Positions 1-35,739 of a stretch of 35,739 nt of DNA are shown here, in pieces. Location: contig JAWXCN010000235.1 in assembly GCA_034408725.1 (NCBI GenBank), positions 1-35,739 of the forward strand. The letters are read 5' to 3'. Below the pieces are notes generated by a model. That model was not told where the DNA came from and made no database searches. It saw only the letters and a list, made by a program, of their open reading frames with translations. This DNA comes from Candidatus Hydrogenedentota bacterium (GTDB taxonomy: Bacteria; Hydrogenedentota; Hydrogenedentia; Hydrogenedentales; SLHB01). The position numbers and the translations under genes were made by a program. Position 1 is the first letter of the stretch. Each line of letters begins with the position of its first letter.

Positions 1-21
1 GTCACGAAGATACTTCAGTAA
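1..21 (+). CDS. tuf: 3' end of elongation factor Tu (partial)
   Basis: Reads VTKILQ*, like the EF-Tu C-terminus (...GVVTKIIE), and lies just upstream of tRNA-Trp-secE-nusG where tuf commonly sits. Only 6 codons are visible. Confidence 0.6.
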   Translation, partial: VTKILQ

Positions 22-175
22 CCGGGACGGGCGGGTTGACTTCGACTCCGTAAAAAGACAATACTAGAAAGTCTGTGGTTGAACACGGCGTTTGCGCGGA
101 AAGTGCGAAACTCCGGGGCTGGCGCCGGTGGTCCAAACCAAGGCCTGACAAATAGATATGATGATGTGGATCAAC

Positions 176-252
176 AGGGCTGTAGCTCAACTGGCTAGAG
201 CAGGGGCCTCCAAAGCCCAAGGCTGGGGGTTCGAGTCCCTCCAGCCCTGCCA
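176..252 (+). tRNA. tRNA-Trp (anticodon CCA)
   Basis: Acceptor stem AGGGCTG/CAGCCCT, D arm, anticodon loop CT-CCA-AA (208-214), T loop TTCGAGT, G73 and encoded CCA end. Canonical position before secE. Confidence 0.97.
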
Positions 253-281
253 TTTTTTGAACAGAAGGTAGCGATATACCC

Positions 282-554
282 ATGGCATCCAAACAAATAG
301 TTGCTCAGGCGGGTGGCGGTGGAAAACAACCTCCGGCGGGACCCGCCGCGGCAAAGCCCGGGTTTATTCAATCGATTCGCACGTTCATTGAAGAAGTGCA
401 GATCGAAATGAAGAAAGTCTCCTGGCCGACGCGCGGTGAATTGAAGAGTTTGACGCAGTTGGTTTTGTGGGCATTGGTGGTTTCCGGAGTTGTGTTGGGC
501 CTGTATGACATCGTTTTCATGAACCTCATGAAGCTCATCTTGCTGCTGGGCTAG
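282..554 (+). CDS. secE: Preprotein translocase subunit SecE
   Basis: EMKKVSWPTR motif followed by one TM helix; lies between tRNA-Trp and nusG. Confidence 0.96.
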   Translation: MASKQIVAQAGGGGKQPPAGPAAAKPGFIQSIRTFIEEVQIEMKKVSWPTRGELKSLTQLVLWALVVSGVVLGLYDIVFMNLMKLILLLG

Positions 555-564
555 GAGCCGTTAC

Positions 565-1227
565 GTGCCGATAGAAGAAACATCCGATACCTCATCTGAA
601 ACAACCGGATCAGATGGGTTGGATCTGGCGCAGTCCGAGCAGCCGGAAACGCCGGAACAGCCGCCTCAACCGGTAGACGACGGCATCAAGCGCCGCTGGT
701 ACGCGCTGCACGCCTATTCCGGCCAGGAAGCGAACGTGATGAAAAACCTGCTGGTCCATGCCGAGTTGGCGGGGATACGCGATTTGATTGGCCAAGTGCT
801 CGTTCCGGTCGAGGAAGTGGCAGAAATACGCGCGGGCGAGAAGAAAGTTTCGCGGCGGAAATCATATCCGGGCTATGTGTTCGTTCAATTGCCTGTCCAT
901 CCCGAAAAACACGCTGAACTTTGGCACATGGTCAAAGACGTGCCGGGCGTGAGCGGGTTTATCGGTTCACGTACCGCGCCGGTGCCGATGGAAGACGCCG
1001 AGATTCAGGCAATCCTCGAAGAGCAGCGCGGCGAACGTGAGCGCCCGAAGCCAAAGATGAAGTTCGAGCAGGGCGAGCGAGTGAAGATTATCGACGGCCC
1101 ATTCTCGAATTTCCTTGGCAACATCGATGAAATTAATCATGAGAGCGGCAAACTGAAAGTGATGGTGGAAATATTCGAACGCCTCACCAGCGTCGAAGTC
1201 GAGTTCTGGCAGGTGGAAAAAATTTAA
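565..1227 (+). CDS. nusG: Transcription termination/antitermination factor NusG (acidic N-terminal extension, GTG start)
   Basis: WYALHAYSGQE, YPGYVFV and KOW domain GERVKIIDGPF...VEIFERLTSVEVEFWQVEK; AGGAG RBS. Confidence 0.97.
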   Translation: MPIEETSDTSSETTGSDGLDLAQSEQPETPEQPPQPVDDGIKRRWYALHAYSGQEANVMKNLLVHAELAGIRDLIGQVLVPVEEVAEIRAGEKKVSRRKSYPGYVFVQLPVHPEKHAELWHMVKDVPGVSGFIGSRTAPVPMEDAEIQAILEEQRGERERPKPKMKFEQGERVKIIDGPFSNFLGNIDEINHESGKLKVMVEIFERLTSVEVEFWQVEKI

Positions 1228-1273
1228 CGCGTGATATGCCGGCGACGGCAATCCAGGATTACGGAGTAAAGAT

Positions 1274-1720
1274 ATGGGTAAGCCAGGCAAAGGCGGTCCA
1301 AAAGCCGTCAAGGCCGTTGTAAAGTTGCAGTGCCCCGCGGGCCAGGCGAATCCGGCGCCGCCGGTGGGTCCGGCATTGGGCCAGCACGGTGTGCAGATTA
1401 TGGAATTCTGCAAACAGTTCAACGAACGCACGAAGGAGCAGCAGGGCCTCATCATCCCCGCGGTGATCACCGTCTATGAAGACCGCTCTTTTACCTTCAT
1501 TACCAAAAGCCCGCCCGCGCCCGTGCTGATAAAGCGCGCGGCGAAATTGGCGAAGGCCTCCAGTGAGCCAAACAAAAACAAGGTCGGGGCAGTCACCAAG
1601 GCACAACTCCGGGAAATTGCGGAAATCAAAAAGAACGATCTGAATGCAGCTTCGACCGACGCCGCTGTCAGCATGCTTGCGGGAACAGCGCGCAGCATGG
1701 GTATTACTGTTTCCGAGTAA
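1274..1720 (+). CDS. rplK: 50S ribosomal protein L11
   Basis: [21 protein letters not shown] and GTARSMGI motifs. Confidence 0.99.
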
Positions 1721-1780
1721 CGGCTGAGTTTTGCGTCTCGCGCCAGTGCGCGGGATGCCGCATATAGCAACCATCAAAAT

Positions 1781-1813
1781 GTGGGAGGGCCGCCATACGG
1801 CCCGGTGGACCAC
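1781..1813 (+). promoter_or_regulatory. Putative ribosomal protein L1 autoregulatory mRNA site
   Basis: GTGG-GAG-GGCCG-loop-CGGCC-...-CCAC stem with an internal loop abutting the rplA RBS (AGGAGG). This matches the known L1-binding leader located between rplK and rplA in many bacteria. Confidence 0.75.
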
Positions 1814-1827
1814 AGGAGGTTCCCGAA

Positions 1828-2547
1828 ATGGCTCAATTGAGCAAGCGCACTGCAGCTATTCAACAAAAGGCCCGTCAAAAACCGTACCATAGTCTTACGG
1901 AAGCCGCTGCCGGCGTGAAAGAATGCGCGACGGCGAAATTCGACGAAACTGTCGAGCTCGCGTTTTTTCTCGGCGTGGACCCGCGCCATGCGGAGCAAAT
2001 GGTGCGCGGCACCGTTTCGCTTCCACACGGCACCGGCAAGAAAGTACGCGTCATTGTGTTCTGCAAACAGGCGGAACAGCAAGCTGCCGCAAAGGAAGCG
2101 GGCGCAATGGAAGTCGGCGCGGAAGACCTCGTGGCGAAAGTTAGCGGGGGTTGGACAGATTTTGACGTGGCGGTCGCCGCGCCCGACATGATGGGTGAAG
2201 TCGGAAAGCTCGGTAGAGTGCTCGGTCCGCGGGGGCTCATGCCCAGCCCAAAAGCCGGCACGGTCACTCCAAAGGTCGGCGACGCGGTCCGTGAAATTCA
2301 AAAAGGCAAAATTGATTTTCGCGTAGACAAAAACGCGAACATGCACGTGCCCGTCGGCAAGGCATCATTTACCGCGCAGCAGATCGAAGAGAATGCCGCA
2401 GTCGTGATCAGCGCGGTCGTCAAGGCCCGGCCGTCCGCGTGCAAAGGCGCCTATCTGAAATCTTGCACCATCAGCAGCACCATGGGCCCCGGGTTCCGTC
2501 TCGACACGGGCGTCCTTGTTGGGCAAATGGGCAAAGCAAGCGAATAA
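1828..2547 (+). CDS. rplA: 50S ribosomal protein L1
   Basis: [36 protein letters not shown] and STMGPG motifs. Confidence 0.99.
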
Positions 2548-2577
2548 CGCAAAACTCGACAGGAGCGCACATTTCTC

Positions 2578-3738
2578 ATGGGCCGCAGCATATTGTTCAC
2601 ATCCGAATCGGTCACCGAAGGCCATCCTGATAAAGTTGCCGACGCCGTTTCCGACGCCGTGCTTGACGCGATGCTCGAGCAGGACCCCAACAGCCGCGTT
2701 GCATGCGAAACATTGGTAAACACGGGCATTTGCGTCGTCGCGGGTGAGATTACGTCCAGCGCCGTCGTCGATATACCCGCCGTTGCGCGAAAGGCCATCA
2801 CGGATATCGGGTACACGGGCGGCGATTCCGGCTATGACGGCGCCTCGTGCGGCATTATCGTCAACCTGGACAAACAGTCCCCGGACATTTCGCAGGGCGT
2901 TACGGCAACGGACGATCACGAACAGGGCGCGGGCGATCAGGGCATGATGTTTGGCTACGCAACGAACGAAACGCCGGAACTGATGCCGCTCCCGATCTCG
3001 CTTGCGCACAAACTCGGCCAGTGCCTCTCGGCGCTTCGCCACAGCGGCGAACTCAAGTGGCTTCAACCCGATGGCAAATCGCAGGTGACTGTCGAATACG
3101 TGGACAATAAACCGGTCCGCGTGGACACCGTCGTGATTTCAAACCAGCACTCACCGAGCGTGGCGTTGGAAGAACTTCAGCGCGAGATCATTAAACGCTG
3201 CATCGAGCCCACGATTCCGAAGAACATGGTAAATGGCTCGATCAAGTATCACATCAATCCAACCGGACGCTTCGTTGTCGGCGGACCTGTCGGCGACAGC
3301 GGCCTCACGGGGCGCAAGATTATTGTTGATACCTACGGCGGAATGGGACGCCACGGCGGTGGCGCGTTCAGCGGCAAGGACCCGTCGAAGGTGGACCGTT
3401 CGGCCGCGTACATGGCGCGCTATATCGCGAAGAACGTTGTTGCGGGTGGTCTCGCAGATCGTTGCGAAGTGCAGTTGGCCTATGCCATCGGTGTCGCAAA
3501 GCCGGTGTCGATCAATGTGCAAACCTTCGGCACTTCCAAAATAGATGAAGAAAAAATCAGTAAGATATTAATGGACCACTTCGATTGCCGGCCCGCGAAC
3601 ATTATCAAATTGCTCGATCTGAAAAAACCCATCTACCGCAAGACTGTCGCCTACGGTCACTTCGGCCGCGAAAACCAGGGCTTCAAATGGGAGTTGACGG
3701 ACCAGGCTGACGCTTTGAGGACGAAGGCGGGATTGTAG
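2578..3738 (+). CDS. metK: S-adenosylmethionine synthetase
   Basis: [35 protein letters not shown] and YGHFGR motifs. Confidence 0.99.
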
Positions 3739-3765
3739 TTCTAAAACGCGGTACGTCTTTTCCTA

Positions 3766-3800
3766 AGCGCCCGGCGGTTTCGCAGGGCGCGTTTTCTTTT
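3766..3800 (+). terminator. Intrinsic terminator after metK
   Basis: GCGCCC...GGGCGC stem followed by GTTTTCTTTT. Confidence 0.65.
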
Positions 3801-3857
3801 GTCCACTTCGTCCACGCGATCTAACTACCCCGAATCTGCCGGCAACGGCGCGACAGA

Positions 3858-4598
3858 CTAAAACCGCACATAAACCTGCTTCGTATGCGATACGTCCACG
3901 GGCTGAGCAGGGCCGGCTTGGCTTTGCATGCTCGCGAATTCCTGTTCGGCATGTCTTGCAAGGCCTTCCACTCCACTCTCGACGGCCTCGCCCTTCCAGA
4001 CATCAACAATGACGTGTTCCGGGCCGCAGCGCCACGCGCTCACTTCAATCGCGAAGATTCGTTGCGCGGACACAAAATAGACATTCCCTGTCAAGACGGT
4101 AAGGGCATCTTTCATGCCCTCTGATTCGATGCGCGCGCGCACGCCTCCAAATGCAAGCAGCCTGACGTCTTCCCAATGCACGCCGATGCGTTCCATTTCG
4201 GCCCGCAACGCGCGCAACGCGGTGAGTTGGTCTTTCGCGTTGCCCGTCGTGTCCGTCGAGGCCAGCCCAAAGACTTCCCGTTCCTCCGCCTGCACGAGCC
4301 GCGCGCCGCGAGCGCTCTCGGCACAGGCTTCCAAAGCACCCGAGCCATCGCCCTTCGCCAAGCCAGCGATAAATGATTCGGACATCCGTTCGATCGACCG
4401 CTTCTCACCGCCGAGAAAGCCCGCGCCGGAAGCGAATGCGGCACTGATCGCAACGACGCCGGCGACAAGGACAATGGCCGCGGAGATGCGGAGCACTTTT
4501 GCTCCGGTACGCGGCTGCGCGCGCCGAACGTAGGTTGGCATGTGGTTTGCGAAAACATCGCGCTCGAATTCGAGCCGTTTGCCTGGAATGTGCGACAT
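3858..4598 (-). CDS. Hypothetical single-TM/exported protein (start uncertain: 4631, 4598 or 4541)
   Basis: Long ORF filling the gap between metK and the acylase gene, with one hydrophobic segment (ISAAIVLVAGVVAISAAFA) and no recognised motif. Confidence 0.7.
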   Translation of the reverse strand: MSHIPGKRLEFERDVFANHMPTYVRRAQPRTGAKVLRISAAIVLVAGVVAISAAFASGAGFLGGEKRSIERMSESFIAGLAKGDGSGALEACAESARGARLVQAEEREVFGLASTDTTGNAKDQLTALRALRAEMERIGVHWEDVRLLAFGGVRARIESEGMKDALTVLTGNVYFVSAQRIFAIEVSAWRCGPEHVIVDVWKGEAVESGVEGLARHAEQEFASMQSQAGPAQPVDVSHTKQVYVRF

Positions 4599-4842
4599 CG
4601 TTTGTACTGCGTCTCGTATTCTCGATTTCATGGAAAAGCTGGCAGTTAGAGTACCGCAGGCATCCCCGGTGATCAAGCCATAATCACACAATCCATTGGG
4701 GCGCTATGCAGTTTATCTACAAAATAGCTGGTAAGTTCCATCAACTTCTGACAACTCAGCGGATTTCGCCTTGTGTTTTCCGCCTCTCTGCGGCATGCTG
4801 GCGATCCTGCGGGTGAACTCGGTCAAGAGGGAGTCAGTGCAA

Positions 4843-7008
4843 ATGCGCAAGTTGATTGGAATTTTCGTCATTCTCGTCGTGCTGCTGGGCGGCTTCTTTC
4901 TGTTCTCTTCGGCGAGTGGGCCATCCGTCGCGGAGTTTCGTGGTCTGGGCGCGAAATACAGCGTAAAAATTTTGCGCGACACCTGGGGCGTGCCGCATAT
5001 CTACGGAAAAACTGACGCAGATACCGCGTTTGGCCTGGCGTATGCCCACGCGGAGGATGACATGCCCACCACAATCGACGCGTTGTTGGCTGCGCGCGGG
5101 CAACTTGCGTCTGTCAAGGGCAAGGACAGCGCGCCAATCGATTTCATGGTGAACCTGTTGCGGGTATGGGATGACATAGACGCGAAATATGAAACGGACC
5201 TTTCGCCAGAGACCCGCGCGATTTGCGAAGCATACGCCAACGGTTTGAACTATTACGCGGCATTGCACGAGTCGGAAGTACCGGGTCATTTGCTGCCGTT
5301 TACCGGCAAGGACGTTGTCGCCGGCTTCGTCTTCAAAGGGCCTTTTTTCTACGGATTGGACAACGCGGTGCAAGAGTTGTTCGGGCCAGAGCGTAAACGC
5401 AGTGTGTCGGAAAAGAATCCCGCGCAGGCGACCGCGGATTTTCTGTACAGCGAGCTCGAGATCGGATCGAACACGTTTGCCGTGAGCCCAAAACGATCGG
5501 CGGATGGAAGCACGTTTCTAAACATCAATTCGCATCAGCCGTGGGAAGGCCCCGTTGCGTGGTATGAAGCCCACCTGCACAGCGAACAGGGTTGGGACAT
5601 CGTGGGCGGCACTTTTCCCGGCGCGCCGCTCATTCTACATGGCCACAACCGCGACCTCGGCTGGGCGCATACGGTAAACAAACCGGACCTCATTGACGTT
5701 TATGTGCTCGACATTAATCCCGAGAATCCGAACCAGTACAAGTTTGACGGCCAATGGAAAGACCTTGAAGAACGGACTGCGAAAATTAAGGTAAAGATTC
5801 TTGGGCCAATCTCGTGGACTGTCAAGCGCCCCGTCTATTGGTCGGTCTATGGGCCGACCCTAAAACAGGATCACGGGACCTACGCCATTCGTTACGCAAA
5901 CATGGGCGACATCCGTCAAGCGGAACAATGGTATCGAATGGGGAAGGCGAAAAACTTCGCGGAATGGAAGAACGCGATGGCCATGCAATCGGTAGCATCG
6001 CTCAATTGCGGCTACGCGGACCGCGAGGGCAACATCTATTATCTCTACAATGCGAAACTGCCGAAGCGCGCGGAGGGATACGATTGGAAACAGTACCTGC
6101 CGGGTGATACTTCGGAAACCTTGTGGACCGAATTCTATACGGTGGAAGAAAACCCGCAGGTGCTGAATCCCGAAAGCGGGTTCGTGCTGAATTGCAACAG
6201 CACGCCGTTTAAGGCGACAGCGGATGGCGAGAACCCACTTGAATCGGAATTCGCGAAGAGCATGGGCATCGAAACCCACATGACCAACCGCGGGTTGCGC
6301 GCGATGGAATTGTTGAGCGCGGACACGTCGATCACTGAACACGAATTTATCGAATACAAGTACGACATGGCCTATTCAGCGGATTCGGAAATCGCCAAGG
6401 GCTGGAAGCGAATCGCGGAAGCTGAATTGCCGGATGACCCCATTATCAAGGAGGCGCTCGAGGTTTGGAAGAAATGGGACCTGAAGGTGAATCCGGAGAA
6501 TACTTCCGCCGCGATTTGCGTGTTGACGATTGGGCCGGGATCGGATAATGATCCGCGCGCGGAAGACATCGCGAAAACATTCGAGTTGATCAAAAACACG
6601 TCCATCGCGCTGAAACTGGCGCATGGAAAAATCGATGTGCCGTGGAGCGAAGTCAATCGGCTTCGGCGCGGCGACATTGACATGGGCCTCGGTGGCGGGC
6701 CCGATATTCTCCATGCTGTATATGGTTCGCGCGTTGTAGATGGAAAAGTAGATGGGCTTGAGAATGGTGAAATCTACGGCCGGGCCGGCGATTGCTACGT
6801 GCTTCTCGCGACGTGGGACAAGGATGGCAAAGTGCGTTCGCAAAGCATTCATCAATACGGCAGCGCGAGCGTCCGCACCAATTCAAAACACTACGCAGAC
6901 CAGGCGCCGCTGTTCTGCAAACGCGAACTCAAACCGGTGTGGCTCGATGAAGCCGACATCCGCGCGAATTTGCAAAGTGAGTATAAACCGGGTGAAGAAA
7001 TGATTTGA
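4843..7008 (+). CDS. Penicillin acylase family (Ntn-hydrolase, peptidase S45; AHL/GL-7-ACA acylase-like) protein
   Basis: N-terminal TM/signal, RDTWGVPHIYG, FGLAYAHAED, catalytic GSNTFAV (beta-chain Ser) and INSHQPW. Confidence 0.93.
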   Translation: MRKLIGIFVILVVLLGGFFLFSSASGPSVAEFRGLGAKYSVKILRDTWGVPHIYGKTDADTAFGLAYAHAEDDMPTTIDALLAARGQLASVKGKDSAPIDFMVNLLRVWDDIDAKYETDLSPETRAICEAYANGLNYYAALHESEVPGHLLPFTGKDVVAGFVFKGPFFYGLDNAVQELFGPERKRSVSEKNPAQATADFLYSELEIGSNTFAVSPKRSADGSTFLNINSHQPWEGPVAWYEAHLHSEQGWDIVGGTFPGAPLILHGHNRDLGWAHTVNKPDLIDVYVLDINPENPNQYKFDGQWKDLEERTAKIKVKILGPISWTVKRPVYWSVYGPTLKQDHGTYAIRYANMGDIRQAEQWYRMGKAKNFAEWKNAMAMQSVASLNCGYADREGNIYYLYNAKLPKRAEGYDWKQYLPGDTSETLWTEFYTVEENPQVLNPESGFVLNCNSTPFKATADGENPLESEFAKSMGIETHMTNRGLRAMELLSADTSITEHEFIEYKYDMAYSADSEIAKGWKRIAEAELPDDPIIKEALEVWKKWDLKVNPENTSAAICVLTIGPGSDNDPRAEDIAKTFELIKNTSIALKLAHGKIDVPWSEVNRLRRGDIDMGLGGGPDILHAVYGSRVVDGKVDGLENGEIYGRAGDCYVLLATWDKDGKVRSQSIHQYGSASVRTNSKHYADQAPLFCKRELKPVWLDEADIRANLQSEYKPGEEMI

Positions 7009-7009
7009 C

Positions 7010-7115
7010 GGGAGGGCGCGCGTCCTCGCGCACCGGGTGGGCCGCAATCAGGGGCGCGCCGGGGACGGCGGAATCATGCAAATAGAATCAAGCGCGCGGG
7101 GACGCGCGCCCTCCC
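7010..7115. repeat. Inverted pair of REP-like GGGAGGGCGCGCGTCCYCGCGC palindromes (REPIN-like)
   Basis: Copy at 7010-7031 and an inverted copy at 7092-7115; a related third copy lies at 28827-28853. Confidence 0.75.
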
Positions 7116-8380
7116 TGAAACGCCTTCTTGCCGATGTCGCTCCGGTAGTGCGCGTTCTTGAAGTGAACGTGTGAAACCGCGCCGTAGGCGCTGACGATTG
7201 CTCCGCGAATATCCCCCCCGACCGCCGTAACATTCAGCACTCTCCCACCGTTGGTGAGCACCTGTCCTCCGCTCTGTTTTGTGCTTGCGTGAAACACTTT
7301 GACGGATTCGTGCTCTTCCGCGGTGGCGATGCCGGTGATGGGAAAGCCTTTCTCGAACGGACCGGGATACCCGCCCGATGCCATGACGACGCTGACGCAG
7401 GTATTCTCGGACCACTTGATTGCGGCGGAGCCGAGTGTGCCCGCGCAGCACGCCAAAAGGATCGGCACGATATCGGATTCGAGCAGCGGCAAGACCACCT
7501 GCGTTTCAGGGTCCCCAAAGCGGCAATTGAACTCGATCACTTTTGGCCCTTGCGCGGTAATCATCAAGCCGGCATACAGCACGCCCCGGTATGGCGCGTC
7601 TTCCGAGGCCATGCCGTCAATACAGGGTTGGAGCACAGTCCTTGCGATTTCACTGAGCAAGCCTGCGGGAACGACCGGCGCTGGCGCGTACGCTCCCATG
7701 CCTCCGGTGTTTGGGCCTGTGTCGCCATCGTTTGCCGACTTGTGATCCTGGCTCGGAATCATTGGCACGACGGTGCGGCCATCGCAGAACGCGAGGATGG
7801 ATGCTTCCTCGCCGATCAGGCACTCTTCGATCACGATGGTGTTGCCTGCGTCACCGAATACCTTGTCGGACATCATTGCGCGAATCGCGGCTATTGCTTC
7901 TTCAACCGTTTGCGCGACCGTCACGCCCTTGCCCGCGGCAAGGCCATCGGCTTTGATTACAATCGGCGCGCCCTGTTGCTTCACGTAGCCGATGGCGTCG
8001 TCAACATCCGTGAAACTGGCGTAGCGCGATGTCGGAATGCCGTACTTCGCCATGATCTGTTTGGCGAATGCCTTGCTCGCCTCCAACTCCGCGGCGGCTT
8101 TTGATGGACCGAATATTTTCAGTCCGCGCTGCTCGAATACATCAACAATGCCGCGGGACAACGGGTCTTCGGGACCGACAACAGTGAGGCCAATGTTTTC
8201 GGACTCCGCAAACAACGCAAGTGCGTCCACGTCCGACGCCGCGATATCAACGCACTCCGCCAGATCGGCGATGCCGGGATTCCCCGGCGCGCAATACAAC
8301 TTCGTGACGAGGGGGCTCTGCGCAGTTTTCCACACGAGGGCATGCTCGCGTCCGCCTCCCCCGACGACTAATACCTTCAT
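7088..8380 (-). CDS. purD: Phosphoribosylamine-glycine ligase
   Basis: MKVLVVGGGGREHAL, KADGLAAGKGV, GPNTGGMGAY, EFNCRFGDPETQ and TNGGRVL motifs. Confidence 0.98.
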   Translation of the reverse strand: MKVLVVGGGGREHALVWKTAQSPLVTKLYCAPGNPGIADLAECVDIAASDVDALALFAESENIGLTVVGPEDPLSRGIVDVFEQRGLKIFGPSKAAAELEASKAFAKQIMAKYGIPTSRYASFTDVDDAIGYVKQQGAPIVIKADGLAAGKGVTVAQTVEEAIAAIRAMMSDKVFGDAGNTIVIEECLIGEEASILAFCDGRTVVPMIPSQDHKSANDGDTGPNTGGMGAYAPAPVVPAGLLSEIARTVLQPCIDGMASEDAPYRGVLYAGLMITAQGPKVIEFNCRFGDPETQVVLPLLESDIVPILLACCAGTLGSAAIKWSENTCVSVVMASGGYPGPFEKGFPITGIATAEEHESVKVFHASTKQSGGQVLTNGGRVLNVTAVGGDIRGAIVSAYGAVSHVHFKNAHYRSDIGKKAFQGGRASPRA

Positions 8381-8384
8381 GCGG

Positions 8385-8990
8385 CTATTCTTCCCCCGGC
8401 TCAATGCGTTTTAGGTAGTCGGCGATAAGCTGATCATAGCGCGCAGTTGCCGCAAACGCCTCTTGTGCGAGACGAAAACGGGTCTTGAATGTAATCTCGC
8501 CATCGTGCGCGCGCAGTTCGTGCATGATCGTGCTGTACCGTTCCGGGTTGACCACACAGGTGACGTATCGGAAATTTTTCGCGGCGGACCTCAGCATGGC
8601 CATGCCGCCGATATCGATCTGTTCAATGACTTCTTCGGTGGTGACGCCGGGGCGTTGCAGCACGTCTTCGACCGGATGAAGGTTCACGGCGCAAAAATCA
8701 ATCCATTCGTAAGACGCCGCACGCAATTGTTCGACATGCAGTTTTCGAGTACGGATGCCGAGCAAGCCCGCGTGGATTTTTGAGTGGAGGGATTTCACGC
8801 GGCCATCCATCATCTCGGCTACTCCGGTGTATTCGCCCATGCCAATGGCTTCGACGCCCGCCTCGCGGAGGACCTGGAGCGTGCCCGCCGTGCTGATGAT
8901 CTCGACGTCAAACTCGCGCAGCAACGTCGCGAGTTCGACCACGCCGGTCTTGTCGTGGCAACTGAGAATCGCACGGGAAATTTTGGCCAT
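8385..8990 (-). CDS. Stand-alone IMP cyclohydrolase (MGS-like, PurH N-terminal) domain protein
   Basis: RAILSCHDKTG, GRVKSLH, IDIGG and RSAAKNF; ends after the TARYD..IADYL helix with no AICAR transformylase domain. Confidence 0.88.
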   Translation of the reverse strand: MAKISRAILSCHDKTGVVELATLLREFDVEIISTAGTLQVLREAGVEAIGMGEYTGVAEMMDGRVKSLHSKIHAGLLGIRTRKLHVEQLRAASYEWIDFCAVNLHPVEDVLQRPGVTTEEVIEQIDIGGMAMLRSAAKNFRYVTCVVNPERYSTIMHELRAHDGEITFKTRFRLAQEAFAATARYDQLIADYLKRIEPGEE

Positions 8991-9104
8991 GATGCGTAAC
9001 TCCACCCGCTGTGACCCGCACAGGGACGAAAAGTATACCGCAGCGGCCATCGGCGGCGCGATTTGTCAGGTAGGAAAGCAAAGCCATCTTCAGATACCCG
9101 GCAG

Positions 9105-10430
9105 CTACAATTTGCCGCAGCACTTTTTGTATTTTTTCCCGCTGCCGCAGGGGCACGCGACGTTAGGGGAGAGGGTATGCTCCTTCGTGGCGAGGCTTGC
9201 GTCTGCTTGCACGAATCGCATGACATTCGCGGCGGGGCGCTTGGCGCGGAGTTCGGTGGCCATGAATTTCATATAGGGATCGATGTGGTTGAAAAAATGT
9301 TTGTAGCCCGCGCAGAGGTAATTCAGGCCGGGATCGCCATCGGGCGTTTTGATGAACCTGTGTTTCGGACATTCGCCGTTGCACGCGAAACGGACTTCGC
9401 ATTCGACGCAATATTTTGGCAGCGTTGATTTTTTAGCCTCGCCGAACGCCGCCTGCTGTCCGGATTGCACCATGTCCGCGAGCGGCACGTCCATAATGTT
9501 GCCAACCTTGAACTCGGGGTATACGTAGTGGTCGCAGGAGTAGAGGTCGCCGTTATGTTCCATGACAAGCGCGTTGCCGCAGGTCTCCGCGAACACGCAC
9601 AAGCCCGGCTCGAGGCCCAGCCAACCTTGAAGCGCCGTGTCGAAGATTTGCACGAAGTATCGGCCCACGTCCTTGCGGACCCATTCGTCGAATATCGCGG
9701 ACAGAAATTTTCCATATTGCAGCGAGCGCACGGACCACGCCGATACGCGCGCGTCGCCGTCATACTCGGGCTGCACGAGCGACAAAGTTTCCGGCATGGA
9801 CGCGACGCGCTCAATAATTGGTATGAACTGCATGTACCGGCTGCCGATCTCTTTGAGAAACCGATAGACCTCCAGTGGCTTTTGTTCATTGCCGCGATGG
9901 ACACAAGTGAGTGTGTTAAATTCGACTCCATGCCTCTTCATTAAGTTGATGCCGCGCACCACGCGGTCAAACGTGCCCCGGCCACCTTTGTCTACCCGAT
10001 AGGTGTCGTGAATTGCTTTTGGGCCGTCAATCGAGATGCCAATCAGAAACTGGTTCTCCGCGAGAAACGAGCACCATGTGTCGTTCAAAAGAATACCGTT
10101 GGTCTGCAAGGCATTTGTGATCGTCTTGCCATTCGCATATTTCTTTTGAAACTCGACCGCTTTGCGAAAGAAATCGACCCCGAGCAGCGTGGGCTCGCCG
10201 CCCTGCCATGCGAAATGGGTTTCCGGCGTGCTCTGCGCTTCGATGTATTGTTGCACGTAGGATTCGAGCACCTCTTCAGTCATTGCCCACGACTTTGTTT
10301 CGGGGTAGAGGTTTTCCTTTTCGAGGTAATAGCAGTACGTGCAGTCGAGATTACAGATAGGCCCGGTGGCTTTTGTCATTACATGAAAGCCGCGACGGGT
10401 AGCGGTCAAGTTGGCGCCTGCGGGGGACAT
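9105..10430 (-). CDS. Anaerobic sulfatase-maturating radical SAM/SPASM enzyme with C-terminal SEC-C motif
   Basis: CNLDCTYCYY, WQGGEPTL, ISIDGP, SPASM cysteines (CVFAETCG, YSCDHY, CVECEVRFACNGECPKHR, YLC) and CPCGSGKKYKKCC. Confidence 0.95.
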   Translation of the reverse strand: MSPAGANLTATRRGFHVMTKATGPICNLDCTYCYYLEKENLYPETKSWAMTEEVLESYVQQYIEAQSTPETHFAWQGGEPTLLGVDFFRKAVEFQKKYANGKTITNALQTNGILLNDTWCSFLAENQFLIGISIDGPKAIHDTYRVDKGGRGTFDRVVRGINLMKRHGVEFNTLTCVHRGNEQKPLEVYRFLKEIGSRYMQFIPIIERVASMPETLSLVQPEYDGDARVSAWSVRSLQYGKFLSAIFDEWVRKDVGRYFVQIFDTALQGWLGLEPGLCVFAETCGNALVMEHNGDLYSCDHYVYPEFKVGNIMDVPLADMVQSGQQAAFGEAKKSTLPKYCVECEVRFACNGECPKHRFIKTPDGDPGLNYLCAGYKHFFNHIDPYMKFMATELRAKRPAANVMRFVQADASLATKEHTLSPNVACPCGSGKKYKKCCGKL

Positions 10431-10552
10431 AATTTTAGAGGCATCCCTGGTAGTCGTGTGCTCGCTCTCAATGCTATCACATTCGGCTTTTGACCATCAT
10501 CTTGTTGACTGTTAATATTCCAGTCCCTTCTCTTTACTTCGAGGTCCCGAAC

Positions 10553-11587
10553 ATGAAGAAACGATTCGGATGCGTGGTTGCGTTTATCGCGCTGGTGGTC
10601 TTCGCATTTTTCGTGTCGATGGCCGATTTCCAAATCGCGCGGACGGTGCGCAACACGAACACAAATTTCGCGCGGTTGGATGGCGCGAATCCCAACGCCT
10701 CGCGCCCGCCAAACTTGGACAAGGTCTATCTGCATCTGGAAGAGCGGACTGGCATCAATGGAATTCTCGGATGGGAACTGCGCAAACAGTTGCAACAGAT
10801 CGGCAAGTTCGACGTGCTGCTAATCAATAACACGCCCGGGCCGGAAGATTTTCCGGTTTTGGTGGTGGGTGTGCGCGATGTGAAAACATTCTGGACGCCG
10901 TTCTATGCGCGTTCGTCCATGCGCGTCGTGGCGAAGTACGCCACGTATCCGGCGGACCTTTCGCTCGACGATGGCGGCTATGCATTTGACGGCAGCGAAT
11001 CGCAGGGAGTATTGCCGATTGGCATGACTTTGGGGGCCGAGACGTCCATCCGGTCTGTTGGACTCGTTTCAAGGCCCGCGCACCGGAGGATGCTGGTGAC
11101 CGAACCCGCGCGCGGTATGGCTGAATATATGCGCAAGGGGCTCGCTGAGATCAAGGCAACGGCTGCGAACAGTTCCGCATCCGCTGCTCCTACGCCGTTA
11201 ATCGTGAGAATCGGATTCGCCATTTCCGGTTTACAATTGCTTCACGTAGCGCGCCAATTCCCGTCCGATAATCGCGTGCGCCTCGGCGCCCCATTCGTGG
11301 CCCTCGGGCGATTCAAAATTAGCTTTGCCGCGAAACCAGTCCTTCACTTCGATGTATTCCAAAAGACCGTTTTGGTCCAAAGTTTCTATGCCCGCTCGAA
11401 TAACGGGAAAATTGTCCAGTTGCCCGTTTACGCTGATCATGATGAGCGGAATCTTGCGCCTGTCGAGATCGCGCGCGAACGCTCCGAGAAGCGACACGTA
11501 TTCCTGTTCGACCGTGTTCGTGGTATCCGCATGGGCGACTTGAGCATCCCGGCGGATCTCGTACCATCCTCTAATAAAGGCGTATAA
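10553..11587 (+). CDS. Hypothetical membrane-anchored protein; ancestral end probably ~11201, remainder is read-through antisense to the neighbouring gene
   Basis: GAGG RBS and MKKRFG plus a TM helix. The last ~120 codons overlap the opposite-strand SGNH gene. Confidence 0.65.
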   Translation: MKKRFGCVVAFIALVVFAFFVSMADFQIARTVRNTNTNFARLDGANPNASRPPNLDKVYLHLEERTGINGILGWELRKQLQQIGKFDVLLINNTPGPEDFPVLVVGVRDVKTFWTPFYARSSMRVVAKYATYPADLSLDDGGYAFDGSESQGVLPIGMTLGAETSIRSVGLVSRPAHRRMLVTEPARGMAEYMRKGLAEIKATAANSSASAAPTPLIVRIGFAISGLQLLHVARQFPSDNRVRLGAPFVALGRFKISFAAKPVLHFDVFQKTVLVQSFYARSNNGKIVQLPVYADHDERNLAPVEIARERSEKRHVFLFDRVRGIRMGDLSIPADLVPSSNKGV

Positions 11588-12226
11588 CTGGCTGGACTGA
11601 ACGAAACGGTAGTTTGAAAGCGCCGCAAAGACAGGGTTGTAGCGGCGAGCAGTGTCTTGAAATACGAACCCGTCGTTCACGAATCGCGTTACCGCATCGC
11701 GCTGCCCATCTTCCGGGTCGTTCGCGCAGAACTGCAAAATGACGACGTCGGGTTCATGGTGAAGCGCGAACTCGTGGAAACGGCGCACTTCCTGTGTCAG
11801 CCCCCAGCCAGGCGAACCGCAGTTCATCACGCGAAAGTTGTTGCCAAGCGCGCGAGCAAGAATGGCCGGGTATTCCTCGCCATCGTTCACACCCATCCCC
11901 ATCGTGTACGAATCGCCGAGTGTCACGATCAAGGGTTTGGATTTGTCCGATGCCGCCGGCAGACGCGCGCCGCGACAGCCATCCTCGTTGATAGAGTAGC
12001 GAAATTCCCATTTTCCTGGCCGCGCGTGGACCATGGTGGCGCCGCGCGGCAGCGCAACGCCGTAGGCGGGGGAGGCTTCCCACCGCGGAAACATCACGAC
12101 CTGCGGGAAAAACAGGCGCAGCAGCACCTCGGCGCCAAGCACGAGCAGCACTCCGGTGATAAACACAATAATCGCTGCTTCGAGAATTCTCCTGCGGATG
12201 TTCCGCGCCACAGGCTCACCATCCAT
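11231..12226 (-). CDS. SGNH/GDSL hydrolase family membrane-anchored protein
   Basis: Block I LGDSYTMG, block II NCGSPGWG, block III FCAND, His motif EGHEW; N-terminal TM ending AEVLLRL. Confidence 0.88.
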   Translation of the reverse strand: MDGEPVARNIRRRILEAAIIVFITGVLLVLGAEVLLRLFFPQVVMFPRWEASPAYGVALPRGATMVHARPGKWEFRYSINEDGCRGARLPAASDKSKPLIVTLGDSYTMGMGVNDGEEYPAILARALGNNFRVMNCGSPGWGLTQEVRRFHEFALHHEPDVVILQFCANDPEDGQRDAVTRFVNDGFVFQDTARRYNPVFAALSNYRFVQSSQLYAFIRGWYEIRRDAQVAHADTTNTVEQEYVSLLGAFARDLDRRKIPLIMISVNGQLDNFPVIRAGIETLDQNGLLEYIEVKDWFRGKANFESPEGHEWGAEAHAIIGRELARYVKQL

Positions 12227-12243
12227 CGTTTGGGCCGCAATAA

Positions 12244-12633
12244 TCAGTTGTAGTCAAGCACGCGCGCGGCGACATTTTCTTCGTCGCCTTCAATTAAGAT
12301 GACGACCGGGTCAGGCCCCAGCGCGACGTCCTCGACCTCTGAGAATCCGACGTTCACGATGCCGATTTGAACATTTGCGTTCTCATCCCCGTAGATTGCC
12401 GTCGAGACGTTCAGCACCGACATTGATCCTTCGGGGACGTTGTCTTCCAGGACATCAACCACGGTTTTCTCTTCGTGGTTGTCGAGTCCGACGAGCCCAA
12501 TGGTTAGGCCGTCCGTAGCGTTAATAATATAGAGGTCGAATGTACCGAGTGGCCCGCCACCGGGGCAACCGCTGCCGATAACGCACAGAATGGACGCCGC
12601 GAGAACTGCAGTGCGCATACGATGGTGGTTCAT
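12244..12633 (-). CDS. Hypothetical acidic lipoprotein
   Basis: GGGAG RBS; signal peptide ending IGSG-C-P; small beta-rich acidic mature domain. Confidence 0.72.
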   Translation of the reverse strand: MNHHRMRTAVLAASILCVIGSGCPGGGPLGTFDLYIINATDGLTIGLVGLDNHEEKTVVDVLEDNVPEGSMSVLNVSTAIYGDENANVQIGIVNVGFSEVEDVALGPDPVVILIEGDEENVAARVLDYN

Positions 12634-12730
12634 GTTCGTGCTCCCAAGTGGATGATAAATGCCGGTTTCGATTTCGCAGGCCCGAAATGACGCTAGCAGA
12701 AGACCCGTAAAAGAACAATGCGGCGGCACT

Positions 12731-12759
12731 TTGACCGATTCCCGGTACGCTGTTAGACT
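12731..12759 (+). promoter_or_regulatory. sigma70-type promoter of tyrS
   Basis: TTGACC-17 nt-TAGACT with an extended TG. Confidence 0.7.
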
Positions 12760-12836
12760 CGTTGCTTCGCACGGCGGGCCCGAACGGAAATGACCGCCAA
12801 TGCGAAGCGCAGACACTACTCCTTGCGAGGTTGGGA

Positions 12837-14108
12837 ATGGCCTTTTTTGAAGAACTGACGTGGCGCAACCTGGTGCATCAAATGACGCACCCGGAGTTGG
12901 CGCAGAAACTGGATACCGAGCGCTTTACGGTGTACTGCGGGTTTGACCCGACGGCCGACAGCCTGCACATTGGTAGCCTGCTGCAAATCCTTAATCTGAT
13001 GCGGTTCCAGCATGCGGGCCACAAGCCTATCGCGCTGCTAGGCGGGGCAACGGGCATGATCGGTGATCCGAAGAAGACTGAGGAACGCGCGTTGTTAAGC
13101 GCTGAAGATATCGAGCGAAACGTGGCGGGTATCCGTGCTCAGTTGGAAAGATTTCTGGAATTCTCGGGCGATAATTCCGCCCTCCTGCTAAACAATGCCG
13201 ATTGGTTCAGCGGGATCGGCTATATAGAATTCCTTCGCGACATCGGCAAACATTTTTCCGTGAACCAGATGCTTATGCGCGATGCCGTCAAGCAACGGTT
13301 GGAAAGCCGGGACCACGGGATTTCGTACACGGAATTTTCCTACGTGTTGTTGCAGGCCTATGATTTTTTGCACCTCTACCGCGCTTATGGTTGCCGGTTG
13401 CAGATTGGCGGCAGCGATCAGTGGGGCAACATTACGTCGGGTATGGATTTGACTCGACGCCTTGAACATGCCGAAACGTTCGGGCTTACGTTTCCGCTGG
13501 TGGAAAAGGCCGATGGCGAAAAATTTGGCAAAACGGAATCGGGGACGGTTTGGCTTGATGCGCGACGCACTTCACCATATAGATTCTACCAGTTCTGGAT
13601 CAACCAGTCCGATGCGGACATGCCACGCTGGCTGCGCACGTTCACGTTTCTCGCGCAAGACGAAGTCGTTGGCCTTGAAATCGAATTGCGCGATAAACCT
13701 GATCAACGCACTGCGCAGAAGCGTCTCGCCACGGAAGTCACGCGAATGGTGCACGGCGAAGATGCGCTGCAAAACGCTATTCGCGCATCGCAGGCTATGT
13801 TTGGCGGATCGCTGGCGGGGCTCGATGACTCAATGCTTGAAGACATCTTTAGCGAGATGCCTTCGTTTGAATTCCCACGCGCGACGCTCGACGCGGACCG
13901 GCAACTCGTTGACGTGCTCGTCGAGTGCGGCGTGTTTAAGAGCAAGGGTGAAGCGCGCAGGTTGATTCAGAGCGGAGGACTGTATCTTAACAACGAGCGG
14001 GTGACGGCGGAAGACACCAAACTCACAGGTGACGCGCTGTCAGGTGGCCGCATTGCAGTGGCCCGCACGGGGAAGAAAAACTATCACCTCTTGAGATTTA
14101 CCGGCTGA
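12837..14108 (+). CDS. tyrS: Tyrosine--tRNA ligase
   Basis: YCGFDPTADSLHIG, QIGGSDQWGNI, KFGKT and a C-terminal S4 domain. Confidence 0.98.
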   Translation: MAFFEELTWRNLVHQMTHPELAQKLDTERFTVYCGFDPTADSLHIGSLLQILNLMRFQHAGHKPIALLGGATGMIGDPKKTEERALLSAEDIERNVAGIRAQLERFLEFSGDNSALLLNNADWFSGIGYIEFLRDIGKHFSVNQMLMRDAVKQRLESRDHGISYTEFSYVLLQAYDFLHLYRAYGCRLQIGGSDQWGNITSGMDLTRRLEHAETFGLTFPLVEKADGEKFGKTESGTVWLDARRTSPYRFYQFWINQSDADMPRWLRTFTFLAQDEVVGLEIELRDKPDQRTAQKRLATEVTRMVHGEDALQNAIRASQAMFGGSLAGLDDSMLEDIFSEMPSFEFPRATLDADRQLVDVLVECGVFKSKGEARRLIQSGGLYLNNERVTAEDTKLTGDALSGGRIAVARTGKKNYHLLRFTG

Positions 14109-14172
14109 ACATGCCCTTGCGCAGAGTATGGTAGACTTATTCCGGGACCGAAGCTGGGGTAACGCGCGAGAC

Positions 14173-15288
14173 ATGGGAGTTCGTAGTATGCTTCGTGTTC
14201 TCGCGCTGTTGTGTTGTGTCCTGTTCAGCCTGCTACTGATTGTTTCTTGCCCATCCACAAACCCACCCGATGATGATGGCCCTGGAATTGGTGGAGATGG
14301 TGACGGAGACGGAGACGGCGATGGTGACGGCGATGGCGATGGTGACGGCGATGGTGACGGTGACGGCGACGGTGACGGCGACGGTGACGGCGATGGCGAA
14401 CCAGGCGTTCCAGACCTCGGCGTCAACGCGAATCTGAACGGCGCGCGGCCTTTTCCTGACGACAATCCCTGGAACACGCCGGTGGACGATTTGTCCGTCG
14501 ACCCGAATTCCGACGACATCATCGACAGCATTGGCCGCTACGCGAATGCGCATCCTGATTTCGGCGCGAACTGGAACGGCGGACCGTTTGGCATTCCGTA
14601 CATCGTCGTCGCAGGCGGCACGCCGGGCGTCGAAGTCGAATTTCAATATCACCGCGAAAGTGATCGCGGGCCCTATCCCATCACCAGCAACGCCCCTATC
14701 GAAGGTGGACCCAACGCGCAGGGCGACCGGCACATTCTGATCATCGACCGCGACAACTGGCTGCTCTACGAATTGTTCGCGGCGTATCCTCCATCTGAAT
14801 CCGGTGAACCGTGGATCGCGGGTTCCGGCGCGATTTTTGGTCTAAATTCGAATGAACTGCGTCCTGAAGGCTGGACATCGGCAGACGCCGCCGGCCTGCC
14901 CATATTCCCTGGTCTCGTGCGGTACGATGAAGTCTACGAGCAGGGCGAGATTAACCATGCGCTGCGGTTCACCGTCAGCCAGACGCGCCGCGCGTATATC
15001 CATCCCGCGACGCACTTCGCGAGCAGCGACACCGATCCCGGTCTACCGCCAATGGGCATGCGCGTGCGATTGAAAGCGAACTTTAATATTTCCGGTTTCA
15101 CCTCCGGGAACCAGGTCATTCTTCGCGCGCTCAAGAAGTACGGCATGTTTCTCGCCGATAACGGTAGTAACTGGTACATCTCCGGCGCGCCCGACGACCG
15201 CTGGAGCGACGACGATCTCAATGAAATCAAAACCCTCGAAGGCGACAACTTTGAGGTCGTACAAATGGGAAATGCCGTGACGGAGTAG
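14173..15288 (+). CDS. Lipoprotein with (Gly-Asp)17 linker and uncharacterised conserved extracellular domain (start 14173 or 14188)
   Basis: Signal ending LIVS-C-P, a GD tract, then a globular domain with PFPDDNPWN, GIPY, GDRH, DAAGLP, HALRF and YGMFLADNGS motifs. Confidence 0.85.
   Translation: MGVRSMLRVLALLCCVLFSLLLIVSCPSTNPPDDDGPGIGGDGDGDGDGDGDGDGDGDGDGDGDGDGDGDGDGDGEPGVPDLGVNANLNGARPFPDDNPWNTPVDDLSVDPNSDDIIDSIGRYANAHPDFGANWNGGPFGIPYIVVAGGTPGVEVEFQYHRESDRGPYPITSNAPIEGGPNAQGDRHILIIDRDNWLLYELFAAYPPSESGEPWIAGSGAIFGLNSNELRPEGWTSADAAGLPIFPGLVRYDEVYEQGEINHALRFTVSQTRRAYIHPATHFASSDTDPGLPPMGMRVRLKANFNISGFTSGNQVILRALKKYGMFLADNGSNWYISGAPDDRWSDDDLNEIKTLEGDNFEVVQMGNAVTE
14293..14394 (+). repeat. 17 x 6-nt GGN-GAY coding repeat (Gly-Asp)
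   Basis: 102 nt of alternating GGN and GAY codons with synonymous variation. Confidence 0.97.
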
Positions 15289-15309
15289 GCCGAAAGCCAG
15301 TTATAAGTA

Positions 15310-15338
15310 TTGACAGAAATTGCCCGCTACCCTAGACT
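15310..15338 (+). promoter_or_regulatory. sigma70-type promoter of metalloprotease gene
   Basis: TTGACA-17 nt-TAGACT. Confidence 0.72.
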
Positions 15339-15411
15339 TATACGGGTTCATGAAAGCGTTCTGTTCTTGGCGAAAAACCGGGAAGTCTTGAACATCGGGA
15401 GCGGTTCCAGC

Positions 15412-17706
15412 ATGACAAGGCTCGCGCGTGGACGGCAGAGCGTTTCGTTCAAAGTTCAACTCACGTTGATTGTCTGTTTGGCGTGCGGGGCTGCTTCAAG
15501 CCAGGAGCCCTTGCTGCTCAGCGCGGACCCCGTCACTGCATCGTTCGCTGATTCCTCACTGCCAGACACCATTTCCCGCACACGCCCGGTATACGTGAAT
15601 ACCGCGGCGCGCCCCGGCGCCGATTCAAACGTTGGCGATACGTTGCTCATGAACCTGTTTCCCGACGTGCAGACTACTGTCATTCTGGAAGCTCTTGTGG
15701 AGCGCGGCGATCAGGTCTATTCGTGGATCGGACGGATCAAAGGCGAGCCCTACAGCAGCGTTACCATTTCCGTTCTGAAGGATGTTACGCAGGCAAACAT
15801 ACACTCGACGACGTTCGGCGAATATCAAATCCGCTATATCGAAGGCGAAGTACACGAGGTGCGCCAAATCGATCCGGCCGCGTTTCCTCCATGCAGCATG
15901 GGAACGGAACATGCCGTTGCGCCATCTCACTCGAAGCTGCCGCCACGCCGCGCGCGGATGAACGCAAAAACCGCCACCTACATTGTCGACATCATAGTCG
16001 TATATACCGCTGCCGCACAGACCGCCGTTGGCGGCGTCGCACCAATGGAAGCATTAATAAACCTCGCCATAGACGAGTCCAATGACGCGTACCTCTTCAG
16101 TGAAGTGGACATGGAACTGCGCCTCGTACACCAGCAGGCTGTCACCTACACGGAAACGACGTTCAACAACGCCCTGACGAACCTCACCACAAACGGTGAC
16201 GGGATCATGGACGAGGTCCACACGCTGCGCGAAACCTATGGCGCGGACATGGTGAGCCTCCTGATCGACGAACCCAGTTCGTGCGGGCTTGCATGGCTAA
16301 TGACGAGCCTCGCGGGCGACTTCTCGGCAAACGCCTTCAGCGTCGAACATCATGGTTGCGCAACGGGTTACTATTCGTTTGCCCACGAACTGGGACACAA
16401 CATGGGCAGCACGCACGATATTGCGAACGCGGGAGGCCAGGGTCTCTTTCCTTATTCTTACGGCTGGCGCTGGAACAGTAATATATACCGCAGCATCATG
16501 GCATATGCCCCGGGCACGCGCGTGCAGCGATTCTCGAATCCAAACGTGTTGTATCTCGGCGCCCCCACCGGATCAGCGGGCGTAGCGGACAATGCCGCAT
16601 CCCTGAACGCAGCAGCGGCGACCGTCGCAGGTTGGCGCGATGCAGTCGGCACGATTTCCGTTTCACCCGGCGCCGGGGCCAACTTCAGCGGCGAAGCCGG
16701 TGGGCCATTCTCGCCCGCGACGTTTTCGTACACTTTGACAAACCTGAGCGGCTCGGAATCGGCGGATTGGACGGCATCCGCAAGCGAAGCCTGGGTCTCG
16801 CTTTCGAGCACGTCCGGCACGCTGCCGGCAAGCGGGAACGTTGTAGTCGATGTGAGCATGTCCGTTGCCGCCAACGCCCTCGCGGGCGGTTCGCACCCCG
16901 CCACGGTAACATTCACCGAAGTCGACGAATCGCTCGATAGCGTCCGCAATGTCACCCTCACCGTTGGCGGGCCACCACCGAATGCGCGGTATTGGTTCGC
17001 GATGGACTCAGACCCTGGCTGGACCACTCAGGGCGCGTGGGCCTTTGGCGTGCCGTTGGGTTTGGGCAGCGCCAATCACGACCCCACAAGCGGACGGACT
17101 GGCCAAAATGTATACGGCTATAATCTGAGCGGCGACTATTCAGACAACCTCGCCGAACAATACCTCACCACGACGGCGATCGATTGCGCTGAACTGGAGA
17201 ATGTCGGCCTGAACTTTTACCGCTGGCTCGGCATCGAACAATCGATTTTTGATCATGCAAAAGTCCAGGTCAGCAACAACGGTTCCTCGTGGACCGACGT
17301 TTGGACGCATTCCGGAGGCAACATCGGGGATACCGTGTGGCTCGAACAAGACTTCGATATCTCCGCGATCGCCGACGGACAAAGCACCGTATTCGTCCGA
17401 TGGGTCATGGGCACGACGGATTCCAGCATAACCTTTCCGGGCTGGAACATTGACGATGTCGCATTGACCGGCGACCTCGCTGTTGCATTAACCGATCTCT
17501 GGGTGGATTTTGCATACACCGGCATTGAATGGGGAACGGAAGGGAAACCGTACAGTCTCCTCGGAACTGCGGTCGATGCGCTCAGCGGACCCTACACGAT
17601 CTACCTCAAAGGCGACGCATCACCACCCACAAGCGCCGAAACCCTCGTCATCTCGACACCCTGCCGGCTCGAAACGATAGGCGGCGCAGTCCGGATCGGC
17701 GCATAA
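15412..17706 (+). CDS. Secreted reprolysin-like (M12) zinc metalloprotease with BACON/Ig-like and jelly-roll domains
   Basis: HELGHNMGSTH zinc motif, Met-turn SIMAY, propeptide Cys (PPCS), WTASASEAWVSLS...SGTL (BACON-like) and GWNIDDV jelly-roll end. Confidence 0.9.
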   Translation: MTRLARGRQSVSFKVQLTLIVCLACGAASSQEPLLLSADPVTASFADSSLPDTISRTRPVYVNTAARPGADSNVGDTLLMNLFPDVQTTVILEALVERGDQVYSWIGRIKGEPYSSVTISVLKDVTQANIHSTTFGEYQIRYIEGEVHEVRQIDPAAFPPCSMGTEHAVAPSHSKLPPRRARMNAKTATYIVDIIVVYTAAAQTAVGGVAPMEALINLAIDESNDAYLFSEVDMELRLVHQQAVTYTETTFNNALTNLTTNGDGIMDEVHTLRETYGADMVSLLIDEPSSCGLAWLMTSLAGDFSANAFSVEHHGCATGYYSFAHELGHNMGSTHDIANAGGQGLFPYSYGWRWNSNIYRSIMAYAPGTRVQRFSNPNVLYLGAPTGSAGVADNAASLNAAAATVAGWRDAVGTISVSPGAGANFSGEAGGPFSPATFSYTLTNLSGSESADWTASASEAWVSLSSTSGTLPASGNVVVDVSMSVAANALAGGSHPATVTFTEVDESLDSVRNVTLTVGGPPPNARYWFAMDSDPGWTTQGAWAFGVPLGLGSANHDPTSGRTGQNVYGYNLSGDYSDNLAEQYLTTTAIDCAELENVGLNFYRWLGIEQSIFDHAKVQVSNNGSSWTDVWTHSGGNIGDTVWLEQDFDISAIADGQSTVFVRWVMGTTDSSITFPGWNIDDVALTGDLAVALTDLWVDFAYTGIEWGTEGKPYSLLGTAVDALSGPYTIYLKGDASPPTSAETLVISTPCRLETIGGAVRIGA

Positions 17707-17734
17707 ATTCTAAATTGTGGTAGGGCGTTGTGAC

Positions 17735-17872
17735 CATCTGTCGTGGCCGAACTCCCGGCATCTGTTGTGGCCGATCTCCTGACCGCGCCACTCGCGGAGG
17801 CAGGTCTCCAGACCTCTACAAACCAGATTCCAACTTTGTCGGAAGGTGGACTTGGTGGACGGTGTAGACTGG
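17735..17872. repeat. Cluster of REP-like palindromes and short repeats
   Basis: 21-nt imperfect direct repeat (17735-17755 and 17759-17779), palindromes GTGGC...GCCAC (17767-17791) and GCGGAGG...CCTCTAC (17794-17819), and 9-mer GTGGAC repeats (~17847-17872). Confidence 0.55.
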
Positions 17873-17913
17873 AACCGACGCCGGTTTTTAACGTGGCTTC
17901 GTGTTTTCAAGTA

Positions 17914-18303
17914 TCAAGCGGGCTCCTCAGTATCGGCCAGGATTAATTTGACTCGTTTCAACAGACTTGCCACATCGCTCAGCGTTTTGTGTCGGTCTAA
18001 CGGCTCGTCCCAATCAAAAATATCGTAGCGATAGACAACAGCAAACGCGCCTAATTCGTATAGGACATCTAGCTCTGGCATTTCCCTCCCAGTCAATTCC
18101 ATGAGAACACCGCTAAGCGCTTCAAGATTGTGAGTCTTATCCGGCATTACACCGAAAGACCAAATCCATGCTTCAACCGCTTGCTGGGCGTGGAAACCGA
18201 ACTGCGCGTCGGTTATTCGAGGGTTAGATACCGTCTCTTCAAGGAGAACGAAATCCTCGATAGCTTTATTGAGTAGCAAACGGGCTTGATTCTGCGCGCT
18301 CAT
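17914..18303 (-). CDS. HEPN domain protein (MNT-HEPN module), possibly with a small in-frame deletion
   Basis: FHAQQAVE, KTHNL and AVVYRY motifs; overlaps the upstream MNT gene. Confidence 0.85.
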   Translation of the reverse strand: MSAQNQARLLLNKAIEDFVLLEETVSNPRITDAQFGFHAQQAVEAWIWSFGVMPDKTHNLEALSGVLMELTGREMPELDVLYELGAFAVVYRYDIFDWDEPLDRHKTLSDVASLLKRVKLILADTEEPA

Positions 18304-18667
18304 AAAGTACTCGCCCGTCTCGCATGCATTCGTGAATAATGTGGCCCGGAAAATCTTGAAGCTTTTCCAGGTCATCCAGACTATAGATAAGCACGTCTCT
18401 TGGAACAAAGAACCGCTTTAGTGCTCTTCGAATTTTAGCCAACTGCTCCAAACGCGATCCTTGTTTACCAAACGGTTCACGCTGCAAAACCAGAAGATCA
18501 ACGTCCGAATTCTTACCCGCGTTTCCGCCCGCGCGTGATCCGAAAAGGATGACTTTTTCGGGCTGCACCGCGTCAACGATTGCAGTCACCATTTCGCCCA
18601 GAACTTCATTGGTCACTACAATATAAGGAGGTGGCGCTTTGATCGCAGTGGATTTATTCGTTATCAC
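18266..18667 (-). CDS. Minimal nucleotidyltransferase (MNT) antitoxin-like protein
   Basis: KVILFGSRAGG...SDVDLLV (GS-x10-DxD) plus a third Asp in RDVLIY. Confidence 0.9.
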   Translation of the reverse strand: MITNKSTAIKAPPPYIVVTNEVLGEMVTAIVDAVQPEKVILFGSRAGGNAGKNSDVDLLVLQREPFGKQGSRLEQLAKIRRALKRFFVPRDVLIYSLDDLEKLQDFPGHIIHECMRDGRVLYERAESSPFATQ

Positions 18668-18812
18668 TTCGCTCTACCTCGCAGCTATTCTTCCACGGCG
18701 GCGCGGGCATTTTAGCAGAAACCAGCGACCGTTTTACCGTTGAATAAGCAATACTGTCCTCAAGCCCTGCTTTAATCTGCTCAAAAACACTCGCTTCATT
18801 GTATTTTTTCAT
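18654..18812 (-). pseudogene. 52-aa ORF resembling the N-terminus of an XRE/HigA-type antitoxin lacking its HTH
   Basis: Hand translation gives MKKYNEASVFEQIKAGLEDSIAYSTVKRSLVSAKMPAPPWKNSCEVERSDNE*. It is preceded by an extended -10 TGcTATACT and is below the ORF-track cutoff. Confidence 0.6.
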
Positions 18813-18852
18813 CCTTCTCGCAGTATAGCAGATCGATCCTGCAACCGGAATT

Positions 18853-20196
18853 TCAAATCAACTCAAAATAGCGCCGTCGCTCCCAGTCGGTGACGTATTT
18901 ATTGTATTCGTTTTGTTCCCAGCGGGCGACTTGCGCGTAGTGATCGACGACATTTTCGCCGAAGAGTTCTTTTGCGATTTTGCTTTTGGCGAATGCGTTG
19001 GTCGCATCGGTGAGCGTGCGGTGCAAGCTGGGTGGGTTCTTGAGCTCGTATGCGTTCGCCGCGACGAATGGACCGACGGGATCAATCTTGTTCTCCATCC
19101 CATAGAGTCCTGACGCGATCATCGCGGCGTAGATCAGGTGCGCGTTAGCGTCCGCGCCGGGGATGCGGTTTTCGAGGCGCATTGATTTGCCTTCACCCGC
19201 GACGCGAAACGACGAGGTGCGGTTGTCGCCTCCCCAGGTGACGTTGCTCGGCGCGAACGACAGGTCTTCGATCCGTTTATACGAATTGACGTTGGGCATG
19301 TAGAAGAGTTGCAGGTCTTTCGCGAGCGTCATCATCCCGCCGAGGAAGTGACGCATGGTCGCGGACATGTTATGTTCGCCTTTTGCGTCGGGAAATGCAT
19401 TCTTGCCCGCTCTCCACAGACTCATGTGTACGTGCGCGCCATTGCCGCTGTGTTTTGAGTCCCACTTCGCCATGAACGTCGCCTGCACGCCGTTCATGGC
19501 TGCAATCTCGCGAATCGCTGTTTTGAATACCACGTGCTTGTCCGCAATCGGCAAAACATCGCCATATACGAGATTGATTTCAAATTGGCCGTGACCCCAT
19601 TCCGCCTTATTGCCCTCTACTTCAATCCCGGCTTCGGCGAGGTTCCGCCGGATCGGACCAATGATCCACTCGTCCATCGACGACCGGAAAATCGAGTAGT
19701 CCGAAATGTAACGCGACATAGGCTCAAGGTCCCGATAATCTTTTGCGCGGGAGCTCTCGAGCGTTTCGCGGAACATGAAGAATTCGAGTTCCGGCGCAGC
19801 CTTCACGTCGAAACCGAGCTTCTTCGCCTTGTCGATTTGCTTGCGCAACAGCGTGCGCGGCGCAACATCGACAAGATGCCCGTGGTGATCATAGGTGTCG
19901 CACACGACCATTGCCGTCTTCTCATGCCAGGGTATGCGCCGCAACGTGTCCCAATCCGGCACAAGCGTCATGTCGCCGTAGCCCGTGTGCCAGCCGGTGA
20001 ATTTCAGATCGGAAATGAGGATACGCTCGATGTCCCAGCCGAAGTTGCAGTCGCAGGTGTGAACTCCGCCGGAAAGATCGCGCAGGAACGGAATCGCCGC
20101 GCAGCGTTTGCCGTAGAGCCGGCCTTGCATGTCGATACCCGCAACGACGACAGTGTCAACCGCGCCTTCCTTCACCCACTTCTCAAGCTGCTTCAC
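18853..20196 (-). CDS. Glutamine synthetase family protein (gamma-glutamyl-polyamine/amine ligase-like)
   Basis: DMQGRLYGKR, GYGD, PELEFF, EWGHGQFEIN, ATFMAK, SGNGAHVHMSL, NSYKR, RLENRIPGADAN and VTDWERRRYFE. This pattern fits the GS-like PuuA/PauA branch better than housekeeping GSI. Confidence 0.9.
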   Translation of the reverse strand: MKQLEKWVKEGAVDTVVVAGIDMQGRLYGKRCAAIPFLRDLSGGVHTCDCNFGWDIERILISDLKFTGWHTGYGDMTLVPDWDTLRRIPWHEKTAMVVCDTYDHHGHLVDVAPRTLLRKQIDKAKKLGFDVKAAPELEFFMFRETLESSRAKDYRDLEPMSRYISDYSIFRSSMDEWIIGPIRRNLAEAGIEVEGNKAEWGHGQFEINLVYGDVLPIADKHVVFKTAIREIAAMNGVQATFMAKWDSKHSGNGAHVHMSLWRAGKNAFPDAKGEHNMSATMRHFLGGMMTLAKDLQLFYMPNVNSYKRIEDLSFAPSNVTWGGDNRTSSFRVAGEGKSMRLENRIPGADANAHLIYAAMIASGLYGMENKIDPVGPFVAANAYELKNPPSLHRTLTDATNAFAKSKIAKELFGENVVDHYAQVARWEQNEYNKYVTDWERRRYFELI

Positions 20197-20260
20197 GCGT
20201 CGCTCCTCCCCTGAATGTGAAAGAGCGCGAGTATGTCACAGCCCACAGGAACCGCGCAAA

Positions 20261-20550
20261 GGTATCGGGTACCGGGTATCGGGTTTCGGGTTTCGGGTAT
20301 CGGGTATCGGGTATCGGGTATCGGGTATTACGTGCTCATAATCGTAATCCGTCCTTCGCGGCACAGCCGCTTCGGAAGGCGTAAGAGGATTGTAATCGTA
20401 ATCGTCACTGATCTACTCGTTCTCGTTCCCGTGCTCGTGCTCGTGCTCGTAATCGTAATCGTAATCGTACTCGTAAACCTGAATACACACGAAACGCTTG
20501 CCCGTCCGCGACACCCGACACCCGACACCCGATACCCGGTACCCGATACC
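20261..20550. repeat. 290-bp element: (GGTATCG)x10 - hexamer arrays - (CGAYACC)x6 inverted
   Basis: 10 heptamers at 20261-20330 and 6 inverted heptamers at 20509-20550, with internal AATCGT/CTCGTN hexamer runs. Confidence 0.93.
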
Positions 20551-20554
20551 AACA

Positions 20555-21202
20555 TCACTCCAACAAATACCGCATCGGAAGCGCCGCCGTAGCGCCAATC
20601 ACAGCGGCAATTCCAGAAAGCACCACCGCGGAGATCAAATAATGTTTTACCGCGACGTTTAACGAAAGCTTGTACAAGCGCCTATACACATAAAGCTGAC
20701 ACCCAAGCGCAACGAACCCAAGTGCAACATACATCGGCGTCAGCGCGGTCCACGGTGCTTGTTCTTCGCGGCGCAGGGCAACGAGCAGCATGCGACTCAT
20801 TTCAAAGTCTTTTTCCTGAACATGGCCCGCGACCCACGTCATCCACGGCGCGGGAATCGCTAGTGGGATTGCCGCGCATGCCAGCGCAAAAAGCGCCACG
20901 CTGAATTTAGGCGTCTCCAGTTTCATGTAGCGAGCGGTAATTTGTAACGCCCATGCCCAAAGCAAACCCGCGGCGGGATAGACGATCATCCAATGAACGG
21001 CCTGGATTTCCGTGCGCACGTTGATGACGGAGAAATAATAGAGCACCAGCGCGGCGCAAGGCTCGATGGTCGGCATCGGCACGCCGGTTCGGCCGTAGTA
21101 CGTGAAAGTGTAGTACCAGCCGAGGCTCAACCCGACCCCAAGCCAAATTAGAATGGCCAACGCAATCCGTGTGGCGGCACACGACCATGTCGAAGGCGTC
21201 AC
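20555..21202 (-). CDS. Hypothetical multi-pass membrane protein
   Basis: About 6 hydrophobic segments; 4-nt GTGA overlap with the upstream gene. Confidence 0.75.
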   Translation of the reverse strand: MTPSTWSCAATRIALAILIWLGVGLSLGWYYTFTYYGRTGVPMPTIEPCAALVLYYFSVINVRTEIQAVHWMIVYPAAGLLWAWALQITARYMKLETPKFSVALFALACAAIPLAIPAPWMTWVAGHVQEKDFEMSRMLLVALRREEQAPWTALTPMYVALGFVALGCQLYVYRRLYKLSLNVAVKHYLISAVVLSGIAAVIGATAALPMRYLLE

Positions 21203-23088
21203 GGCGACTGGACGTCCGCTTCGGGTTCCGCGGCATCAGCCGGTTGTGATTCGGAAGGTTCTGCGTCCTGCTGCACTGGTTCATCCGGCGCATCAGGATT
21301 TTCGCCGGGTGCGGCGGGTTCGGCGCGGTACGCGGTAATCTTGCGTTCGTTCTTGAGCGTGATTAGAAACGTTGTTCCATCCTCCGCGGATAAAATACAA
21401 AACTGGTCAACGTTGCGATTGGAAGGTAGCGATGCTTTCTGGAGTCCGTCCGGCGTGACGGCGATCAGGTTTTCAGCCGCGTCGTGGAATACCCATTCGC
21501 GTTCGCCATCGCCATCAATGTCTCCCGATGCGAAGGTGCTTGAACGCGTGGCGTAGCCATCCTCCGCCGTAAGCGTAGACCATGCCACGAGGCCCGTCTC
21601 GTCGAACGCAACAACCCGGCTTCCGCCGGTGGTCATACTTTCGCCAAGACCGATGGCTTGCACCCTTCCATCAGCATCCACGACTTCCGCGGCAATGGCC
21701 GTGGTGTACTGCTTGCCAGGCCGCATTGAGCGCACTTTGTTGCCATCCCGATCAAAGACATATACGGAGCCGCCTGCTTCCGATGCGAAGATGCTTGCGG
21801 GGCGAGGCCCGGACGCGTCAATCACGGCCTGGCTCCAGACGTTTCCAACCCGCCGTATTTTCCAGAGCGAATCGCCGTCTTGATCGACTGCGTGGATGCC
21901 GCTAAAGCCGTTCATGCCCGCGATCATTTCGTGGCTGCCGTCTCCGTCGAGGTCGATCCAATGTGCGCCGTTGACTCCCATCGAGCCGGGATAGGTCCAC
22001 GCCAGTTCGCCCCGCGCATCGGCAACGGCAATGGTGCTACCCCACTGTGCCGAGCCGAGCAGTCGCGCGCCGTCTTCGCTATGGGTTCCCAGTTGTATCT
22101 GCGAGACATCTTCGAATTCGCCCGGCAATGGCATGGTGGTCACTACCTCGCCGGCGGTATCGACAATGTGAAGCACGGGATCGCGGTCGATGACAAGCAA
22201 ATCCATTTGACCGTCATTGTTCCAGTCGCCAATGCAGAGCGCCTGCGCGCCTTCAATGGTGACGGACCACGCTTCTGTAAATTGATACTGCTGGTCCGCG
22301 ATCTCGAGTTCAGACTTCGGCGCGCGCGGAGTATCGGATACCTCGCCCGTATAGTCGGCGGCGGTAGCAAGCTCGCGCAATGCTTCCACTTCCTGATGAT
22401 CGATCGTGAAAGCGTCCATCACGCCGTTGCGATCAATATAGAAGGTTGTTGGGTACCACTCCGTGTCCATGAACGGTTGCGGCATATCGATCACACACGC
22501 CACCGGGTATGTGCAACCAACGTCTTTGGCGAAATCGTTGACTTCATCTTCGGGCGCCGCCGTGACGCCGAGAATAACCAGTTCAGACTCGTCGACCGTT
22601 GCCCGCAACGCGTTCAAGTTTTTAATCTGCGTTTCGCAGTCCGGGTCCCAAGGTTGGAACACGTCGACGATCACGCGCTTGCCCTTGAGTTCAGAAAGCC
22701 GGATTGTTTGACCGTCCGTCGTTTCCACGGTCATTTCCGGCGCGCGAACGCCCACCCATTCCGAGTAATCGCCCATCGCCAGGTCTTCAAACGAGGCCAT
22801 CTGCTCTTGAATCATGGGGACGAACTGGTACCACATCATCATGGATATACCCGTAAACACAATGCCGCCTACCGAGAGCGCGGTGCCCACGGCGGCAAGC
22901 GGCCGGCCTTCAGTACGGCTCGTGAGGTGAATAATGCCCGTAATAAGACCAATCACGCCGAGAATTCCGCCGATCAAACATGGCGCTGTCGGAATCGACG
23001 CAATGCCCGTCACCAGGCTGCTGATGGCGAGGCCATTGTCCGGCGGCGCGGTTCGGCGGGACGGCATAGGCGGCGGAAGATTGGCCAT
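21199..23088 (-). CDS. Membrane protein: DUF4190-like hairpin + TlpA/redoxin-like domain + FG-GAP beta-propeller
   Basis: NGLAISSLVTGI...GLITGII; APEMTVETTDGQTIRLSELKGK...YPTTFYIDRNG; GDWNNDGQMD, DLDGDGSHE and GDIDGDGERE repeats. Confidence 0.85.
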   Translation of the reverse strand: MANLPPPMPSRRTAPPDNGLAISSLVTGIASIPTAPCLIGGILGVIGLITGIIHLTSRTEGRPLAAVGTALSVGGIVFTGISMMMWYQFVPMIQEQMASFEDLAMGDYSEWVGVRAPEMTVETTDGQTIRLSELKGKRVIVDVFQPWDPDCETQIKNLNALRATVDESELVILGVTAAPEDEVNDFAKDVGCTYPVACVIDMPQPFMDTEWYPTTFYIDRNGVMDAFTIDHQEVEALRELATAADYTGEVSDTPRAPKSELEIADQQYQFTEAWSVTIEGAQALCIGDWNNDGQMDLLVIDRDPVLHIVDTAGEVVTTMPLPGEFEDVSQIQLGTHSEDGARLLGSAQWGSTIAVADARGELAWTYPGSMGVNGAHWIDLDGDGSHEMIAGMNGFSGIHAVDQDGDSLWKIRRVGNVWSQAVIDASGPRPASIFASEAGGSVYVFDRDGNKVRSMRPGKQYTTAIAAEVVDADGRVQAIGLGESMTTGGSRVVAFDETGLVAWSTLTAEDGYATRSSTFASGDIDGDGEREWVFHDAAENLIAVTPDGLQKASLPSNRNVDQFCILSAEDGTTFLITLKNERKITAYRAEPAAPGENPDAPDEPVQQDAEPSESQPADAAEPEADVQSP

Positions 23089-23232
23089 GGGTGGTCTCCA
23101 TGATGGTTGGGCGTGGACATAGTACGTTGGCCTTCGGCGCGGGAGCAAGGAAAGGCCCCATAGTTTTCAGGAGTTTCAATTTCAATATATGAAGGTCTGC
23201 AAGCCTGAGCTATTGTGTTCGGCGTTTGGATT

Positions 23233-23272
23233 TGTCCATGATCGTCCGTGTCTGTCCATGATCGTCCCTGTC
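23233..23272. repeat. 4 x 10-nt tandem repeat (GTCC core)
   Basis: TGTCCATGAT CGTCCGTGTC TGTCCATGAT CGTCCCTGTC, immediately after the permease stop. Confidence 0.8.
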
Positions 23273-23274
23273 GA

Positions 23275-24267
23275 TCAACCAAAAGCCTTCATCCGATCCA
23301 TGAGCACAGCGACCAGGATTACCACGCCCAACACAACCTGTTGTCCAAAGCTTTCCATGCCGATCCATGTCAGGCCGGTCGCAAGCACGGCGATGATCAA
23401 TAATCCCAAAAACGTACCGGCGATCGTGCCGCGTCCTCCGGTCAGGCTGGTGCCCCCTACGACAACTGCGGCGATCACCTGCAGTTCGTCCCCAACCCCG
23501 ACGGTGGGATCGCCGCTTTTGAGTTTGGAAGACAGGATAAGTCCGGCAAGTACCGCGAGCATGCCGGACATGCAATATACCAGCCACTTGACCCTATTGA
23601 CTGGTACGCCGCTCAGCCGCGCGGATTCTTCCGACCCGCCGATAGCGCGCACGTGCCGGCCAAAGCGCGTTGAATTCAGGAGCACGCCGCCAAGCACAAA
23701 CACCACAAGGAGAATCACAACGCCAACAGGCACACCAGCGATCAGGTATCGCGCCAGAAACGAGTAGTGATCCGGCAGATCGAACACGGGTTGGCCTTGC
23801 ACGATCAGGAAGCCCATGCCGCGTACCGTGCTCATGATCGCGAGCGTCGCAATAAACGGCGGAATCTGGAACCGCGTGATGAACAGCGCCGAAATGCCTC
23901 CTGTTACGAAACCTGCCGTCAGCGCCGCGCACCAGCCGATGAACATTGCATCCCATCCAGCGCCCAGCGCGCGCGTGACCAGCGCGCAGACAACACCCCC
24001 AAAGGCAATCAGCGATCCCACGGACAGATCGATGCCGCCGCTGAGAATTACAAAAGTCATCCCTACGGAGACCACGCCGTAAATGGCGGATTGGTTGAGC
24101 ACGTGAATGAGGGTTTCGATAGACAGGAACGGTCTGACGCCCTGGCGGCGCGCGATAAACTCGAATACAGCGCATTCGAGGATCAGGGCGATGAGCAGGA
24201 AACCGTAAGCGCCGAAGCGTTCGCGCGTGGACCTACGCGACAGCTTCAACGCGGTCGCCCGTGGCAA
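23275..24267 (-). CDS. Monosaccharide (ribose-type) ABC transporter permease
   Basis: GMTFVILSGGIDLSVGS, IPPFIATL, GGSEESARLSGV and ELQVIAAVVVGGTSL; start uncertain (TTG at 24267 or 24249). Confidence 0.95.
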   Translation of the reverse strand: MPRATALKLSRRSTRERFGAYGFLLIALILECAVFEFIARRQGVRPFLSIETLIHVLNQSAIYGVVSVGMTFVILSGGIDLSVGSLIAFGGVVCALVTRALGAGWDAMFIGWCAALTAGFVTGGISALFITRFQIPPFIATLAIMSTVRGMGFLIVQGQPVFDLPDHYSFLARYLIAGVPVGVVILLVVFVLGGVLLNSTRFGRHVRAIGGSEESARLSGVPVNRVKWLVYCMSGMLAVLAGLILSSKLKSGDPTVGVGDELQVIAAVVVGGTSLTGGRGTIAGTFLGLLIIAVLATGLTWIGMESFGQQVVLGVVILVAVLMDRMKAFG

Positions 24268-25741
24268 GCTGCATTACGCGCTCCTGCGTCGCGTCTGCTT
24301 GCGCGAGCTCCCCGGCGATACGGCCTTCGTGCATGACAAGAATGCGATCGCACATGCCGAGCACTTCGGGCAGCTCGCTCGATATCATGAGAATGCAGAC
24401 GCCTTTGCGCACGAGTTCGTTCATGAGTTTGTAAATCTCGACTTTTGCGCCCACGTCGATGCCGCGCGTAGGTTCATCGAAGATGAGTATTTTCGAATTG
24501 GTGAATAACCACTTTGCCAGCACGACCTTTTGCTGGTTGCCACCGCTGAGGTTTTGTGTCGTCTGTTCCACCGTCGGCGTCTTGATGCGCAGGTCGCGCA
24601 CATAGTCTCCGGTCACCTTGCGTTCCCGCGAACGGCTAATAAACAGTCCGCGCACAAGTGACTTCAAATTCGCGAGGGTCGTGTTTTCGCGCACGCTCAT
24701 GCCCAGTATCAGGCCCTGGTTTTTGCGGTCTTCCGTGAGCAGGCCGATGCCCTGCCGGATCGCATCCTGCGGTGATTTGACGGTGATCGACGCGCCATCC
24801 AGAACTATTGCGCCCGCGTCAATCGGATCGGCCCCGAAGACCGCGCGCGCCACTTCGGTGCGCCCCGCGCCGACCAGCCCGGTGATGCCGACGATTTCGC
24901 CTTCGTGCAGACTGAAACTGACATTCTCGAATGCGCCGTTCCGCGTAAGGCCCGAAACCCGCAGCCGCTCCTTGCCACGATCAAAAATCACTTTCGGAAA
25001 TTCTTCGGTGAGCTCGCGCCCGACCATCATGTGAATAATATCGTCCCGCGTAACATCGGTGACCGGCTTAGTCGCGATGTAGTCGCCGTCGCGCATGACC
25101 GTAACGCGATCGCCAATCGCGAAAATTTCCTCGAGCCGGTGGGAGATGTAGATCATTCCGATGCCCTGCCGCTTCAGATCGCGGATCAGATCGAACAGCG
25201 CAGATAGCTCGTGATCGGTAAGCGTCGCCGACGGCTCGTCCATCACGATAATTTTCGAGTTGAATGAGATGGCTTTTGCGATTTCCACCATTTGCTGTTG
25301 CGCGACGCTACACTCGTTGACGGGCCGCCGGACGTTTAGGTTCACGCGAATTCGCCCGAGAACGTCGCGAGCGTCTGCGTACATTTTTTTCCAATTGATA
25401 AACGGTGTGGCGCCGATGCGCGGTTCCCGGCCCAGGAAAATGTTTTCCGCGATGCTGAGGTAGGGGCTGAGGTTGAACTCCTGGTAGATCATGCTGACGC
25501 CAAGCTGCTGCGCATGGTGCGGCGAATGAATCTGGACGGGCTCGCCGGCGATCAGAATCTCGCCTTCATCCGCGGGCTGCGCGCCGGAAAGAATCTTCAT
25601 CAGCGTGGATTTACCTGCGCCATTCTCTCCAATCAGACAATGCACTTCGCCGGGTCGCAATGTGAGCTGGCCGTTTTTCACCGCAACAACGCCGGGAAAC
25701 CGCTTCACGATGTTGCGCATTTCGAGGATGAATTCGCTCAT
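24233..25741 (-). CDS. Monosaccharide ABC transporter ATP-binding protein (RbsA-like, two NBDs)
   Basis: GENGAGKST, MDEPSA, LSGGNQQK and DEPTRGIDVGAK motifs. Confidence 0.97.
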   Translation of the reverse strand: MSEFILEMRNIVKRFPGVVAVKNGQLTLRPGEVHCLIGENGAGKSTLMKILSGAQPADEGEILIAGEPVQIHSPHHAQQLGVSMIYQEFNLSPYLSIAENIFLGREPRIGATPFINWKKMYADARDVLGRIRVNLNVRRPVNECSVAQQQMVEIAKAISFNSKIIVMDEPSATLTDHELSALFDLIRDLKRQGIGMIYISHRLEEIFAIGDRVTVMRDGDYIATKPVTDVTRDDIIHMMVGRELTEEFPKVIFDRGKERLRVSGLTRNGAFENVSFSLHEGEIVGITGLVGAGRTEVARAVFGADPIDAGAIVLDGASITVKSPQDAIRQGIGLLTEDRKNQGLILGMSVRENTTLANLKSLVRGLFISRSRERKVTGDYVRDLRIKTPTVEQTTQNLSGGNQQKVVLAKWLFTNSKILIFDEPTRGIDVGAKVEIYKLMNELVRKGVCILMISSELPEVLGMCDRILVMHEGRIAGELAQADATQERVMQLATGDRVEAVA

Positions 25742-26673
25742 GCCGGTTGCTCCGCGTCCAACGCCGCTTTGTCGATTATCCCTACGCGCACCGGCACAAC
25801 TTTAGGCACGGGCTTGCCGGCAAAATAATCGGCGATGGTTTGAATCGTAATGCGCCCTATTTCTCCGGGATATTGCACCGTGTCCGCCTTCAATGCTTTT
25901 CCAGCGCGAATCTCATCCCGCGCCTGCGGCGTGCCGTCGTAGCCGACAATTATAATCGAGTCTTGGCGTCCCGCCGATTCTACCGCGGCGAGCGCGCCGA
26001 GCGCGGAATCATCGTTAATTCCGAATATGGCATCGAGATCGGGATGCGCCTGAAGCACGTCCTGCGCCGCGCGCATCGCCTTGTCGCGCACGCCGCCGCC
26101 AGGCGCTTTCTGGACGATGCTGATTTCGGGGGACGCTTTCAGGGCGCCTTCAAATCCCGACACACGGTCTTGCACGGACGCCACTTCGGCGTTGTCGATG
26201 ATCGCGACTTTGCCCTGCCCTTCGAGTAATTTTGCAAGGTACTCGCCGATAAGTTTTCCGCCGAGCACGTTGTCCGATGCGATGTGTGACACGACTTCGG
26301 CGTTGTGCGCGGCAATGTCGGTGGTAAATACCGGTACGCCTTTGGCCGCAGCGGCATTGATGGTCGATGCGATGCCCGCGGAATCGCGAGGGGAAACGAT
26401 CAGCGCGTCAACGCCTTGTTGCACGAACGTCTCGATTTGGCTGACTTGCTTGGGGCCATTGAATTCTGCGTACTGGATGCGCAACGCGAATCCTTGTGCA
26501 GCGGCTTCCTTTTCCATCGCAGCGGCCAGATCACGGTAGAACTGATGACCCTGGGTTAGCAGGGATGCGCCGATGATTTTTTGTTTCTTGGGCTGAGCCG
26601 CCGCGTTAGGGGATTCTGACGGACTACACCCCAATAGCAAGAGCATACTGAAAGCAAGAGAGATTGATTTCAT
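25738..26673 (-). CDS. Sugar ABC transporter substrate-binding lipoprotein (RbsB-like)
   Basis: Lipobox LLLG-C; IASDNVLGG, INDDSALGA, VGYDG and TVQYP motifs. Confidence 0.93.
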   Translation of the reverse strand: MKSISLAFSMLLLLGCSPSESPNAAAQPKKQKIIGASLLTQGHQFYRDLAAAMEKEAAAQGFALRIQYAEFNGPKQVSQIETFVQQGVDALIVSPRDSAGIASTINAAAAKGVPVFTTDIAAHNAEVVSHIASDNVLGGKLIGEYLAKLLEGQGKVAIIDNAEVASVQDRVSGFEGALKASPEISIVQKAPGGGVRDKAMRAAQDVLQAHPDLDAIFGINDDSALGALAAVESAGRQDSIIIVGYDGTPQARDEIRAGKALKADTVQYPGEIGRITIQTIADYFAGKPVPKVVPVRVGIIDKAALDAEQPA

Positions 26674-26845
26674 CCGGCAGACTCCACCACCCAATGCTAA
26701 CTGTACTTTGGAGAACGGGACGGAGGCAAACAGAAGGCCGAATGGCCGTTTGCCGACGCCGTCCAACGGGAATGCTGTGCGGATAGGCCAGACTTGTATT
26801 TTACGTAATAAATTCAATAAATACGCTTATTCGAGAATCTTTTGC

Positions 26846-26876
26846 TTGTAACAGATGACAACTAGTGTGGTAATAT
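26846..26876 (+). promoter_or_regulatory. Extended -10 promoter of small peptide gene
   Basis: TG-G-TAATAT (26868-26876), preceded by TTGTAA and an AT-rich UP-like tract. Confidence 0.6.
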
Positions 26877-26967
26877 GTGCAGACTAACGGCTCAGTCAAC
26901 AATTGACTGCCACCCGTCCGGCATGGTGCCGGCAGGGGAATGTGTTCGGAAAAGGAGTTTCTTCGTC

Positions 26968-27102
26968 ATGGGTTTTGAATCAATCTTCAATGTGTTGGTG
27001 GATATCTTCACGCCGTTCCTCGACATCCCGATTGTCGGCGATATCCTCAGCGGCATCCTCGGCTTCCTGGATGACTTCTTGCCGGAAGAAGAGACCGCAT
27101 AA
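26968..27102 (+). CDS. 44-aa acidic amphipathic small protein
   Basis: AAAGGAG RBS; MGFESIFNVLVDIFTPFLDIPIVGDILSGILGFLDDFLPEEETA; C-ending codon bias; has its own promoter and terminator. Confidence 0.8.
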   Translation: MGFESIFNVLVDIFTPFLDIPIVGDILSGILGFLDDFLPEEETA

Positions 27103-27136
27103 CTATTCCCCGCGAGGGGAATGCGTTGTTAATAGT

Positions 27137-27180
27137 GCGGGGTAGCCGGACCCGAAGCCGGTTGCCCCGTTACTTTTTTT
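27137..27180 (+). terminator. Intrinsic terminator after small peptide gene
   Basis: GCGGGGTAGCCGG-loop-CCGGTTGCCCCGT followed by a T run. Confidence 0.88.
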
Positions 27181-27259
27181 CTGCCCGCTTGCGGCGTCGA
27201 GAGAAGTAAACGTATCCTGATAATTGCTGAATACCCATTACTCTCTGGAGGATCGCGCC

Positions 27260-28660
27260 ATGTCTGGCAACGGCAACACTCATTCTCCCGCTCCTAGCAC
27301 ACGTTACCCGGTGGTATCGTTTGAACCGGGCCGCACGGAAGCGGAACAACGGCGCAAATCATTTCCCTATAAATTTCCGCTCGACCCGCGTCACATGGGC
27401 GGCAAGTTTACCGTCGAAGAAAATGCGCGGCGGCTGTTGCGGTTCTTCTATTTCGAGCGGCGGCTCTCGCATGCGCTCGGATCGTGGACGCTTGCGATCC
27501 CCGAATTCGAGGTGAAGCTTGAGACGGGCCGTCACATTTTCTATCACGCTGACGCGGCGAGCGCATTCCGCACGCGTTTGAACGAACAGGAAATCGGACT
27601 TCGCACAATCGATGGCTACCGCGACGCGGAAATTGATCGCTTCATCGAGGAAATGCTTTCCGCCGCGGATGCGCCAGAATTGTTGGTGGGCGTGCATCAG
27701 GTCGCCGCGCGCGCGCTGGCAACGGCGTATCATCATCATATCGACGATACTTGTCCTGTCACCGACGCGCCGACGATTCGCGCGTTACAACGGGTTCTCG
27801 TTGACTACCCGCCGACGCTTGCGTGGGCCGACGCGGCGCTTGCGGCGTATATCGACGGCGGCGTAGACGAAAACCGGCTCGCGGCATGGCGCTGGCATTT
27901 GCAGGACCTGCTCAAAAGCATCGGCGGCGTCACCGGCGCTGATTCCCAGACCGCATCGCCGGTAAAACTACGGAGCGCGGAAAAACCGTATGAGCGCAAC
28001 ACCGTGCCGCAGCGCGACTCGCGATTCACGACGTTTCACCACACCGGCGACTACGATGTCGCCGATGGCACGCCGCGATTCGACAAAGATTCGTATGAAG
28101 GATTGCGGTTGCGCTTCATCCGCACACAACGCGATGAAGTGGACGCGATCGAAGCCTTCGGCACGTTCCTGTGGGACATCCGCTTCAAAGACTTCAAAGC
28201 AGAGTACGACCTCGCGCGCATCACCTGGGACGAAGCGCGCCACACGGAGATCGGTCATCGCACGCTGCTTGTCAGCGGCTACGACCCCTTTGAACTACCC
28301 AACCGCCTCACCGGCTCGACCTGCCGCGGCCCCATGGAACCGGCATTCGCAATGGCGGAGATTAACCTCTTCGGCGAAGTCGGCGTCCTCAAAACGATTA
28401 ACAGCCTCATTGACAAAGCCCGCGAAGAAAACGACACCGTCCTCGCGCATGCGGCCGACTTCATTCGCTCCGACGAACGCACGCATGTGAAAAAGGGCCA
28501 ACACATCCTCGGCGTCATGACCGACCTCGGCAATCAGGAACTCGAACTGCGCACGCGGGAATTGTTCACTGAATGCCTCATCAGCCTTGGAGCAATCGCT
28601 TCGGACATGGATTTGTTCACGGTAAGTAGAGAAGATTTGGAGCATTTGGTGGGCGAGTGA
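27260..28660 (+). CDS. Ferritin-like di-iron protein (DUF455-like C-domain) with degenerate N-terminal ferritin-like domain
   Basis: GGAGGA RBS; the C-half has the E...DEARH...E...DERTH four-helix-bundle ligand pattern. Confidence 0.8.
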   Translation: MSGNGNTHSPAPSTRYPVVSFEPGRTEAEQRRKSFPYKFPLDPRHMGGKFTVEENARRLLRFFYFERRLSHALGSWTLAIPEFEVKLETGRHIFYHADAASAFRTRLNEQEIGLRTIDGYRDAEIDRFIEEMLSAADAPELLVGVHQVAARALATAYHHHIDDTCPVTDAPTIRALQRVLVDYPPTLAWADAALAAYIDGGVDENRLAAWRWHLQDLLKSIGGVTGADSQTASPVKLRSAEKPYERNTVPQRDSRFTTFHHTGDYDVADGTPRFDKDSYEGLRLRFIRTQRDEVDAIEAFGTFLWDIRFKDFKAEYDLARITWDEARHTEIGHRTLLVSGYDPFELPNRLTGSTCRGPMEPAFAMAEINLFGEVGVLKTINSLIDKAREENDTVLAHAADFIRSDERTHVKKGQHILGVMTDLGNQELELRTRELFTECLISLGAIASDMDLFTVSREDLEHLVGE

Positions 28661-28826
28661 GTCTGCCCTTGTTCCCAAGCTGGAAGCTGGAACGAGGAGC
28701 GAACGAGACGAGGTTAGTGCATTGTCACGCCACGTGCTGGTCCATTTCCTCGCTGCTGGTAGTCCTCCGGCAACTGCTGTTCGGGTTACCAAGCTTGAAC
28801 CTCCTGCTCGGATTACTCTGATGCCT

Positions 28827-28853
28827 GGGAGGGCGCTCGTCCCCGAGCGCCCT
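28827..28853. repeat. REP-like palindrome (same family as 7010-7115)
   Basis: GGGAGGGCGCTCGTCCCCGAGCGCCCT. Confidence 0.7.
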
Positions 28854-28899
28854 CATGTCCGGTGACGACGCGCCACGCGGAGACTGTCTGCTACACACC

Positions 28900-30156
28900 C
28901 TAGTTTTCGGGGGTGTAAGAAAGTGCCCAATCCAGCACCGGATCGCGCCCGGCCTTGAAATCTTCCCACGCGGGGTCGATCCGCTGATCAGGCATCACTG
29001 CCGGCGCGTCCTCATCCAAAAACTTGTAGTACCGCGTTGAGTAGGAGACGACAATGCCGGAGTTCGGCAGCGTCATTTCGTCATTCTCCGAATAACTGTT
29101 GGGCCGCTCACCAATCGGTTCGCCGACAAGAATCGCGTTCGTGTCCTTCTTGAAATCGATTGCATTCACCATTGCCGCGGAAAACGTCCGTCGTCCAATA
29201 AGCACAAAGAGGTTGCCCTTTTGGTTGAGTTCGGGCCGCTTTTTGATGCCGGAGAGTAAATTGAGCCGGCCCTTCCAAAAGTCACCGCCGCCGTTCTGCC
29301 GCAAATCGATAACGAGACGTTTTGTCGGATTACTGTCAACAAGCTCAAAGAGTTTCCGGGCATCTTCGACGAGCGAATCGTACTTCCTGAAATTCGCGTA
29401 GACGGTATCCGTCTCCGGCAGATACGTGAACCAGAACGCCTCACCCGGCTTCTTCCGGAACAAGGGTTCCTCCTGCCCCAAAGTCACCATCCGCGCGTTC
29501 ATCGCAGGGTCCGCGGCGACGGGCACGATGTCGAGCGCAAACTGCTTTCCGTCTTCGCTAGCAAACGTGAATGACGCGCGATTCAGCTCCGGCACTATTT
29601 CCAGTGCGTGCAACACCTCCGGACGCAACATGAAACTCGGGCTCGCGCTCATCACGTACCACTCGTTCTCCCCCTGGCAAATTACGGTGAGTAGCCGCTT
29701 CTGGACCTCGCCGATGTCCACGTCGCCAATCTTCACAATCCGCGCGCCCACCGCGTCCTTATATGCAGGCGCCGCCCGTGTCACCCGCAATTCGTCCCCA
29801 AACCAGAACGCCGCAATCGGGTAAATGGCGAACGCCTGCGGCATGCGGACGCCGGTGTGGCCGTCGCCAATTTTCGCCGTAATCTTCTGCATGCCAATCA
29901 CGATTTCGTGATTTTCCAGCGAAGGGATCGCCGCGTCGAGCGCAGCCACGTCCCGCTCAAACTCCTCCTGCGAAATCCGGTGGTAGAGGTTCTTGTGCCG
30001 TGCCGGCAATTCCCGCGCGAAATACGCCACGTCCTCGTGCCACTGCTCCTTCGTCAGCGCGAGGACTTCCACCTGCTTTTCCTCCGCGCACGACGTCACC
30101 GGCAAAACCCCGCCAATCACCGACAACAACACCACCGCACGAATTGATGACCGCAT
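28900..30156 (-). CDS. Peptidase S41-like exported protein
   Basis: Signal peptide; DGHT, IDLRQNGGG, GRRTFSAA (nucleophile Ser), LVGEP and PDQRI motifs. Confidence 0.85.
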   Translation of the reverse strand: MRSSIRAVVLLSVIGGVLPVTSCAEEKQVEVLALTKEQWHEDVAYFARELPARHKNLYHRISQEEFERDVAALDAAIPSLENHEIVIGMQKITAKIGDGHTGVRMPQAFAIYPIAAFWFGDELRVTRAAPAYKDAVGARIVKIGDVDIGEVQKRLLTVICQGENEWYVMSASPSFMLRPEVLHALEIVPELNRASFTFASEDGKQFALDIVPVAADPAMNARMVTLGQEEPLFRKKPGEAFWFTYLPETDTVYANFRKYDSLVEDARKLFELVDSNPTKRLVIDLRQNGGGDFWKGRLNLLSGIKKRPELNQKGNLFVLIGRRTFSAAMVNAIDFKKDTNAILVGEPIGERPNSYSENDEMTLPNSGIVVSYSTRYYKFLDEDAPAVMPDQRIDPAWEDFKAGRDPVLDWALSYTPEN

Positions 30157-30346
30157 ATGAACCGCTCCCGAAGTTTCCGCACCGCCGCCCCACAATGCCG
30201 CTTATTTTTGACGCGTCAAACATGGAAAGGGTTTAGTCTAAGCCCCTCGTTCCCGAAGCTCCCATGCGCCGACCGTAGGTCTCCAATGTGGCGCGGATCT
30301 CCGATGCGGCGTTCCTGGATCGAGTCTCAGTTATCGGACATGCGTT

Positions 30347-30372
30347 CGCCGAATCGGAATTCAGCGCTACAT
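30347..30372 (-). repeat. GTAG-type REP-like palindrome (copy 1)
   Basis: Reverse complement ATGTAGCGCTGAATTCCGATTCGGCG; related copies at 30601-30626 and 31996-32027. Confidence 0.75.
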
Positions 30373-30460
30373 CAATCGATGTATTTCTTTATAGATTAGG
30401 CGAGGATGTTGCAGTGGGGTTGGAGATTAATTTAAGGGGTATTTATGGATTTGCGTAGAA

Positions 30461-30545
30461 TGGACGGGCACGGACGGACACGGACTGACACGGACTAACA
30501 CGGACTGAATGGACTGAGTGGACGAAGCGGACAGGGTGGACGGGG
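30461..30545 (+). repeat. GGAC-core tandem repeat (10-mers grading into 9-mers)
   Basis: TGGACGGGCA CGGACGGACA CGGACTGACA CGGACTAACA CGGACTGAA TGGACTGAG TGGACGAAG CGGACAGGG TGGACGGGG. Confidence 0.85.
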
Positions 30546-30600
30546 AGTTGAGGCAGACGTCGTTGGCGTGGTCAGACGGCGCTCGGTAAAGATGGGGTTA

Positions 30601-30626
30601 ATGTAGCGCTGAATTCCGGTTTGGCG
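30601..30626 (+). repeat. GTAG-type REP-like palindrome (copy 2)
   Basis: ATGTAGCGCTGAATTCCGGTTTGGCG; 2 mismatches to copy 1. Confidence 0.72.
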
Positions 30627-30664
30627 CGTGCCGGAGCCGTTAGTTGCACAAGGTTTCCACGTAA

Positions 30665-30889
30665 ATGACGCACCTGTTAACGCTTGAAATTGGGTTAAAG
30701 CCATTAGAAATCAAGGCACTCAAAAAAATTGTTGAGACTCGGGACCAAGGTTGCACTTTAGATGCACTTGACGGATTTATTCATAATCGCCACGTTGAGC
30801 CAACAGAGTCGGAGCTTCGCGCGATTGTAAAGATGATCGAACCTCTATTGCGCATCACACTTGGCCGCATCGAGCCGTTTTCTCCATGA
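30665..30889 (+). pseudogene. C-terminal remnant of a HEPN-like methylase partner protein
   Basis: TLDALDGFIHN..VEPT...L..I...IEPLL resembles HEPN-like C-termini; ATGA overlap with the methylase; in-frame TAA directly upstream and no RBS. Confidence 0.55.
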
Positions 30890-31743
30890 AATTTATAACA
30901 CCTCTAAGATACCCCGGTGGTAAGGCGAGATTAGCGAGCGCGCTCGCTGATGTGATGGACGCTAACGGGCTAGTTGAGCCAGCGATGGCCGAACCATTTG
31001 CCGGGGGGGCCGGAGCGTCGCTTGAACTTCTATTTTCCGAAAAAGTCCGTTCGATTGCCATTAATGACTTAGACTATCGAATATTCGCATTCTGGTGGGC
31101 AATTCTTAATCACCCCGATCTGTTTTTGGAAGAGATTGAGAACTCGAAATTGTCGATTAAAGAATGGCGACGGCAGCGCGACATCTACCGAAATGCGCGG
31201 AAACACAAGCGTTTTGATGTAGGTTTCGCAACATTTTATCTAAATCGAACAAACAGATCGGGTATTCTGGTTAATGGGGGCCCGATAGGCGGGTTCCATC
31301 AGTCTGGAGAGTGGCGTCTTTCCGCTCGGTTTAACAAGTCGACCTTGAAAAGCCGGATTGAACGAATCACAGTATACAGGGATCGGATATCTCTTTATAA
31401 CCTTGACGCGATGGAGTTCGTTGATCTGCTAACTAAGAAGAACAAAAAGAATTTGTTTGTATATTTAGACCCTCCATACTACGAACAGGGAGCGCATCTC
31501 TATCTCTCTAAATATTCTCATGACGATCACGTTGCAATAGGAAAAATAATAATGCGTTGCCCGGACCTTAATTGGGTAATGACGTACGACGACGTTCCTC
31601 AAATTCGCGCCATTTACAAAGGATGCAGGATCAAGAAATTTTCGCTGAGATATACTGCGCAACGACGCCGAGAGGGTGAAGAGGTATTAATCGCTCCTAA
31701 AAGCATGGCGTTGCCAAAGAGAATTAGGTCTAACGGTTCATAA
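30886..31743 (+). CDS. D12-class (Dam-family) N6-adenine DNA methyltransferase
   Basis: TPLRYPGGK, EPFAGGAG (motif I), INDLD, FYLNRTNRSG and YLDPPYY (motif IV); AT-richer than its flanks. Confidence 0.95.
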   Translation: MKFITPLRYPGGKARLASALADVMDANGLVEPAMAEPFAGGAGASLELLFSEKVRSIAINDLDYRIFAFWWAILNHPDLFLEEIENSKLSIKEWRRQRDIYRNARKHKRFDVGFATFYLNRTNRSGILVNGGPIGGFHQSGEWRLSARFNKSTLKSRIERITVYRDRISLYNLDAMEFVDLLTKKNKKNLFVYLDPPYYEQGAHLYLSKYSHDDHVAIGKIIMRCPDLNWVMTYDDVPQIRAIYKGCRIKKFSLRYTAQRRREGEEVLIAPKSMALPKRIRSNGS

Positions 31744-31995
31744 CTTACACCTAACAGCCCGTGCAGAAGTGATTTTGATGATCACGCGAGTGGGCGGTGC
31801 CGGTTTCATGGTGGGTTTGAATTGACGGGTGAGTCGAAGGGGAACCGGAACCATGTCGTCCGTTGTGGAAGTCGTGTCCGTGCGCGGGGAGCGGACGTGC
31901 AGGCGATGCAGCCGAAGGAGCGGCCGACGTGTCCGTATGAGCGGACGGAGTACAACGCGCTGGTGACGGGTTGCCGGGGAAAACTCGTCGTAATC

Positions 31996-32027
31996 ATGTA
32001 GCGCCGAATCGTAATTCAGCGCTAAAT
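31996..32027. repeat. GTAG-type REP-like palindrome (copy 3)
   Basis: ATGTAGCGCCGAATCGTAATTCAGCGCTAAAT; its reverse complement matches copies 1 and 2. Confidence 0.72.
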
Positions 32028-32072
32028 CGAACTTTGCGCAACGCGACGGCGGGAAGGGTGCCGACGAGTGTG

Positions 32073-33512
32073 TTACCCGACACCCCATTCGCCTTCTTGC
32101 GAGGGCTGCTGGAAAATTCTGCGGCGGTCGGTTTCCATCATGCTCGGGCGGCGCTTTAGCGAGGCTTCGATTTTTGGGAACCCTTGAAACCGCGCGCTGG
32201 ATTTTTCGTAGCGTTCGATCAGGTGCAGATACATCATGAGGCGCGCGGTGCGGAACTGGCGCGGCGAGGAACAGTAGATGCTCATGCCGCATTCGGCGGC
32301 TTGCTGAATCGGGTCGGTAAATGCGCTTGGTGTCCGCGAGTCCTTTTCCGACCAATCAAACAGGTCAAGCTCTTCATTTTTGGGTTGTGCGTTGGTGGCC
32401 GACGCGTCGAACTCGAGGTTGAGGCGTTCGTAGGTGTCGATGAGTTGATCGAGCCAGTGGAGGATGGCGCGGTAGCCTTCGTCGGCAATATCGAGGTCGA
32501 TGCTGATGTCATCGACGTTTGCGGCAGTCCGTTGCGAAAGGTAGATGCACCGTTCCTCGTTGCGTTCGGGGATCATGCGGACGCGGGCCTTTTCCGCGGC
32601 GTCGCCGTAGTTGAAGCTTTCGAGGATGGTGGGGATGGTGAATTTGGTTTTCGACAGCAACGCGAGCTCACGCAACAACGGCCCGGCGAGTCCATCCTGC
32701 TCGAATGTCGCTTCGAGTGGCGGTGCTGGCGCGAAGAGTGCCGCGTCCCATGCGTGATGCGCGTCGGTGAAGAGGCCCGTGAGCTGCCGGCCAAGTCCTT
32801 CCGACCGGCCATTGACCGCGAGGGTCATGAGCCGCGCAAAATCCTGGGCGGGTTGCCAACCGGGTTTTCGCGCGAGATCGCGTTCGACGATGTAGCGCAA
32901 GGTCATCAGGCGGTCCATCGCGAGCCACGCGGTTTCTTCGGGAGTGCGCCAATCGACGCACAGGGTTTCGGACCAGCGTTGCGCCCATTCGCGCAACTGG
33001 CGCGCAGTGTAGCTTCGCGGTTGGCGCCGTACCTCTTCGAGGGACCCGGCCAGGACACGTTCCTTGCGCAGCACATCGCCGAATTCCTGGGAAAATTGCG
33101 CTGGCGCATCGGCGTACAGCAGCAACTCGTCGGTGCGGGCATCGTAGAGGTAGGACCGGAACAGATCGGTGACGAAGGCATAGCCCGCGCCGAAGAACCG
33201 GTTCGTATCTACCAGCGAGCGCGTGGTTTCGCAGAAATCGAGCCCCCGCTTAATGACGGCGGCAGGAGGTTCGAGCATTCCGGGTAAAACGAAATATGTG
33301 ACCATCGGCACGCCGGTACTCAGGCGAATGACGTTTGCCGTGGTCGAGGCTTGGCCCGGCACTGCGGCCGGCTCAATCTGGTCGGGGTCCGTCCAGCCGT
33401 GGAGGACGAGAAACTTCTCGGCAAACCGGTGCTGGTCTTCCCGTGAAGAATCGGCGAGGCGTTCCCACCACGACTCGCACAGGCGCTGGATGTCCATTCC
33501 GCTTCGCATCAT
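32073..33512 (-). CDS. Hypothetical protein; apparently catalytically degenerate type IIG (Eco57I-like) REase-MTase N-terminal scaffold
   Basis: Colinear motif echoes (FLVLHGW, AFVTDLFRSYLYD, ERVLAGSL, MDRLMTLRY.VERDL, LTGLF...WDAALF, RTARLMMYLHLIE, FPKIEASLK) but no PD-(D/E)xK, DPACGSG or NPPY. Confidence 0.72.
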   Translation of the reverse strand: MMRSGMDIQRLCESWWERLADSSREDQHRFAEKFLVLHGWTDPDQIEPAAVPGQASTTANVIRLSTGVPMVTYFVLPGMLEPPAAVIKRGLDFCETTRSLVDTNRFFGAGYAFVTDLFRSYLYDARTDELLLYADAPAQFSQEFGDVLRKERVLAGSLEEVRRQPRSYTARQLREWAQRWSETLCVDWRTPEETAWLAMDRLMTLRYIVERDLARKPGWQPAQDFARLMTLAVNGRSEGLGRQLTGLFTDAHHAWDAALFAPAPPLEATFEQDGLAGPLLRELALLSKTKFTIPTILESFNYGDAAEKARVRMIPERNEERCIYLSQRTAANVDDISIDLDIADEGYRAILHWLDQLIDTYERLNLEFDASATNAQPKNEELDLFDWSEKDSRTPSAFTDPIQQAAECGMSIYCSSPRQFRTARLMMYLHLIERYEKSSARFQGFPKIEASLKRRPSMMETDRRRIFQQPSQEGEWGVG

Positions 33513-33513
33513 G

Positions 33514-34119
33514 CTACGCCACACCCTTTGCTTTCGGGACGTTGTATCCCGCGGCCTCGATTCGCCGCCAGATGACGTCTTCCCGCCTACCCAACATATC
33601 CACACCGCGACGCAAAAATGCATCGATCCGCGGGTCGCCCCCGGCAAGGGCCAGCATGAACTCGTCCCGCGTCATGGTATCTATCGGCAAAAGGTCCGTA
33701 GACCCAATCTCCGGCGCGCGGCGTCCGGTGTAGATGAGCAACATTCGGGACTGCTCCTCGTCATGGACCAGGAGAATGATGGAAGAATCAAGTGCCGCTT
33801 CGCCGCGAATCCGGTCGAGTGGGGGGCCTGCTCGCAAGAAGAGGTTCCGCAGGTCCTGGAACAGAATGAATTGGGTATCGACCTGGTAGTACGTGCGGTT
33901 GCCTTCGCTGCGGCGGTAAAGCAACCGGATTTTGGAAAGGCGTTCCAACTCACGTTGCACGGCGCGGATGGGGAGGGCGGTGGCCGTTTCGATTTGGCGC
34001 TGGTAATAGTCTCGGGTGGGGTCGATGAGGAAGAGGCGCAGGACTTCGGCGCGCGCTCCCGACCCGAGGAGAGCGGCGAGCGTTTCATTGCCGCGCGGTG
34101 TTTTAGCAGTTCGACCCAT
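33514..34119 (-). CDS. Winged-HTH protein with degenerate C-terminal nucleotidyltransferase-like domain
   Basis: LLGSGARAEVLRLFL...YQRQI...AVQRELERL...GNRTYYQ...LFQDLRNL is the wHTH of HTH-MNT fusions. The C-part keeps IDTMTRDEF..GDP but lacks GS/DxD. Confidence 0.85.
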   Translation of the reverse strand: MGRTAKTPRGNETLAALLGSGARAEVLRLFLIDPTRDYYQRQIETATALPIRAVQRELERLSKIRLLYRRSEGNRTYYQVDTQFILFQDLRNLFLRAGPPLDRIRGEAALDSSIILLVHDEEQSRMLLIYTGRRAPEIGSTDLLPIDTMTRDEFMLALAGGDPRIDAFLRRGVDMLGRREDVIWRRIEAAGYNVPKAKGVA

Positions 34120-34190
34120 CGTCAAGGCTACACAGTTTCCAGCTTACCCACTCAACCGAATACACGTCCCAACCACTCCCTAGCAGTCGA

Positions 34191-34219
34191 AGAATACAGA
34201 ATGTAGTCGATGCTGTCAA
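34191..34219 (-). promoter_or_regulatory. sigma70-type promoter of the wHTH operon
   Basis: TTGACA-17 nt-TATTCT on the minus strand, ~70 nt upstream of the ATG. Confidence 0.75.
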
Positions 34220-34334
34220 GAGCGATTTTTTATCGCCTACGGTTTGTGGTGTGTCCGACCTATCCTCGTGGAATTTCCCAGCGTACGCATCGGTACGCGG
34301 AAAACATGAACCTTACACAAATGTATTTTTTGAA

Positions 34335-34353
34335 TGCGTTGCATCACGACGCA
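34335..34353. promoter_or_regulatory. Possible enhancer-binding-protein site upstream of sigma54 promoter
   Basis: Imperfect palindrome TGCGTTG-N5-CGACGCA, ~90 bp upstream of the -24 box. Confidence 0.3.
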
Positions 34354-34440
34354 AAATCAATCCAAATCTTCCCGTGAATGGGCGCGAACACATTGATTTC
34401 GCTCGTAGAAAGCCGGTGTGGGGTCTCGGCGATTCCAGAG

Positions 34441-34457
34441 TTGGCACACCCATTGCA
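34441..34457 (+). promoter_or_regulatory. sigma54 (-24/-12) promoter of PII-amtB
   Basis: TTGGCAC-ACCCA-TTGCA consensus upstream of nitrogen-regulated genes. Confidence 0.88.
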
Positions 34458-34472
34458 CTTTGGCGCACTTAG

Positions 34473-34898
<426 letters not shown>

Positions 34899-34988
34899 CG
34901 GCGAGTGGGCCTGCGAAGCATAACAGATTGAAAACGGGAGCCCTGAACGCGGGTGGCGCGATCAGCGGGCATGGCAAGGAGAATTGAA

Positions 34989-35739
34989 ATGCGATTGTTT
35001 GGGTTGAACTTGGGGAAGACATTTACGGGGGGCGTGCTAACCATCGTCCTTCTGATGTTGATCGTAGGCGGGGCGCTGCCCGCGTTTGCGCAGGTGGAGG
35101 AAGGGGTGACGGTGGAGGTCGCCGCGCCGGCGGAAGCGCCTGCGCCGGTGCTGGACACGGGCAATACGGCGTGGATGCTGACGTCGATGGCGCTCGTGTT
35201 GTTTATGACCATCCCCGGCCTGTCGTTGTTCTATGGCGGGCTGGTGCGTAGCAAGAACGTGCTCTCGATACTCGTGCAGTGTTTCGCACTGACGGCGGTG
35301 ATGACGCTTGTGTGGGTAATCATCGGGTATTCGATCGCGTTCGATACCTCGGGGCCGTTGAACAAATATTTTGGCGGGTTTGGAAAGATTTTACTGAGTG
35401 GACTTACGGTGGAATCGTTGTCGGGCTCGATTCCCGAAACGGTGTTCATTGCGTTCCAATGCACCTTTGCAATCATCACGCCCGCGCTTATTGTTGGCGC
35501 ATTTGCCGAACGCATGAAGTTTTCGGCGGTAATGCTGTTTTGTATCCTGTGGTCCATCCTGGTGTATTGCCCGATTGCGCACATGGTCTGGAGCACCGGG
35601 GGATGGTTCTTCGACATGGGCGCGCTCGACTTCGCCGGTGGTACGGTCGTTCACATCAATGCTGGCGTTGCCGCGTTGGTGGGAGCGATTGTCGTGGGGA
35701 AACGCAAAGGATATCCGACGACGCCGATGGCGCCGCACA
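34989..35739 (+). CDS. amtB: Ammonium transporter (partial, runs off window end)
   Basis: Hand translation: signal peptide, then LDTGNTAWMLTSMALVLFMTIPGLSLFYGGLVRSKNVLS...FQCTFAIITPALIVGAFAERMKF...DFAGGTVVHINAG; AGGAG RBS. Absent from the ORF track because there is no stop in the window. Confidence 0.97.
   Translation, partial: MRLFGLNLGKTFTGGVLTIVLLMLIVGGALPAFAQVEEGVTVEVAAPAEAPAPVLDTGNTAWMLTSMALVLFMTIPGLSLFYGGLVRSKNVLSILVQCFALTAVMTLVWVIIGYSIAFDTSGPLNKYFGGFGKILLSGLTVESLSGSIPETVFIAFQCTFAIITPALIVGAFAERMKFSAVMLFCILWSILVYCPIAHMVWSTGGWFFDMGALDFAGGTVVHINAGVAALVGAIVVGKRKGYPTTPMAPH

Follow-up and report, generated by a model that had tools for sequence, protein, structure and literature searches.

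Restriction-modification (R-M) enzymes are mobile, patchily distributed defence genes. The type IIL and type IIG enzymes among them (MmeI, BpuSI, DrdV and Eco57I-like proteins) run from a nuclease-like fold through a helical spacer to the start of a gamma-class methyltransferase, whilst PglX (BrxX), an active protein of approximately 1200 aa, is part of the multi-gene BREX defence system. A second type of defence-associated protein couples a winged helix-turn-helix (wHTH) to a minimal nucleotidyltransferase (MNT) domain; the candidate system PDC-M05 comprises a nucleotidyltransferase and a HEPN partner and is toxin-antitoxin (TA)-like (PMC12988326). Here we describe an operon of Hydrogenedentota in which relatives of both types of protein are encoded side by side, each having lost its known catalytic motifs.

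The window analysed is the whole 35,739-nt stretch of contig JAWXCN010000235.1 from Candidatus Hydrogenedentota bacterium. On its minus strand lie the gene for a 201-aa wHTH protein, P0002 (33514..34119), and that for a 479-aa protein, P0001 (32073..33512); the TAG stop codon of the former is followed by a single base and then by the ATG of the latter. A sigma-70-type promoter (34191..34219, minus strand, 10/12 matches) consists of TTGACA (34219-34214), a 17-nt spacer and TATTCT (34196-34191), and is the sole match to this arrangement within 31700-34560; TTGACA...GTATAC(T) is also seen at orthologous loci. The two intact reading frames, 1 nt apart behind a near-consensus promoter, are thus as originally described, and together they form a genuine operon with translational coupling, which belongs to the core of one Hydrogenedentota order. 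The GC content of the operon is 0.58-0.64 (genome 0.57). A dispersed 27-nt intergenic repeat, with 28 matches on 21 contigs of the genome, has a copy just 3' of the operon stop codon (32002..32028, plus strand).

The wHTH gene was found directly upstream of the P0001 gene in 48 of 50 loci, which confirms that the pair is linked in other genomes. When 21 loci were compared (20 other genomes and the window), the gene pair was all that they had in common: the flanks change from genome to genome and are not defence islands, and no conserved third gene accompanies the pair. A methyltransferase gene that neighbours the operon in the window shows no linkage to it in other genomes; BREX genes do not neighbour P0001, and neither HsdS nor an HsdR motor is present with it. 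A PD-Lambda-5 remnant adjoins the operon in the window, and linkage to glnB-amtB is confined to close relatives.

The 479-aa protein had been read by eye as tracking type IIG enzymes, and its structural similarity to R-M enzymes has been confirmed by comparison of an AF2 model (pLDDT 90, pTM 0.88) with the PDB. The top rows of a Foldseek search were DrdV, BrxX, BpuSI and BsaXI, and when 48,161 PDB chains were scanned by fold just nine gave a Z of at least 8, every one of them an R-M protein: MmeI (13.7), PglX (11.6), four HsdM chains (8.8-10.0), PacII (8.7), an HsdR nuclease fragment (8.4) and CamA (8.4). The best viral structural match was an 868-aa adenine methyltransferase (E 7e-4), and in the ESM Atlas MmeI_N together with MmeI_hel was found in 21 of the 30 clusters nearest to P0001.

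Four parts of the chain can be distinguished by fold, all encoded on the minus strand. Residues 1-160 (33033..33512) match a PD-(D/E)xK nuclease-like fold that lacks the catalytic D...(D/E)xK residues, the matches being the HsdR fragment 3h1t (Z 8.4, 113 residues aligned, rmsd 3.7), EcoR124I HsdR (2w00, Z 7.7) and the restriction-endonuclease-like structures 9y1l and 3ijm (Z 6.2-6.5); the N-terminal nuclease of type IIG/IIL enzymes is therefore recognizable in P0001 by fold alone. Residues 165-295 (32628..33020) match a helical domain resembling the HsdM N-terminal domain and the MmeI helical spacer (EcoKI M N-domain 2ar0, Z 9.8, 109 residues aligned, rmsd 2.7, residues 171-290), and the MmeI and PglX alignments both cover this HsdM_N/MmeI_hel-like connector. 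Residues 296-455 (32148..32627) correspond to the beginning, three strands long, of the Rossmann fold of a gamma-class N6-adenine methyltransferase (CamA 7lni, Z 8.4, residues 304-461); according to the secondary structure of the model, the chain stops after the third strand, before motif IV. The remainder, residues 456-479 with the stop codon (32073..32147), is a low-confidence C-terminal tail (pLDDT 48) carrying a conserved RP-x-h-h...DR..IF...EW motif. The alignment to MmeI (5hr4) spans residues 125-478 with 271 residues aligned (Z 13.7-14.0). The modelled domains thus follow one another as they do in the N-terminal half of type IIG/IIL R-M enzymes: nuclease-like, helical, first three methyltransferase strands.

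At the level of sequence, kinship of P0001 to R-M enzymes is not significant, so that the proposed type IIG-like order stands by fold and fails by sequence statistics. No match was found in Pfam, NCBIfam, PADLOC or PHROGs, the family models MmeI_N, MmeI_hel, N6_Mtase and Eco57I are among those that P0001 fails to match, and a PDB sequence profile search returned 0 matches. A per-member Pfam scan of 39 family members gave a single contact with MmeI_N at noise level (E 0.011). Alignment of the family to eight MmeI-like N-halves of the same phylum by hhalign was non-significant (prob 1.9%, E 0.025), and recovered just one, 'DRLMTLRY...LTGLF', of the seven Eco57I-like blocks that had been matched by eye. 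P0001 belongs to an unannotated family for which none of Pfam, NCBIfam and PADLOC has a model, and no description of it was found in the available portions of the literature on PDC-M05, on inactive or domesticated type IIG enzymes and on Hydrogenedentes restriction-modification.

The original prediction that the nuclease residues and the S-adenosylmethionine (SAM) motif are replaced, and that the protein ends before NPPY and the target-recognition domain (TRD), holds across the relatives of P0001. Between W40 and D92, the region of the PD...(D/E)xK strands, no D, E or K is invariant or near-invariant in 39 relatives, and the strands there have the sequences SYxLR and AAHFVMPG. Where the SAM loop would lie, 117 of 120 relatives have D-h-x-x-[DE]-G-Y-R (D-x-x-D-E-G-Y-R in P0001 itself); motif-I-like strings occur in nine of the 120 but are misplaced, at residues 229-263 and in one case at 469. 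Motif IV, [NDS]PP[YFW], is found in 0/120 relatives, and P0001 has neither a TRD nor a complete methyltransferase domain. Both SAM motif I and motif IV were detected in all eight MmeI-like controls. From this loss of motifs, P0001 is probably a non-catalytic pseudoenzyme.

Conservation of the family is extensive. Of the 135 genomes of the phylum, 130 carry the P0001 gene (83 of the 86 high-quality ones), mostly as one match each, and most of the 130 keep an intact frame. None of the 61 representative clusters exceeds 490 aa, and among the 120 relatives listed lengths run from 456 to 559 aa, nearly all being 470-490 aa. The family alignment contains 50 invariant columns. In the one unsaturated pair, dN/dS was 0.016 for the P0001 family and 0.106 for the P0002 family; both genes are under purifying selection, which is strong for P0001. 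The intact frames and purifying selection both argue against neutral decay, and none of the three outcomes named beforehand as telling against the original prediction (no R-M fold, neutral decay or unlinked genes) was found. True MmeI-like enzymes, detected by MmeI_N, are patchy (33/135 genomes), and by this measure P0001, at 130/135, does not have the patchy presence of a mobile defence gene.

P0001 also occurs without the repressor gene, in ten Hydrogenedentota genomes. Of 75 genomes from the phylum to which the Sumerlaeota loci belong, 62 carry a diverged form, and no wHTH gene lies beside it in the eight different loci examined. A homologue search aimed at the spread of the distant relatives gave three proteins. 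The tail motif RP-x-[LIVM]-[LIVMT] tracks the wHTH gene: 18 of the 20 loci that have this gene encode the motif, against 3 of the 10 that lack the gene, and none of 6 distant relatives has it, an association that rests on few independent losses.

P0002 (pI 9.73) consists of an ArsR/SmtB-like wHTH at approximately residues 12-97 and a C-terminal domain at approximately residues 100-201. Its closest profile is PADLOC PDC-M05A (residues 12-97, E 4.8e-16), and its fold matches include HlyU (Z 11.2), BigR (11.1) and CzrA (10.6), as expected of an N-terminal ArsR-like winged helix. Alignment by hhalign to active wHTH-MNT paralogues of the same phylum was strong (99.7%, E 3e-25, residues 12-120). These paralogues carry FGS...SDxD and score above the Pfam cut-offs for Polbeta and NTP_transf_2; in a full-length alignment with them the GS helix of P0002 is deleted and DxD is lost, and the catalytic G-S and D-x-D are absent from 36/36 members of the P0002 family. 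Both halves of the earlier assignment, membership of the wHTH-MNT family and lack of the GS/DxD triad, are hence sustained. For the C-terminal domain, the hhalign match to the paralogues stops at the first strand and the fold lists are filled by winged-helix proteins; ESM features of residues 98-201 gave Polbeta/NTP_transf_2 in 26 of the 30 nearest clusters (score 0.91), pointing, as does the full-length alignment, to a minimal nucleotidyltransferase fold, and the last 30 residues form a family-specific conserved motif. P0002 accordingly combines an ArsR-type winged helix with what is probably a degenerate minimal-nucleotidyltransferase-like domain. Co-folding of P0001 with P0002 gave a score of 0.00, which is uninformative either way.

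An AGTCGA direct repeat over the promoter (34185-34190 and 34205-34210) had been suggested to be an autoregulatory operator. Both copies lie at these coordinates and an operator is indeed predicted at the promoter, but as an inverted repeat, and only the copy at 34205-34210 falls within the conserved motif. The predicted operator O1, CGACTAC-ATTCT-GTATTCT (34191..34209, minus strand), is an imperfect palindrome of the type TGACTAC-N5-GTAGTCA in which the -10 hexamer serves as the right arm. The second AGTCGA copy (TCGACT on the minus strand, 34185..34190), just downstream of the -10 box, is not kept at the same-genus loci L007, L011 and L017 and is probably there by chance; AGTCGA occurs 15 times against an expectation of 16.9, which is no enrichment. 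Across related genomes, which are not independent of each other, 24 of 41 unique loci carry GACT[AGT]C-N5-7-TAT.. at a distance of 89-147 nt before the wHTH start, against a mean of 0.15 and a maximum of 2 in shuffles. The window's version is GACTACATTCTGTATTCT at -89. A palindrome over the start codon occurs in 25 of the 41 (shuffles: mean 1.4, max 5), although not in the window's genus. A tally of both lists gives one or other site in 36/41 unique loci. Neither the -10 site nor an N7-spaced palindrome was found in the ten loci without the wHTH gene, one of which has an N6-spaced palindrome with two mismatches.

A search for the 14-base palindrome with no more than one mismatch found no extra sites in three genomes (G034, G132 and G006), and in a fourth (G069) the operon's own site is the only genome-wide match. 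The window's own genome has five sites (one in the control), four of which lie within a short hairpin element, repeated in eight copies, that has no Rfam match. A palindromic operator of ArsR/SmtB type over the protein's own promoter is apparent from comparative sequence, and P0002 would repress its own operon through it.

The explanation that we favour, and consider reasonably probable, is that the operon pairs an autorepressor with a domesticated, non-catalytic R-M scaffold and belongs to the core genome of one Hydrogenedentota order. A P0002 dimer would bind the 19-bp palindrome, which overlaps the -10 box in the window and also lies over the start codon in most other lineages, and would so repress its own operon. 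P0001 would no longer cut or methylate DNA, serving instead as a binding scaffold, and is likely to be the primary functional product, since some lineages, and a second phylum, retain it where the repressor is missing. The conserved tail of Hydrogenedentota P0001 may be a docking element for P0002 that tunes repression, in the manner of partners in TA-like operons. The descent of both proteins from defence-type folds (the N-half of a type IIG/IIL R-M enzyme and wHTH-MNT), with their catalytic motifs gone, is supported. Of the original idea that two defence-derived folds were domesticated into a non-catalytic module, the fold origins, motif loss, linkage and selection have therefore stood; the suggestion that the module acts on anti-restriction DNA mimics, as a decoy or a sensor, has not. 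A defence decoy is unlikely because P0001 is a single-copy core gene in 130/135 genomes with changing flanks, unlike the patchy defence genes, and the protein has an acidic pI of 5.16. That acidity also weighs against the favoured scaffold reading, since it gives no hint that P0001 binds DNA generally. A fuller history is more tentative: a IIG/IIL half-enzyme may have been domesticated at or before the point at which Hydrogenedentota and Sumerlaeota separated, becoming core in both, with a dead wHTH-MNT protein recruited later in Hydrogenedentota as an autorepressor that acts at the palindrome over the -10 box and start codon and senses the P0001 tail.

Loss of the known motifs could also have left room for a new activity, with P0001 a neo-functionalized enzyme or small-molecule sensor whose pocket was made from the former SAM-binding half-Rossmann fold. 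Around that site invariant charged and polar residues are dense: in Hydrogenedentota they comprise E298, N301, E307, R310, R312, D341, E345, R348, Q419, R421 and R424, with K308 nearly invariant, and in 39 relatives such residues cluster in the stretches ESFNYG, EKARVRMIPE, D-x-x-DEGYR and RQxRTAR. These residues could form a new site, and the very low dN/dS and the high model confidence in the region speak for it as well. The pocket residues are nevertheless lost in the five diverged relatives that the representative search recovered, of which one belongs to Sumerlaeota. Residues invariant in both groups are confined to D92, L173, W176, W180, L287, K290, F291, G346 and Y347, and only three Rossmann strands are left; we regard a new pocket as rather unlikely. 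Simple decay, in which a recently truncated R-M gene evolves neutrally, would account for the truncated architecture and missing motifs, but is refuted by the uniform lengths, the invariant columns, the intact frames and the dN/dS of 0.016, and its probability is negligible.

The pair could instead be a defence or TA-like module, either a decoy for, or a sensor of, the anti-restriction proteins of phages, or an R-M-derived effector with a degenerate MNT-type antitoxin as its guard. Both folds do come from defence families, the closest profile of P0002 is that of the candidate system PDC-M05A, the autoregulated, overlapping two-gene layout is TA-like and the PD-Lambda-5 remnant adjoins the operon. 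Set against this are the near-universal, single-copy, vertical conservation of P0001 where genuine MmeI-like genes are patchy, the variable flanks with a methyltransferase gene that is unlinked elsewhere, the lack of a PADLOC or PHROGs match to P0001 and the disappearance of all known catalytic motifs, and such a module appears very improbable. Similarly small is the chance that the IIG resemblance reflects an ancient shared fold or convergence, P0001 never having been part of a full R-M enzyme. Sequence similarity to R-M enzymes is not significant, the family is old and spans two phyla, and ESM Atlas clusters of 314-411 aa with MmeI_N and MmeI_hel alone indicate that N-half-only proteins exist elsewhere; yet three successive domains are ordered as in MmeI, BpuSI and DrdV, the motif positions are colinear with MmeI-like enzymes, and a three-strand Rossmann stump ending before motif IV is hardly ancestral.

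Should the fuller, more tentative history be true, the operon would offer a rare example in which two enzymes of defence origin were jointly turned into a housekeeping regulatory complex. The lineages concerned are known almost exclusively from metagenomes. In them, a truncated R-M derivative without catalytic motifs is fixed as a single-copy core gene across an order, with a diverged form across a second phylum; as a fixed core gene under strong purifying selection it offers a clean, testable case of defence-gene domestication, and the function of P0001, once found, would reveal non-catalytic uses of a nuclease-helical-half-Rossmann scaffold.

Compared with known systems, P0002 shares the winged-helix fold of the ArsR/SmtB autorepressors and a predicted palindromic site over its own promoter, but carries an extra, putative degenerate nucleotidyltransferase-like domain. 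It has the length and layout of the active same-phylum paralogues of the PDC-M05 wHTH-MNT type, from which it differs in its deleted GS helix, its lost DxD and its partner, which is P0001 (48/50 loci) and not the HEPN protein described for PDC-M05 (PMC12988326). The helical N-domain and first Rossmann part of PglX/BrxX superpose on residues 165-476 of P0001 (Z 11.3-11.6, 249-262 residues aligned), although P0001 is far shorter, probably inactive and stands outside any BREX system. DrdV and BpuSI align with residues 1-478; relative to these type IIL/IIG enzymes P0001 is approximately half the length, lacks D...(D/E)xK, the SAM loop, NPPY and the TRD, has no Pfam or PDB sequence match, and is a core single-copy gene, not a patchy one. 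Its likeness to type I R-M subunits extends to the EcoKI M N-domain (Z 9.8), HsdM 3ufb (Z 10.0) and the HsdR fragment 3h1t (Z 8.4), but P0001 is a single-chain, truncated fusion of HsdR-like and HsdM-like parts that lacks the catalytic residues.

The two proteins are encoded on the minus strand by consecutive open frames, that of P0002 (34119..33514, 201 aa) preceding that of P0001 (33512..32073, 479 aa), and at the junction a TAG stop codon, a single base and an ATG follow one another. A consensus scan found exactly one sigma-70-type site in 31700-34560, TTGACA-17-TATTCT on the minus strand at 34219..34191 (10/12 matches); the frames, the 1-base gap and the scan therefore confirm the operon and promoter of the original prediction. 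The GC content of the operon is 0.58-0.64, compared with 0.57 for the 5.17-Mb assembly.

P0001 had been likened by eye to the front half of a type IIG restriction-modification (R-M) enzyme. Searches of Pfam, NCBIfam, PADLOC and PHROGs gave no match for it, nor did a PDB sequence search with a profile of 39 relatives. An AlphaFold2 model built on 39 relatives reached pLDDT 90.0 and pTM 0.88, and its top PDB rows in Foldseek were DrdV, BrxX, BpuSI and BsaXI, with weak E-values (from 3e-3). A fold scan independent of Foldseek, covering 48,161 representative chains, recovered R-M structures alone at Z>=8, nine chains in all: MmeI (Z 13.7, 271 aligned, P0001 residues 125-478), PglX (Z 11.6), HsdM 3ufb (Z 10.0), the EcoKI M N-domain (Z 9.8, rmsd 2.7, residues 171-290), two other HsdM chains (Z 9.1 and 8.8), PacII (Z 8.7), an HsdR nuclease fragment (Z 8.4, residues 19-162) and CamA (Z 8.4, residues 304-461). 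Consistent with this, MmeI scored Z 14.0 when Foldseek's own list was re-examined, and the best match in a viral structure library was an 868-aa adenine methyltransferase (E 7e-4). In the ESM Atlas, MmeI_N and MmeI_hel were present in 21/30 of the clusters nearest by features, whilst the nearest by structure were Eco57I, N6_Mtase and HSDR_N clusters (TM 0.40-0.49). The fold matches uphold the proposed order: a nuclease-like domain, a helical domain and then the beginning of a gamma-class methyltransferase. The order does not reach significance by sequence: hhalign of the P0001 family with the N-halves of eight MmeI-like proteins of this phylum gave a probability of 1.9% (E 0.025), and only one of 39 family members touched MmeI_N (E 0.011). 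The block so aligned, DRLMTLRY...GRQLTGLF of P0001 with ERLLVRLLFCLF...LFxVL of the MmeI-like proteins, is one that had been named by eye.

The loss of the PD/EAK nuclease residues, the SAM motif and NPPY was upheld across the relatives. Between W40 and D92, the region of the PD and (D/E)xK strands, no D, E or K is invariant or near-invariant in 39 relatives; at the first Rossmann strand, D-h-x-x-[DE]-G-Y-R replaces the glycine-rich SAM loop in 117/120, and [NDS]PP[YFW] occurs in 0/120, compared with both motifs in 8/8 MmeI-like controls. Past residue 300 the model has three strands only. Lengths range from 456 to 559 aa among the 120 listed relatives, nearly all of which have 470-490, and a search of 1.84 billion representatives returned 61 clusters, all <=490 aa. 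Taken together, the missing motifs, the three-strand stump and the short lengths of the relatives retrieved make it well founded to regard P0001 as probably ‘dead’ both as a nuclease and as a methyltransferase. We infer further that it may have no activity at all; a new pocket is possible, and a charged cluster is invariant within the Hydrogenedentota, but the distant relatives that were compared do not retain this cluster.

P0002 was confirmed as a relative of the wHTH-MNT proteins (winged helix plus minimal nucleotidyltransferase) without the GS/DxD residues. Residues 12-97 match PADLOC PDC-M05A (E 4.8e-16), and the N-terminal fold resembles ArsR/SmtB repressors (HlyU Z 11.2, BigR 11.1, CzrA 10.6); both structural match lists were filled by wHTH proteins. 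PDC-M05 is described as a toxin-antitoxin-like nucleotidyltransferase with a HEPN partner (PMC12988326). Paralogues of ~200 aa in Hydrogenedentota genomes score above the Pfam Polbeta and NTP_transf_2 cut-offs and carry FGS...SDxD. Hhalign joined the P0002 family to these active-motif paralogues at 99.7% (E 3e-25) from the wHTH to the first transferase-domain strand, and in a joint alignment P0002 is collinear with them end to end, the GS helix being deleted and the DxD replaced. For residues 98-201, ESM features gave Polbeta/NTP_transf_2 in 26/30 clusters (score 0.91), a lead only towards a likeness to these domains. P0002 is basic (pI 9.73) and P0001 acidic (pI 5.16).

The P0001 profile matched 130/135 genomes of the phylum, 83/86 of those of high quality and 13/15 families, mostly once per genome, extra matches being pieces of broken or split genes; of the five genomes without a match, two belong to other orders and three to the same order. 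The P0002 family was found in 113/135 genomes, at least one of which has a paralogue only. The pair is linked: in 48 of 50 loci (46 of the 50 being different) the wHTH gene lies directly 5' of the P0001 gene, on the same strand and only a few bases away. In ten genomes whose sequence extends 1.4 kb or more upstream, the P0001 gene stands without it. No third gene is common to 21 loci (the window and 20 other genomes). Divergent from the operon are a gene for a PII (GlnB-like) protein and the first part of one for an ammonium transporter (34542-35738, plus strand), and this glnB-amtB neighbourhood recurs only in close relatives (loci L051, L063 and L032). Distant P0001 relatives of 439-459 aa, one from Candidatus Sumerlaeota, have the same architecture; a family profile matched 62/75 genomes of phylum Sumerlaeota, with a wHTH gene beside the homologue in 0/8 different loci. 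One such homologue (locus L067, 3032-6556) has housekeeping surroundings and no regulator: it adjoins a cysteine-rich gene that by eye we take to be QueH-like, and its convergent neighbour on the other side is presumably the tRNA 2-thiouridine synthase MnmA. Most dN/dS comparisons were saturated (dS > 1, dN/dS 0.07-0.27); in the sole unsaturated pair the ratio was 0.016 for P0001-family genes (dS 0.315) and 0.106 for those of the P0002 family, in line with purifying selection. The original prediction was thus right that two defence-derived folds have lost their known catalytic motifs whilst the genes were kept; its suggestion of a decoy or sensor is unsupported, and a core, vertical distribution argues against a role in defence.

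We read P0002 as a dedicated autorepressor acting on a predicted operator. Two sites recur in the DNA 5' of the wHTH gene when 41 different loci are compared, and by our tally 36/41 have at least one of them. A palindrome at the start codon, TGACTA-N7-TAGTCA (<=2 mismatches), occurs in 25/41 (shuffles: mean 1.4, max 5); it is usually longer, TGACTAC-N5-GTAGTCA, and its TG lies within the wHTH start codon, which explains the conserved ‘MT....SQ’ N-terminus. A promoter site, GACT[AGT]C-N5-7-TAT.., lies 3' of the -35 box and extends into the -10 box in 24/41 (shuffles: mean 0.15, max 2). The window has only the latter, CGACTAC-ATTCT-GTATTCT (34209..34191, minus strand), whose right arm is the -10 hexamer and which by our reading fits the full palindrome at 11/14 positions. 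An operator had been predicted here as an AGTCGA direct repeat; both copies are present (34185-34190 and 34205-34210), and the promoter does carry a candidate palindrome, of which the second copy is the left arm, but the repeat itself does not stand, the first copy being unconserved in three same-genus loci. AGTCGA is not enriched in the window (15 observed, 16.9 expected). In ten loci without a wHTH gene the promoter site is absent, as is any N7-spaced palindrome; a single N6-spaced match with 2 mismatches occurs among them. A genome-wide search with the 14-base palindrome hits nothing in related genome G069 but the operon's own site, and genomes G034, G132 and G006 have none at <=1 mismatch.

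The window's own genome also contains eight copies of a ~55-nt element without a match in Rfam, made up of TT(A/T)A(A/T)TCGCG, the hairpin TGACTAC-N5-GTAGTCA, a variable GC-rich stretch and GTGCAACG (contigs C14:40313-40363, C20:5840-5897, C51:43596-43644, C51:44018-44065, C53:8236-8291, C111:13535-13585, C120:377-423 and C215:34577-34630). Its hairpin equals the predicted consensus operator of the wHTH protein, of which the genome's own operon lacks a start-codon copy.

The last 25 residues of P0001 are poorly modelled, yet conserved as RP-x-h-h...DR..IF...EW. Its core, RP-x-[LIVM]-[LIVMT], occurs in 18/20 loci with the wHTH gene, 3/10 without it and 0/6 distant relatives; as the losses may be few events, a contact of this tail with P0002 is a possible lead only.

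Beside the operon, a Dam-like D12 adenine methyltransferase gene (30886-31743, plus strand) matches PD-Lambda-5_B (E 1e-109). A 74-aa frame 5' of it (30665-30889, plus strand), with no longer frame upstream, has its sole match to the final ~55 residues of PD-Lambda-5_A. The region 30665-31743, where GC drops to 0.43-0.50, looks like what is left of a PD-Lambda-5 defence system after loss of its A gene; in other genomes no linkage of such a cassette with the operon is seen. The methyltransferase cassette is bracketed by a 27-29-nt repeat with the core GAATTCAGCGCTACAT (30347-30375, 30598-30626 inverted, and 32001-32028), which is dispersed in the genome (28 matches with <=2 changes, 21 contigs) and looks like a REP-like intergenic element. 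The spacer 5' of the stub contains about four tandem units of GGAC(G/T)G(G/A)CAC (30462-30501).

Pfam MmeI_N, the marker of true type IIL enzymes, was found in 33/135 genomes. Several large ESM Atlas clusters of 314-411 aa have MmeI_N and MmeI_hel alone (e.g. 114 and 68 members, Bacillota); relatives consisting of the type IIL N-half only may be more common than the P0001 family; alternatively, these clusters may represent fragments or split genes. The window's own genome encodes, on another contig (C267:28491-29027, minus strand; locus L073), a type IIL enzyme of the MmeI-like kind that seems to be full-length, in a 964-aa frame (MmeI_N E 6.7e-40) with DPACGCG and NPPF. Active and relic forms would therefore coexist in one genome.
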